Shown here piece by piece: positions 1 through 64,000 of a DNA stretch of 64,000 bases. Under the pieces are notes generated by a model. That model was given only the letters and a program-made list of their open reading frames with translations. It made no database searches and was not told the origin of the DNA. Made by a program: the position numbers and the translations under genes. Position 1 is the first letter of the stretch. Every line of letters starts with the position of its first letter. The DNA comes from an uncultured delta proteobacterium (GTDB lineage: Bacteria > Myxococcota > Myxococcia > Myxococcales > Myxococcaceae), in contig CAVYSY010000058.1 of NCBI GenBank assembly GCA_963771175.1, positions 40,275 through 104,274 of the forward strand. Reading direction: 5' to 3'.

Positions 1-1432
1 TCTTCTTGTTGCCGCGCTGCAGGTACTCCACGCGCAGGGTGCGCGCGTTCTCCGGCACCACCTTCTCGGACTTGCTGGGGATGTCCCAGTAGGTGTCGCT
101 GCCCGCCGGCCACGCCGTAGAAGGACGTGCGGCCCGCGGCGAGCATCTGCTCCACCCAGGCGGCGGGCTTGAGGCCCAGCTCCTTCATGCGCTCCAGGCC
201 CTTCTTCACGCCGTAGGCATCCCAGGTCTCGAAGGGGCCGAGGTCCCAGCCGAAGCCCCAGCGCATGGCGCGGTCGACGTTGACCACGTCGTCGGCGATC
301 TCCGGAATGCGGCGGCTGGCGTAGGCGAGCACGTCGAGCGTAATCCGCTCGGCGAACTTCGCGGCCTTGTCCTGGCCGCTCATCACGCGTGGCCACGCGC
401 TCGCGCACGTTCTCGACGTCCTTGGCGGCGCCCAGCGACTCGTAGCGCACCTTCTCCTGCGGCCGGTACTCGAGCGTCTTCAGGTCGAGCGCGAGGATGT
501 CCTTGCCGCCGCTCGCTCCTGTCCTTCTTGTAGAAGCCGCCGCCGCTCTTGTCGCCGAGCATGCCCTTCTCGACCATCTTCTGAGGAAGTCGGGGGCGGC
601 GAAGACCTCGCGCTCCTCGTCCTGGGTGAGCGTGTCGTAGCAGTTCTTCGCCACGTGGATGAAGGTGTCCAGGCCCACGATGTCCGCGGTGCGGAACACG
701 GCGGACTTGGGGCGGCCCATGGCGGGGCCGAAGATCTTGTCCACCTCCTCGATGGACAGCTCGGCCTTCTGCATCTCCGCGATGGTCCGCATCATCCCGT
801 AGATGCCGACGCGGTTGGCGATGAAGTTGGTGGTGTCCTTGCCGTAGACGATGCCCTTGCCGAGCACCTCCTCGCCGAAGCGGTGGACGCGCTTGCACCA
901 CCTCGGGGTCCGTCTCCGTGCCCGCCACGAGCTCCAGCAGCTTCATGTAGCGCACGGGGTTGAAGAAGTGCGTGACGAGGAAGTTCTTGCGGAAGTCGGC
1001 GCCGCGGCCCTCGAGCATGCCCTCGATGGACAGGCCCGAGGTGTTGGAGCTGATGATGGTGCCCGGCGCGCGGTGCTGCTCGACCTTGGCGAAGATGGCC
1101 TGCTTGACGGCCAGGTCCTCCTTCACCACCTCGATGACCCAGTCGCACTCGGCGAGGCGGGCCAGGTCGTCCTCGAAGTTGCCGACCTCGATGAAGGGGA
1201 GCGCCTGCTCGGACACGATGGGGCTGGGCTTCTGCTTGCGCAGGTTGGCCAGCGCCCCGAGCGCGAACTTGTTGCGGAAGGACTTGGAGGCGGTGTCCTC
1301 ACCGGGTGCCGCCTTGGGCGGCACGATGTCCAGCAGGAGCGCGCGCACGCCGGCGTTGGCCAGGTGCGCGGCGATGCCGCTGCCCATCACGCCCGCGCCC
1401 AGCACTGCCACTTTGCGGATCCGCGTCGTCAT
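1..1432 (-). CDS. 3-hydroxyacyl-CoA dehydrogenase/enoyl-CoA hydratase family protein (FadN-like); 3' end outside window; several apparent frameshifts
   Basis: MTTRIRKVAVLGAGVMGSGIA Rossmann motif, SSNTSG and HFFNP motifs; homologous sequence continues in other frames (GDKSGGGFYKK, GFGWDLGPFETWD). Confidence 0.88.
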
Positions 1433-1548
1433 CGAAAGAGGCTCCCTACGTGAAAAGGATGGCGGGAGACATTGCGCCGGTTGATTCAAAAGTCAACCGG
1501 CTCTTGGGCCCCCCATGTCTCCCGGTGGAGGGTAAGGTGCGTGCCCCC

Positions 1549-3305
1549 ATGGCCCGACTCGATCCGCACTCGTACAACGACGACACCCAACCCGAGACCG
1601 AGAGCCTCACCTGGAAGGCGCGCGTGGACTTCCATACACGCCGCCTGCATGCCGAGGCCACCCTCACCCTCAAGGAGGCCTCCGCCGGACCTCTGGATCT
1701 GGACACTCGCGAGCTGGACATCCGCGCGGTGGTGGACGAACAGGGCAGGCCCCTGCCCTTCCTGGTGTCTCCGCCCGAGCCGATCCTCGGCAGCCGCCTG
1801 CGGGTGGAGCTGAGCCCGGGAACGAAGCAGCTCACCGTGCGCTACCGGACGTCCCCGCAGGCCAGCGCCCTGCAGTGGCTGACGCCGGCACAGACGGCGG
1901 GGGGCCAGTACCCCTACCTCTTCAGCCAGTGCCAGGCCATCCACGCACGCTCGGTGGTACCGCTCCAGGACACGCCGCGAATCCGCATCCGCTACCGCGC
2001 GGAGCTCACGGTGCCCAAGGCGCTCAAGGCCGTGATGGCGAGCGGGCTTCGCCGGCCGCGAGGAGCAGGGCGTGGAGGCGGTGGAGCGCTACGAGATGCC
2101 GCAGCCCATTCCCCCCTACCTGCTGGCCTTCGCGGTGGGGCGGCTGGCGGCGAAGGAGCTGGGGCCGCGCTCGCGCGTGTGGGCCGAGCCCGAGGTGCTG
2201 GAGGCCGCCGCCGAGGAGTTCGAGGACGTGGACGCCATGCTGCGCGCGGCGGAGACGCTCTTCGGGCCCTATGACTGGGAGCGGTTCGATCTGCTCGACC
2301 ATGCCCCCGTCCTTCCCGTATGGAGGCATGGAGAACCCGCGCCTCACCTTCCTCACGCCCAGCCTGCTGGCGGGGGACAAGAGCCTGGTGAGCGTGGTGG
2401 CGCACGAGCTGGCGCACTCGTGGACGGGCAACCTCGTCACCAACGCGTCGGCCGAGCACTTCTGGCTGAACGAGGGCTTCACCGTCTTCGCCGAGCGGCG
2501 CATCGTCGAGGCGCTCTACGGAGAGGAAGTGGCCCAGCTGCACGCGGCGCTGGGCCGGCGCGCGCTGGAGGAGGCCATCCACCACTTCCGCGAGCACCCG
2601 CAGCTCACCCGGCTGCGCACGAACCTGGCGGGGGTGGATCCGGACGAGGCCTTCTCCCAGGTGCCCTACGAGAAGGGCTACCTCTTCCTGCGCGCGATCG
2701 AGGATGCGGTGGGCCGGCCCGCCTTCGACGCCTTCCTGCGGCGCTACCTCGAGTCCCACCGCTTCCAGGCGCTCACCACCGAGACGTTCGTCGCCTTCGT
2801 GGACAAGCACCTGCCGGGAGCGATGGAGAAGGTGGACGCGGACGCGTACCTGAACAAGCCGGGCATCCCCGCGGGAGCGCCGGTGCCGCGCTCGGAGCGG
2901 CTGGAGCGGATTGCCCGGATGAAGGGCAAGGTGCCCACGGCGGAGGACGTGAAGGACTGGACCCCGACCGAGTGGCAGCTCTACATCGAGTGGCTGCCGC
3001 AGGGGACGTCGCGCGACGTCTTCCGGCAGCTCGACGAGCGCTTCCAGCTCACGAAGAGCCACAACTCGGAGGTGCTGGTGGCGTGGCTGGCGGCGGCGCT
3101 CAAGGCGGGCTGGGAGCCGGCGCAGGGCCGCACCGAGGCCTTCCTGGGTGAGGTGGGGCGCATGAAGTACCTCAAGCCGCTGTATGGGGCGCTGGCGGCC
3201 TCCGCACAGGGCAAGGTGCTCGCACGCAGCCTCTTCAAGCGCTACGCCGAGCGCTACCACCCCATCGCCCAGGCCGCCGTCGAGGCCATCCTCAACCGCG
3301 CGTAG
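1549..3305 (+). CDS. M1 family aminopeptidase (leukotriene A4 hydrolase-like); frameshifts near 2050 and 2297
   Basis: FSQCQAIHARS, GGMEN, HELAH-x18-E zinc motif and VPYEKG, spread over three frames. Confidence 0.92.
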
Positions 3306-3333
3306 GCCCTACATGGTCAAGCGGCGCCGGGCC

Positions 3334-4092
3334 TCACGGGGCCGAGCGCCCGCCGATCTCCGGGAAGCGCTCATAAGCCCGCTTGAGTGCGTCGAGATGC
3401 GCGGGGTTGTCGAGATCAAGCGGCGCATCCGTGAGCCGCACGACCCACCCACCCGTCTCAGTGCGCCGCGCCCGTGCGAGCAGCTCCGCGTCGCGGGCGG
3501 GGTCCGGGAACCCGATGGCCCGTGCGGCAGCAGCCGACCAGTAGTTCAGCCACCCGAGGCGACGCGGAATCTCAGGCGAGCGGATGTGCTCTGGGAACCT
3601 GAGCGCGGGCAGGCCCCGTGGCGGAACTCCTGGCTTACGCACCGGATCGACCGTCTGCCGCGAAATTTCCACGGTCGCGTTGAATGGCGTGGCGTGACCC
3701 CAGTACGCGCATGCGCCTTCCCCAATGGCCGTTAGCACATCCGCTGCCGCCGCCATACCATTTGCGTCGAGCGGCAGTTGCGCATGAGCTTCAAGATGCG
3801 GCGCGCCATCCGCGGCAAGACCGTTCGGGTTTTCCCACCCGGAAATCGTCACCAGGTGGTCATCGTCATCGTTGCAAAGGAATGGAAACCCTCCGTCTGT
3901 CCTGTTGGAGGCGACCCACTCATCGCGGTGAGATAGCGGTATGAGGTCTTCCTTCTCCGAAGTCGTCCACCCCAGGCGCAATCCAGGAAGCGCACGCTCC
4001 ATTCCATGAACGATGGCGAGCGGGCGCCCATCGTCGCCCGTAAGCGCAGGGGCGTACACACTGATGGTAATCTCATTTCGACCAAACGCCAT
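3334..4092 (-). CDS. DUF5953-like myxobacterial protein, putative immunity protein
   Basis: AYWGHATP, LGWLNYWS, GWVVRLTDAPLDL and AYERFPEIGGR resemble this myxobacterial family; starts 2 bp after the upstream toxin-like gene. Confidence 0.65.
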   Translation of the reverse strand: MAFGRNEITISVYAPALTGDDGRPLAIVHGMERALPGLRLGWTTSEKEDLIPLSHRDEWVASNRTDGGFPFLCNDDDDHLVTISGWENPNGLAADGAPHLEAHAQLPLDANGMAAAADVLTAIGEGACAYWGHATPFNATVEISRQTVDPVRKPGVPPRGLPALRFPEHIRSPEIPRRLGWLNYWSAAAARAIGFPDPARDAELLARARRTETGGWVVRLTDAPLDLDNPAHLDALKRAYERFPEIGGRSAP

Positions 4093-4093
4093 A

Positions 4094-5098
4094 TCAGCAC
4101 CAATCCATGACGACGACGGTGAGAGTGTCATCCAAACTCTCTAGCACCGCCTTGTGCACGGCGCTTTTGACGCCAACGACAAAGCTATAGCCACACGCCT
4201 CTGCGAGCCTTTTCTCGCGCTGTATTTCCGGCAGCTTTGCCCTGGCAAGGAAGTTCTGAGAGCGGGGCGGTTGCTTCTCAAAGTCATCCGTCTTGACGTC
4301 CCACAGCGTGCGCGTGGCCAGTTGCAGCGCGTCGAAGTTCTTGCCATTGACGAACACATCCCAGCCGGGGAAGCTGTTGTACGGAATTCTGTCGGCGCAC
4401 TCGTTGTGCGGGTCATTACCGCCACGGTGCGGCACTGGGATGGGCTTGCATTTCGGGTCGTCTTCCTCCGAGAGGGCGGATGCGGGCTGCTTCTGCGGCG
4501 AGAGCTCCCGGGCTGCGGCTTTCGCCGGACGAGGCTGGGCTTCAAGCTCCGCCATGAGCTGCCGCGAGGACTCCGAGACGTCCCGCAGCCGATCCTCGAA
4601 CTCCAGTTGCTCGTCGAGCCAGGGCGGGCGTCTGTCAACCTCCGGTCCGACGGTGCTGGAGGGCCAGAGCATGACGAGGGCCACGAGCACCGGGCCCACC
4701 CTGGAGAGCGCTAAAGGGGCCTCGCTTGCGCGCCTAGCCTGGGCGAGGCCCTCGACTCCCCTCGCCACTTCAGCGGCATTCCCGCTCTTACTCACGGCGC
4801 GGGAGAAGCGCTCGAAGGCCCGTTCCGCCTCGGCGAGCTTGCGGTCCAACTGTTGCCATTGACGAGGCTCCAGGTTCTCGCGCGCCTGAGAGAGCAGTGC
4901 CCTGGCCTTGTCCAGGTCCGCCTTTCCAATCCGCGACTGTCCCGGCATCGACTCCATCGGCGCGGAAACGAGCCGGATGCGCGGGCCCGAAGTGGGAGCC
5001 GACGCGTAGCTGTGGGACCGTGGCATCGACCGCGGGGCGGGCGCGCTGGCGCAGGCGGTGAGCAGCAACAGGAGAGCGCTCCCGGCTCGGAAGCACAT
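4094..5098 (-). CDS. Lipoprotein with C-terminal PD-(D/E)xK-like nuclease domain (DUF6310-like), putative polymorphic toxin
   Basis: Lipobox LLLLLTA-C; C-terminal NGKNFDA...LWDVKTD restriction-endonuclease-type motif; H/C residues (PHRGG, HNECAD, ACG). Confidence 0.65.
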   Translation of the reverse strand: MCFRAGSALLLLLTACASAPAPRSMPRSHSYASAPTSGPRIRLVSAPMESMPGQSRIGKADLDKARALLSQARENLEPRQWQQLDRKLAEAERAFERFSRAVSKSGNAAEVARGVEGLAQARRASEAPLALSRVGPVLVALVMLWPSSTVGPEVDRRPPWLDEQLEFEDRLRDVSESSRQLMAELEAQPRPAKAAARELSPQKQPASALSEEDDPKCKPIPVPHRGGNDPHNECADRIPYNSFPGWDVFVNGKNFDALQLATRTLWDVKTDDFEKQPPRSQNFLARAKLPEIQREKRLAEACGYSFVVGVKSAVHKAVLESLDDTLTVVVMDWC

Positions 5099-5261
5099 CG
5101 TCACGTCCTTTCGTCAAGCGTGGGTGCCGCGGGGCTGGCCTGACCTCCGTTGGAGTGCCAGCACGCTCCGACAGCGATGATGCTCGGCGGCTGCGCACAA
5201 CCGGCAAGCGCCAGGGGGCCCGCATCCAGGCTGGGAGCGTCAGCAGGCGAGAACGAGCGCG

Positions 5262-5753
5262 CTACCGGAAGGCATCGACGATGTAGGCCGCTGCAACGGA
5301 GCCGTCGAGAATGGCCATCCCTGGCTTTGACTCGGGCAGCTTCCGCATCTGGTCCCGGCTGAGCCGGGCCACCGCGCAGATGGGAACCTTGTCACTGTCC
5401 GGCGGGTGGGCCTCGTACCAGCGGATGACAACCTGCGGCCCGCTTGTCCAGACCTGCCCGTACAAACGGGTCGTCGCCTCAAGCGTGCCGAGGTCGTCCT
5501 TGAGAATGCTCTCGATGGGCCCGTCGTAAAGCGAGATGCGCCTCGCGTCGATCTGGTTCGCATCGAGGTCCACCCAGGCGGCATCCCCAACGCGCAGCCT
5601 CAGATACCGCATGACTTCGAGCGCCTTCGCCGAGCATTCCTGCGGACCTGGAGTGCCGTCCGGGCGCAGTGCCACGCCTCCAGACGTGGTGCAGCCAGAA
5701 GACGTGGCAAGCAGGACGATGGAGCTGAGCCGCAGAGCCTTGGTCATGGACAT
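5262..5753 (-). CDS. Small putative lipoprotein resembling the extracytoplasmic C-terminal domain of myxobacterial Ser/Thr kinases
   Basis: Signal peptide ending SSG-C; PGPQEC...TRLYGQVWT...VPICAV pattern; no kinase motifs present. Confidence 0.55.
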   Translation of the reverse strand: MSMTKALRLSSIVLLATSSGCTTSGGVALRPDGTPGPQECSAKALEVMRYLRLRVGDAAWVDLDANQIDARRISLYDGPIESILKDDLGTLEATTRLYGQVWTSGPQVVIRWYEAHPPDSDKVPICAVARLSRDQMRKLPESKPGMAILDGSVAAAYIVDAFR

Positions 5754-5764
5754 GAACGGCACTT

Positions 5765-6696
5765 CTACTGCCGAATCAGTGTGCGATCCATCGCAACGGC
5801 CACCTGGAGGAGACCGTCCCCACGGAAGATCTGGAGGGCCAGGTCGGCGAGCTGCCCACCCTCCGTCTCGAAGGCGCTCTTGTCCACAACGACCGCGATC
5901 TTACCCGACTGGCCGGGAACTATCTCGGGTCGGTCCATACGAAGCGCGAAGGGTCGAGAGTGGAGCTGGTGAAGTCGCGGGTCAGGTAGGCACCATCGAG
6001 TTTCCAGGGCTCGCCGTAGTAGGTGTTCGTCAAGTGAATCACGACCGCAGCCTTCCCGGGACCCTCGAAGACCTCGACCCGCGTGTCCATATCCTCGTTT
6101 TTCGAGCGCCAGAACTTCGCGCGCCGAAACGGCGTCTTCTTCACCTGCCCGTTCGCGAGAAGCGTCGCGTAGGCGTGATCGACCGAGTTCTCTTCCTCCT
6201 TGAACCGCTCGTTCTCCCCGCGCAGATGGCGCTCTCTGTTGAGCGAGTCGTAGAGGGACGAGAGCACCGCGTTGTAGCTATCGTGTTCCTTGAACACGTT
6301 GACCTGATAGTCGATCCATCCCCAGTCCTCGCGGCTCTTGGGCTTCACAAGGAACGTGAACTCCGTCCCGTCAACGAGCGTCACGAGCAGGGGCAGCGCC
6401 TCGCCGTTGTCGAGGTCACGCAGCGGCTCTAGAACCACCTTCTTACCGCCTACAAGCGGGGTCTCGAAACGCCCCTCCCACGCCAAGAACTTCGTCTTCG
6501 CCGGATCGACCTCTTTCTCGAAGCGGAGCGCCGTCACCACCTGCCAGGAAACGTAGATGGCCGGTGCCTCCTGGCCTGGATGGGCCGGCACCTTGAGGGT
6601 CCGAATCGTGAGCTTTTCTTCCTCGTCCCTGGCCAGAGCCGGGGAAGCCATCAGGACGAGAAGCAGGCCATACCTGAAAAGTGGGAGAGCGCGCAT
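5765..6696 (-). CDS. DUF2381 family protein (myxobacterial paralogous family); frameshift near 5955
   Basis: Signal peptide MRALPLFRYGLLLVLMASPALA; VTALRFE, LLVTLVDG and DYQVNV motifs; C-terminus in another frame (IVPGQSGKIAVVVD) ends at TAG 5765. Confidence 0.7.
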
Positions 6697-6933
6697 GATG
6701 GGGCCAACGTAACAGGAGGGGTCTGGAGCATCCATTGACACCTTCGCCGGAAGCCGGACGAAAGGCAGCCACGTTGGTGGGACCACCAGTAGAGGACGCA
6801 TTCCCCACGCAGGAGTCCTTTGACACCGTCCCCGCCGCCCACTGCGCGACAGAGACCCACGTCCGGGGTCGCATGGGGATGGGAGGGAGGAGGGAGCTAA
6901 CTTCTGGGGTTTCCGATCGGAAGAGGAGCTCGC

Positions 6934-7485
6934 ATGTCCGATGTGACGCCCCAGGCGCCGCCCGCCTTCCACCTGCTGGCCAAGCCGACCGGAGCGGTGT
7001 GCAACCTCGACTGCAAGTACTGCTTCTTCCTGTCCAAGGACAGGCTCTACCCGGGCAGCGACTTCCGCATGAGCGACGAGGGGCTGGAGCGGTACATCCA
7101 GCAGCTCCTCGAGAGCCACCGCACGCCCGAGGTCACCGTCGCCTGGCAGGGTGGTGAGCCCACCCTGATGGGGCTGGACTGGACTTCTTCGAGCGCTCCA
7201 TCGATTACGTGGAGAAGTACCGCAAGCCCGGCCAGCAGGTGACGTACACCCTGCAGACGAACGGCACGCGGCTGGACGACGCGTGGTGCGCGTTCTTCAA
7301 GAAGCACGGTTTCCTGGTGGTGAGCGCCCGCTGTACACCCAGGCGGGGAACACGGTCACGGACCGCTCCGTGAAGCCGGAGCAGTATGGGCGTTTCCTGA
7401 TTTCGGAGAGGCGGGCCGCAACGACCCGTGCCCTTGTGGCAGTGGGAGCAAGTTCAAGCGCTGCCACGGCGCGAGGGGCACGTGA
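6934..7485 (+). pseudogene. Internally deleted anaerobic sulfatase maturase (radical SAM) with C-terminal SEC-C motif
   Basis: KPTGAVCNLDCKYC, WQGGEP and LQTNG, then jumps to [11 protein letters not shown] and to [18 protein letters not shown]; only about 550 bp, SPASM region missing. Confidence 0.8.
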
Positions 7486-7625
7486 ACCGGCGCTCCCGCC
7501 GCAAGGGACAGGCATGCTCGGTGCGCTCCTGGATGGGGCTCTCCTGGGAGCATTCTTCCCGGCGTGGAAGCTGAACGGGGTGCCCTGCCCCGGCTGGCCC
7601 CGGCCCATAGACCCTGCTCCTTGAA

Positions 7626-7642
7626 ATGCAATCGAGTTGCAT
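7626..7642. promoter_or_regulatory. Zur-box-like palindrome ATGCAA-TCGAG-TTGCAT
   Basis: 17-bp inverted repeat 33 bp upstream of zinc-free rpmG and COG0523 operon; resembles the deltaproteobacterial ATGCAAC-N3-GTTGCAT motif as recalled. Confidence 0.7.
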
Positions 7643-7675
7643 CAGCGCGGGCGCGGCGCTACAAGGAGTTCCACC

Positions 7676-7840
7676 ATGCCCAGAGGCAACCGAACCATCA
7701 TCTTCCTGGTGTCCACCGAGGGCACCGGCCACTACTACACGACGACGAAGAACAAGCGCTCCACCCAGGAGAAGCTGGAGAAGAAGAAGTACGACCCTCG
7801 CGTGCGCAAGCATGTGCTGTATCGGGAGGGCAAGCCGTGA
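7676..7840 (+). CDS. rpmG: 50S ribosomal protein L33, zinc-free (C-) paralog
   Basis: [28 protein letters not shown]...[15 protein letters not shown]; no Cys; AAGGAG RBS. Confidence 0.95.
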
Positions 7841-9073
7841 GGGAGGGACGCCTGCCCGTCACCGTGCTGTCGGGCTTCCTGGGCGCGGGGAAGACGACGC
7901 TCCTCAATCACGTGCTCAACAACCGGGAAGGCCGCCGGGTCGCCGTCATCGTCAATGACATGAGCGAGGTGAACATCGATGCCCGGCTGGTGAAGGGCGG
8001 GGCCTCGCTGTCGCGCGTGGACGAGAAGTTGGTGGAGATGAGCAACGGCTGCATCTGCTGCACGCTGCGCGAGGATCTACTGCTGGAGGTGGGCCGGCTG
8101 GCGCGCGAGGGCCGCTTCGATCTCCTGCTCATCGAGTCCACCGGTATCGCCGAGCCCATGCCGGTGGCGGAGACGTTCACCTTCGCGGACGAGCAGGGCC
8201 GCAGTCTGACTGACGTGGCCCGACTGGACACCCTGGTCACGGTGGTGGATGCCTTCAACTTCCTGAAGGACTGGGAGGACACCGAGGAGCTTCGGGCGCG
8301 GGGACTCGCCGCGGGCGAGGAGGACGAGCGAACGGTGGTGGACCTGCTGGTGGAGCAGGTGGAGTTCGCGGACGTGCTGGTGCTGAACAAGACGGACCTG
8401 GTGTCGCCCGAGCAGTTGGGGGAACTGGAGTCCATCCTCCGCCAACTCAATCCGGGCGCGCGGCTCGTGCGTGCCCAGCACGGCCGGGTTCCGCTATCCG
8501 AGGTGCTGGAGACCGGGACTCTTCGACATGGAGAAGGCCCAGCGCGCCCCCGGCTGGCTGCGGACGCTGCGCGGCGAGGCCGTTCCCGAGACCGAGGAGT
8601 ATGGAATCGAGAGCTTCGTCTTCCGCGCCCGCCGTCCCTTCCACCCCGGGCGCCTCTGGGAGTTCATCCACGGGAGCTGGAAGGGCGTGCTGCGCTCCAA
8701 GGGTTTCTTCTGGCTGGCCACGCGCATGGAGGTGACGGGCGTGTGGGCCCAGGCGGGCGGGGCCTGCTCCTTCGAGCCCGCGGGGCTGTGGTGGGACGCC
8801 GTGCCCCGGGAGCAGTGGCCCGAGGAGCCCGAGGCCCGCGCCGAGCTCGAGCAGGACATGCAGGCGCCCTGGGGAGACAGGCGCCAGGAGCTCGTCTTCA
8901 TCACCCGCCAGGTGGACCAGACGCTGCTGCGCGAGGCGCTCGAGGAGTGTCTGCTCACCGACGAGGAGCTCGCCCCGGGCCCACCGGGCTGGAGCCAGCT
9001 CGAGGACCCCCTCCCGCCCTGGGTGATGGTGCGCGAGGGAGAGGATGAACCGTCCGCCGAGGAGGCGGCCTGA
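7837..9073 (+). CDS. COG0523/CobW-family zinc metallochaperone GTPase (YciC/ZigA-like); frameshift near 8515
   Basis: [22 protein letters not shown] and NKTD motifs; CobW_C region ([19 protein letters not shown]); GTGA overlap with rpmG. Confidence 0.92.
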
Positions 9074-9228
9074 GCCGCTGATAGGAACCGTCATACCCGC
9101 GGCTTCGAGAAGCACGTCAACCTCTGCGTCTGGGAGCGACAGGAGGACGCGGAGCTGGCCTCCTGGCCGCGGGGGGTGTGTGCCACGCGGGACGTGCATC
9201 GTCGAGTTGACGCTCCTCGATGCGTCGC

Positions 9229-10071
9229 TCAGGCGCTGATCTTGATGGCCTTCCACGCGAGGAGCGCGCCATCGCTCTGCTTCTGCGTCGACATGACCAC
9301 TTCACTCAGCGTCATCGAGGACTCGGTGACCACCTTGTCGGTGGCGTTCACCTGGTAGCCTTGGCCGCTCGTCGCTTTGTAGTTGGGTTGCGTGTTGTAG
9401 AGCTCGGTCTTGAGGCTCTCGTCGAAGAAGACCTGCGACGTGAGGTACGTTTTCGAACCGACCGTCACCTTGAAGTGAATGTGGGTGGCTCTGCTTGCGT
9501 ACCAGCCGGGGAAGTTGGTGTCGAAGGTCACTCGACCATCCGATCCAGTCGTTTGGATGCCGCGGTACCACAGCGCTGCCGCGGCCTTCGCATCGCCGCC
9601 GGTGCACATCGCGTCATTGCTTCCGTCGATGTCGCCCGAATAGACACCAAACGTGTCGCAATGCCAGATCTCCAATGTGGCATTGGGAACCGGATTGCAG
9701 TTGCTGTCGACGATCAGGAACTCGAGTCGCGTCGGGAGACCCGCATAGCCCTCGCTGATGTCCTTGCGGACCAATTTGTCACTCGTGGCGTGGCAGGGCC
9801 CCCCGGTCGCCGACCTGTACACGATGCACGTCGAACCGACACCTGATGCGAATGGATTGCCGTAGTCCCTACCGTTGAGGACGGAGGTCCCCTCGGTCGC
9901 CCAGCTTCCGCTCGTCCCGCCGTCAGTGCCGCTCGTCCCGCCGTCAGTGCTTGTGGTTCCGTCGTCTGAGCCAGTGGAATTGTCGCCACAGTGGGCGAGC
10001 AACGCTGCAGCTCCCAATCCCCCCACAATCTTGAGTACGTCACGTCGCGTTGTTTTCTTGCCGTTCGACAT
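9229..10071 (-). CDS. Intradiol ring-cleavage dioxygenase-like protein, Tat-exported lipoprotein
   Basis: TRRDVLK twin-arginine signal and LAH-C; iron ligand motifs WHCDTFGVY, FPGWY and RATHIH. Confidence 0.8.
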   Translation of the reverse strand: MSNGKKTTRRDVLKIVGGLGAAALLAHCGDNSTGSDDGTTSTDGGTSGTDGGTSGSWATEGTSVLNGRDYGNPFASGVGSTCIVYRSATGGPCHATSDKLVRKDISEGYAGLPTRLEFLIVDSNCNPVPNATLEIWHCDTFGVYSGDIDGSNDAMCTGGDAKAAAALWYRGIQTTGSDGRVTFDTNFPGWYASRATHIHFKVTVGSKTYLTSQVFFDESLKTELYNTQPNYKATSGQGYQVNATDKVVTESSMTLSEVVMSTQKQSDGALLAWKAIKISA

Positions 10072-10186
10072 GTTCGGACATTCCTTGCCACTCGGGGCGT
10101 TCCGTGCCCGGGGTTCGAGGATCATCCTGAGGGAGGAATCTTACGAATTCCTTAAGAGCTCGTTTGCTCCAAGCGCCAAGCGAGTG

Positions 10187-10470
10187 TCAAAGATTTCGAG
10201 CGATGCGAGCCGGCACGACACGCGGCGGGAAGGAAAAGAGAGGGAAGCTCGCCGAGAAATCCCCCCGCCTCCACCGAGCTACCGCCTCTCGGAATGCCGC
10301 GACGAAGGCACGGTACTGCTCGCGTAACTCCCGCAGCGCTTGTCGCGTGAAGGCCTGCCCATTCCCGGAAGGAGCAAGGGACGAGCCCCCGGACACTCGC
10401 TCCTGGTGTAGATGAGGCAGGCACTCTGCGGGTGTTGGAGCACTTGGGGCTGGCCTCGGCCCCTCCGTCG
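10187..10470. mobile_element. Transposase remnants (two short C-terminal fragments on opposite strands)
   Basis: Minus strand LRELREQYRAFVAAFREAVARWRRGDFSASFP and plus strand RVLEHLGLASAPP resemble C-termini of myxobacterial HUH-type transposases; no catalytic domains present. Confidence 0.5.
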
Positions 10471-10785
10471 TGCAGAAGTTCCGTGAAGCAGCATGGAGGC
10501 CACATCACGGCCTGGAATCGCCGGTGCGGCCCTCCAAAGAAAGGACGGCGTGGGCCGTGCGAAGGGACCAGGTTCCTTGGAGTGGGGATGGATGGGGCGT
10601 CTATGCCCCCCGGCAGGAGGCCGAGCGATTCCTTGCCAGGCTGGCGAGACTCCGGGCCGCGCGGGTGCCGCTCACGCGAGGTCCTGGAAGTCGAGGTCCT
10701 GGTGGAGAAGTGCCTCCGGCATCGGGATGACATGGTTGGCGCGATCCCCCCGGAAAGAGGTTGAAGTGGGTTCGGGGGGAATGCG

Positions 10786-12480
10786 ATGAAGCACCCTGTG
10801 ATGCAGGTGGTATTGAGGTGGCAATACTGGCTGCAAGTACTGGTGCTGGCGTTGATCTACGCGGCGGTGGCGTGGGCAGGGTTCAGGCTCGCACCAGCCT
10901 ATGCGCACGTCACGTCGATCTGGTTTCCAGCGGGCATCGGGCTTGCCGCGCTGCTGATTTTTGGCATCAAGCTGTGGCCCGGCACCCTCCTGGGACCCAT
11001 CCTGTTCACCCAGGCGCTCGGCGTACCCTGGCTGCCATCGCTCATCGGTGGCGTGGGCGACATGCTCAGTTCCCTGGCGGGCGCGCTGGCCCTGAGGCAC
11101 CTTTGTCATTTTGACGACCGGCTCGCCACCTTCCGGGACGCCATCGCACTGATCGTCTTTGGTGCGTTTCTGCCCACGCTATTCGGCGGAACGATTGGCG
11201 CCATCTCGCTGTACCTCGGTGGCAGCATACCGCTGTCGATATTTGGCGAGGTGCTCGGGGTGTGGTGGCTGGCCGACATGGCTGGCGCGCTGACGCTGGC
11301 GCCCTTCCTGTTGTCCTTTGTCAACCGTCCGAAGCCCAGGATGTCTCGGCTACACTGGCTCGAGGGCGCAGCACTCCTGGGCCTGCTTCTGCTGACTTGC
11401 TGGATGGTGTTCGGGCGCGGTCTTCAGGTGTTTCTCGGCAATCTGCTGCCATCCTATGTCGTATTGCCATTCGTTGTCTGGGCAGCGCTGCGTTTCGACA
11501 TTCGCATGACCTCATCCGTGGTGATGTTGTCCAGCATCGCGGCGATCGGGGGGACCGTCGGTCCTCTGGTTACGGCGAATGTGACGCGCAGCATCCAGAT
11601 TCTGTACCTCCAGATCTTCATGAGCTCGATGTCCGCCATCGGCCTCCTGCTTTCCGCGGCGACCCAGCAACAGAGGGACATTGCTCAAGCCCTTCGCGAC
11701 GATGTGGAGCGGCGCAAACGCCTCGAGGAGCAACTGAGTCTTTCCCTCATCAAGGAAAGGGAAGCCCGTATCGAGGCCGAGAAGTCCATCCAGGTGAGAG
11801 ATGACTTCCTGGCCGTTGCCTCGCATGAGCTCAGAACTCCCATTACTCCCATCAAGATATATCTTCAGCTCTTGAGGCGACACATACAAGAGCTACCTCC
11901 GGACGTTCTCCCGAAGGCCAGGATCCTATCGAGTGGCTTCAAGAGTGCAGACAGGCAACTCGATCGCCTCTCCAGACTCATCGACGACCTTCTCGATGTT
12001 TCGAGGATCACCGCGGGCCGGCTGATTCTCAATCGTGAGGAATTCGATCTCTCCGAATTAATGGGTGAAATCGTGGAGCGGTTCAGACCAGAGAGCCTGA
12101 TTGCGAAATGCGATTTGGGTTTGAGCGCCCAGCCCCGGGTGAAGGGGTTCTGGGATCGCTCTCGAATCGAGCAGGTTGCCGCGAATCTTCTCACCAACGC
12201 CATGAAGTATGGTGCCGGAAATCCGATTGAAATCACTGTTGCGTCGGAGGGGAATGTGGCCAGACTCGTGGTCCGCGATCACGGAATTGGCATTGCGGAA
12301 GAAGAGCAGGAGAAGATTTTCGAGCGCTTCGAGAGGGCGGCTCCAGTCAGACATTATGGGGGCCTGGGGCTCGGCCTCTATATTACGCGCGAGATTGTTT
12401 CGGCACATGGCGGGACGATACGTGTGGAGAGCTGCCTCGGGCAGGGCTCTCGCTTCACCGTCGAGCTCCCTCTGACGTGA
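10786..12480 (+). CDS. MASE1-domain sensor histidine kinase (orphan)
   Basis: IWFPAGI and WWLADMAG multi-TM MASE1 region; SHELRTP H-box; NLLTNAMKY, DHGIGI and GLGLGL ATPase motifs. Confidence 0.92.
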   Translation: MKHPVMQVVLRWQYWLQVLVLALIYAAVAWAGFRLAPAYAHVTSIWFPAGIGLAALLIFGIKLWPGTLLGPILFTQALGVPWLPSLIGGVGDMLSSLAGALALRHLCHFDDRLATFRDAIALIVFGAFLPTLFGGTIGAISLYLGGSIPLSIFGEVLGVWWLADMAGALTLAPFLLSFVNRPKPRMSRLHWLEGAALLGLLLLTCWMVFGRGLQVFLGNLLPSYVVLPFVVWAALRFDIRMTSSVVMLSSIAAIGGTVGPLVTANVTRSIQILYLQIFMSSMSAIGLLLSAATQQQRDIAQALRDDVERRKRLEEQLSLSLIKEREARIEAEKSIQVRDDFLAVASHELRTPITPIKIYLQLLRRHIQELPPDVLPKARILSSGFKSADRQLDRLSRLIDDLLDVSRITAGRLILNREEFDLSELMGEIVERFRPESLIAKCDLGLSAQPRVKGFWDRSRIEQVAANLLTNAMKYGAGNPIEITVASEGNVARLVVRDHGIGIAEEEQEKIFERFERAAPVRHYGGLGLGLYITREIVSAHGGTIRVESCLGQGSRFTVELPLT

Positions 12481-12648
12481 GTGTCCACAATGTCCCCACC
12501 ACACCTCCAGATGGAGCGCAGCGGCGAGTGGCTCGCCCCGCCCCAGTTCCACCACAAGGCTCCGCACGACGCAGAACAGTTTCACCAGGTTCACGAACGG
12601 TACGAGCCAGCTCTACACCGGCCCGGCGCACAGCCCGGGTGGCACTCG

Positions 12649-14297
12649 TCAGCGAGCGGCGGGGGGCGCCGACGGTGGAGCCGGCTCGGCGGGTGGCGGC
12701 GGCGCGGGCGTTGGTGGCGGCGCGGGCTCGGCGGGGCGGCGGCGCGGCGTTGGTGGCGGCGCGGGCGTTGGTGGCGGCGCGGGCTCGGCGGGTGGCGGCG
12801 GCGCGGGCGTTGGTGGCGGCGCGGGTCGGCGGGTGGCGACGCGGGCTCGGCGGGTGGTGGCGACGCGGGCGTTGGAGTCGGCCCGGGCTCGGCGGGTGGC
12901 GGCGGCGCGGGCGTTGGTGGCGGCGCAGGCTCGGCGGGTGGGGGCGACGCAGGCGTTGGAGTCGGCGCGGGCGTGGGAGTCGGCGCGGGCTCGGCGGGTG
13001 GCGGTCGGGGGGCTGGCGTCGGAGCGGGCTCGGAAGGAGGAGGCAGCGCGGGAGTTGGAGGCGGCGCGGGCTCTGAAGTGGGATGGGGCGTCGACGGCAG
13101 GGCGGGCTCTGAAGCCGGCGGAGGCGCGGCTTCAGGGCGCGGCGGCGTCATGAGCGAAGGCGAAGGAGTGGGCTCGGAAGGTGGAGGCGGCGCAATGGGC
13201 GCAGGAGGCGGCGCCGATGGAACCGACGGAGGCTCCGTCCCCATGGGCGGAGGCTCGGTCGGCAGCGGCGGCGGCGCTGAGGGTTGAGGAGACGACGCTG
13301 TCGACGGGGGCGGCGGCTCCGGGAACTCGGGAAACGGCTCCGTCCCCGTGGACGGAGGTGCCGGAGACTCGGAAGGAGGCGCCGTTGGCTGGGGAGGCGG
13401 CTCCGTCGGTATCGGCGACGGTTCGGGGGGCTGCTGGGACGCATCGGAGGGCCGAGGCGGCGGCTCCGTTACTCCAGGCGGTGGCTCCGAAGGCTCTGGA
13501 GCCGGGGCCCCTGGCTCTGGGGATGGCGCTGGCGACTTGGGCTCTGGCACCGGCGGCACCGCCTGGGGCTGGATGTCGGCCCGAACCACCCGCCCTGGTG
13601 GCGGCGGCTGGACCTTCGCTTCCGGCACCGGTTGCCCCGCGTCCTGCGCGACCTGCTTGGGGTCTGGTCCGGTGACGAACTGCTGCCCCTCCTTTACAAC
13701 GGGCCGATCCACGGGCCGCGTCTCTCTCTGCAGGTGCTCGACCTCGGCCCCCTTTGCCCGATGCCTCTCGTAGCGGCCATGGGGGAAGCGCCGGACCGGC
13801 ACGAAGCACCATCGGTGGGGGGACCTCCCCACTGGCCACCCTCCGTAGCTGGACGGCGGCAGGGGCGCCCAACCGATGAAGCCCCCTCCGTACCGCCACT
13901 CCACCCAGCCCGGCCCCCACGTCGTCCCGGGCGTCCACAGCCACCCCCAGTTCGGGTGAAGGAACCAGCGCCCGTAATGGAACGGCGCCCACCCCCACGG
14001 GAAGGAGCTGACGAACACCCAGCCGTAGCCGCTGCTCGCCCAGTAGCCGTCACTCACGTACGGCATGAAACCCGGCCCCACCACCGCCACCGCGGGCCTC
14101 CACACCCGCCCGTAGGGCGACACGTCCACCCAGTCCCCGTACGGCGATAGCGTCCGCTCGAAGTCCGCGTACACGCCCATCGACACCGGGCTCGTCAGCG
14201 GCACCGGTTGGACCGCCACGCACCCGCCCGAGCCGCTCAGCGCGACAACTCCGCTCCATGCCAGCACGAGCAACCGTCTGAGGCCCAGCCTCGCCAT
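12649..14297 (-). CDS. DUF6600-like putative lipoprotein with long Pro-rich tail; frameshift(s) in repeats
   Basis: LSPYGDWV, WGWAPFHYGRW and WGPGWVEWR motifs; signal ending GG-C; Pro/Ala/Glu tail probably ends AEPAPPSAPPAAR* at 12649. Confidence 0.7.
12682..13000. repeat. Degenerate ~42-bp tandem repeats encoding PAEPAPPPTPAPPP
   Basis: Repeated ggctcggcgggtggcggcggcgcgggcgttggtggcggcgcg units. Confidence 0.8.
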
Positions 14298-14469
14298 CCC
14301 CGTCTCCCGAGACGCGCGCGCTCCCCTCCCGGATGCCGCTATCCATCTGCCTCCAACCTGGGCAGCGGCGCACAAGATGGCCGCACCGCCTCGCCCCCCT
14401 GGTCGCCCTCCAGTGGAGCCTCATCACACGACCTTCGCGGCCTTCTGGCCCGCCTTCGCGCCCTGGCGC

Positions 14470-14934
14470 TCACGCGCTCACGCGCTTGATTACCTCCAAG
14501 GCCTCGGTGATGTGCCGTTTGGCGTTCAGCTGGGAGTTGAACACGTGCTGGACGATCCCGTTCGCGTCAATCACATAGGTGACCCGGCCCGGCATCAGTC
14601 CGAACAGCGAGCGCGGTACTCCATAGCTCTCGCGCAGTGAACCGTTCTCGTCGCTCACCAGGGTGAACGGCAGCCGGTGATGCGAGGCGAAGGACTCATG
14701 GGACGCGGCCGAGTCCGCGCTCACGCCGATCACCTCGGCACCCGCCTGGGTGAAGGATTCGTAGCTGTCGCGGAAGGAGCAGGCCTGGGCCGTGCACCCC
14801 GGCGTCTCGTCCTTTGGATAGAAGTAGAGGACAACCGCCTTCTTCTTCCGCAGCAGTTCCTGGAGGCTGGTCTGCGTGCCGTCCTTCTGGGGAAAATCGA
14901 AATTCGGGGCTGTGTCACCGACCTGGATGGCCAT
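14470..14934 (-). CDS. bcp: Peroxiredoxin Bcp/PrxQ
   Basis: YFYPKDETPGCTAQAC and GRVTYVID. Confidence 0.92.
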   Translation of the reverse strand: MAIQVGDTAPNFDFPQKDGTQTSLQELLRKKKAVVLYFYPKDETPGCTAQACSFRDSYESFTQAGAEVIGVSADSAASHESFASHHRLPFTLVSDENGSLRESYGVPRSLFGLMPGRVTYVIDANGIVQHVFNSQLNAKRHITEALEVIKRVSA

Positions 14935-15074
14935 GGGGCTCCTGGGGACGCGGGAAATCGCGCCTCCAGATAACGGCCGGCGTCAGCGCATTCAATCCTC
15001 ATCTGGAGATGAGGGCCCTTGAACCCGCCGCCGTGGGGCCGGAACCCCACGGCGCGTCTTCACGCGGGAGCTGG

Positions 15075-16854
15075 CTACTCCTCCTCGGGTGGGGCCTCCA
15101 TGTACTCGGGGGCGTTGATGCCCAGCAGCGCGAAGGCACTCCGCAGCGTCTGCTTCAGCGCCGCCACCATCGCGAGCCGGCCCTGCGTCTTCTCCGCGTC
15201 GCCGCTGATGATCGGGTCCGTCTTGTACTTCGTGTAGTAGCTGTGGAAGTCCGTGATCAGCTCCTGGCAGAAGTACAGCACGTGGTGCGGCTCGAGCCGC
15301 TCGGCCGCGCTGGCCACCACGTCCGGGAGCTGGCTCATCTTCTTCAGCATCGCCAGCTCCTCGGGCAGCGTGAGCCGGGCCAGGTGTGCCGGGGTGAGCC
15401 CCTCCACCCCCACGAACGGCTGCCCCTTCTCCACCGCCTTCTTCAGGATGCTCGCGCACCGCGCGTGGCCATACTGGAAGTAGAAGACCGGGTTGTCCTT
15501 CGACTGCTTCTGCACCAGGTCCAGGTCGAAGTCGAAGCGCGCGTTCGCCGTCTTCATCAGGAAGAGGAACCGGCACACGTCCGGACCCACCTCCTGGATG
15601 AGATCCTCCAGCTCGAAGACCGTGCCCTTGCGCTTGCTGACCTTCACCTCCTCGCCGCCGCGAGTGATCCGCACGATCTGCACCAGCAGGAACTCGAGCC
15701 GCTTCGGATCCAACCCGAGCAGGATGGTCCCCGCCCTGATGCGCGGCGTGTGCCCGGCATGGTCCGCGCCCAGCACGTCGATGATGCGGTCGAAGCCCCG
15801 GTCGTACTTCTCCTTGTGGTACGCCGAGATCCGCCGTCAGGTACACCGGCGTCCCGTCCTGCCGGAGAATCACACGGTCCTCGTCGTCCCCGTGCTGGCT
15901 CGTCATCAGGAACGTGCCGCCCCGCTGCCGATCCGTGTACTGGGCCGCCTTGCTGTCCTCGCTCCGGACCTTCTCCGTCTCGCGCCGAGCCTCCGCGGCC
16001 TCGTACGTCGCGCCGCGCTTCTTGTACTCCTCGGCGACCGCCGCCACCTTGCCCGCCGCGTGCAGCGAAGCCTCGCTGAAGAACACGTCGTGCCGGATGT
16101 TCGCCTGCTCCAGCGACGCCTTGATGGCCTTCAGGTTCTCGCGGACTCCCACCGCGATCGCCGCGGGCAGCCACTCGGACTCCGGCGCCGTCAAGTACCC
16201 CTCGCCCACCTCCTCCTTCCACGTCTTGGCGATGTCGATGACGTACTCGGCCGGGTACTCCCCCTCGCCGAGTTGGATCTGCTCGCCGAAGAGCTGCCGG
16301 TAGCGCTTGTAGACCGTCCGGCCCAGCGTCTCCACCTGCTTGCCGTAGTCGTTGATGTAGAACTCGCGCGTCACGTCGTGCCCGGCTGCCTCCAGCAGCC
16401 GCGACACCGCGTCTCCCATGAAGGCCCCGCGCGCGTGGCCGATGTGCACCGGGCCCGTCGGGTTCGCCGAGACGAACTCCACCATGACGCGCTTGCCCGT
16501 CGACTTCGGCGCCTGCCGCCCGAACGTCTCCCCGGCCCGCAGCACCTCGGCCGCCACCTGCTGGATGACCTGCTGCTTCAGCGTGAAGTTGAGGAAGCCC
16601 GGGCCCGCCACCTCCACCTTTTCGATGATGCCCGCCGTGTCCACCAGCCCCTTCACGATGGCGTTCGCGATGTCCCGGGGCGGCTTGCCCTCGGGCTTCG
16701 TGAGCAGCATCGCCACGTTGACCGCCCAGTCACCGTGGGCCACGTTCTTCGGAGGCTCCACCGTGTAGCCCGGAACCTGCTCCAGCTTGAGCGTGCCCGC
16801 GGCCTTCAGCGCCGCGAGCGTTTCATTGATGAGAGCGAAAACCTTCTGCCGCAT
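15075..16854 (-). CDS. argS: Arginine--tRNA ligase; single frameshift near 15827
   Basis: VEFVSANPTGPVHIGH, GADH, SKRKG and NPVFYFQYGHAR (DALR domain). Confidence 0.95.
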
Positions 16855-16920
16855 GGTGACGTCTTTTCTCCGAGTAACGGGCTTTGGGGCCGCGCAATAT
16901 AGGCAGAACCGCCGAGGGTT

Positions 16921-18501
16921 TCACTGCTCGCGCAGGACGAGCAACCCGCGCAGGGTGTCCACCGCGTAGATGAACCCATCACCGGGGACGCGGATGCCGA
17001 TGGCTCCAGAGAAGTAGTAGCCCGGCTCACCGGCGCTCTCCCTCCAGGTGTTGTAGTAGGCCACCTGCGTGGGCTGGGTGGGGTTGGAGACGTCCAGCAC
17101 GCGCACGCCCTCCTGGTACCAGGCGATGTAGAGCTTCTTGCCCACCAGCACCAGGTTGTGAATGGAGATTTCGGGGCGGAGCTGGAACTCGCCGATCTTC
17201 ACGATCTTCGCCGGGTCCGTGACATCGAGCACGCGCAGGTGCTCTCCCGAGCCCTCGCCACCCTCGAAGGCGATGGTGCGGCCGCCGAAGGTGCCCACGG
17301 CGTTGTGGTGGGCGTACTGCAGGGGATAAGTGAAGCTGCCGAGCGTGCGGATGGCGTTCGGGTCGCTCACGTCGGCCACCACGAGGCCATCGAAGCTGGA
17401 GCTGATGTAGAGCCGGTCGCCCGTGGCGAACATGTCGTGAGGGAACCCCCCGATGCGGTTGAGCTCGACGGGCTGAGTGGGCGTGGTGACGTCGAAGAGG
17501 ATGACCCCCATGACGTCCGCGGCGTAGAGGCGGTTGCCCTCGACGAAGACGGTGTGGACGTTGCTGTTGCCGCCGGGCAGGGCGCTCAGCAGTAGCGGCT
17601 CGGCCGGATTGCTGATGTCGAAGACGAGCACGCCCCTGTTGGCACTGGCGACATAGAGCGCGTCCCCCTTGGCCCACACGCCGTTCCAGTAGGTGTCGTT
17701 CTCCATCTGGATCGTCTTCACCTTCACGGGCGCGTCCTTGTTGCTCACATCGAAGACGGTGAGGCCGCCCTTCTTCTCCAGCCTGTTGATGGACACCACA
17801 TAGGCATGGCCCTTGGTGACGTAGACGTCCACCGGGGTGCCGAGCTCCACGGCGTTCTCGGAGACGAGCGCCAGGCCCGAGGCCTCGGACTCACCGTCGC
17901 GCCACTTCATCCGCTCGGCCTTGAAGGTCTGCTGCGAGGACACCTTCCCGTTGCGGCAGATGGCCATGCAGCCGGTGAACCCGGGAGCCTGGGGCGCCTC
18001 GCAGGTGGCGAGCATCGTGAGGACGCTACTGCCACTCACGGTGGTGAAGACGGTGGAATAGAAGCGGGCGTTTCCATCGCTCGCCAGCCCGGTGATGGGC
18101 CGGCTACTGAGGTACTGGGTGCCGCCGTCACTGCGGAGGTCGAGGGTGGCGGCACTGAAGGAGGGGGTGCTCCGGTTGGTGCGGGTGGTCAGCAGGTGCG
18201 AGCCCTCGGTGCCCGCGTTCGCGAGCGACGCGCGGTCGCAGGCCGAGAGGTCGAAGATGCTGAAGTCGGTGCAGGGGGCTCCGGCGGTGGCGGTGAAGGT
18301 GCAGGAGGAGAAGGGGCCCGTGTCCGTCCATGTGTTGCCCTTCTCCTCGAGCACAACGTAGCCACCATCCCACTCGTAGCCGGTGCTGGCATCGGGGGTG
18401 GAGGCATCCGGGGAGTCCGTGGGCTCCGCTGGCGGAGGGCAGCCGAGGAAGGAGAGAGCGCAGGCGAACAACGTGGTCCAGGAGAGGCGAGTCCAGGTCA
18501 T
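16921..18501 (-). CDS. LVIVD-repeat lipoprotein
   Basis: Lipobox FLG-C; repeated GVLVFDISNP, GLVVADVSDP and GVRVLDVSNP. Confidence 0.85.
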   Translation of the reverse strand: MTWTRLSWTTLFACALSFLGCPPPAEPTDSPDASTPDASTGYEWDGGYVVLEEKGNTWTDTGPFSSCTFTATAGAPCTDFSIFDLSACDRASLANAGTEGSHLLTTRTNRSTPSFSAATLDLRSDGGTQYLSSRPITGLASDGNARFYSTVFTTVSGSSVLTMLATCEAPQAPGFTGCMAICRNGKVSSQQTFKAERMKWRDGESEASGLALVSENAVELGTPVDVYVTKGHAYVVSINRLEKKGGLTVFDVSNKDAPVKVKTIQMENDTYWNGVWAKGDALYVASANRGVLVFDISNPAEPLLLSALPGGNSNVHTVFVEGNRLYAADVMGVILFDVTTPTQPVELNRIGGFPHDMFATGDRLYISSSFDGLVVADVSDPNAIRTLGSFTYPLQYAHHNAVGTFGGRTIAFEGGEGSGEHLRVLDVTDPAKIVKIGEFQLRPEISIHNLVLVGKKLYIAWYQEGVRVLDVSNPTQPTQVAYYNTWRESAGEPGYYFSGAIGIRVPGDGFIYAVDTLRGLLVLREQ

Positions 18502-18606
18502 GAGAGGCGTTTCCCGTGAAAGAAGGGGCACGCATCGTTCCTGAGGGAGCGCTGCCGGTACAAAGCAGGGCTCCAATCGGCAAGTGTCAACCCGGGCGTT
18601 TTGAAT

Positions 18607-20208
18607 TCAGTCGAGGATGCGCAGCTCGAGCTCGGAGAGCGACCTCGACACCGGTGGGCCCCAGAGTTCCTCGGACAGCTCGAGCCCATCACGCGCGAAC
18701 ACCAGCATGTTCGTGCCATTGAAGAGCGGAATGGAGGAGCGCAGCGTGTATCCACCCCGCTCCCGGATTGAGCTCAACGCCCCCGCCTCGGCGGACTGGA
18801 TGTGGAGGACGTGGGTGCGGGGGTCGCGCACGTCGTCGAGCGAGCTGGCGATGACGAGCGCGGGGGCACGCTGCCGGAAGTAGCGCTCGTCCCACTCCTT
18901 GCGCAGGTGGACGCCTCGCTGCCGGGCGATGTGTGCGTCGGTGAGGCCGACGAGGTCCAGCACGGAGCCCCTGAAGTGCCAACCAAAGCGGCCGATGTCC
19001 ATCAGCGCCACCGTCTCGACGCCCGCTGTCTCATTGGCGACCTGACCGAGCTCCGCCCAGGCCAGCGTGGGGTACTGCGCGGCATCGTTGCGCTCCAACC
19101 GCGCGGCCACGTGGGCCCCGAGCACGCCCGCGACACCGACCCCCGCCAACCACCTCCAGCGTCCCTTCGCCAGGGCGAAGCCCGTCCCGGCCAGCACCGC
19201 GAAGGCCACCATCGTGAGGCTGAAGCGGCGATAGCCCGGCATCCAGTCCCCTCCGCTCCAGACGGTGGCGATGCCCAGCAGGAGCCCCAGGAGCAGGAGG
19301 ATTCGAGTGGCCGCGACCGAACGGCGCAGGGCGGGGACGATGGCCAGAGGGCCCACCACGCCCAGCCCGAAGCCGAAGAAGTAGGACAGATAGCGAAGCC
19401 CCTTGGCCGCGTCCGGGGGCTTCGCCTGGTAGGTGTTGGGAACGAGCGCGCCGTAGTAGCTCCAGCGGAAGGCCTCGGTCGCGGCCAGGATGAGGGCAAA
19501 CGGCACCAACATCCGGAGCGCCTGCTGGCGCGTGGAGCGCTGGAGCAGCAGCAGCCCACACAGCAGCAGCCCGGCGAGCACTCCCTCGGGACGGGTCATG
19601 CCGAGGAGCCCCAGGAGGATACCGCCCAGGACGGCCGTCCCGCGGCGCCCCTCCTCGAGCCGAGCGGCTTGCGAGAGGCTCCACACGAAGAGCAGCGTGA
19701 AGAGCGGCGTCTCGAGGCCGGAGAGCGCGTGGAAGGCCATGGAGCCCGAGAGCGCGAGAGCCGCTCCGGTGACGGCGGCGGCCACCCGCCCATCCCCACC
19801 GGCAGCGCTCGCGAGGCTCCCGGCGAGGCGGGCCCCGAGGGCGATCGTCGCCAGGTGGCAGACCGCACCCAGGACGCGTGCGCCAAAGATGGGATCCAAC
19901 CCGGGGAGCAGCGCGATCCACGACGCCGAGAGCAGCGTCCACAGCAGGTTGGTCATGCCCTCGACCGGCGGCTGCGTGACATCGAAGGTGAGCGCCCCGT
20001 GCTCGAGCCAGTTCCGGGCGATCCGGAACGAGATCCACGCGTCGTCGATCGCGAAGTGTGGCGATGCGTAATCCACCATGCGCACGACGCCGAGGAGGAG
20101 CACCCCGAGGACCACGGTCCTCAGCCCAGGGGAGTCGGCCTCGGGCGCCGGGGACCCCCGAGGAGCCGCTGGTGGATCACCCGGGCTGAGCTGTGCGCTT
20201 CGAGTCAT
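18607..20208 (-). CDS. Integral-membrane GT-C fold glycosyltransferase-like protein
   Basis: DDAWISFRIARN, VEGMTN, SGLET, TRPEG, VPNTY and GGDWM motifs; many TM segments. Confidence 0.7.
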   Translation of the reverse strand: MTRSAQLSPGDPPAAPRGSPAPEADSPGLRTVVLGVLLLGVVRMVDYASPHFAIDDAWISFRIARNWLEHGALTFDVTQPPVEGMTNLLWTLLSASWIALLPGLDPIFGARVLGAVCHLATIALGARLAGSLASAAGGDGRVAAAVTGAALALSGSMAFHALSGLETPLFTLLFVWSLSQAARLEEGRRGTAVLGGILLGLLGMTRPEGVLAGLLLCGLLLLQRSTRQQALRMLVPFALILAATEAFRWSYYGALVPNTYQAKPPDAAKGLRYLSYFFGFGLGVVGPLAIVPALRRSVAATRILLLLGLLLGIATVWSGGDWMPGYRRFSLTMVAFAVLAGTGFALAKGRWRWLAGVGVAGVLGAHVAARLERNDAAQYPTLAWAELGQVANETAGVETVALMDIGRFGWHFRGSVLDLVGLTDAHIARQRGVHLRKEWDERYFRQRAPALVIASSLDDVRDPRTHVLHIQSAEAGALSSIRERGGYTLRSSIPLFNGTNMLVFARDGLELSEELWGPPVSRSLSELELRILD

Positions 20209-20327
20209 GGAGCCGAGCACGATGACACGTCGTCAAACCGGCGCTCAATGAACAACCCAATGGCACCGGTCGGACGGGCAACGGAGCCAGGGGCCGCACG
20301 CGACTCATGCGCCGCCTCGCGGCCGGC

Positions 20328-22148
20328 TCATTTGGCGCGCGGGGGCATCCCCTGAGCCGAGACCTGGACTTCCTGCCAGTCATAGCCTCTCACGAAGTCC
20401 GACACCTTGTCGGAGACGCTGCTCACGAGCGACAGCGCATCCTCGGAGGCCCTGAGCCGCCGCAGCGTCTGATCCATCGCCTGGGACACTTCATTGATGG
20501 ACTTGAAGATTTCCTCGATGCCCGTGTTCTGCTGGGACACTGCGGAAGAGATCTGCCGCACGGAGGAGCCACTCTCTCGCACCATGCTGGAGAGCTGGCG
20601 CACGCTGTTGCCGAACTCGCGCACCTGCGCGAGCCCCTCGTTGACGCGCTCGCCGCCGCGCTCGGAGATGATGACCGTCTCATTGATGGCGGTGCCGATA
20701 TCCTCGAGGATGTTGCGGACATTGTCGGTCGCACGAATGGACTGGTTAGCCAGCGTGCGGATTTCGCGCGCGACCACGCCGAAGCCCTTGCCCTGCTCGC
20801 CGGAGCGCACGGCCTCGATGGCGGCATTGAGGGCGAGCATGTTGGACTGGTCCGCCAGCCCCTTCACCGTGTCGGTGATGCCAGCGATCTGCCGGGCCTT
20901 GTCCCGGAGCTCCTGGATGTGATGGGCCATCTGCTGCACGTGCTCGCGGATGTCCTGGAGGCTGTTCACGCTGCGCTCGATGGCGTCCTCCGCGATGCGG
21001 CTGATGGCATCGGCCTGTTCCGTCTGGCGCATGACGGACTCCGCCTTTTGCGAGGCCAGCATCGAGGTCTGCTTGATTTCCTGCGCGGTGACCTGCGTCT
21101 CCTGGATGGCCGCGGCCTGACGGACGAGCACCTCGTTCTGCTCGAGCGTGGACGTCCCCAGCGCCTGGGCCGAGCCCGCCAGCGAACGGGCCGATTCACC
21201 CAGCGAGACGGAGAACCTCTTGAGGTGAATGAAGACCCTGGCCGTCGCCATCGCCAGGTCCCCCACCTCGTCCGTGCCCACCCAGTCCGGCAGCCGCGGG
21301 GAGCCAGAGGCCAGCGCCGCGACGGCCTGCTGCACGGAGAGCGCCCCCTCCGACTGGTAGCTCGCCAACCTCCAGGCGGACGCTCCCGCCGTCACCACCA
21401 GGAAGAGCCCGAGCAGCGCCAGCGGGGTCTCCACCCGATCCCACATGTTGCCCGCCAGCGTCCGCAGCGCCGGCTCGTACTGGGCGGGCGAGAGCTGGCC
21501 CGCGGTCGCCATCAGCTCGGAGATGGCGCTGTCGGCGCCCCTCACGAAGATGGTCGCCAGGATGGCACCGGTACAGACGACATACATCCCGATGAGGTAG
21601 GGCAGGTACCACTTCTGGCGGGGCCAGAAGAATCCACTCCCCTCGAGCTCGAAGCGCTGGAGCTGGTGGAACTGGGCCACCACGTAGGGACGCAGCGTCT
21701 TCTCCATGGTCAGCCGGATGTCCACCCACATGATCTGCGTCAGAAGGATGACCAGCAGGGCAGCCCAAGGACCCGTCCAGATGCTCTTCCCGTAATAGAG
21801 GCTGGGCAGCGTTGTGTAGAGGAGCGAGGCGAACGCGCCAGCCACCACGAGATTCAGCTCGATGGCCCGCGGTGCCCTCAACAGGTAGTACAATCGCCGC
21901 TCCGCCCCGTGCGCGGTCTCGTTGAAGGCGGGACGCAGCGCGGAGCGGATGCTCAGGTAGGGCACCAACAGGCCCACGGGGATGAACAGCAGGGGGAGCA
22001 GGTACGCGAGCGTGGTGCGCTGCTGCGCCTTCTCCAGGTCCATGACCAGCGCCACCATATAGGCCACGGCGGGCACGGCCGGCGTGTTGCGCACCTGGTA
22101 CTGGAGGAAGAGTCTGTTGATCAGCCTGTTGAAGTCGGAAGCAGTCAT
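20328..22148 (-). CDS. Methyl-accepting chemotaxis protein (orphan, multi-TM sensor)
   Basis: [31 protein letters not shown] signalling tip; HAMP DEVGDLA. Confidence 0.93.
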
Positions 22149-22236
22149 GAGCGTGTGGAGAGCGCGAAGCTTGGGTTCGGCACTGCCCTGGGCCCGCTTA
22201 TCGAATCCAACATCACCGCCCCCAAGGCGCGTGAGC

Positions 22237-23137
22237 CTAGAGGAGAATCAGTGCACTTGCCAGCAGGGCGCAGTACCAGTACGTGAGCAGCAGGTAGGTG
22301 CGGTGATCCTGGGTGGACGAGTGCAGCCACACCACCCGGACGGCGATGAGCAGCGACAAGAGCGTCAGTCCCGCATCGCACATCCACACCAGCGGCCGAG
22401 CGCTGAGTGGCCGCATCAGGACGAAGTGGATGGCGACGGGCAGCACGCCGAAGAAGACGCCGAGGAACCGACGCGTGAATCGCTCGCCATATCTCTGAGG
22501 GAACGTGCACCGCCCGGCCAGGGCATCTCCCCGCCATGTCCCGCAGATCCTGTAGGGACACCAGCGGCAGGATGACCACGGCCGGGAAGAGAATCCACCT
22601 CCACGCCTCCTCCGTCAGAGGCGTGATGAGCTGCCAGGCGGCACCGAGCTGCACGATGATTCCCACCGACATGCAGGAATTCTTCACCACCCAGTGGCGG
22701 GACAGGTTGGCGAGGTTGTGCACCACGATGACGAGCAGCCACAGGGCCGCGTACACGAGCACACCAAGTCCGGCACCTACCAGCAGGAACAGCGCCATCG
22801 TCACGTACAGCCGCAGGCGGGCCGCCTCGGGCGTCACCATCCCCGTCACCAGCGGGCGGTGCGGCTTGTTCGTCCTGTCCTCCTCTATCCCCGCCAGCTG
22901 GTTGGCCAGGCAGAAGGTATAGATGTAGAGCCAGAAGTAGAGCAGGCTCCTCGCCAGCACCGCGGGCAGGTGCCCCCAGACGGCGCCGTCCACCTTCCAC
23001 GCCACCAGCGAGAACAGCAGGGGTGGGACCACAGCGGAGGAGAGGTCTCCCGCGATGAAGGCCCAGCTCAACCTCAGCTCGTACACCAGGGGATTCGCCG
23101 GGAACCCACGCGAATTCATGGCGGCATGTGCGTCCAT
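22237..23137 (-). CDS. UbiA-superfamily prenyltransferase / terpene cyclase-like; frameshift near 22530
   Basis: [17 protein letters not shown] and QDLRDMAG motifs; C-terminal [13 protein letters not shown] in another frame. Confidence 0.8.
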
Positions 23138-23284
23138 GATTGTTCAGCTTACCACGAAGGCCCGGAATAATGGCTTCGGGAGCAAGCCCTGACAGCCCGG
23201 CCCGAAGAGGCATCCGGGCGGGCATCGCCCCCCACCCCCTCCGGCTGGAATAATTCGAAGGTGGCGAGCCGTTGCGCCTGCCGC

Positions 23285-24574
23285 ATGCGCCCTGCACGCT
23301 CCCGCCTTCCGTTGCTGCTCGCCCTCCTGCTCCCCCTGGGAGCGAGCGCATTCTCGGTCCCCGATCACGAGACGATGACCCGGGCGTCCGTCGCTGCCGC
23401 GCTCAGGTCGGGCGTCCTGCCCCAGCTCGCGGCGCACCAGTCGACCGTGGTGGAGGGGAGCCGGGCGGAGGACCTGAACCTCCCCGTCAAGTGGACCGGC
23501 TATCACCACTTCTTCCACCCGGGCACGTCGCTCGACTCCACCTTCCGCAAGGACTCCGGGGCCCGCGTCCGCGCGCTGTGGGCAGAGGCCGAGGAGGCCG
23601 CGAGCAACGGCGACCTCGCGCGGGCCTTCGACCGCGTCGGCCACCTGGTGCACCACATCCAGGACATGGCGGTGCCCATGCACGTGGTGCCGGTGATGCA
23701 TGGGCTCTCGGACCGCTTCGAGCAGCACACGGCGAGGCAGGCGCTGCTCTCCGTCGGACGGGAGCTCACGCCGCTCTCCGGTGAGGAAGCCCAGCTCGCG
23801 CTGGCCCGGGAGACACTGGAGGTGGTGCGCACGGGCTCGCTGCCGGTGGAAGGGGGAGCCATCCCCTGGAGCGCCTTCTGGGCCGAGCCCACCTCCCGCG
23901 GGCCGGGCACGTTCGGCGGCTATGGCGTGGTGGGCAACGCCTTCGATTCGACGGAGGTGCGCTGGCAGGGGCGATCGTGGACGGCGGACCCCTCGGCGTA
24001 TGAGGAGTTCGTGGACGCGCGCGTCGAGTCGGCCGTGGCCTACTCCCGCGCATTCCTCCTCTGGGCGACGCGGCGTCTCACCACCCTGGCGGAGGCCCGC
24101 GAGTACGCCGCGGCCCCGCGGTGGAAGCCCTCTCCCCTGCTCGGCCTCGAGCTGTTGGGAGGAGCCGCCACCTCGCTCCGCGGCGCCATACCGGTGGCGG
24201 GCGCGCGAGCCCTGTTTCCCCTCCCCTGGGCCATGGGGCTCGCGGCCGGCTACGCACGGGCCCTGGGCCATCCACTCTCGGGAGCGGGGGCGGGGGCCTG
24301 GTCACTCTCGCTGCTCTCCCCTCCCCTGCTGACTGCGCGGCTCGGCTACTCGCGGGGGCTCGACCTGCGCGCCACGGTGGGCGCGGGCCTGTCCTCCCTG
24401 GGCGGGATGCTCCACCCGGAGCTGCCGCTCGGCCTGCGTCTCCACACCCTGCTCGGTCGAAGGGTCTCCCTCAGCGCGGAGGCGCAGTACCGGGCCTTCG
24501 CGCCCCAAACGGCCCCCTGGTCGCAAGGCGTCACCCTCACCGTGGGCACCGGCTTCACTTGGGGTGACAACTAG
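23285..24574 (+). CDS. Secreted zinc-dependent phospholipase C/P1-nuclease-like domain fused to possible beta-barrel
   Basis: Signal peptide ASA-F; DHE, HHFF and GHLVHHIQDMAVPMH; amphipathic beta-strand C-terminus ending GFTWGDN. Confidence 0.55.
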   Translation: MRPARSRLPLLLALLLPLGASAFSVPDHETMTRASVAAALRSGVLPQLAAHQSTVVEGSRAEDLNLPVKWTGYHHFFHPGTSLDSTFRKDSGARVRALWAEAEEAASNGDLARAFDRVGHLVHHIQDMAVPMHVVPVMHGLSDRFEQHTARQALLSVGRELTPLSGEEAQLALARETLEVVRTGSLPVEGGAIPWSAFWAEPTSRGPGTFGGYGVVGNAFDSTEVRWQGRSWTADPSAYEEFVDARVESAVAYSRAFLLWATRRLTTLAEAREYAAAPRWKPSPLLGLELLGGAATSLRGAIPVAGARALFPLPWAMGLAAGYARALGHPLSGAGAGAWSLSLLSPPLLTARLGYSRGLDLRATVGAGLSSLGGMLHPELPLGLRLHTLLGRRVSLSAEAQYRAFAPQTAPWSQGVTLTVGTGFTWGDN

Positions 24575-24647
24575 GGCCGGCGGCGCTCCGCGGGTTCATG
24601 AAACGCGCTGGCACACTGCCTCGTGTGCGGGCACCCTCCCCCTCCCC

Positions 24648-25313
24648 ATGTCCTCTCGACCCGAGAAAGAACCCATCACCCCGCAGCGCCTCATGGAGGA
24701 GGAGTACTTCGAGAACGAGACGTTCGCGCACCTGGACCTCCAGGGAGCCAACCTCGGCGGGAAGGAATTCTATCGCTGCACCTTCCAGAGCGCCCACCTC
24801 CAGGAGAGCCGCTGGACCGGGAGCAAGCTGGAGGCGTGCGTCTTCCGTGGCTGCGACCTCACCCGCGCGCAGCTCACGCACACGGCGCTGCGGGACGTGC
24901 GCTTCGAGGGTTCGAAGCTGATGGGCATCGACTGGTCGGCCATCTCGCCCAACCCCGAGCTGGCTTTCGACGAGTGCAACCTGCGCTACTGCTCGTTCGT
25001 CGGCCTCAGCCTGCGCAAGACCGTCTTCGCGCGCTGTACCGCCCTCGAAGTGAACTTCCTCGACGTGGACCTGAGCGACACGGACTTCACCGGAACGGAC
25101 CTCTCCGGCAGCAACTTCCGGGGATGTACGCTCACGCGCGCGGACCTCCGAGGGACGCGGGGGGTGTTCATCGATCCCGCCGCCCACAACCGCCTCAAGG
25201 CCACCCGGGTCCCCGTCGAGACGGCGGTCCTCATCGCCCAGACGCTCGGGATGCTCGTGGCCGGCTACGGCGATGAGACGGCCGCGCGCGGAGAGCGGAA
25301 GAAGGGCCGATAG
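24648..25313 (+). CDS. Pentapeptide repeat protein
   Basis: Periodic A/C-x-F/L repeats (DLSDTDFTGTDLSGSNFRGCTLTRADLRG). Confidence 0.9.
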   Translation: MSSRPEKEPITPQRLMEEEYFENETFAHLDLQGANLGGKEFYRCTFQSAHLQESRWTGSKLEACVFRGCDLTRAQLTHTALRDVRFEGSKLMGIDWSAISPNPELAFDECNLRYCSFVGLSLRKTVFARCTALEVNFLDVDLSDTDFTGTDLSGSNFRGCTLTRADLRGTRGVFIDPAAHNRLKATRVPVETAVLIAQTLGMLVAGYGDETAARGERKKGR

Positions 25314-25436
25314 AGAGGAGCTCGCTCCACGGCGTGGCATTGCGCTCGGAGCGGGACGCACCCAATGGGTCCGCCTCGCGATTGCCAACATCGCACGCCC
25401 TGGAGGCCTCACTTCACCCTGTCTACGGTGAAGACC

Positions 25437-26513
25437 ATGAGAAGAGACGACTGGTTCGAGAAGTTCACCCTCGCGCACGAGCTGTCCACGAACTGGGTGG
25501 ACGAGGGCGCCCGGAAGCAGTTCCTCGAGGCGCTCTCCGCTCTGGAGAAGGTTCTGGACGGAGCAGACTCCGCACGGGCCTTCGACATACCGGGGCTGTA
25601 CGGTTTCCACAGCCGGGTCGCACGCCTGAAACCCGAGGAGAGCAAGTGGGCCGAGCGGCTCGGCGAGCGCCTCTGGAAGGCGAAAGGCTCGGGGCGGACG
25701 TTCGCCGAGGAGTCACTGCTGGGACAGGTGGCGGTCCAGGCCAACCCGGACTCCCTCCCCTTCTTCCGCGCCGCCGTGGAAACCAACCGGGCGCGAGATG
25801 CCTTCCAGGTCCAGCGCAGGCGGATCGCCGTGGCCGCCGTCGCCTTCACCGCCCTCCAGACGGGGGACGCGGCCGCGCACGCCCAGCTCGAGGCCTGGCT
25901 GGCGCACCCGGACATCCCGGTGCGCACCGAGGCCACGGCCGTCTACGGGCGTCTGCACCTGTCGAAGAAGGGCCGGCTGGAGCCAGCGGCACGCGCGGCG
26001 CTCGAGCGCGTGGCGTATCAGGACCGGGCCTTCGCTCCGCGCTTCCTCGCTCGCGGCTGGCTGCACGCGACGGGCATCCCGGTTCGCGTCGAGCCGCCCG
26101 ACGGCGTCTACGCCTTCAGGGCCTCGCTCGGTTACGCCTCGCGAACGCTGGAGCTGAAGGCATCCGATTCTCTCTCCGACCTCGCCTCCTTCATCCTGAG
26201 CGCCTTCGGGTGGGACCATGACCACCTGTACGAGTTCGCGCTCAGCGGCGACATTCGCGACCGACGCTTCACCATCCCGGAGTTCACCGAGGGAATGCCC
26301 GAGGAGGAGGCGGCAGGCGACTTGAGCCTTCCCCTGGGCGGGTTCGGCATCCCCAAGGGCCACACCTTCGTCTTCCGCTATGACTTCGGAGACGACAACC
26401 GCTTCCGGGTGACCGTCGTGGACATCCAGGAGCATGCACGTCCGGGCGAGAGGTACCCTCGGGTGGTGGCCAGCACGGGCCAGGCCCCCGAGCAGTATTC
26501 GTACGACCTGTGA
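25437..26513 (+). CDS. HEAT-like N-terminus plus pRiA4b ORF-3-like C-terminal domain
   Basis: LSDLASFILSAFGWDHDHLYEF and FRYDFGD motifs, YPRVV. Confidence 0.75.
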   Translation: MRRDDWFEKFTLAHELSTNWVDEGARKQFLEALSALEKVLDGADSARAFDIPGLYGFHSRVARLKPEESKWAERLGERLWKAKGSGRTFAEESLLGQVAVQANPDSLPFFRAAVETNRARDAFQVQRRRIAVAAVAFTALQTGDAAAHAQLEAWLAHPDIPVRTEATAVYGRLHLSKKGRLEPAARAALERVAYQDRAFAPRFLARGWLHATGIPVRVEPPDGVYAFRASLGYASRTLELKASDSLSDLASFILSAFGWDHDHLYEFALSGDIRDRRFTIPEFTEGMPEEEAAGDLSLPLGGFGIPKGHTFVFRYDFGDDNRFRVTVVDIQEHARPGERYPRVVASTGQAPEQYSYDL

Positions 26514-26585
26514 ACCCGCTCGGCTCGGCCTTTCCCCTGCTTTGTTGCGCCGGGCCCACGGTGGGGATAGGGAGACCGTCCTCGT

Positions 26586-29500
26586 ATGTCCGTGACCGCC
26601 GAGCTGCTCGAAACCATCCGGGAGGAAGCGCGCCCGGACACCTGGTCCGCCGGCATGGGCCTGGCCCGCGCGGGCGCCGTCTCGGTGCAGTCCGTCGGAC
26701 AGGAAGAGGCCGTCCTGCGGGTACGTGCCGCCGGCCGGCCAGTGCCCGTGACCACCGTGCTCTACCCGGAGGACGACGTCTGGGAGTGTGACTGCCGCGG
26801 CCGGGTGGATCCCTGCGAGCACGTGGTGGCGGCGGCCCTCGTCCTCCACCACTCGATGACCCAGCGCCCCTCCGCCCAGCGCGCCCCCGGGCCCCAGGCC
26901 CCCGCGCGGCCCATGCCGACCCGGCCCCCCCAGGTCCCCGCGGCCCAGGCCGGCCCACGCCCAGGTGCCGCCCCGAAGCCGGAGCGCATGGTGTACCGCT
27001 TCAAGCGCGTGGACGGAGGGTTGCAACTCGAGCGCCTGCTCGTGCGTCCGGACAACACCGCGCGGCTCCTGGCACGCAGCCTGTCGTCGCTGCTGACGAA
27101 CCCCGTGGAGGCGGCCCGGCTCCAGGTGGAGCCCTGTGACCTGCTCGCGGACAAGCTGCTGGCGCGGCCCACGAGGGGCGCACTTCCGCCCGAGCGGCTC
27201 GACGCGCTCCTGCGCGTGCTGGAGCCCGCGCGCACCGTCATCTTCGATGGCGCGCTGGTGTCCGTCTCGAGCGAGCCCGTCCTTCCGCGCGTCACCGTGG
27301 AGGACCGCGGCGAGCAGACGGTGCTCAAGGTGGAGAAGGACCCGCGCATCACCGAGGTGGTGAGCCCCGGACTGGTGGTGTGCGCGGGCACGCTCTGCCG
27401 GCTCGGCGAGCAGTCCCTCACCGGCGCACGACTGGAAAACCTGCCGCAGGAGCGCGCCTTCTCGCCCGCGCAGATGGGGGAGCTCACCGGGAAGGTGCTG
27501 CCGGACTTCGCGCGACGCATGCCGGTGGACGTGAAGAGCCAGCGGCTGCCGCCCATCGACCGCACCCTCAAGCCGCGCATCTCCGTGGAGCTCAACCAGT
27601 TGGACTCCGGCCTCTCGGTGTTGCCCACGCTGGTGTACGGCTCGCCGCCCTCGGTGCGCATCGACAACGGGCGCATGGTGTACCTGAAGGGCGCGGTGCC
27701 CGTGCGCGACGAGGCCGCCGAGCAGAAGCTCATCCACGAGCTGCGCGACGAGCTGAACATGGTGCCCGGCCGGCGAGTGACGGTGCAGGGCCAGGAGGCG
27801 GTGCAGCTCGCCAACAAGCTGCGGCGCTGGCGCGGAGGCCTCACCGGAGACGCGGCGCGCGTGGTGAGCCCCAACGTGCAGCTCCGCCCCACTCTCTCGG
27901 TGGACACGGGCGCCACGCAGGCCGGCGTGCCGCGGGTGGGCTTCACGTTCGAATTCCAGGTGGAGGGGGAGGGACCGGACGCGCCGCGCTCGGTGGACGC
28001 GAGCGCGGTGATGCGCGCGTGGGAGGAGGGGCTGGGTCTGGTGCCGCTGGAGGGCGGCGGGTGGGCGCCACTGCCCACCGCGTGGCTGAAGACGCACGGC
28101 CAGCGCGTGGCGGACCTGCTGGCCGCGCGCGGGACGGACGGGCGGCTCGCCAACCACGCCATCCCGCAGCTCACCGGACTGTGCGACGCGCTGGAGCACC
28201 CTCCCCCGCCCGGGCTCGAGCGGCTGGCGCCCCTGGTGCAGGGCTTCGAGAAGCTGCCGGACGTGCAGCTTCCGAAGGACCTCACCGCGACGCTGCGCCC
28301 GTACCAGCTCCAGGGCGTGAGCTGGCTCACCTTCCTGCGACAGGCGGGCCTCGGCGGCGTGCTCGCGGACGACATGGGCCTCGGCAAGACGCTGCAGACC
28401 ATCTGCACGCTGGGGCCGGGCACGCTGGTGGTGGCCCCCACGAGCGTGCTCCCCAACTGGGAGGCGGAGGTGAAGCGCTTCCGTCCCTCGCTGAAGGTCT
28501 CCGTCTACCACGGCCCCGGCCGCACCCTGGACGAGACGGCCGACGTGACGCTCACCACCTACGCGCTGATGCGCCTGGACGCGGCGGTCCTCGGGGCCAG
28601 GGAGTGGGACACGGTGGTGCTGGACGAGGCCCAGGCCATCAAGAACCCGGACAGCCAGGTGGCGCGCGCGGCGTACGGGCTGCGGGCCGCCTTCCGGGTG
28701 GCCCTGAGCGGCACCCCCATCGAGAACCGGCTCGAGGAGCTCTGGAGCCTGATGCACTTCACCAACCAGGGGCTGCTCGGGGGGCGCAAGGAGTTCGACG
28801 AGCGGTGGGCGCGGCCGGTATCGGACAACCAGAAGGGAGCGGCCGAGCAACTGCGCGCGCGCATCCGCCCCTTCGTGCTGCGCAGGCTCAAGCGGGACGT
28901 GGCGCCCGAGCTCCCGCCGCGCACCGAGTCCGTGCGGCACGTCACCCTCAACGAGCGGGAGCGCGCCGTCTACGACGCGGTGTACGCCGCCACGCGCGAG
29001 GAGGTGGTGTCCCAGCTCGAGGAGGGCGGCAGCGTGTTGAAGGCGCTGGAGGCGCTGCTGCGGCTGCGTCAGGCGGCGTGCCACCCCGCGCTCGTGCCGG
29101 GCCAGCAGGCGAAGACGTCCTCCAAGGTGCAGGCGCTGATCGAAGCGCTCAGCACGGCGGTGGAGGACGGGCACAAGGCGCTCGTCTTCTCGCAGTGGAC
29201 GTCCATGTTGGATCTCATCGAGCCGGAGCTGAAGGAGGCGGGCATCGGCTTCATCCGGCTGGACGGCAGCACGAGCAACCGCGGCGCCGTGGCCGAGTCG
29301 TTCCAGGACCCGAAGGGCCCACCGGTGATGCTGATTTCCCTCAAGGCGGGCGCCACGGGGCTCAACCTCACGGCGGCGGACCACGTCTTCCTGGTGGACC
29401 CGTGGTGGAACCCCTCCGTGGAGGCACAGGCGGCGGACCGCGCGCACCGCATCGGCCAGCAGCGACCGGTGATGGTGTACCGACTGGTGTCGCAGGGCAC

Positions 29501-29621
29501 GGTGGAGGAGAAGATCCTCACCCTGCAGGAGAAGAAGCGCGCGCTCTTCGAGTCCGCGCTCGGCGGCGCCTCCGGGGCCGCGGCCATCACTCGGGCCGAC
29601 CTCATGCAACTCCTCGACTGA
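26586..29621 (+). CDS. SWIM zinc finger SNF2-family helicase
   Basis: CDC-x6-[28 protein letters not shown] and DRAHRIGQ. Confidence 0.95.
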
Positions 29622-29673
29622 GAGGAGCCCGAGAGCCTGGACTCCGTGGCAAGGGCTCCGCGGCCCGCGTGCC

Positions 29674-30348
29674 CTACCTCATCGGCCCGGGCTCCGTGGA
29701 GGAGGCCTGCGCTTCCTGCCTCGTGGCCTCGAGGAGCCGCAGCACCTCTTCGTCGGAGACCTGGGCAAAGTCCTCGTACCATTCGCCGATCGCCCAGAGT
29801 TCGGGCGTGTCCAGCACGCACACCACCTCGTCGACCTCGGGCCGTATCTCCTCCAGGCTCTGGGAAGCGGCCACCGGCACGGCGAGGATGATCTCCCTCG
29901 GGTGGTGCGCGCGCAGGGAGCGGGTGGCGGCCCGGACGGTTCCTCCAGTCGCGATGCCGTCGTCGACCACGATGACGGTCCGCCCGCGCAGCTCGGGAGG
30001 ACGCCCATTGTGCCGAAACCGGAGGGCCCGCCTCGTCACCTCCCGGGCCTCCAGTTCAGCGGTGTCGGCGATGTCTTCCTTCTTCAGCCCGAGCTGCCTC
30101 ATGAGGGAGCGGTTCAGGTACACGGCCCCGCCCTCCGCCACCGCCCCCACGCCCAGCTCCGGCTGACCCGGCGTTCCAATCTTCCGGGACACCCAGACAT
30201 CGAGCGGTGCGCCAAGCGCCCGCGCGACCTCATAGGCCACGGGCACCCCTCCGCGAGGGAGTCCCAGGACGATGGGGTTCCGCCCGGCGTAGCCCCCCAG
30301 AAGCGCCGCCAACTTTCTGCCTGCATCCGTGCGATCGATGAATGTCAT
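29674..30348 (-). CDS. Phosphoribosyltransferase family protein
   Basis: FIDRTDAG, LPRGGVPV, VVDDGIATG and YEDFAQVSD. Confidence 0.9.
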   Translation of the reverse strand: MTFIDRTDAGRKLAALLGGYAGRNPIVLGLPRGGVPVAYEVARALGAPLDVWVSRKIGTPGQPELGVGAVAEGGAVYLNRSLMRQLGLKKEDIADTAELEAREVTRRALRFRHNGRPPELRGRTVIVVDDGIATGGTVRAATRSLRAHHPREIILAVPVAASQSLEEIRPEVDEVVCVLDTPELWAIGEWYEDFAQVSDEEVLRLLEATRQEAQASSTEPGPMR

Positions 30349-30394
30349 GTCCACCCTCTCGAAAGGATGCTGCTCACGCCCGCGGAGGTGGGCC

Positions 30395-31333
30395 ATGGAC
30401 ACGGCGCTGGTGATCGGAACCTCCCAACCGGACCTGGGTCGAGCGATAGCCCGGGCGCTGGGCATCGAACCAGTGCCCTGCTCGATCCGTTCGTTCCCAG
30501 ACGGAGAGCTCGACGTCACCCTGAATCAGCCGGTGCGGGGGCTGAGCGTGCATGTGCTGCAGGCCACCGGCCCGCCCGTGGGGGAGCGCCTGCTCGAACT
30601 GGCCCTGGTGTGCGACGCCTGCTGGCGGGCGGGCGCGCGGGCCGTGACGGTCCTCCTTCCGTACTTCGGATTCGCCCGGCAGGACCGGCGCAAGCTCGAG
30701 GGGCAGCCCCTGGGAGCCCGGGTCGTCGCGGACCTGCTGAGCACCAGCCGGCCCACCCGTCTGGTGGCGGTGGAGCTGCACAGCCGGGCCCTCGAGGGGT
30801 GCTTCGAGGCGCCACTCGAACACCTGACGGCGGTGCCCCTCCTGGCGGAGGCGGCCCGGGAATGGGTTCGGCCGGACTCGGTCCTCGTGGCTCCCGACCT
30901 GGGCGCCGTCAAGCTGGCGGAGGCCTATGCCGCGCGCCTCGGCTCGCCGATCGCGGTGGTCCACAAGAGCCGGCTCAGTGGCTCGGAGGTCAAGGTCCAC
31001 GGGGTGCTCGGCGACGTGCGCGGGCGCCGGCCCCTCGTGGTGGACGATATGATCTCCACGGGAGGCACGGTGGTCGCCGCGGTGCGCGCGCTTCGCGAGG
31101 CCGGCTGCGTGCCCGAGGTCACGGTCGTGGCCACGCACGGGCTGCTGGTGGGCCGTGCGCTGGAGCTGCTCGCCGGAGCGCCCGTGCAACAACTCGTCAC
31201 CACGGACAGCGTGATTCCGCCAGCGAACGTGCCATTCCCGCACCGGGTGGTGAGCCTCGCGCCCCTGCTGGCGGACGCCGTGCGGCGGTTGGAGGAGCGC
31301 CGGCCCCTCACCGGGCTGCTCGCGAGCCGTTGA
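30395..31333 (+). CDS. prs: Ribose-phosphate pyrophosphokinase (divergent paralog)
   Basis: FPDGE, PYFGFARQDR, APDLGA and VDDMISTGGT. Confidence 0.9.
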   Translation: MDTALVIGTSQPDLGRAIARALGIEPVPCSIRSFPDGELDVTLNQPVRGLSVHVLQATGPPVGERLLELALVCDACWRAGARAVTVLLPYFGFARQDRRKLEGQPLGARVVADLLSTSRPTRLVAVELHSRALEGCFEAPLEHLTAVPLLAEAAREWVRPDSVLVAPDLGAVKLAEAYAARLGSPIAVVHKSRLSGSEVKVHGVLGDVRGRRPLVVDDMISTGGTVVAAVRALREAGCVPEVTVVATHGLLVGRALELLAGAPVQQLVTTDSVIPPANVPFPHRVVSLAPLLADAVRRLEERRPLTGLLASR

Positions 31334-31335
31334 AC

Positions 31336-32455
31336 ATGAGCACCCTCACCGTCTTCCTGTGCGGCGACGTGATGACCGGGCGGGGCATCGATCAGGTCCT
31401 GTCGCCCGGGCGTGCCCTCCCCAGCTGTACGAGCCCTACGTCCAGGATGCCCGGGACTACGTCGAACTGGCCGAGCGGGCGAACGGTCCCATTCCCAGGC
31501 CCGTGCGGCTCGACTACGTCTGGGGTGATGCGCTGGCGGAGCTGGAGCGGCGTGCCCCGGACGTGCGGTCGATCAACCTGGAGACGAGCGTCACCACCAG
31601 CGAGGCGTGGTGGCCGGGCAAGGGCATCAACTACCGGATGCACCCGGACAACGTCGCCTGCCTCACGGCCGCCGCGCATCGACTGCTGCGCGCTGGCGAA
31701 CAACCATGTGCTCGACTGGGGCATCGCGGGGCTGCTGGAGACGCTGGCCGCCTGCAGGCGAGCGGGGATCGCCACCGCCGGGCGCGGGCGCCACCTGGAG
31801 GAGGCGCGCGGCTCCCGCCGTGCTGGACGTGCCGGGCAAGGGCCGGGTCCTCGTGTTCTCGCTCGGCGACGGAGACGCAGCGGCATTCCACCCGAGTGGG
31901 CGGCGGGCACGGACAGGCCGGGCGTGAATCTGCTGCCGGACCTGTCTCGCCGCCACGGCCAGGCGCATCGGCGCGCGGGTGCGAGCCATGCCGGCGCACG
32001 GGCGACCTCGTCGTCGCCTCGATCCACTGGGGCGGCAACTGGGGCTACGAGGTGCCGTGGGGGCAGCGGCGAGTTCGCCCGGGCCCTCGTCGATGAAGCG
32101 GGCGTCGACATCGTCCACGGCCACTCCTCGCACCACCCCCGCGGCATCGAGGTCTACCGGGAGCGACTCCATCCTCTACGGCTGCGGGGACTTCCTCAAC
32201 GACTACGAGGGCATCCACGGCTACGAGGAATTCCGCGGCGATCTGACCCTGATGTACTTCGCGACCCTGGAGCCCGCGAGCGGCCGATTGCGCTCCCTCC
32301 GCATGACGCCGATGCGGGTGCGCCGCTTCCAGGAGAACCGAGCCTCCGCCAGCGAAGCGGAGTGGCTGCGGCAGGTCCTGTCGCGGGAGGGCGAGAGGTT
32401 CGGGACTCACGCGGTGCTGGAAGCGGATGACACGCTCACGCTGCGGTGGGACTGA
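31336..32455 (+). CDS. CapA/PgsA family metallophosphoesterase; multiple frameshifts
   Basis: GDVMTGRGIDQ, NLETS, LANNHVLDWG, HWG, GHSSHH and LYGCGDF across frames. Confidence 0.88.
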
Positions 32456-32510
32456 AGCCGTGCATGGGGCGTCCCGCATCCAGAACTGGACGGCAATCGC
32501 CTTCCGGTTG

Positions 32511-32981
32511 TCATGGGCCGCCCGGAAGCATCTCGCGCCGGGCGAAGGGGTCCACGTACGTAGCGACCGCGATTCGCTCCCAGGTGTCGTGGCGCCCGTC
32601 CAGGTAGCTCACGGGGACCCCGGAGAGGTCGACACCATCGAGGCAGTTCACGCTCACGGAGTAGAACTCCCCTCCGAGCTCCGGGATGTTGCCGTGTCCG
32701 AAGGAGCGGATGCCGCAGACCTTGCAGAAGAGGTGATGAACGGGCGCGCCCCCGCCCGGGTAGTCGCTGAGGCTCTCGGCCCCGGAGAGGAGCCGGAAGG
32801 CGCCCGGCTTCACGATGCTGCCCCACCAGCCGGCCTTCGTGCAGAACGTGCAGTTGCACCGGGTCGTCCCGGTGCCGAGGTCCAGGTCGACCTCGTAACG
32901 CACGGCACCGCAGCGGCAACTGCCCGTGTACGTGCGCGGACCGGCGGGATTCGGCGTCTGCTTCGAGGCGGGGTTGCTCAT
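32511..32981 (-). CDS. GFA/CENP-V family zinc protein
   Basis: GSCRCG, CNCTFC and FCKVCG. Confidence 0.9.
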   Translation of the reverse strand: MSNPASKQTPNPAGPRTYTGSCRCGAVRYEVDLDLGTGTTRCNCTFCTKAGWWGSIVKPGAFRLLSGAESLSDYPGGGAPVHHLFCKVCGIRSFGHGNIPELGGEFYSVSVNCLDGVDLSGVPVSYLDGRHDTWERIAVATYVDPFARREMLPGGP

Positions 32982-33053
32982 GGCAAGGCTCCAGGGAAGT
33001 GGACGGGACCCTCGTGGGGCCTCGTCCGGGTGACGAGAAACACGGTAGGAACC

Positions 33054-33078
33054 ATTGCGGACAGTTTCGGTCCGCGAT
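33054..33078. promoter_or_regulatory. Inverted repeat ATTGCGGAC-N7-GTCCGCGAT, probable operator of the WYL regulator
   Basis: GCGGAC-N7-GTCCGC perfect core, located between the divergent GFA and WYL genes. Confidence 0.65.
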
Positions 33079-33096
33079 GAGAGGGAGCCTGGAGCC

Positions 33097-34050
33097 ATGC
33101 TCGACACGTCCGCCCGCCTGCTGAAGGTGCTCTCCCTGCTGCAGTCCCGGCGCTTCTGGGCGGGGAGCGACCTGGCGCGGGAGCTCGGCGTCACGGAGCG
33201 CTCCGTGCGGCGGGACGTGGACCGGCTGCGCAGCCTCGGCTACCCGGTGCACGCGGCGGCGGGCGTGGGGGGCGGCTACCAGCTCGGGGCGGGCAAGGAG
33301 CTGCCGCCGCTGCCCCTGGACGACGACGAGGCGGTGGCCGTGGCGGTGGGCCTGCGCGCCGCGGCCACGGGGCCGGTGACGGGGCTCGAGGAGGCCTCGG
33401 TGCGCGCGCTGGCCAAGCTCGAGCAGGTGCTGCCCCGGCGCCTGCGCCGCCGCGTCGAGGCGCTGCAGACGGTCAGCGTCCAACTGCGCGACGCGGGGCC
33501 CACGGTGGACGCGGAGGTCCTGGCCGTCCTCGCGGGCGCCTGCCGCGATGGGGAGCTGCTGCGCTTCGACTACAACAGCCGCGACGGGGCGGGGAGCCGG
33601 CGCACCGTGGAGCCCTACCGGCTGGTGCACACCAGCCGGCGCTGGTACCTGCTGGCGTACGACACGGACCGCGATGACTGGCGCACCTTCCGGGTGGACC
33701 GCATCGCGCCGAAGCCACTGCCCGGCCCGCGCTTCACGCCCCGCCCCCTACCGAGCGACGACGTCGCCGCCTACGTGTCGCAGTCCCTCTCCACGGAGGT
33801 GTACCGCTACCGGGCGCGGGTGACGATGCACGCCCCCGCGAAGGAGGTGGGCCAGCGCATCTCCGCCCTGGGCGGGCGACTCGAGGCGCTCGGAGCGGAC
33901 CGCTGCATGCTTCACACGGGCGCGGACTCCCTGGAGGGCCTCGCCTTCCACCTGGGCTACCTCGGCTTCGACTTCGAGGTGCACGAGCCCCCCGAGCTCG
34001 CCCAGCACCTGCGCCAGCTCTCCGGGCGCCTGGCACGCGCGGCACGCTAG
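33097..34050 (+). CDS. HTH-WYL-WCX transcriptional regulator (YafY-like)
   Basis: LARELGVTERSVRRDV HTH; RWYLLAYD and WRTFRVDRI. Confidence 0.93.
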   Translation: MLDTSARLLKVLSLLQSRRFWAGSDLARELGVTERSVRRDVDRLRSLGYPVHAAAGVGGGYQLGAGKELPPLPLDDDEAVAVAVGLRAAATGPVTGLEEASVRALAKLEQVLPRRLRRRVEALQTVSVQLRDAGPTVDAEVLAVLAGACRDGELLRFDYNSRDGAGSRRTVEPYRLVHTSRRWYLLAYDTDRDDWRTFRVDRIAPKPLPGPRFTPRPLPSDDVAAYVSQSLSTEVYRYRARVTMHAPAKEVGQRISALGGRLEALGADRCMLHTGADSLEGLAFHLGYLGFDFEVHEPPELAQHLRQLSGRLARAAR

Positions 34051-34117
34051 CCCCTGCCGCGCGCTTGGAGGAGAGCGAGCGGCAATCTAACGTCACCCGG
34101 CGAAGGAGCGCGTGCGG

Positions 34118-34788
34118 ATGGCGAGGTTCACTCGGCGGTTGCTCAATGTGGATGCGGCTCGGTTGGCGGTGCTCGAACGAGCCCTCAGGGGCGGAGACGC
34201 CACGCTGAGTCCCCACGAAGCCGCGGCCATGCTCGCGCGTTACCGGGAAGGAATGCGGCTGCTGGTCCGGGTTGTCACTTCACCGGGAGCACCCGAGCTT
34301 CGCGAGGCCGCGGTGTACGGGTTCGTGTTCGCGAATATCGCTCCGCAGCACTTCGTGCTCCTGCGACGCGCGTTCGCGAATCCGGACGAGGCGCCCGGGG
34401 TCCGGGCGCAGGCCGCCGAAGCCCTGGGTTCTCAGCTTTCGGGTACAGGCATCGATGGCAGCGCCGTTACCGGCGCATCGTGGATTCGCTGATGCGCGGG
34501 CTCGATGACCCGGCGCCCGAAGTGCGGTTCCGGTGCATCTACGCGTTGGTCGGCAAGGATGATGAGAGGGTGCTGCCCAAGCTTCGGGTCATCGCGGCCA
34601 CCGACACCGCCGAGTGCCGTGGCATGTGGGCGTCGAGGCTCGAGGCACTGTGGGCGATCCAGCTGGCGAGCACTCGGCCGCGACGGACGTTGAGGCAGGA
34701 GGCACTGTGGGCGTCGAGTGGATCGAGTCTGGCCGCGACTGCGACCCCCGGACGCTCTGAGCCCACGAACACGGCGCCACTACCATGA
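34118..34788 (+). CDS. HEAT-repeat protein, frameshifted or degenerate
   Basis: VRAQAAEALG and LDDPAPEVRFRCIYAL in two frames; end uncertain. Confidence 0.55.
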
Positions 34789-34826
34789 GTCGAACAATCG
34801 GCTTCGCGGATACCCCAACCCGGCCC

Positions 34827-34855
34827 GGGGCGGCGGGTTTGATTCCCGCCACCCC
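34827..34855 (-). terminator. 11-bp hairpin directly downstream of rtcB
   Basis: Minus strand GGGGTGGCGGG-AATCAAA-CCCGCCGCCCC with one G-U pair; no U-tract. Confidence 0.45.
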
Positions 34856-34862
34856 TCACAAC

Positions 34863-36015
34863 TCAGCCCTTGAGCACGGCGATGGGCGTGAGCCGCAGGA
34901 TGGGCGTCACCAGCTCCGCCTCGTCCTCCAGCACCTCCGCGATGTCGCGGTAGGCCGCCGGGGCCTCTTCCACCAGGTCCTCCACCCGGCCCCGGTCGAA
35001 CACCACCCGGCGCAGCGAGTGCTCCAGCGCCGCCGGGCGGATGCTCTTCCGGGCCTCCCCGCGGTGAGCACCCGCCCCGCCCCGTGTGAGCAGGAGCCGA
35101 AGGCCCGCGGCTCTCCCCGCCCCTCCACCAGGTACGAGGCCGTCCCCATCGAGCCGGGGATGATGCCCGTCTGCTCCCGGCGCGCAGCCCCACCGCCCCC
35201 TTGCGGTGGACGAGCAGCACGCGGCCCAGGTGCGTCTCCTCCGCCACGTGGTTGTGGTGGACGTCCACTCCCGGCTCCGGCTCGCACCCGAGCGCCTCGG
35301 CCAGCACCTCCACCGCGCGCGCCGCGAGGCGTCGCGGTTGGCTCGGGCGAAGCGGCAGGCCCACTCGATGTCCGCGAGGCAGGCGGCGCCCTCGGGAGTG
35401 TCGGTGCGCAGGCCCGGCAACGAGCCCTCTCCCTTCGTGACCGCCACCCGCAGGTGGTGTGAGGCGATGGCTCCGCCGATGCCCCGCGAGCCCGAGTGGA
35501 TGAGCAGCCACAGGTCACCCCCGGCGTCCCGGTCCAGCTCGAGGAAGTGGTTGCCGCCCCCGAGCGTGGCGAGGTGCCTCGGCGCGAGCCGCTCCCAGTC
35601 CTTCTGGAGCCGGTGGGTGGAGAGGCTCGCGGCCTGGAGCTCGGGCGGCAGCGGCAGGCCCGCCCCCCGGTGGATGGCATCCCCCACTGGCACCCGACGG
35701 GCCAGTGCCGCCAGCAGCCGCTTCGAGCTCCCCCGCCCGAGCGACGCGGCCGGGAAGGCGAAGCGGCGGGCGCTGACGCCGCACCCGAGATCGCCTCCCA
35801 GCGCGCCCGGAACCACGGTGCGCTCGGTGGCGAAGACGGTCCCCACGGCCACGCCCTGCGAGACGTGGACGTCCGGCATCGCCGCCACGTGCTCCACCAC
35901 GTAGGGCTGGCTGGCGATGTGCTGGAGCTGCTTCACCGCGCCCGGTGGCACCTCGCGCGCCCAGGCGAGGATGGGAATGGCCCCCGGCGGGCTCTCGAGG
36001 CACCCGGGGCATCAT
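34863..36015 (-). CDS. rtcB: RtcB family RNA ligase; several frameshifts
   Basis: MPDVH, GGDLGCG, LGGGNHFLE, IHSGSRG, HHNH, HRKGA, IPGSMG, SCSHGAGR, EAPAAY and terminal LKG. Confidence 0.92.
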
Positions 36016-36425
36016 GACTCACCCCCTTCCTCGTCCGGCACCATGCGGGGTGCCACGCCCACGCAGACGAAACGCAGGTTCGGGACGCGCTTGAGGTTCA
36101 GGCCCAGCGCGAGCTGCGAGCGGATGAAGCCACTCGCGCGCTCGAGGGCCGCCTCCACCGGAGCGGGCCCGGACTCCTGGCGCTCGGGAGGGAGGGTGAA
36201 GCCGATACGGGCATGGCGGCCGTCCGGGGACAGCTCGAGCGTCGTCACCACGACGCCTTCGAGCAGCGGGTCGGACAGCTCGCCTCGGAACAGGAGGGAC
36301 ACCTCCTCGAAGAGGGCGGACTGGAGGCGCAGGTGGCGCGCCGGAACGGAGGTTGCTTCGGACGAAAAGGAATCAGAGCCCGCGCGCCGGTGCGACGCGC
36401 GGGAGCGGCGATGCTTCGAGCTCAT
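36012..36425 (-). CDS. Ribosome-binding factor A (RbfA)-like paralog
   Basis: ELSDPLL, VTTLELSPDGRHARI, ALERASGFIRSQLA and LKRVPNLRF match the RbfA KH fold; ATGA overlap with rtcB. Confidence 0.8.
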   Translation of the reverse strand: MSSKHRRSRASHRRAGSDSFSSEATSVPARHLRLQSALFEEVSLLFRGELSDPLLEGVVVTTLELSPDGRHARIGFTLPPERQESGPAPVEAALERASGFIRSQLALGLNLKRVPNLRFVCVGVAPRMVPDEEGGES

Positions 36426-36431
36426 GGAGCG

Positions 36432-36599
36432 AACGGTTCCCTGGACGCCGCGCCCGGATGGGGGCACGGCGCCTCGATTCAGGAGAAGACGAGGCTCCAC
36501 GTCGGCGCGCGAGCGCCGGAGTCAGCGGGTCCGTTCGACGAGGAGACGGAACGCGCCCGGTCACACGGTCAGCGACGTGGAGAAACCCGAGATACCGTT
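36432..36599 (-). ncRNA. Candidate structured RNA leader or ncRNA upstream of the rbfA-like/rtcB operon
   Basis: Closing stem AACGGT/ACCGTT enclosing three consecutive helices (10-bp CTCCACGTCG/CGACGTGGAG, GCCTCG/CGAGGC, GCCGTGCCC/GGGCGCGGC); mismatches resolve as G-U on the minus strand. Confidence 0.4.
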
Positions 36600-36709
36600 T
36601 TGCACACGTCCCATGGCACACCTCCCGCCGCACCGTCCATGTGTCAACGCCCTGGCGACAACCCCTCGGAACGATTGAACCCGAGGGCGGCGGACAGCAG
36701 GATGACGGC

Positions 36710-37133
36710 ATGGTCGACAAACTGATCCTCAGTGACGAGGAATGGCGGAAGCGTCTGACACCCGAGGAGTACCAGGTGCTGCGTCACCACGGCACGGAGC
36801 GTCCCCACACCGGCTGCTTCGTCGGCACGAAGGACCCCGGGACGTACGTCTGCGCCGGCTGCGGCAACCCGCTCTTCAGGCGGGCACGAAGTTCGAGTCG
36901 GGCACCGGCTGGCCCTCGTTCACCCAGCCCCTCCAGGCCGGACGCGGTGACCGAGTACCGGGATGTCTCGTACGGGATGATGCCGCACCGAGGTGCGCTG
37001 CGGCCGGTGTGATGGCCACCTGGGACATGTCTTCCCCGATGGCCCGCCGCCCACCGGGCTGCGCTACTGCATGAACTCCGTGGCGATGAAGCACGTGCCG
37101 GAAGGTCAGCCCCTCCAGCTCGTCACGAAGTGA
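36710..37133 (+). CDS. msrB: Peptide-methionine (R)-S-oxide reductase; frameshifts
   Basis: [34 protein letters not shown] and RYCMNS. Confidence 0.92.
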
Positions 37134-37134
37134 G

Positions 37135-38029
37135 TCAGCGGGCCGAGCGCGCGGCCTCGGCCAGCCGCTTCTGCGACAGGCTCAGGTAGTTCTCGTCCAT
37201 GTCGATGCCCACGTAGCGGCGGCCCAGCTTCAGCGCCGCCACGCCCGTGGTGCCACGATGCCGTTGAACGGGTCCAGCACCAGCGCGTCCTCGGGGGTGC
37301 TCGCCTCGATGACGCGCTCCAGCAGCGCCACCGGCTTCTGCGTGGGGTGGCTGCCGTGCGCCTTCTCCTCGCTTGCGCGGCGCCGTCATGCGTCCACACG
37401 CGGCCGGACTCGTCGGCGGCCGAGCTCCTCGTCGCCGGTCTGCGGCAGCGCCCACACGTCGCGCATCTGCTTGCCGCCGTTCTCCGCCTTCATGCTTGCG
37501 CGTAGTTGAACGTGTGCTGCAGCTTCGCGGCCGGCTTCGGCGAGCGCCCAGATGAGGATCTCGCGTCGAGTGCGTGAAGTAGCGGCACGCCAGGTTGCGG
37601 GCTCGCGTTGGGCTTGTACCAGGTGACGGTGTTGAGCAGCTTGTAGCCGAGCTTCTGCATCGCGAAGCCGACCGAGAAGATGACGTGCTGCGTGCCGCTC
37701 ACCCAGATGGTGCCGGTGGGCTTGAGCACGCGCTGGCAGGCCTTGAGCCACGCGGTGGTGAACGCGTGGTCGTCCTCGACGCCGCGCGACACGTCCCAGC
37801 CGCCCTTGTTCACCGCGGCGCGCTTGCCGCTCTTGCAGGTGAAGCCACCGTTGGACAGGAAGTACGGCGGGTCGGCGAAGACCATGTCGAACGTTCCGGG
37901 CTCGAACTGCTCGAGCAGCGCCAGGCTATCGCCCTGGTAGAGCCGGTACGCGTCGCCACGGGCGAACTCGCTATCGCGCAGGGTACGCGGGACAAGCTTC
38001 AGGGCAGGAGCTGCGGCTTCCGAGGACAT
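37135..38029 (-). CDS. Orphan N6/N4 DNA methyltransferase (beta class); frameshifts
   Basis: FADPPY motif IV precedes HPTQKP and VLDPFNG motif I. Confidence 0.88.
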
Positions 38030-38237
38030 CTCGCCTCCGTCAGGGGTCGTCGTGACGGCGCGAATGTGCGGGCAACATTCTGCTACGTCCAATTTCTGGC
38101 CTGTAGCACCCTGAAATTTGACGAGGAACGCGAGCTCCAACGCGAGCCCCTGAAACGCCGCGAGCACGGTGGGAGGACCTCTCGTGGAGGCCTCCGACAC
38201 CGTGCTCGGCGGGTACTACGAAGCTGTGCGGAAGAGA

Positions 38238-38534
38238 CTAGGCCTTGGCCTTCTTGGCGGTCTTCTTCGCGGGGGCAGTGCCCTCGGCCGGAGCAGCGGC
38301 GGCACCCTCGGCGGGAGCAGCAGCCTCGGCGGCCGGCTTGGCCGCGTACTTCTTGCGGAACTTCTCCACGCGACCCGCGGTGTCGAGCAGCTTGTACTTA
38401 CCCGTGAAGAACGGGTGGCAGTTCGAGCACACTTCCACCGTGAACGAGCCACGGGTGGACTTCGTCTCGACGGTGTTGCCGCAAGCGCAGGTGATGCGAG
38501 AGGGCGGATAGACCGGATGCAGATCAGGCTTCAT
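38238..38534 (-). CDS. rpmE: 50S ribosomal protein L31 (zinc-binding type)
   Basis: [21 protein letters not shown] and GRVEKF; Ala/Lys tail. Confidence 0.96.
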
Positions 38535-38658
38535 GTTCGACGACTCCCGCGCCTTGCCCCCACCCCCAAGGTGGGAGGTCTGGCGTTTTTGAGGTAGGCC
38601 GGCGCTTATAACGGCGCGCCGGCCCAGGCACAAGGCCCGCGACCGGGCCCCGCCTGGG

Positions 38659-39777
38659 CTAGTGGGATGCGGAACCGGGCGGTTCGATTCGCTCCACGCG
38701 CTTCTTCAGTTCAGGATCATCCCCCACGTCGGACCCCAGTTGGAGATACGAGAGGCGGTGGGTGCGCTTGAGCCCCTCCGTGCTCCCTCCCGTCTGCAGC
38801 ACCAGAATCTTCCGCCGGGACTCGAAGCTGGCCACGGCCTCCTCCAGCGCCTTGCGGGCCGACTCGTCCTTGAGGGTAGCCAGGCGAGCCTTCGCCTGCT
38901 GGATGTTGGTGTCGAGGATTTTCAGGTTCTCCCGGGCGCGCTCCGCCTCGGTGAGGTCCACCGAGGGGCCCTTGCCGTCCACGAAGAGCTCCAGGCGAGC
39001 GAGCTGACGGCCCCGCTCGCCCGGGGGGATGAGGGTGGCGTACTCGTTGCGCTGCGCCACGCCCGGGCCCCGGCCCTCGTGCGACTGCACGATGAAGTCC
39101 ACGGCGTTGCCCGCCTGCTGGGAGAGCTTGACGGCCTCCATGTAGGGCACCGCGGCGAGCACCACCACCACGTCCACCTGCTCCTTCGCGCGCAGGCGAC
39201 GGGCCTCGGCGAGGGCCGCGGGCAGCGGAGGCCGACCCACCACCCCCGTCTGTCCACCCACGGGCCCCTCGGGGGAGAGACCCACGAGGCCGAGCTTCAA
39301 CCCGCCCTCCGTCACCACCGTGGAGGCCGGGAAGAGCGGCTTGCCCCCCGCGTCCACCAGGTTGGCCGACAGGAGCTTCAGCTTCTTCGCGCCCTTGGAG
39401 GCCTTGGCGAGGAAGTCCGTCCCGAGCGACAGGTCGCGTGCGCCCACGGCCATGGCCCGGGTGCCCACCGCGTCCATCTGCTCGAGCACGAATCGCGCGC
39501 GCTCCCCTGCCTTCGGGTCCCCATCCGGCAGGGGGGACTTGAAGAGCGCGTTGCCCGCATCCAGCACCAGCACCGGCACACCCTTCGCGGACTCCGTCGC
39601 GATGGCCGTCTTTCGTCTGGCCAGACCGCCAGACGGGTTGTGGCGTCAACCACAGGGGGCGATCTCGCCCCCGTTGTCTCCGGTGAACAGGAGCACCAAT
39701 TGCTTGGGCGCCGCGCCCGCCACCAGCGGCGTCAGCAGCAGCGCGAGCACGGCGAGCAGCGCCGGACGCAGTCTCAT
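38659..39777 (-). CDS. Secreted UshA/5'-nucleotidase-like selenoprotein (TGA at 39646-39648 read as Sec)
   Basis: Signal peptide, [27 protein letters not shown] in frame with LDAGN, AVGARDL, LSANL; SECIS-like hairpin follows. Confidence 0.85.
39614..39635 (-). promoter_or_regulatory. Bacterial SECIS-like element
   Basis: CGTCTGGC-GGTCTG-GCCAGACG perfect 8-bp stem with G-first loop, 10 nt 3' of the in-frame TGA. Confidence 0.8.
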
Positions 39778-40643
39778 CACTTGTTCCCCTTCTTCGGCGC
39801 CGGGGTCGCCTTCTTCGCCTTGTCCAGCTCGGCCAGCCGGCTCTTGGCCGTCTTCGCCGCGTCCGACTTCGGGTAGCCCTTCACGAGCTCCTCGAGCGCC
39901 AGCCGCGACTCCTCCTGCATCTTCAGCTTCTTGAAGCACTCCGACGAGCGCAGGTAGGCGGTCGGCGTGGAGTCGGACTTCGGGTGCTCCTGCAGCAGCT
40001 TGCCGTACTCGAAGAGGGCCTCGCGGCACTTGTCCTCGGAGTAGTAGGTCTCGCCCAGGCCGAAGTGGGCCTCGGCGGCCAGCGCGTCCTTCGGCCACTT
40101 CTTGAGGAACTCCGAGTAGAGCTGCCGGGCCAGCGCCACGTCCCCCGCCTTGGCCTTCTCCTGCGCCAGCGCGAGGAACTCCTTCTTGTCCGTGGGCCGC
40201 TTGAGCTCCTCGGCCTTCTTCCTGGCCTCGGCCGCCTTGAGGGCCTCGTCGCCCTTGAGCGCCAGCAGCCGCTTCTCGGTCTCCTCGTTCGTCTTGGCGA
40301 GCGCCGACTCCAGCTCGCCCATCTTGTAGAGGTACGTCTCCACCTGGCCGCGCAACTGGGCCAGGTCCTCCACCGTCTTCTGGAGCTGGATGCCGATGTC
40401 CGCTCCCGTGCGGCGCGAGGCGGAGTCCAGGCTCTTCAGGGCCTTGGACACCTCGGCGATCTTCTCGTCGATGCGCGGCAGCGTGGCATCGAGCTGCTCA
40501 CGGGTCCGTTTCAGCTCCGCCTGGAGCTGCGCCTGGGTGGCATCGAGCTTCTCGATGCGGGCTTCCAGCGAGCGTCCGCGGTCAGCGGGGTAGAAGCACC
40601 CGGAGATCACGAGCGGGAGGGCGATCAGAGCAAGCCTTCGCAT
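39777..40643 (-). CDS. CpoB/YbgF-like coiled-coil plus TPR lipoprotein
   Basis: Lipobox ISG-C; LAQLRGQVE coiled coil; AHFGLGETYY and YPKSDAAKTAK TPRs. Confidence 0.8.
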   Translation of the reverse strand: MRRLALIALPLVISGCFYPADRGRSLEARIEKLDATQAQLQAELKRTREQLDATLPRIDEKIAEVSKALKSLDSASRRTGADIGIQLQKTVEDLAQLRGQVETYLYKMGELESALAKTNEETEKRLLALKGDEALKAAEARKKAEELKRPTDKKEFLALAQEKAKAGDVALARQLYSEFLKKWPKDALAAEAHFGLGETYYSEDKCREALFEYGKLLQEHPKSDSTPTAYLRSSECFKKLKMQEESRLALEELVKGYPKSDAAKTAKSRLAELDKAKKATPAPKKGNK

Positions 40644-40720
40644 AGGGGGGCGTATCTTAGGGGCAAACCCCTCATCCCGCTCGGGCTTCTTCGCTGTGCC
40701 GGAGTCCGCCTGCCCGCTCG

Positions 40721-42037
40721 TCAACGCGGCGTGGCGGGTCCCGCCGCCCGTTCCACGCGCTCGATGGCGCGCTCGCAGGCCACCAGGAGCCGGGCATTGT
40801 TGAGGTAGAAGGGCGTGGCGCGGGCCCTCCCCTCCTCCAGCGAGCGCAGGGCCCGCCGGTACTCCTCGGCGGCCTCGGCCAGGGCCCCCCGCTGCTCGAG
40901 CACCATCCCCAGCAGGTAGCGCGCAGCGGCCAGGTCCGGATCCAACGAGAGGCAGCGCCGCAGCGTCTCCGCCGTCTGGGGACTCGCCACCTCCCCCGCG
41001 GCCCACTCCAGTGCCTGGGCGAAGAGGGCATCCGCCTCCGTGTGCGGGCCAGACACCTCGGGCTGTCCCTTGCGAGAAGCCTCGCCCTTCGCGGGTGTCG
41101 CCGGAGGGGGGGCCGTGTCCTGCCGGCTCCCCACGGACGGCAGCCCACTGGAGCTCGGCGTCCTCACCAGGGGCTCCCGGAAACCCACCGACGGCAAGCC
41201 ACTGGAGCTCGGCGTCCTCACGGCGCCCTCCTGCGCTCGGGCGTAGAAGAAGGCCTGCTCGCAACGCACGGTGCGCAGGCTCGGCGGGGCGCGCAGCAGC
41301 GGCTCGGTGGCGGAGAGCATCAACATGCCCTCGGGCGCGAGCCTCCCGGCCAGCGACACCACCACCTGCTCGAAGGACTCGGGGGTGAAGTAGATGAGGA
41401 CGTTGCGGCAGGCGATGACGTCGAACCCCTGCCCCTCCGCCGCCGTCGGGTACGGCGTCTCCATCAGGTTGTGGCACTGGAAGCTCGCCCGCTCCTTCAG
41501 CGGCCCCACCAGGGTGAAGCGGCCCGCTCCGACGGGCACGAACCAGCGGTCCCGCACCATGGGGTGCACCCGCTGCATCTGCTCCGAGGTGAAGCACAGC
41601 TCCCGCGCCCGCGCGATGGCCGACTCCGAGATGTCCGTGCCCAGCACCGTGCTGCCCGGGTCCGCGCCCAGCTCCGCGAGCATCACCAGCAGCGTGGCCA
41701 CCTCCTCGCCCGTGGCACAGCCGGCGCTCCACAGCCGCAGCGGCCGCCGCATCCTCGTCACCATCGGCTCCAGCACGTGCGTGCGCAGCGCCGCGAGCTG
41801 TGACTCATCCCGGAAGAGCTCCGTCTTCTGGACGGTGATGGCGTCGACGAGCTCGGCGAAATCCGCGGCGCCCGAGGGCGACTGCAGGTGCAGCAGGAAC
41901 TGCACGCTCAACCCGCCCGGCCGCGCCGCCAGCTTCTCATCGAGCCGCCGACACTGCAGGTCGCTCAGGGCCATGCCCGTCCGCCGCGCCACCAGGGAGT
42001 GGACGGGGCCGTAGCCTGGCGGAAGTGTGGGCGCCAC
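40721..42037 (-). CDS. cheR: CheR methyltransferase with C-terminal TPR (CheR3-like)
   Basis: TELFRD, WSAGCATGEE, GTDIS and CRNVLIYF. Confidence 0.93.
   Translation of the reverse strand: MAPTLPPGYGPVHSLVARRTGMALSDLQCRRLDEKLAARPGGLSVQFLLHLQSPSGAADFAELVDAITVQKTELFRDESQLAALRTHVLEPMVTRMRRPLRLWSAGCATGEEVATLLVMLAELGADPGSTVLGTDISESAIARARELCFTSEQMQRVHPMVRDRWFVPVGAGRFTLVGPLKERASFQCHNLMETPYPTAAEGQGFDVIACRNVLIYFTPESFEQVVVSLAGRLAPEGMLMLSATEPLLRAPPSLRTVRCEQAFFYARAQEGAVRTPSSSGLPSVGFREPLVRTPSSSGLPSVGSRQDTAPPPATPAKGEASRKGQPEVSGPHTEADALFAQALEWAAGEVASPQTAETLRRCLSLDPDLAAARYLLGMVLEQRGALAEAAEEYRRALRSLEEGRARATPFYLNNARLLVACERAIERVERAAGPATPR
41130..41221. repeat. 54-bp period direct duplication in the cheR linker
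   Basis: VRTPSSSGLPSVG encoded twice. Confidence 0.75.
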
Positions 42038-42043
42038 CGGGTC

Positions 42044-43105
42044 TCAGCGCCCAGCCGGGAGGGTCTCACCGCGAACCACCCGCACCAGCGCGCCCGCGAT
42101 GTCATCGCCGTGGACGAGATGGTCCACCGCCTTGCGCGCCACCGCCGTGCCCGGCATCCCGAACACCACGCATGACTCCTCGTTCTGCGCGAGCGTCAGG
42201 CCTCCGGCCTGCTTGATGGCCAGCATGCCCTCCGCACCGTCCTCGCCCATGCCGGTGAGGATGAGCCCCATCGTGCGCCGCCCGTAGGCCTTGGCCGCGC
42301 TCTCCAGCAGCACCGTCCCCGAGGGCATGTGCCCATCGCGCTCCACGCCCGAGCGCAGCGCCACCCGCCCGCGGAAGGGGATGTGCATGTGCAGCCCCGG
42401 CGGGGCGATCAGCACGTTGCCCGGCAGGAGCTGCTCGCCGTCCTGCGCCAGCCGCACCTTCAGCTTGGACGAGTTGGCCAGCCAGCCCGCCAGGGAGTCG
42501 GCGAAGGCCGCGTTGATGTGCTGCACGATGACGATGGGCGTGGGGAAGTCCGCCGGCAGCTCGGACAGCATCCGGAAGAGGACCTGCGGGCCGCCCGTGG
42601 AGCTGGCCACCGCCAGCACTCCGTACGGCATCCCCATGGGCGCGGGCGTCACCACACCGCCCGCTCCCGGCAGCGGCGGCCGGCGCTTGCCGTGGATGTG
42701 CCGGATGACGCGCACCGAGGACAGCAGCTTCACCTCGCGCGACAGGTTCCACGCCTCCAGCCCGGCGTCGATGGAGGGCTTGATTTGAAGCGCCAGCGCA
42801 CCCAGCTCCAGCGCCCGACACGTCAGCTCCGGCGCCTGCTGCCGCGGATCCGCGGTGAGCATCAGGATGGGCGTCGGCACCTCGGCCATGATGTGCTCCA
42901 CGGCCGTGAGCCCGTCCATCACCGGCATCTCCACGTCCATGGTGATGACCTGTGGGCGCAACTCACGCGCGGCCTCGAGGGCCTCCTGACCGTTGTTGCA
43001 GGTCCCGACGACCTCCAGGTCCGGATCCCGACTCAACGCTTCGCAGATGAGTTGTCGGCAGATGTGCGAGTCGTCAACGACCAGCACCGACACTTTCTTG
43101 CCCAT
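42044..43105 (-). CDS. cheB: CheB methylesterase (CheB3-like)
   Basis: REC domain plus SSTGGP, VQH and LTGMGEDG. Confidence 0.95.
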
Positions 43106-43186
43106 GTGGCTTCCATACCCCGTGCGCGACCCCGCGGAGTATACCCGATGTGGCCGGGAGTCCTCGGGGTGTCCTTCACCAGCACG

Positions 43187-45643
43187 TCAGCCGAGGAGCC
43201 GGCCCACCACATCCACCAGATCCTGACGCACCAGGTCACCCTTGGTGATGTAGCCATCCGCGCCGGCCGCCAACCCACGCTGCCGGTCCTCCTCTCCTCC
43301 ACGCGTGGTGAGGATGACCACCGGGAGGACCTTGTGGGTGGGATGAGCCTTGAGCCGGCGGGTGAGCTCCAGCCCGTCCACCCGGGGCATCTCCAGGTCG
43401 CTGCAGACCAGGTCCACCTTGGTGTTGGCGAGCAGGTCCAGGGCCTCCATGCCATCGGCGGCCATGATGATGTCGTAACCCACGGCCTCCAGCAGCGAGC
43501 CGATGAGCTCCCGGGTGAGGGGGGAGTCATCCACCACCAGGATGCGGCGCCGGGGAGCGGGGGTGGGGGCGGGACGGGCGGTCGCCGCGCGCTGCGCCCG
43601 GAGGCCGGCCGCTCCCTGGGCACTGGCGATGAGATGGGCCGCGGACAGGACCATGGCCAGCCGGCCATCCGCCAGCGTGGTGGCTCCGGTGAGGTGCGGG
43701 AAGCGGGCCATCAACCCCTTCAGCGGGAGGATGGCCTGGACCCGCTCCTCGAGCACCCGGTCCACCGCCAGCGCGGCCACGGCGCCCTGGCTGCGCACCA
43801 CCAGCACCAGCGCCCCCTCGTCCGCCGCCTGGTCCGGGCTCAGCCCGAGCAGCGCCCCCAGCGAGGCGAAGGGCATGGGTTGGTCGTCCACCTCCAGCAC
43901 CGCCCGGCCGGCCACCTCCTTGAGCTGCGAGGCCTCGACCTTCAGCGCGCGCGAGACATGGACGGCGCTCAGGCAGAGCGTCTCCTCGGCCACCTTCACG
44001 AAGAGCAGCGGGGCCACCGTGAGGGACACCGGTACCCGCAGCTCGAAGCGCGTGCCCCGGCCCGGCGTGGACTCCACCAGCACATCGCCACCGAGCGCCC
44101 GCAGGGAGCTGCGCACCGCGTCCAGCCCCACGCCGCGCCCGGAGATGTCCGTGGCCACCTCGCGCGAGGTGAAACCGGAGAGGAAGATGAGCTCGCGCGC
44201 GCTCTGGTCCGACAGCACCGCCGCCGAGGCCTCGTCCATGAAGCCCTTGCGCACCGCGGCCCGGCGCAGCACCGCGGGCTCCAGCCCCACCCCGTCGTCC
44301 TCCACCCGCAGCACCAGCCGGTTGCCGTCGCGCGCCGCACCCAGCGTCAGCTTGCCGCGCGGGTGCTTGCCCGAGGCCACCCGGTCCACCCGTGACTCCA
44401 GCCCGTGGTCCAGCGCGTTGCGCACCAGGTGCAACAGCGGATCCCTCAGCGCCTCCACCACCGCCCGGTCGGCGCGGGTGTCCTCGCCGTCCACCACCAG
44501 CTCCACTTCCTTGCCCAGCTCGCGCGCCAGGTCGCGCACCATGCGCGGGTAGGGCTCGAAGAGCACGGAGAGCGGCAGCATGCGCAGGCGCTGCACCTCC
44601 TCGGCCACGTAGCCCAGGTCGCGCAGCTCCTCGTTGGCCAGCAGCTTCGCCTCGCGGTGGAGGGTGGCGGCCAGCTCCTTCGCCTTGCCGAGCCGCTCGG
44701 CCAGCATGGCGGCCGCCGGACCCAGGTCCTCCGCGGCCCGCGCCAGCAGGCTCAGCTCGCGGGCCAGCTCCAGGCGCCGGAGGGTAGCCAGCTCGCGGCG
44801 GCGCGACACCTGGGTGAGGTTCGTCACCGCGCTCGTCAGCAGATCCAGGCTCGCCACGCCGATGCGTACCGAGCCATCCGCGCGAGCGTCCGCCGAGCGC
44901 ACCGCGGGCACGGTCGTCGTCCGGGGCGGCGGCTCGGGGCTCGCCGGCGGCATCTTCCCGATGGTGGCCGCGGCCGTCGCGGTGGCATGCGCGCGCGGGG
45001 GCTCCACCGCCACGGTCCGTCCCACCGGCGGCAGGTGGGGCGTGTCCATCATCCGGGGCGGCACCACCAACGAGGGCGCCGGAATCCCGAGCGGAGCCGA
45101 GCCCCACGCGGGGGTGACCTCCTCGCTGTCCCGGAGCTCCTTCTCCCGGGAGTCCTTGCCCTTGACGTCCTTGCGTGCCGAGGCAATGGACGGGTCCACC
45201 CGCAGCGCGACGGAGTGGGCCGGGCCCTGAGTGGACGCGACCGCCCCCGGGAGGCTGGACACCTCCGTGCGGGTGCACTCGCGCAACCAGCGCACCAGCT
45301 TGTCCACCTCGGGAGGCGTCTGCTCGGGCTGGGAAGACGTGCCCGCCAGCACCAGCACCGCGTCCGCGGCCTGGAGCAGCATGTCGATGGAGCGCTCGGA
45401 CAGCGCGTGCTCGGCGCGCTCGGTGGAGCGCACCAGCTCCTCCATCTCGTGGACGACGGAGTTGATGTCGTCGAAGCCCATCATCCGGGCCTCGCCCTTG
45501 AGGCCATGCAGCTCGCGCAGCACGGTGCGCCCGGCCTCCAGGCTGGCCCCCGTCTCCAGCTCCATGATGCGGCGGTTGACGCGCTCCAGGCGCACCCCCA
45601 CCAGCTCACGGAACTGCTTGAGCAGCTTCTCGCGCGCGCTCAC
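43187..45643 (-). CDS. cheA: Hybrid CheA-REC histidine kinase (CheA3-like)
   Basis: LHGLKG Hpt, HLVRNALDHG, SGRGVGLD, CheW-like P5 and C-terminal REC. Confidence 0.95.
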   Translation of the reverse strand: MSAREKLLKQFRELVGVRLERVNRRIMELETGASLEAGRTVLRELHGLKGEARMMGFDDINSVVHEMEELVRSTERAEHALSERSIDMLLQAADAVLVLAGTSSQPEQTPPEVDKLVRWLRECTRTEVSSLPGAVASTQGPAHSVALRVDPSIASARKDVKGKDSREKELRDSEEVTPAWGSAPLGIPAPSLVVPPRMMDTPHLPPVGRTVAVEPPRAHATATAAATIGKMPPASPEPPPRTTTVPAVRSADARADGSVRIGVASLDLLTSAVTNLTQVSRRRELATLRRLELARELSLLARAAEDLGPAAAMLAERLGKAKELAATLHREAKLLANEELRDLGYVAEEVQRLRMLPLSVLFEPYPRMVRDLARELGKEVELVVDGEDTRADRAVVEALRDPLLHLVRNALDHGLESRVDRVASGKHPRGKLTLGAARDGNRLVLRVEDDGVGLEPAVLRRAAVRKGFMDEASAAVLSDQSARELIFLSGFTSREVATDISGRGVGLDAVRSSLRALGGDVLVESTPGRGTRFELRVPVSLTVAPLLFVKVAEETLCLSAVHVSRALKVEASQLKEVAGRAVLEVDDQPMPFASLGALLGLSPDQAADEGALVLVVRSQGAVAALAVDRVLEERVQAILPLKGLMARFPHLTGATTLADGRLAMVLSAAHLIASAQGAAGLRAQRAATARPAPTPAPRRRILVVDDSPLTRELIGSLLEAVGYDIIMAADGMEALDLLANTKVDLVCSDLEMPRVDGLELTRRLKAHPTHKVLPVVILTTRGGEEDRQRGLAAGADGYITKGDLVRQDLVDVVGRLLG

Positions 45644-47469
45644 CCACCACCCCCGGGCGTACCCCCAGGCGTCGACGAGTCGATCTGGAAGCGCTCCACC
45701 ACGCCCCGCAAGTCCCTCGCCAGCGAGGACAGGTCTCCATTGGCGCTGATGACCTGCTTGGTGGCGTTGTGGCTCTGCTGGGTGATGCGGAGGATGTCCG
45801 CCATCGCCTCGGCCAGCAGGTCCGTGCCGCCCTGCTGCTGCTGGGTGGCCAACGAGATGGCCCGCACCGCGTCCGAGGTGCGCCCGGCCAGCTCGACGAT
45901 CTGCCGCAGCGACTCGGAGACCTGCTGCGCCAGCGTGGTGCCCGTCTCGGTGGCGCGCACGCCGCCCTCGGTCGCCATCACCGCCGCGCCCGAGGCGTCC
46001 TGCACCTCCTCGATGAGCCCTTCAATCTCCTTGGTGGACTCGATGACGTTCTCCGCCAGCCGGCGCATCTCCGCCGCCACCAGTGAGAAGCCCTGCCCCA
46101 CCTCGCCCGCCTTGGTGCCCTCCAGCTCGGCGTTGAGCGCCAACAGGTCCGACTTGTCGGCCACCCCGTTGATGAACTCGACGATTTTACCGATCTGCTG
46201 CACCCGCTTGTTCAACCGGGCCACCGCCGCGGCGATGGCCTGGTTGTCGTGGCGCATGCGGTTCATCGTCTCGAGGAAGGCCTCGGCGCTGGCCTGACCG
46301 CCCTTGGCCGCAGCGAGCGTCTGTGGGCGATCTCCGCCACCGAGCCCGCATTCTCGGCGATCTGCCGCGCCGAGCGCGCCAGCTCCTCGGTGGTGGCACT
46401 CGTCTCGTCCAGCGAGCTGGCCTGCTCGGCGGCGCCCGCCTCGTAGCGGGTGGAGGTGAAGAGAATCTCCTCGGTGGTGGAGCCGATGCGCGAGCCGGCG
46501 CGCTGCAACTGCGCCAGCACGTCCGCCAGGTGGGCCCGCATGGTGGAGAAGGCGGCGGAGACGGACCACACCTCATCCTCGGCGGGGATGATGCGCGGGC
46601 GGCTCATGTCGCCCTCGGCGATGCGGTGGGCCTCCTCGGCCGAGCTGGCGCATGGGACGGCCGAGAATCGTCCCCCCCAGGTAGGCGGCGGCCATGGCCA
46701 CTCCGAAGATGAGCAGGCACAGCGCCCCACCGGACCTGAGGGCCTCGAAGCGCAGCATGTCCACCAGTTCCGCCTGCCGCTCCGGGCTGGTCTCCATCAG
46801 CCGCTCGAAGGCCCGGTCCGCCAGCGCCACGGAGACGTCCCAGATGAGCGCCGCCGGCGTCACCACGACGATGGCGGTGAAGATGACCAGCCGCGGGCGG
46901 ATCTGCGAGCGCCGGGGCGCCGCGGCGATGGCCTGCACCGGCGTGAGCCCCAGGGAGCCCATGTCCAGCGCCACGGCTCGGGCCCTCATCGTGATGAGGC
47001 CGTACGTCAGCAGCGCGGAGAGCGGACCGAAGAGCAGCCCCGGCCAGACCATCCGCAGCGCCAGGAGAAGACTCATGGAGGGGCTCGCCACCCACATCGC
47101 CACGTTGCCGAGGACGGAGGCGACAATCCACAGCACGAGCGTGGAGTAGAAGGCGAAGTCCGCGAGGAGGTGGACCTCCATCACCGCCTGCCCGAGCCGC
47201 TCGGGCTCGACGGGCCCTGCCGCGGCCTCCAAGCCCCGCAGCACGCGCAGCCGGCGCAGGCAGAGGACGACCTCCACCGCCAAGGCCAGGAGGGAGAACA
47301 CCCCCATGAGCAGGAGGAACAGCGGGAAGCTCTCGCCGAGCTGCTCGCCGAGGGTGAGCTGCCCGTAGCGCCCCGCCAGGAGGACGGTGGTCAGGTTGGC
47401 GTAGAGGAGCGGCAGCAACAAGCGGCGGCTGTAGGGACGCCGGGTCCGGAGGATGCGCAGGCTCGACAT
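45640..47469 (-). CDS. Methyl-accepting chemotaxis protein (Mcp3B-like); frameshifts near 46650 and 46320
   Basis: TM region MSSLRILRT...; KSDLLALNAELEGTKAGEVGQGFSLVAAEMRRL. Confidence 0.9.
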
Positions 47470-49270
47470 CAACCCTCCCTCTCCGCCACGCAGAAGCGCT
47501 GCACGGTGCCCTTCAGGTCCCTCGCCAGCGCGGCCAGGTCCGAGTTGGCGGCCACCATCTGCTGGGTGGCCTCGGCGTTCTCCTCGGTGACGCGCAGGAT
47601 GTCGCCCATGGCCGCGGCGAGCTGATCGGTGCCCGTCTGCTGCTGCTGGGTGGCCAGCGGAGATGGAGCGCACCGCGTGCGACGTCTGCCGCGCCAACTC
47701 GAGGATGAGGCCCAGGCTCTGGTCCACCTGCTCGGCCAGCGAGGCCCCGCGCTCCGTCGTCTTCAGACCCGCCTCCGTCGCCATCACCGCCGCCTGGGTG
47801 GCGTCACGGATTTCGTCGATGAGCCGTTCAATCGCCAGCGTGGAGGACAGCACGTTCTCCGCCAGCCGCCGCATCTCCGCGGCCACCAGCGAGAAGCCCC
47901 GGCCCAGGCTCGCCCGCCTTGGTGCCCTCCAGCTCGGCGTTGAGGGCCAGCAGGTCCGACTTGTCGGCGATCTCGTTGATGAACTCCACCACCTTGCCGA
48001 TCTGCTGCACCCGCTTGTTGAGCCGCACCACCGCGTCGGCGATGGCCTGGTTGTCCTCGCTTCATGCGGTGCATGGCCGCGAGGAAGGCCGCCGCGCTGC
48101 TGCTGCCCACTCTGCGCCGCCGCCAAGGTCGTCTCCGCCATGGCCGACACGGACCTCGGCGTTCACGGCGATCTGCTGGGCCGAGCGCGCCAGCTCCTCG
48201 GTGGTGGCGCGCGTCTCGTTGAGCGAGATGGCCTGCTCCCCCGCCCCGCTCTCCTGGTCCGCCGAGGTGGCCACCAGTTGCTCGGTGGTGGAGGAGATTT
48301 GCAGCCCCGCGCGCTGCAACTGCACGAGCGCCTGGGCGAGCTGCGCCTGCATGCGGGTGAAGGCGGCGGAGACGGCCCACACCTCGTCCTCCGCGGGGAT
48401 GAAGCGAGGGGTGCGCACCTCGCCCTGGGCGATGCGCGTGGCGTCCTCCGAGAGGGCGCGCAGGGGCTCGGCGAGCGCCGTGCCGGCCACGTACGCCGTG
48501 CCGAGCACCAGCAGCACCACCAGCCCGGCGAGCCCTCCCAGCGGCAACCCGGTGGCCCGGCGCGCCCGGTGCACCACCTCCCGCTGCACCTTCGGATCCT
48601 TCGTCTGGAGGATCTGATCGAACGTGCTCACGGTGCGGGTCACCGACACGTCGAGGATGAAGACGGACGGGCTGAGCACCGCCAGGGCGGTGAACAGCAC
48701 CAGTCGCCGCCTCAGCCGCAGCTTCTCGGGAGGAATGGCGGCGATGACTTCCTGCGGGGACAGCCCCTGCGCGGCGATGCGCTCGGCGGTCCGGCGGCTG
48801 CGGCGCACCACCATCAGGTAGACGAGCATCGCGGACAGCGGCCCGAGCGACAGGCCCACCAGCCCGATGCGGAACCCCATGGTCCAGTGGGCGTCCGCCA
48901 GGGGGGTGAACGTCACCGCCAGCAGCAGCGTGCCGCCGAACCAGCCCTGGAGGGTGAACCAGAAGCAGCGTCCGGGAATGCGACGCACCTCCTGCAATGC
49001 CCGGCGCAGGTTGTCCGGCGTGGAGGGCAGCCGCCCGAACTCCAGCGCCCGCAGCACGCGCAGCGCGTGGCGCGCCTGGGCGCCGGACAGGGCGGCGTTC
49101 ATCCCCAGCACCAGCACCATCAGCCCGAGAAAGAGCCAGCCACTGCCCGCGGGCTGCGCGTGGGTGAGCTGGCCATACAACACCGCCAGCACCAACCCCA
49201 ACGCGCTCCCCAACCAGGACGGACGCGTGGTCCAGACCGACAAGCCCTTCAGCCCCTCCCGTGCGCTCAA
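47469..49270 (-). CDS. Methyl-accepting chemotaxis protein (Mcp3A-like); frameshifts 47650-48150
   Basis: Multi-TM N-terminus, AEDEVWAVS HAMP, KSDLLALNAELEG; TTG start overlaps upstream stop. Confidence 0.88.
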
Positions 49271-49644
49271 GCGGCCTCCTGGGACGAGGGCGCCAGGAAG
49301 CGCCCGAACTCGACCAACGACATCAGGGGCCACAACGCCCCTCGTGCCTGGACGAAGCCGCGCAGACTGCCGCCCGCGATGTGGCGCAGCAGCGCCGGCG
49401 CCGGCAGCAGGGTGAGCGACTCGGCGTCGATCTCCAGCGCGTCCACGCCCACCGCCTCACCGGTGGCGGCCACGAGGATGCGCTCGGCCCCGGAACTCTC
49501 GCCGAAGCCCGCGCGCGCCGAGCCGGCCGTTCCGCCGAAGGTGCTGGGGGACTCGATGGTGGCCACCTCGTGCGCGGCGAACGCCACGCGCTCGGCCCCC
49601 GCCTGGCAGAGGAGCATGCCCGCGATACGACTGCCCGTGAGCAT
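49267..49644 (-). CDS. Degenerate CheW-like protein of the Che3-type cluster
   Basis: AVGVDAL, LRGFVQARGALWPLMSL; operon position. Confidence 0.7.
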   Translation of the reverse strand: MLTGSRIAGMLLCQAGAERVAFAAHEVATIESPSTFGGTAGSARAGFGESSGAERILVAATGEAVGVDALEIDAESLTLLPAPALLRHIAGGSLRGFVQARGALWPLMSLVEFGRFLAPSSQEAA

Positions 49645-49647
49645 CTC

Positions 49648-50082
49648 TCAGCTTCCCTGGCTGAGGTGATCGAACAGGCCCTCGGGGTCGATGACCGCCA
49701 CGTCGCGCTGGGCGCTACGGGCGGGCCCTCGCAGGTGGAGGTGGACTCCGCTCGCGCCCAGGGGCTCCAGGCGACCATCCACCTGAGAGACTCCGGCCAC
49801 CCGGCTGGCCGTGAGGGCCAGGGTGCCGCGAGCCAGCCGCACCAGCACCGCCCGGCGGGTGGGCTCGCTCTCCCCGGATACGAGAATCCCCATGTCCACC
49901 ACCGGGATGACTTCGCCCCGGTGGGCGAAGACTCCCAGCAGATGCCCGGGGGCACCGGGCACTCGCGTCAGCTCGGGAAAGCTGACGACTTCCGCCGCGC
50001 ACTCAGCAGGCACGGCGTACCAGCTGCTACCGCAGGCGAACACGAGGTAGGACTGCCGCGTTTCGGTCTCTGTCGAGGCCAT
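49648..50082 (-). CDS. cheW: CheW coupling protein
   Basis: LTRVPGAPGHLLGVFAHRGEVIPVVD. Confidence 0.9.
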   Translation of the reverse strand: MASTETETRQSYLVFACGSSWYAVPAECAAEVVSFPELTRVPGAPGHLLGVFAHRGEVIPVVDMGILVSGESEPTRRAVLVRLARGTLALTASRVAGVSQVDGRLEPLGASGVHLHLRGPARSAQRDVAVIDPEGLFDHLSQGS

Positions 50083-50110
50083 CAGGGTGCGCAGCCTACC
50101 TCAAGGAACG

Positions 50111-50860
50111 CTAGCGTACGAACTCGACGCGACGGTTGGCTGCCCAGGCCTCTTCGCTGGAGAGGTTCTCGGTCGGCCGGTTCTCCCCGTAACCCACCGT
50201 CTTCATCCGGTTGGCCGGCACGCCCAGGTCCACCAGGTACTTCTTCACCGAGGCGGCGCGCTTCTGGGAGAGCTGGAGGTTGTACTCCTCGGTCCCCCGC
50301 TCGTCCGCATGCCCGGCGAGCTCGACGGCGCCCGTGGCACCCGTCTTGAGGCACTCGGCCAGCTCGCCCAGGCGAGACTGGGCCTCGGGGGAGAGGGAGG
50401 CCTCGTTGAAGCCGAAGCGCAGCGGCTCCCAGTTGCACTCGGCCTTCTGGGCGGCCACGCACCGGTTGGCCTGGCACTCCTGGCCCTCGGCGCAGTCGGT
50501 GTTGGAGGCGCAGGCGCCCGGCGGCGTCACGCAGCGGCCCTTCTGGCACTCCTGGATGCCACCGCACTGCTCCTTGCCGGTGCACTGCGGCTCGGCGCAC
50601 TTGCCGGCCTCGCAGATCTTCCCGGGGCACTGCTCATCACGCGAGCACTCGGGGCCCTTGGGCACGCACTTGCTCTCCTGGCACGCGAAGCCCTCCTTGC
50701 AGTTGGCGTCGGTGGCACACTCCTGACACTGGCCGCTGACGCACACCTCGCCCTTCTCCTGGCAGGTCTCGTCGCTCTTGCAGTTGGGGTAGGTGGGCGG
50801 GCAGCCCGCCAGCACCGTCACGGCAAGGGCAAGCCCTGCGACCATCGAAATCCGACGCAT
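50111..50860 (-). CDS. crdB: Cys-rich OmpA-domain lipoprotein (CrdB-like)
   Basis: Lipobox LAG-C, Cys-rich repeats, GHADERG..YNLQLSQKRA and NRRVEF; first gene of Che3-type operon. Confidence 0.85.
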   Translation of the reverse strand: MRRISMVAGLALAVTVLAGCPPTYPNCKSDETCQEKGEVCVSGQCQECATDANCKEGFACQESKCVPKGPECSRDEQCPGKICEAGKCAEPQCTGKEQCGGIQECQKGRCVTPPGACASNTDCAEGQECQANRCVAAQKAECNWEPLRFGFNEASLSPEAQSRLGELAECLKTGATGAVELAGHADERGTEEYNLQLSQKRAASVKKYLVDLGVPANRMKTVGYGENRPTENLSSEEAWAANRRVEFVR

Positions 50861-51060
50861 TCTTCCTCCAAAAAGTGACGACCCACGGACGGGTCAACCC
50901 GCCCGCGTCTAGCCCGCTCTGGAACGTCGAGTCAAAGTCTTTTGTCCCTGTCGGAAGGTTGCACCCCAAGCCACTCGGGGCCCGAGAAACCCTTGATAGG
51001 ACGAAGAATTTCCGAGACGCGGCGCCCGGGACAGGGCCTCCGCCAGGGCCCACCCGCGAC

Positions 51061-51141
51061 GCGTCGGTGCCTCACTTCTGGACGTCCAGAAGTGGAATGT
51101 AGGACACCGACGCACCTTGCTTCTGGACGTCCAGAAGTGGA
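51061..51141. repeat. Tandem REP-like palindromes CTTCTGGACGTCCAGAAG
   Basis: 22-bp perfect palindrome 51073-51094 nested in GCGTCGGTG/CACCGACGC arms; second 18-bp copy at 51120-51137. Confidence 0.85.
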
Positions 51142-51183
51142 GGTCCCCCGACAGCCCTCATGCGGGGCTAAGGTGCGCCCAAC

Positions 51184-52687
<1,504 letters not shown>

Positions 52688-52859
52688 GGAATACCCTAGA
52701 GCATTTCCCCGAGCCCTCCGCACCTTCTGCGCCCGGCCGCACGCTCGCATGCAGGATTTGCGGGCGACTGGGAACGCCCGACATGGCACCCCCTCGCACG
52801 CTTGCTGCATCCCGACGGCGGCGTTCCCAGATCGACCGTAATCGCCGAGGGGTCCCCAC

Positions 52860-53825
52860 ATGCTTTCGGTTCGCCACTTCCGACCTGCCCGACTGGCGCG
52901 GTCCTCGGGGAATGCCCGCCGCCGCCTGGGCGAGCTGACACCCGGAGATCGGGTGCTGCTCGACACCTGGCTGGCGGAGGTGAGGCGCCATCCCCTGCTG
53001 TCCCGAGAGGAGGAGGGCGCGCTCGCCCGGCGCCTGCGCGAACGCGGCGACCCAAAGGCCCGCTCCCGGCTGGTGGCCTCGAACCTGCGGCTGGTCGTGA
53101 AGCTGGCATGCGAGCACCACCGCCCGCCCCTCCTCCTGATGGACCTCATCCAGGAGGGCAACCTCGGCCTCGTGCTCGCCGTGGAGCGCTTCGAGCCGGA
53201 GCGCGGCGTGCGGCTGTCCACCTATGCGGCATGGTGGATCCGCGCCTACCTGCTGCGCTTCATCCTGGAGAACTGGCGGCTGGTGAAGCTGGGGACCACG
53301 GACGTGCAGCGGAAGCTGTTCTTCCGGATGAGGCAGGAGGAGGGCCGCCTGCTCGCCTCGGGCCAGGAGGTGACACCGCGGCTGCTCGCCGCGAGCCTGG
53401 GCGTCCCCGAGGAGGAGGTCGTCGAGATGGATCAGCGGCTGCGCCAGGACGAGGTCCGGCTCGATGCGCCCTCCGATGACGAGCAGGGCCGACCCGTCCC
53501 AACGCGCGCGGTTCCCTCGGGGACCCCCGCCGTGGACGAGGAGCTCGGCCGGCGGGAGCTCACGCACTGGTTCCAGGAGAAGCTCCACACGTTCGCCAGT
53601 GGGCTGCACGACGAGCGCGAGCGCTACATCCTGGAGCACCGCCTGCTGGCCGAGGAGCCGGAGACGCTGCGGACCATCGGCGAGCACTTCCACGTCAGCC
53701 GCGAGCGAGCCCGCCAGGTGGAAGCGGGGCTGCTCGAGAACATCCGCGAGTACCTGCACGAGCGGATGCCGGACTTCGCGTGGATGCACCCTGCCCCCAC
53801 GGCCGCGCTATCGGCTCCGAGCTGA
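52860..53825 (+). CDS. RNA polymerase sigma factor, RpoH-like myxobacterial SigB/C/E group
   Basis: NLRLVVK, DLIQEGNLGL, YAAWWIRA, RpoH box QRKLFF and VSRERARQ. Confidence 0.92.
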   Translation: MLSVRHFRPARLARSSGNARRRLGELTPGDRVLLDTWLAEVRRHPLLSREEEGALARRLRERGDPKARSRLVASNLRLVVKLACEHHRPPLLLMDLIQEGNLGLVLAVERFEPERGVRLSTYAAWWIRAYLLRFILENWRLVKLGTTDVQRKLFFRMRQEEGRLLASGQEVTPRLLAASLGVPEEEVVEMDQRLRQDEVRLDAPSDDEQGRPVPTRAVPSGTPAVDEELGRRELTHWFQEKLHTFASGLHDERERYILEHRLLAEEPETLRTIGEHFHVSRERARQVEAGLLENIREYLHERMPDFAWMHPAPTAALSAPS

Positions 53826-53847
53826 GCACGAGACACCCGACACGGCG

Positions 53848-53863
53848 CGGCAGGGCAATTGCA
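53848..53863 (+). promoter_or_regulatory. Candidate sigma-54 (-24/-12) promoter
   Basis: CGGCAGGGCAATTGCA has GG-N10-GC spacing with TTGCA, about 50 bp before the CBS gene. Confidence 0.5.
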
Positions 53864-53915
53864 GAGGAACACCCGAGAACCCACGGGGGCGCAAGTCGTC
53901 CCGAGGAGAAGTCAG

Positions 53916-54335
53916 ATGCGGATCGGCGAGCTGATGACGAAGAGCCTGGAGACCATCGAGGCGGATGCGACGCTGCGCGTGGCGGCCGAGCGGATGCGCG
54001 CGTTCGGCATCGGGGCGCTGCCGGTGATGGATGGAGACCAGCTCGTGGGAATGCTGACGGACCGGGACATCACCGTGCGCGCGACGGCGGCGGGCAAGGA
54101 CCCGAACCAGACGCCGGTGCGCGAGGTGATGACCCATTCCGTCATCACCTGCGATGCGGGAGCCCCCATCACCGAGGCCGAGCACCTGATGGAAGAGAAG
54201 GCGGTGCGGCGTCTGGTGGTGCTCGACGCGTACAAGAAGCCGGTGGGCATCATCAGCCTGGACGACCTGGCCACGGTGCCGGGTGAGGCGAAGCACACGG
54301 GCGAGGTGCTCCGCGAGCTCAACACCCCGCAGTAG
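53916..54335 (+). CDS. Stand-alone CBS-domain pair protein
   Basis: IGALPV, GMLTDRDI and GIISLDDL. Confidence 0.9.
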   Translation: MRIGELMTKSLETIEADATLRVAAERMRAFGIGALPVMDGDQLVGMLTDRDITVRATAAGKDPNQTPVREVMTHSVITCDAGAPITEAEHLMEEKAVRRLVVLDAYKKPVGIISLDDLATVPGEAKHTGEVLRELNTPQ

Positions 54336-54870
54336 GCGGGGCACCGTCGGACGAGAAGGGATGGGCGGCGAACCACTCGAAGAGCGAGAGGGTGGCGCCG
54401 CTCAGCCGTTCCAGGGTGTCCTCCATGGAGTCCTGGTTGCCCCAGATGATGTCCCCATCTCCGTGCTGGTCGAGCAGCCCGCGAATGAAGTGGCACCAGT
54501 TGCCCGTGCCCTGGCTCAGGTAGAAGCCGTACGTCCGGCAGGCCATGGGCCGGTGCTCGTACACCCGGCAGCCGCCGGACTCGCGCTCGAGGAACGGGCA
54601 GGTGTAGGGCCGCTGCGTCCCCTGCAGCTCCGCCGCGCGCGCCCGGACCTCCGCCTGGGCCTCTGGAGGCAGGGCCAGGAAGCCCTCCCAGAGGTACGTC
54701 CACTCGAGCCGGGTGACGGTCAGCGGTGCCGCCAGATGGCGACAGCAGTGGTCGCAGCCCTTGCGGCAGGGCCACCACGTGTGACTCCCGGCGATGGACG
54801 ACACCCGCTCATCGATGCGCTGGTAGAGGGCCTCCAGCGCCTTCCGTTGCTCCTCGGTGAGTGACTCCAT
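54319..54870 (-). CDS. YkgJ family cysteine-cluster protein
   Basis: CRKGCDHCC, CPFL and CRVYEHRPMACRTY. Confidence 0.88.
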   Translation of the reverse strand: MESLTEEQRKALEALYQRIDERVSSIAGSHTWWPCRKGCDHCCRHLAAPLTVTRLEWTYLWEGFLALPPEAQAEVRARAAELQGTQRPYTCPFLERESGGCRVYEHRPMACRTYGFYLSQGTGNWCHFIRGLLDQHGDGDIIWGNQDSMEDTLERLSGATLSLFEWFAAHPFSSDGAPPTAGC

Positions 54871-54988
54871 GGGAAAGGCATCTTGCCGCAGGAGGAGGTT
54901 CTGGTGGGCGCACCAATGAAGACGCCCGGGAACCATGGGGCTCCCGGGCGTCCGGACTTCAGGGCTTCAGCGCTGCTTCAGAGGAAGG

Positions 54989-56881
54989 CTAGTAGGTGCC
55001 CTTCATCGTCACGGCCGTGTACGCGCTGTAGCCGCGCGAGCAGGCGTACCAGGTACCGGCGCTCGGAGCGCTGATGGTGCAGCTCTCCGTGTTGCCGGAG
55101 AGGTACGGGCGGCAGTCGTAGGAGCTGGTGGTGGGCTGCGCGCCGAACTTCACGTACAGGTCCGCATCACCCGTGGTGCCCGTCTTGCCCGCCTGGTTGA
55201 AGACCACCGAGGTCGTCCCGGCCGGCACGTTCAGCGTGTAGCAGGTCATCGAGGCCGAGGCGCCCGAGTACTGCGCCGTCTCCACGCCGTTGGTCAGCAC
55301 GTTGCCGCCACCGCCACCGCCGGTGGAGTACGAGCCCTTCAGGCTCATGCCCGAAGCGGCCGAGTAGCCGTTGAGCTTCACGTAGTAGGTGCCGGCGCTC
55401 GGAGTGGCGAAGGTGCAGGTCTCCGTGTTGCCGGACGCGTACGGACGGCAGTCGTACGAGGAGCTGGTCGGCTCGGCGCCGAACTTCACGTACATGTCGG
55501 CGTCACCCGTGCCGCCGCTCAGGTTGAACGCCAGGCTGCTGGCGCCCGCGGGGACCGACAGGGTGTAGTTGCAGCTCCAGGCGCCCGCGTCCACGGCGAT
55601 GCCGGACACCGTCACGCCGTTGGAGAGCGTCACCGGCGTGCAGGCCGGGGGCGGGGTGGTGCCACCGCCCATGAAGCCGGTGTAGAGCAGCTTGTTCACC
55701 GAGCCGGTGCCGGGGCTGGTCACCTTGTTCGCGGTGGCGTTGGTGGTGAGCGCCGACATCACCTGCGCCGGGGTGGCCGTGGGGTTCTGCTGCAGGTAGA
55801 GGGCCGCCGCGCCCGCCACGTGCGGCGAGGCCATGGACGTGCCGCTCATCGAGGTGCTGCCCGTGTCGCTGGAGCTCGAGGCCGAGGTGATGCTCGAGCC
55901 CGGCGCGAAGATGTCCAGGCAGGTGCCGTAGTTGGAGAAGGACGAGCGGGCATCGCTGCTGGTGGTGGAGCCCACCGTCAGGGCGTTGGGCGCGCGCGCC
56001 GGCGAGTAGTTGCAGGCGCTCAGGTTGTCGTTACCCGCGGCGACGGCCGTCACCACGCCCGCGGCGATCATCCGCTCCACCGCGTCATCCAGCGCCTGCG
56101 TGGCGTCACCACCGAGGCTCATGTTGGCCACGGCCGGCTTGACGTGGTTGGCCGTCACCCAGTCCAGGCCGGCGATGACCTGGGCGTCGGTGCCGCTGCC
56201 GGCGCAGTCGAGCACGCGCACCGGGTGCAGCGTCACCTTCTTCGCCACGCCCCAGGTGGTGCCGCCCACCGTGCCCGCCACGTGCGTGCCGTGGCCGTGG
56301 CAGTCGCTGGCGTTGCCACCGGAGGTGATGGCGTCATAGCCGTTGCCCACGCGCCCGGAGAACTGGGAGTGCGTCAGCCGCATGCCCGTGTCGATGATGT
56401 ACGCGTGCACCCCGGTGCCATCGGGGTCGTAGTTGTAGGTGCTGTTGAGCGGCAGGCTCGTCTGATCGATGCGGTCGATGCCCCAGGTCGCGCCCGTCTG
56501 GGAGGTCGACGTGGACACCACGCCGTTCTCCTCGATGTACGCCACGCGGGAGTCCGTCAGCAGCTCGCGAACGCGCGCCTCGGGCATGCGCACCGCGAAG
56601 CCCTTGAGGGCGTGCTCGTACGTGTGCAGCAGCTGACCACCACGCGACGCCGCCATCTCCTGCGCGATGAACGAGGCCTTGGTGCCCACCACGCCCTGCT
56701 CGCGCAGCACGACGATGTACTCGTCCGGAACCGCATTCGGCTTGCGCAGGAGCTGGGCCACCTGGCCGACCTCCTTGGACGGGAGGATGCCTTGCTGCTC
56801 CTCTTCGGTCATCGGGCCGCCGCACGCGGCGGCGCCCAGCAGGGAACAGGTGAGGAGAGCCTGGGTCAGCTTCAGCTTCAT
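54989..56881 (-). CDS. S8 subtilisin/proteinase K-like protease with I9 propeptide and two PPC domains, lipoprotein
   Basis: IIDTG, HGTHVAG and GTSMASPH; two GDADxYVKFG domains; AAA-C lipobox. Confidence 0.95.
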   Translation of the reverse strand: MKLKLTQALLTCSLLGAAACGGPMTEEEQQGILPSKEVGQVAQLLRKPNAVPDEYIVVLREQGVVGTKASFIAQEMAASRGGQLLHTYEHALKGFAVRMPEARVRELLTDSRVAYIEENGVVSTSTSQTGATWGIDRIDQTSLPLNSTYNYDPDGTGVHAYIIDTGMRLTHSQFSGRVGNGYDAITSGGNASDCHGHGTHVAGTVGGTTWGVAKKVTLHPVRVLDCAGSGTDAQVIAGLDWVTANHVKPAVANMSLGGDATQALDDAVERMIAAGVVTAVAAGNDNLSACNYSPARAPNALTVGSTTSSDARSSFSNYGTCLDIFAPGSSITSASSSSDTGSTSMSGTSMASPHVAGAAALYLQQNPTATPAQVMSALTTNATANKVTSPGTGSVNKLLYTGFMGGGTTPPPACTPVTLSNGVTVSGIAVDAGAWSCNYTLSVPAGASSLAFNLSGGTGDADMYVKFGAEPTSSSYDCRPYASGNTETCTFATPSAGTYYVKLNGYSAASGMSLKGSYSTGGGGGGNVLTNGVETAQYSGASASMTCYTLNVPAGTTSVVFNQAGKTGTTGDADLYVKFGAQPTTSSYDCRPYLSGNTESCTISAPSAGTWYACSRGYSAYTAVTMKGTY

Positions 56882-57017
56882 GAAAACCTCGGGGGGAGGG
56901 GTGGAGCACCCACGGGAGAAAAGCCGGGGCAACAACGAATTAGGCGCTTCCGCGCCTAAACCGTCAATACCGTTTTTCTCGGTTTGTCCGAATCCGACTC
57001 CCCCGAGGCCGAGCCCG

Positions 57018-57503
57018 CTACTGCCCCGGGGCCACGTTGGGCCCGAAGCCCAGGGCCAGGGTGGGCAGCACCCTCCACTCGGTCCACGCCGGGCGGGCCC
57101 AGGTGGCCGAGGAGGAGGCGCTCGCCCCGACGCCCAGGCGCAGGAAACCGAAGCGCCAGGCCACGCCCGCGTGGGCCCCGTAGGGCATCAGCAGCCGAGT
57201 GTGGACGCTGGCCGTCCAGAAGAGGCCGCGCCCGTCCCCGGAGCGCCACAGCGGCCCCTCGTAGGCGAGCGACTGCGAGGCGACGGAGGCCCCCGCGTAC
57301 AGCCCGTCCACCGGCAGGGCGAGCACCACCTTCACCTGCTCGAGGAAGCGCACGCCCGTCATCGGCGCGTAGGCGCCCGCCATGGGCAGGTCGTAGTGGA
57401 GGAAGGTGCCAGCGTCCTCACTGAGGACGTCCACGCGATCCAACCGCACCGGCGCGGCGGCCAGGGCGAGGCTCGCGGTCACGAGGGAGAGGGTCAACGG
57501 CAC
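57018..57503 (-). CDS. Hypothetical beta-strand-rich exported protein
   Basis: Probable GTG start overlapping upstream stop; signal-like N-terminus; myxobacterial codon usage. Confidence 0.55.
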   Translation of the reverse strand: MPLTLSLVTASLALAAAPVRLDRVDVLSEDAGTFLHYDLPMAGAYAPMTGVRFLEQVKVVLALPVDGLYAGASVASQSLAYEGPLWRSGDGRGLFWTASVHTRLLMPYGAHAGVAWRFGFLRLGVGASASSSATWARPAWTEWRVLPTLALGFGPNVAPGQ

Positions 57504-58435
57504 GGCGCACGCTCCACGTAGTCGGTGATGAGGTAGTCCAGGGGCCAGCGGCAGAAGGCCGCGAGCTGGGACTCGGTGTTGGCCGTCCACACGGCCGTCT
57601 TCAGTCCGGCCTGGCGCACCGCCTCCATCGCGGCGCGGTCCGCCACCGCGTAGGCCACGGCGATGCCGTCCGCCCCCGCGTCGCGCGCGAGCTGGATGAG
57701 CTCCTGCGCGCCCACGGTGCGCTTGAGCTCGTTGCGGATGGCCGTCTGGACATCGCTCTCGTCCGGGGAGAACGTCGGCCAGATGAGGAGGGCCTCCATG
57801 TCCTGGCGTGCCTGGAAGGTCTTCAGCAGCTCGCCCCGGGTGGAGGTGATGAAGAAGCGGTTGGGCAACGCCGCCGCGTTCCAGCGGCCGAGGATTTCAT
57901 CGGCGAAGACCTCGGGGGATTCCGTGTACCGGGGGTCCTCCTTGATATCGAGCTGCACGACCACGTCGGGGGAGCCCTTCAGCGCGGAGAGCAGCTCCTC
58001 GAAGGTGAAGTACCGGTCGGCCACCTTCACCGCGCCGGGCTTCTCCGCATCGCCCAGACCGCCGCAGCGGTAGTCGCGCCGCAGTTCCTCCAGGGTGAAG
58101 TCCTTGATGAGCAGGCGCGAATCCTCGGGCAGCCGGCGGGCTTCGACTTCATCGGCGCCCTTGGTGAACGTGCACAGCTCGGCATCAATCCACGGATCAT
58201 GCGAGAGGATGGGGATGCGGTCCTTCGTGAGGACGACATCCACCTCGATGGCCGGGTAGCCCTCGTGGAGGGCGGCGGTCACCGCCGAGCGCGAGTTCTC
58301 CGGGTAGTTGCCCGAGCCGGAGCGGTGCGCCACCACGCGCGGCGTTCCGGGGGCATCCACGAAGCCGCAGCCCGTGGCCAGCAGCAGCGCGCATGCGAGC
58401 GCGCCTCCTCTTCGATTCCACCTGGTCGTTGTCAT
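57494..58435 (-). CDS. Glycerophosphodiester phosphodiesterase lipoprotein
   Basis: AHRS, PENS, EVDV, SHD, VWTAN and ITDY; ATG-C lipobox. Confidence 0.9.
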   Translation of the reverse strand: MTTTRWNRRGGALACALLLATGCGFVDAPGTPRVVAHRSGSGNYPENSRSAVTAALHEGYPAIEVDVVLTKDRIPILSHDPWIDAELCTFTKGADEVEARRLPEDSRLLIKDFTLEELRRDYRCGGLGDAEKPGAVKVADRYFTFEELLSALKGSPDVVVQLDIKEDPRYTESPEVFADEILGRWNAAALPNRFFITSTRGELLKTFQARQDMEALLIWPTFSPDESDVQTAIRNELKRTVGAQELIQLARDAGADGIAVAYAVADRAAMEAVRQAGLKTAVWTANTESQLAAFCRWPLDYLITDYVERAPCR

Positions 58436-58500
58436 GGGGGGCTCGTTTCGTACCACGAGCCCCCACGGTCCAGCCATCCGACCCGCGGTGTCCTCGCGCT

Positions 58501-60145
58501 TCACCCGGAGCTGGCGACGGGGCGCGCCACGGCCTCGGCGACCTTCGCCCCGGAGTCCACCTGCTGGCAGGCGGGGATGAAGGTCATGGCACGCTCGGCG
58601 AGCGCGGTGATGGTGAGGGACGGGTTGACGCCCGGGTTGGCGGAGATGGCGGAGCCGTCGACGACGTAGAGGCCCTCGTAGCCATAGAGGCGGTGCTGGG
58701 AGTCGATGACGCCCGTCTGGGGCGAGTCCCCCATGCAGCAGCCTCCGAGGATGTGGGCAGTGGTGGGGATGCCCAGCACCGACTCGGTGGCCAGGGTCAT
58801 GGGCATGCCTTCCAGCTTCTCCGCCACGCGGTGGGCCAGCTCGGCGGCCTCGGGCATGTGGGCGGTGGGAGCGGGGCCCTCCTGCAGGCCGGTCTTGAGC
58901 CCCTTGAGCCCACCGGTGAAGAGCCCGCGCCCACGCCGCATGCGCAGGTGTCCTTCCAGTGTGCGCATGTAGAGGAGGATCATCGACCTCCGGGCGAAGT
59001 CGCGGAGGAAGAAGTTGCGCGGAACCTTGAGCGGATGGCGCAGGAAGATACCCACCAGGTTCGCCAGCCGCGAGAGGACGGAGGTGCCGGTGACATAGGG
59101 CGCCATGAGGGTGCGGAAGAAGTCCGAGCCCGCGCCGTAGCGCACCGGCTCCAGGTGCGAGTGCTCATCGGTGTGGAGGATGGAGCCGATGGCGATGCCC
59201 CTGGACAGGTCCTGGTCGCGCTTGTTGTCGCCGGCCACGATGCCGATGAGCGCCTCCGAGTTGGTGCGCACGGCATCCCCGAGCCGGTCCGACAGCCGGG
59301 GCAGTCCGTCCTGGGTGGGCCTTGAGCTTGAGCAGCAGGTCCACCGTGCCCAGCACGCCGCCGGAGAAGACGACCTGGCGCGCGGTGAAGCGCCGCTTGC
59401 GGCGGAAGAAGCGGGAAGTGCCCTCGAGCGCCTCCACCTCGTAACCGCCCCCGGGCAGCGGGCGCACCCAGGTCACTTCGGTGTCCGCGTGGAGGACGAG
59501 GCCGCGCTTCTCGGCGAGGTAGAGGTAGTTCTTGTCCAGCGTGTTCTTGGCGCCGAAGCGGCAGCCCGTCATGCAGGCGCCGCAGGAGTTGCAGCCGGTG
59601 CGCTCGGGGCCCTCGCCGCCGAAGTACGGGTCCGGCACCGTCACCCCGGGCTGGCCGAAGTAGACGGCCACCGTGGTGGGCTGGAAGTCCTCGCGACCCA
59701 TGTCCTTGCCCACCTGCTGGATGACCTCGTCCGGCAGCGTGCGCAGCGGGTTCACCGTGGCCCCGAGCATCCTGCGCGCGGTGGCGTAGTGCGGCGCCAG
59801 CTCGGACTTCCAGTCCGACAGGTGTCCCCAGGAGCGCGCCTGGAAGAAGTCATCCTTCGGGATGGGCAACGTGTTGGCGTAGACGAGCGAGCCTCCACCC
59901 ACGCCCACCCCGGACAGCACGGTGACGTGGCGGAAGAAGGTCATCTTGAACAGGCCGCGCCACCCGAGCCGCGGCATCCACAGCCATCGCTTCAGGTCCC
60001 AGTTCGTCTTGGGGAAGTCCTTCGCCCCCAGGCGCGGGCCCTTCTCCAACATCACCACCCGGTAGCCCTTCTCCGTCAGGCGCAGGGCGCTCACGCTGCC
60101 GCCGAAGCCCGAGCCGATGATGAGCCAGTCGCAGTCGAACTCCAT
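58501..60145 (-). CDS. Cholesterol oxidase-like GMC oxidoreductase; frameshift near 59315
   Basis: IGSGFGG, GVGGGSLVYAN, CGACMTGC, AHILGG and NPSLTITALAE. Confidence 0.9.
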
Positions 60146-60298
60146 CGTGTCCTCCCCCCTGAGGGGATACTTCACAGAATATGAGACCCGTGCTGGGTGC
60201 GCCTTCCCCCCCTGCTCGGGGGGCTTACGCGCGGGCGTGAATCCAAGGTTCGCCAGACCCGGTCCCTCTCTGGAGGCAGAGGAGAGCCAGGCGAGGTG

Positions 60299-61228
60299 TC
60301 ACTCCGGAGCAGTCAGCTTCCGCCGAGCGGCTTCCCGGCGCTTCGCGCGCACCTTCCCCGCCACGTTGAGCAGGAAGCGGTCCCGCTCCCAACGCTCTCG
60401 CGTGGGCGCGTCCACCCGTTCCCAGAGTTCCCCCAGCCCATCCACCCTCCGCCGGAACAGGTCGATCGCCCCGGCCAGCGCGAGATGTACCGTCGGCGAG
60501 GCCGGGGCCGCCTGAGCCAGTCCCCGCATCGTCACCGCCAGGGCGAGCAGCTCTTCCCGCACCTCGTCCGGCCAGCCCGAGCGGCGAGCCACCTGGAGGA
60601 GCCAGCCGAGCACCGCCGCGAAGACGTGGCAGTCCTCCACCGTGCGGAACGGTTTGACGTAGCGCGTGTAGCCGTCGCCGGGGAGCACCTCGTCGGGCGC
60701 CACCTCCACGGCGTGCAGGCGAAGCTCGGCGTGGGGCACCTCCGGGACGAAGGGAGGCGGGGGCAGCTCGGTGAGCGTCACTCCCGGTCGGCGCGCGTCG
60801 AGCCGCACCAGCCGGAGCCGGTTGCGCCCCTGCTCGTCCTGGCCCTCGGTGGCCACCACCAGCAGCACGTCCGCCGCGGTGCCCAGGGTGACGAAGGCCT
60901 TGGTTCCCTCCAGCCGCAGCGGGCCATCGCCCGAGCCGGTGAGTCGGGTGTGCATCGCGGCGGGGTGTCCGCCCTCGGCCTCGGTGACGCACAGCGCGTA
61001 GCGGTGCTCGCGCGACAGCTCCGGGAACAGCGAGCGCAGGGCGGAGTGGTAGCCCGAGGCGAACGCATAGCCCAGCCGATCCGCCGCGAAGCCCCCGGCG
61101 AACGCCACGTCCACCGGGAGGGAGAAGCGCGAGGCCAGCCGCAGGTGCTGCGCCCACCAGTCCCCGACAGAGCCCAAGGGCACCGGGACGGGCGACTCGG
61201 TGAGGAGGAACCGCAGGATCTCATCCAT
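60299..61228 (-). CDS. Acyl-CoA dehydrogenase-like protein
   Basis: ALCVTE, LEGTKAFVT, LPGDGY. Confidence 0.8.
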   Translation of the reverse strand: MDEILRFLLTESPVPVPLGSVGDWWAQHLRLASRFSLPVDVAFAGGFAADRLGYAFASGYHSALRSLFPELSREHRYALCVTEAEGGHPAAMHTRLTGSGDGPLRLEGTKAFVTLGTAADVLLVVATEGQDEQGRNRLRLVRLDARRPGVTLTELPPPPFVPEVPHAELRLHAVEVAPDEVLPGDGYTRYVKPFRTVEDCHVFAAVLGWLLQVARRSGWPDEVREELLALAVTMRGLAQAAPASPTVHLALAGAIDLFRRRVDGLGELWERVDAPTRERWERDRFLLNVAGKVRAKRREAARRKLTAPE

Positions 61229-61310
61229 GGGGGCGCCACTCTAGGCCATCCGGAGCGCAGGAGCGCGCGAGTCCAACCGGGCCTCGAAAGCAGGGGCCCC
61301 GTCGGGCGCG

Positions 61311-61354
61311 GTTTTCAAAAACCTGTCCGACAGTCGGACAGGTTTCTGAAGAAC
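61311..61354. repeat. REP-like palindrome AAACCTGTCCGAC-A-GTCGGACAGGTTT
   Basis: 13-bp perfect arms (61319-61345) with imperfect extensions; intergenic between divergent genes. Confidence 0.85.
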
Positions 61355-61563
61355 TCGACCGGGAGGCCGGCCGGGCACGATGTTCAGCAACTTGTCCACT
61401 AAGTACAAGTTCGAGAGAAGCGCGACCGGGAGGTCGGCGTGCCGCAGGGGTCGCGGCCTACGTGCGCGGCGCGGATGCACTGATGCTGTTCGTCGCCCGG
61501 CGATATCCGCCTGTAACCCAAGCGTCACATGCTGGCTCCGGCGGTAGCCACTACCTTGCTACC

Positions 61564-62934
61564 ATGAGCCCTCCCCTCCCCCTACGAGCCGCCGTCGTCG
61601 GCATGATGTTGTCCCTCTCCACCACGAGCGCGGTCGCGGCCCAGAGCCGCACCAGCTTCGTGGTGGGCGAGCTCACCGCGTTCAACGCCAACCTCACCCC
61701 CGAGGCCCGCGCCGAGAAGTACGCGCGGATGAAGGAGTCCGCCTTCACCTTCTTCCGAGGCAGCAACCACCTGTACTGGAAGGACTTCGCCACCTCCTCG
61801 CAGCTCTCCACCTACGGAGGCTCCAGCTTCACGCGCACCTGGCTGGGTGGCGACATGCACGTCAACAACACCGGCTCCTTCGATGACGACCAGGGCGACA
61901 TCGTCTTCGGCCTCAATGACTTCGACGAGGCCGTCATCGGCGACTACCAGCTCGACGTCTGGCGCCTGGCCATCAGCCTCGTGCTCGTGGCCCGTGAGAA
62001 CGGGGTGTTCAGCGGCGCCGACCAGGACGTCATCGTGGACGCCTTCTCCGAGGCCTACCTCGACACGATGGCCAACTTCGCCGGCAACAGCGGCGAGACC
62101 ACGAAGAAGTTCCGCGCCAGCAACACCTACGGCCTGCTCAACGACTTCCTCGATGGCGTGGCCGCCAACGAGAGCCGGGTGAAGTTGCTCGACAAGTGGA
62201 CGGTGCAGGTCAACGGTGTCCGCCGCTTCAACACCACGACCCATCCGGATCTGACCGCGGTGTCCTCGGCCGTGGACACCGACCTGCGCGCCCGCATGAG
62301 CAGCTACCGGGCCACGCTCAGTGGCGGCACCTCGTGGTCCTCCAGCTACTTCACGGTGAAGAGCGTGGCGCAGCGCCTGCACGCCGGCATCGGCTCGCTG
62401 GGCACCACCCGCTATTACGTGCTCATCGAGGGTGCCACCACCTCGCAGGACGATGACCGCGTCCTCGACGTGAAGGCCCAGGGGACGCCGAGTGCCTGGC
62501 CCTACCTCCCCTCCTCCGTGGTGAGCCAGACGGACTCCGCCTGCGGCAACAACATGGCCGCGCGCGCCGTGCAGGCCTACAAGGCGCTCGGCTATCGCGT
62601 GGACGACCACCTGGGCTGGATGACGCTCGCCGATGGCCGCCCGTACAGCGTGCGCGAGGTGTCGCCCTGGAAGGAGTCCTTCCCCACCACCGACCTCGAC
62701 ACGCTCACGCGCTTCACGAACCTGGCCGAGCAATGGGGCCAGGTCCTGGCCACCCACCACGCCCGCGCCGACAAGGACTGGGACCCGACCGTCTTCCCGT
62801 ACTCGGTGGACAGCGAGATAAACGCCCGCACCGACGGCGACCACGCCGGCTTCCGCGCCCGGGTACGCGCCATCGCCTCCGACGCCGCCACCCAGGTGCA
62901 GTACGATTTCGCCAGCTTCGTCGCGAGCTTCTGA
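61564..62934 (+). CDS. DUF2252 family protein with signal peptide
   Basis: FTFFRGS, GDMHVNN, NDFDE, GIGSLG..RY and HARAD. Confidence 0.85.
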   Translation: MSPPLPLRAAVVGMMLSLSTTSAVAAQSRTSFVVGELTAFNANLTPEARAEKYARMKESAFTFFRGSNHLYWKDFATSSQLSTYGGSSFTRTWLGGDMHVNNTGSFDDDQGDIVFGLNDFDEAVIGDYQLDVWRLAISLVLVARENGVFSGADQDVIVDAFSEAYLDTMANFAGNSGETTKKFRASNTYGLLNDFLDGVAANESRVKLLDKWTVQVNGVRRFNTTTHPDLTAVSSAVDTDLRARMSSYRATLSGGTSWSSSYFTVKSVAQRLHAGIGSLGTTRYYVLIEGATTSQDDDRVLDVKAQGTPSAWPYLPSSVVSQTDSACGNNMAARAVQAYKALGYRVDDHLGWMTLADGRPYSVREVSPWKESFPTTDLDTLTRFTNLAEQWGQVLATHHARADKDWDPTVFPYSVDSEINARTDGDHAGFRARVRAIASDAATQVQYDFASFVASF

Positions 62935-62937
62935 GCC

Positions 62938-63438
62938 TCAGGCCAACTCGGCCAATGGCCGGTGAGACCCCGCTCCGCCGGGAAGGCGCAGCAGCTCGTC
63001 CATGATGCCGAGCACGATCAGATCGAACAGCGCGTCCGCCGCCTCCTGCAGCGGCCAGTCCGCACGGACCTGCTTCGCTCCCGAGCCCGACGTGGGCTCG
63101 GCCCCGACGCTCTCCGCGGCCGAGTGACAGGCGGCCACCACGTCCGAGATGTCCAGGGACTCGGCCACCGGACGAATGAGCTGCGACAGCATCTCGTCGT
63201 CGATGTGCGCGGGCGGCGGCCCGTCGCGCAGGGCCTCGGCCACCTCCGCCATGTCGAACACCAGCCGGCTGGAGCGGTAGAACGAGTGCTCGGTGGCGAG
63301 CGCCAGCAGGGACCGGGCCTTCTCGGGCTCCTCCTGGCGGAGCGACTTGCCGCGCAGGGCGAGCGCGCACAGCACCGAACGCGTGCGGTGGGTCACCTTC
63401 GCCAGGCTCAGCAGCAGCAGCTCGTCGACTCTCTTCAT
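62938..63438 (-). CDS. Hypothetical protein
   Basis: Helical ORF with coding-like composition from MKRVDELL; no recognised motif. Confidence 0.5.
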   Translation of the reverse strand: MKRVDELLLLSLAKVTHRTRSVLCALALRGKSLRQEEPEKARSLLALATEHSFYRSSRLVFDMAEVAEALRDGPPPAHIDDEMLSQLIRPVAESLDISDVVAACHSAAESVGAEPTSGSGAKQVRADWPLQEAADALFDLIVLGIMDELLRLPGGAGSHRPLAELA

Positions 63439-63597
63439 CCCGGCTCCCGGCTCATGGACGCGGCTGCGAACCCCATAAGCCCACCATCCCTCGGCCTCTG
63501 GATGCAAGAGGGGCCACGTCGGACGGAAAACGATGGCCTACCTGTAGGGTTCCCAGGTGCGACCAGGAGCTGCGAGAGCGGCGACTCGACGAGGGCT

Positions 63598-64000
63598 TCA
63601 GTCCTTGAACTCGGCCCACACCGGCGCGTGGTCCGAGGGCTGCTTGCCCTTGCGCGCCTCGCGGTCCACGTCCGCGGCCACCAGCCGCTCCGCCAGCGGC
63701 GCCGTCGCGAAGATGTGGTCGATGCGCAGTCCCTTGTTCTTCGGGAACGCCAGCATCCGGTAGTCCCACCAGCTGAAGCGCTGCTCGTCCGGGTGCAGCT
63801 TGCGGAAGGTGTCCGTCAGCCCGAACGCGCACAGCTCGCGCAGCGCCGCGCGCTCCTTCGGCGTACAGAGCGTCTGCCCTTCCCACAGCGCCGGGTCCCA
63901 CACGTCGATGTTCTCGGGCGCCACGTTCCAGTCACCGCACAGCACCAGCGACTCGCCCGGCTTGTGCCGCGAGTCCAGGTAGCGCCGCAGCCGCCCGTAC
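63598..64000 (-). CDS. xth: Exodeoxyribonuclease III (5' part outside window)
   Basis: LCGDWNVAP, FSWWDYR, GLRIDH and PSDHAPV. Confidence 0.95.
   Translation of the reverse strand, partial: YGRLRRYLDSRHKPGESLVLCGDWNVAPENIDVWDPALWEGQTLCTPKERAALRELCAFGLTDTFRKLHPDEQRFSWWDYRMLAFPKNKGLRIDHIFATAPLAERLVAADVDREARKGKQPSDHAPVWAEFKD

Follow-up and report, generated by a model that had tools for sequence, protein, structure and literature searches.

Reading Frame and the In-Frame UGA Codon

The minus strand of the window, that is, the whole 64,000-nucleotide stretch of DNA analysed here, carries an open reading frame at 39646..40098 that ends in GEIAPCG and stops at a TGA (39646-39648), and a further open reading frame at 38659..39579 shares its frame. 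The locus therefore raises the question of whether this TGA terminates one product and precedes another, or whether it is read as selenocysteine (Sec) within one longer protein, and what such a protein would do. The reading that is very probably correct is that of a single gene for an exported UshA-like selenoprotein, with Sec encoded at UGA 39646-39648, that is coupled to a CpoB-like gene.

A first-pass annotation of this DNA had claimed that the frame is continuous across the TGA, and this was confirmed by translation: with TGA read as U, both open reading frames yielded a single 372-residue product whose C-terminal end is PPGSASH. The whole selenoprotein gene (38659..39777, minus strand) comprises 372 codons and a TAG stop, with one UGA read through. 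The predicted Sec codon (39646..39648, minus) corresponds to residue 44 and lies in the motif A-P-C42-G43-U44. The product is full length when compared with its relatives (344-383 aa), and the 372-codon frame is free of frameshifts; indel errors are present elsewhere in the assembly. The TGA codon was covered by DNA contigs from four public runs. A sense codon in the reads, for which the annotation had suggested a check, did not appear: none of the differences listed (40 of 71) was located at the TGA codon.

The start ATG and the N-terminal signal peptide occupy positions 39709..39777 (minus; about residues 1-23), and cleavage would take place at a site suggested by an A-G-A motif. A comparable hydrophobic N-terminus was observed in 51/51 homologues listed. 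The signal peptide contains no Cys, indicating that the selenoprotein is not a lipoprotein. The closest public proteins are only 303-307 aa long (82% query coverage), some of them starting with MLLLDAGN, and are labelled "5'-nucleotidase". These public models of close relatives are truncated at the N-terminus and thereby contain neither the signal peptide nor the active-site motif. The nearest public proteins carry the name Archangium, which is the only reason for reading the host as an aerobic myxobacterium.

The Downstream Hairpin

A bacterial SECIS-type hairpin is located at 39614..39635 (minus), with an 8-bp stem and a GGUCUG loop, 10 nt after the UGA. Folding of the 44 nt starting at the UGA reproduced the perfect 8-bp stem, the GGTCTG loop, and the 10-nt distance that the annotation had described: the stem was formed by CGUCUGGC/GCCAGACG and was preceded by 10 unpaired nt, so that the loop begins 18 nt after the UGA. 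This fold had an energy of -19.2 kcal/mol (z = -3.04) and was equalled by 1 of 200 shuffled sequences. In a 71-nt context, the minimum-energy fold differed from the hairpin and z was only -1.17, which indicates that the hairpin is local and does not represent the globally optimal fold. The hairpin region encodes P-S-G-G-L-A-R-R. As had been claimed for TCT, AGA, and CGA, its codons are unusual for this genome: in 1175 long high-GC3 ORFs, TCT accounted for 2.0% of Ser codons, AGA and CGA for 0.8 and 4.9% of Arg codons, respectively, and GGT for 8.2% of Gly codons, and all four occur within nine hairpin codons.

In the fdhF-type SECIS of E. coli, a hairpin is positioned shortly past the UGA, and SelB binds a G and a U in its apical loop; the fdhF hairpin includes the string GGUCUG. 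The hairpin described here resembles it in being located 10 nt past the UGA and in its GGUCUG loop, but differs in having a perfect 8-bp stem without the bulged U. The hairpins of relatives showed a bulged A or shifted registers. An Rfam scan of positions 39400-39900 returned only chance-level matches (the best being RsmW, 27.5 bits vs. a gathering score of 52) and no bacterial SECIS match, Rfam having no matching model.

Conservation and the Selenocysteine Machinery

Homologues were aligned to look for Cys or TGA, as the annotation had proposed, and the exactly aligned codon was TGA in 39 and TGC (Cys) in 12 of the 51 related loci. Residues C42, G43, and U/C44 were invariant in a 49-row alignment (A1). 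The TGA, its flanking residues, and the GGUCU loop recurred in 39 loci from 39 genomes, and the combination of TGA and hairpin therefore exceeds chance. The string GGUCU was present in 39/39 TGA forms but in only 3/12 Cys forms, although G-G-L is encoded in both groups; GGG-CTG is seen among the Cys forms. For the codon triplet GGC-GGT-CTN, the counts were 39/39 TGA forms and 1/12 Cys forms. The mean hairpin energy was -12.9 kcal/mol for TGA forms (n = 39) vs. -8.6 kcal/mol for Cys forms (n = 12). On a quick tree, eight changes between Sec and Cys were needed, and the well-supported branches force at least four.

The annotation had also suggested a search for selA, selB, selC, and selD, and all four were found. 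The tRNA-Sec gene (selC) scored 71.4 bits and has the anticodon tca, and selD scored 380.8 bits and contains an in-frame TGA of its own, with a hairpin after it. Both selA and selB were frameshifted, with at least seven frame changes in selA, all in the same direction, and two in selB. These frameshifts are most likely assembly errors, because the essential rpoB gene is also broken and spread over three frames in this assembly, the completeness of the assembly is 81.66%, and selA is intact in 5/5 close relatives. Conservation of the coding sequence on both sides of the codon, Cys homologues, an RNA-level stem-loop, and selA/selB/selC/selD, by which a bacterial selenoprotein gene is recognized, are thus all present. 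In a sample of 61 genomes of the GTDB family, the TGA form occurred in 42, and selA was detected in 42/42 of these (as fragments in this genome). Eleven other genomes had no selA match; the TGA form was found in none of them and the Cys form in four. The genome studied here also harbors a Cys paralogue, which is frameshifted near its end.

If the TGA were instead an ordinary stop, the locus would consist of a leader ORF of 43 codons followed by a second protein of 306 residues, initiated at GTG 39579. This is the model given by gene callers, the closest public proteins have that length (303-307 aa), and the neighbouring gene normally stops with TGA as well. However, the 22 codons between the TGA and GTG 39579 rank with the most conserved parts of the protein (with invariant P48, G50, G51, L52, and R55), the frame continues through a Cys codon in 12 homologues, and the conservation of the hairpin at the RNA level is specific to TGA forms. 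A start at the GTG would also deprive the product of its signal peptide, of D34, and of the first strand of the fold, and an ordinary stop is accordingly regarded as extremely improbable. Another explanation is that this strain is losing the gene or its Sec system, with selA and selB being true pseudogenes and the TGA a truncating codon. The frame changes in selA and selB are in favor of decay, but rpoB, which is essential, is broken in the same way, the shifts in selA all run in one direction, as systematic indel errors do, and the Cys paralogue is damaged too. Moreover, no damage is seen in selD, tRNA-Sec, the TGA, or the hairpin, and the 372-codon frame is unbroken throughout, which makes decay very improbable. 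Recoding of the UGA in a single gene is the reading followed below. SelB carrying Sec-tRNA(Sec) would bind the hairpin 10 nt downstream, so that the UGA would be read as selenocysteine. The Sec-type signal peptide would then direct the product to the periplasm.

Family Placement

The best family match of the read-through protein was NCBIfam NF041198 'UshA_like_PCGU' (158.9 bits, profile positions 11-374 of 519), with a score below the 275-bit cut-off; a six-frame search gave 149.4 bits. The first-pass annotation, which had named the UshA-like CxU family, thus pointed to the right family neighbourhood (PMC2398784, PMC13188914). The NF041198 family corresponds to the 'COG0737, UshA-like, CxU' selenoprotein of the GOS survey (PMC2398784), and a UshA-like CxU selenoprotein also appears in the tables of reviews (PMC9312934, PMC13188914). 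In these sources, UshA-like selenoproteins have been catalogued since 2008, with their function untested. Among the matches listed in a search of openly accessible papers, none described myxobacterial selenoproteins, judged by titles and the first lines of abstracts.

The protein encoded here shares with NF041198 the same domain, the P-C-G-U/C motif in the same place (APCGU here), the degenerate metal site DAGN, a helical segment that follows the domain, an export signal at the N-terminus, and the interchange of Sec and Cys. On the other hand, it is only about 27% identical to full members and ends at profile position 374, without the multihaem cytochrome domain (375-519). Nine full NF041198 members in the same phylum contain EPCGC together with three CxxCH motifs and one CxxxCH motif, and a PF13435 Cytochrome_C554 domain was detected in one full member (60.8 bits). 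The full members detected in the phylum all have Cys at this position and lack a cpoB-like neighbour, whereas the gene described here is coupled to a CpoB-like lipoprotein gene. NF049981 'UshA_like_Sel_2' matched only weakly over residues 27-296 (42.7 bits vs. a cut-off of 140). It is similarly a short UshA-like domain (262 positions) with Sec near the N-terminus, but its score here was under the cut-off and its spacing is CxxU, a motif that the tables in PMC13188914 give for UshA-like (seleno)protein family 2, in contrast to CxU in the present protein. Judged by its sequence, the protein represents a short form, lacking the cytochrome domain, of the UshA-like (seleno)protein family already catalogued.

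Fold and Degenerate Metal Site

The mature protein (38662..39708, minus) has a 5'-nucleotidase N-domain (metallophosphoesterase) fold with a degenerate metal site. The AlphaFold2 model had a pLDDT of 92.1 and a pTM of 0.89, and its top Foldseek matches were E. coli UshA, CD73, and 2z1a (E about 1e-18, TM 0.54-0.61), with low-rmsd alignments spanning about 280 columns of targets of 505-525 residues. A Pfam search of the read-through protein returned no family at E <= 0.1. The metal and catalytic motifs of 5'-nucleotidases are DxH, GD, GNH(E/D), H, and GH. The corresponding residues here are DNG, GN, GARD, and A for H, and the last H is not conserved. Relative to the 5'-nucleotidase 2z1a, NDTH is replaced by GDNG, DAGD by DAGN, and GNHE by GARD, and the SH of LSHLGY is replaced by AA (LAAVPY). 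Across the 49-row alignment, D34, N76, and D115 were invariant, but H233 was not conserved. A long two-helix hairpin (38791..38955, minus; residues 275-329 in the AlphaFold2 secondary structure) stands where true 5'-nucleotidases have their nucleotide-binding C-terminal domain. The last residue was His in 39/49 homologues (32/38 Sec forms and 7/11 Cys forms), and in the model it sits on a low-confidence tail.

The protein is therefore similar to UshA and CD73 (1ush, 1hp1, 2z1a, and 4h2i) in its N-terminal metallophosphoesterase fold, the GGxARR helix start, and a periplasmic location, which is predicted in this case. It is very unlikely to act as a nucleotidase, because most metal and catalytic residues have been replaced and the nucleotide-binding C-terminal domain is absent.

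Coupling to a CpoB-like Lipoprotein Gene

Directly upstream lies a CpoB/YbgF-like lipoprotein gene (39777..40643, minus) that encodes 288 aa with a lipobox (...ISGC), a coiled coil, and a C-terminal TPR region. The protein scored 82.9 bits against TIGR02795 tol_pal_ybgF, just under the cut-off of 90.1, and 52.8 bits against NF008068 CpoB (cut-off 383), and also matched PF13174 and PF13525 (TPR_6 and YfiO). E. coli CpoB is not known to have a lipobox, in contrast to the protein encoded here. The TGA stop of the cpoB-like gene shares one base with the ATG of the selenoprotein gene (AACAAGTGATG, distance -1). The TGATG coupling proposed in the annotation is thus real at this locus, and it is also conserved: a cpoB-like gene was located directly upstream on the same strand in 45/46 orthologous loci (45 of all 51 loci), the 46th ending at a contig end. 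The distance between stop and start was -4 in 36, -1 in three, and 0 in three of the 45 loci, and the genes overlapped or abutted in 42/45. This conserved operon with a CpoB-like lipoprotein gene is new in this analysis.

The surroundings of this gene pair were less constant. The rpmE gene was located downstream of the selenoprotein gene in 27/51 loci. Inspection of 17 of the loci without an rpmE match revealed variable ORFs downstream, and no conserved third partner or cytochrome gene was seen within 1.5 kb. A Pal-like gene lay directly upstream of the cpoB-like gene in only four loci, and cheR in 14. A Tol-Pal context was also considered in the window, where a che cluster lies between the cpoB-like gene and an OmpA/Pal-like lipoprotein gene at 50114-50860; the region just past the latter gene revealed no TolB-type gene. 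Scans of 38200-40900 detected no promoter-like site, and the single terminator-like site lay inside rpmE and was no more than in shuffled sequences.

Possible Function

The first-pass annotation had suggested a redox or metal protein, and either role is hypothetical. In the model, the invariant Cys42-Gly-Sec44 lies in the loop after the first strand, beside the surviving Asp34, Asn76, and Asp115, and would take the place of the lost ligands of the two-metal site. There is about an even chance that this Cys-x-Sec is a periplasmic redox centre that alternates between the selenol/thiol and selenenylsulfide states, with partners that would depend on the form of the protein. Long forms may exchange electrons through their fused haems, and this fusion to a multihaem cytochrome points to electron transfer. 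The short form would need a separate redox partner and could be held at the envelope by the CpoB-like lipoprotein.

Alternatively, the same gene, with the same Sec insertion, may encode a periplasmic binding, chaperone, or detoxifying protein in which a soft metal or metalloid (e.g., Cu, Zn, Ni, Hg, or As/Se/Te species) is held by Cys-Gly-Sec along with Asp34, Asn76, Asp115, and possibly the C-terminal His. The scaffold is that of a former two-metal site, with acidic and amide ligands invariant next to C42 and U44, the terminal His is on a tail that could fold back, and the short form has neither a haem domain nor a conserved redox partner within 1.5 kb. Three points speak against metal binding: in the long relatives, this domain is joined to a multihaem cytochrome; 10/49 homologues do not end in His, and the presence of this residue does not follow Sec vs. 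Cys; and no metal-resistance genes are located beside the selenoprotein gene in the window. Metal binding is therefore a tentative suggestion and somewhat unlikely.

A broader and rather doubtful proposal is that the selenoprotein pairs with the CpoB-like lipoprotein in a fixed envelope module of two proteins. The module would stem from the 3' end of a pal-cpoB unit and would have persisted in most of the Myxococcaceae (in the GTDB sense), a largely aerobic family. In this module, a Sec active site on a dead nucleotidase scaffold would perform a redox or metalloid step tied to maintenance of the outer membrane or cell wall. If so, an envelope function would depend on selenium in bacteria that reviews describe as rarely keeping selenoproteins.

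These findings leave the known mechanism of Sec insertion unchanged, but the gene model of close relatives, now represented by truncated "5'-nucleotidase" records of 303-307 residues, needs to be corrected. The curated NF041198 model does not reach the short forms, and the annotation error will therefore be repeated in each myxobacterial genome. A concrete first functional hypothesis is provided by the conserved coupling to a CpoB-like lipoprotein, and the relatives include easily grown, genetically tractable, and non-pathogenic myxobacteria in which the function of a UshA-like selenoprotein could be tested. According to a 2026 review, selenoproteins are rarely retained by bacteria with an aerobic lifestyle (PMC13188914). 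In contrast, this exported selenoprotein was kept in 42/61 of the family genomes sampled, with Cys forms occurring where selA was not found.

Recoded Reading Frame and Downstream Hairpin

On the minus strand of the window, an ORF with a signal-peptide-like start ended in ...GEIAPCG at a TGA codon (39646-39648), and ORF 38659..39579 lay downstream in the same frame. When the TGA was read as selenocysteine (Sec, U44), both ORFs were joined into one 372-residue product (38659-39777), as the first-pass annotation had proposed; its description of the TGA, the frame, the hairpin, and the unusual codons was correct in every detail. Strong matches to the selenoprotein came from 49 of 61 genomes searched in six frames, all from the window's GTDB family and including its own genome (G000). 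Across 51 loci (50 fetched loci and one paralogue from G000), homologues carried either of the two anticipated residues at the aligned position, with TGA in 39 and TGC in 12, and the flanks of the codon were nearly constant (FTGDNGGE[IV]APCG and [RK]xNPxGGLARRK). Residues G33, D34, C42, G43, U/C44, P48, G50, G51, L52, R55, G75, N76, and D115 were invariant in a 49-row alignment. An in-frame TGA was also present, from the search table only, in three more genomes (G019, G051, and G049, the last of which is marked unpublished); the TGA-bearing genomes numbered 42 with G049 and 41 without it. Eight Sec/Cys changes were needed on a quick maximum-likelihood tree, at least four of which were forced by well-supported branches. 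Four public runs, drawn from four studies, had contigs that spanned the codon, and no difference at the codon occurred among the 40 of 71 differences listed.

The nearest public proteins, which are up to 91% identical and named from Archangium and relatives, have 303-307 residues (82% query coverage) and begin downstream of the Sec codon, and both of the two full-length public matches examined (367-378 aa) were Cys forms; therefore, "hidden" is a fair term for this subfamily. The selenoprotein finding is correct, and its use lies in gene-model correction.

A fold of the 44 nt from the UGA contained 10 unpaired nucleotides followed by an 8-bp stem (CGUCUGGC/GCCAGACG) with a GGUCUG loop, which agrees with the hairpin first noticed by inspection. 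The hairpin energy was -19.2 kcal/mol (z = -3.04), and one of 200 shuffles of this stretch was as stable; in a 71-nt context, the minimum was another fold, with a z of only -1.17. TCT, GGT, AGA, and CGA, all of which are among the hairpin codons, account for 2.0, 8.2, 0.8, and 4.9% of the codons of their amino acids in 1175 long ORFs of the genome, confirming that they are unusual here. The loop encodes Gly-Gly-Leu in TGA and Cys forms alike, whereas the codon triplet GGC-GGT-CTN was found in 39 of 39 TGA forms and in one of 12 Cys forms (GGTCT, 39/39 vs. 3/12). The loop was GGUCUG in 35 TGA forms, GGUCUU in two, and GGUCUC in two. Three loop-adjacent pairs were standard in 34-39 of the 39 TGA forms; the outer stem pairs were variable, some sequences having either a bulged A or a register shift. 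Mean energy over a 28-nt stretch was -12.9 kcal/mol for TGA forms (n = 39) and -8.6 for Cys forms (n = 12). Judged from sequence comparison, the hairpin is under RNA-level selection only where the codon is TGA.

Selenocysteine Machinery and Cys Paralogues

A search of G000 for selA, selB, selC, and selD recovered intact tRNA-Sec and selD, and selA and selB that were present but frameshifted. The tRNA-Sec (anticodon tca) scored 71.4 bits, above the Rfam cut-off. The selD gene (G000:C26:42756-43685, minus strand, outside the window; 380.8 bits) itself encodes a selenoprotein, with its own in-frame TGA (...HCAG-U-AAK...) and then a strong hairpin. This selD hairpin has 8 bp and a GUU loop and begins 28 nt downstream of the first UGA base, a spacing unlike that of the UshA-like gene. 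Outside the window, selA (G000:C39:363957-365112) contained at least seven frame changes, all in one direction, and selB (G000:C31:280302-282214) changed frame twice. These breaks were read as indel errors of the assembly because the essential gene rpoB (G000:C25:96748-100856, outside the window) was also split, over three frames, and the estimated completeness of G000 was 81.66%. The assembly has many single-base indel errors, and gene calls from it will be fragmented. In five of five close relatives, selA was intact and above its cut-off.

Counted at E <= 1e-30, selA was found in 49 of the 61 family genomes. Since relatives are not independent, its presence in all 42 TGA-bearing genomes (in G000 as fragments) serves as a check of consistency rather than as a statistical test. 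Among seven genomes with a Cys-form orthologue, three had selA and four lacked it. No TGA form was found in the 11 family genomes, G000 aside, that gave no selA match, a set that includes these four.

A Cys paralogue (...APCGC...) that is 59% identical to the selenoprotein was located outside the window (G000:C3:~83090-84206, plus strand); it had no cpoB-like neighbor, and its frame was broken close to the 3' end. Comparable Cys paralogues were found in the compared genomes G015, G059 (two), and G022, indicating that Sec and Cys copies coexist in some genomes.

Family Assignment, Predicted Fold, and Possible Function

The assignment to the UshA-like CxU family was upheld, with NF041198 ("UshA_like_PCGU," UshA-like (seleno)protein) as the best NCBIfam match (158.9 bits, profile positions 11-374 of 519), though below its 275-bit cut-off. 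NF049981 scored 42.7 bits against a cut-off of 140, and a Pfam search of the recoded protein returned no family. A "COG0737, UshA-like, CxU" selenoprotein is listed in the 2008 GOS survey (PMC2398784) and carried in two reviews (PMC9312934; PMC13188914), the later of which (PMC13188914) links it to NF041198, with NF049981 entered as family 2; the entries in these three papers give no function.

NF041198 was above cut-off in 14 of 121 genomes of the phylum, mostly in one other family. In nine of ten loci read (the tenth, L061, was left out of this description), the encoded long forms (about 550 residues) had EPCGC and DAGN together with a helical segment, and their C-terminal region carried three CxxCH motifs and one CxxxCH motif; PF13435 (Cytochrome_C554) scored 60.8 bits in the one long form scanned. 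The long forms differ from the window's protein in sharing about 27% identity with it and in having no cpoB-like neighbor. From this comparison of sequences, the window's protein was concluded to be the NF041198 domain minus its haem tail. The search also listed candidate short-type matches with one in-frame TGA for about six further families of the phylum. Open frames of 919-933 aa in some phylum relatives (G132:C269, G104:C1) combined an UshA-like N-terminal part with one TGA and may represent other fusion architectures of the domain. The short form within a CpoB-like operon, widespread in myxobacteria, is modestly new and does not amount to a new type of system.

An AlphaFold2 model built from the 49-row alignment (pLDDT 92.1, pTM 0.89) matched E. 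coli UshA, CD73, and Thermus 5'-nucleotidase in Foldseek (E ~1e-18). When aligned with the 5'-nucleotidase structure 2z1a, the classic motifs were replaced (NDTH by GDNG, DAGD by DAGN, GNHE by GARD, and LSHLGY by LAAVPY), and the last-motif His was not conserved across the family in the 49-row alignment. The nucleotide-binding C-terminal domain was absent from the model; in its place were two helices forming a hairpin (residues 275-329) and one further strand. Because the motifs are replaced and this domain is absent, alignment and model indicate that the selenoprotein is not a nucleotidase. The protein is a scaffold whose first strand is followed by a loop bearing the invariant Cys-Gly-Sec.

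The sequence data support predicted recoding signals that depend on SelB, a predicted export signal and fold, a lost metal site, and a coupled operon. Whether the Cys-x-Sec pair would serve as a redox center is an evenly balanced question, for which the best argument is the fusion of the long relatives to a haem region. For the short form, such a role would depend on a separate electron partner, and none was found in the neighborhood within 1.5 kb. The main alternative, in which C42, U44, D34, and N76, perhaps together with the C-terminal His, would form a site for a soft metal or metalloid, is a distinctly less probable reading. In its favor, the last residue was His in 39 of 49 homologues, with typical tails of EPPGSASH (as in the window, 38662-38685, minus strand) and EPTYAGSH; model confidence was low there, and this His may fold back and serve as a ligand at the Cys-Sec site.

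Operon and Neighborhood

Directly upstream on the same strand, the cpoB-like gene encodes a 288-residue lipoprotein with a lipobox (...ISGC), a coiled coil, and a C-terminal TPR domain, which scored 82.9 bits against TIGR02795 tol_pal_ybgF (cut-off 90.1) and also matched CpoB, a "CpoB-like predatory vesicle lipoprotein" model, TPR_6, and YfiO. The proposed coupling of the two genes was borne out by a 1-nt stop/start overlap in the window and by the pair's occurrence in 45 of 51 loci, i.e., all orthologous loci but one that ended at a contig edge; the cpoB-like gene was absent from all five Cys-paralogue loci. Among these 45, the cpoB-like stop overlapped the selenoprotein start by 4 nt in 36 and by 1 nt in three (window included), and the two abutted in three. 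In 41 aligned CpoB-like proteins (window 39780-40643, minus strand, and 40 loci), the lipobox always contained Cys, and the mature start was nearly fixed (CFYPADRG(R/K)xLE, with C16, R22, G23, and E27 invariant).

Upstream of the cpoB-like gene was cheR in the window and 14 close relatives, and an OmpA/Pal-like lipoprotein gene in four more distant relatives. The gene order in E. coli is pal-cpoB, which the latter arrangement recalls. Within positions 40721-50893 of the window (minus strand), a chemotaxis cluster, including cheR (40724-42037), cheB (42047-43186), and cheW (49651-50100), all on the minus strand, sits between the cpoB-like gene and an OmpA/Pal-like, Cys-rich lipoprotein gene (50114-50860, minus strand) beyond it. 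Apparent cheA and MCP pieces in this cluster look frameshifted. A DNA methyltransferase-like ORF (37490-38215, minus strand; motif FADPPYFLSNGG) was located downstream of rpmE; the frame seems to be lost in its C-terminal part, probably through another indel error.
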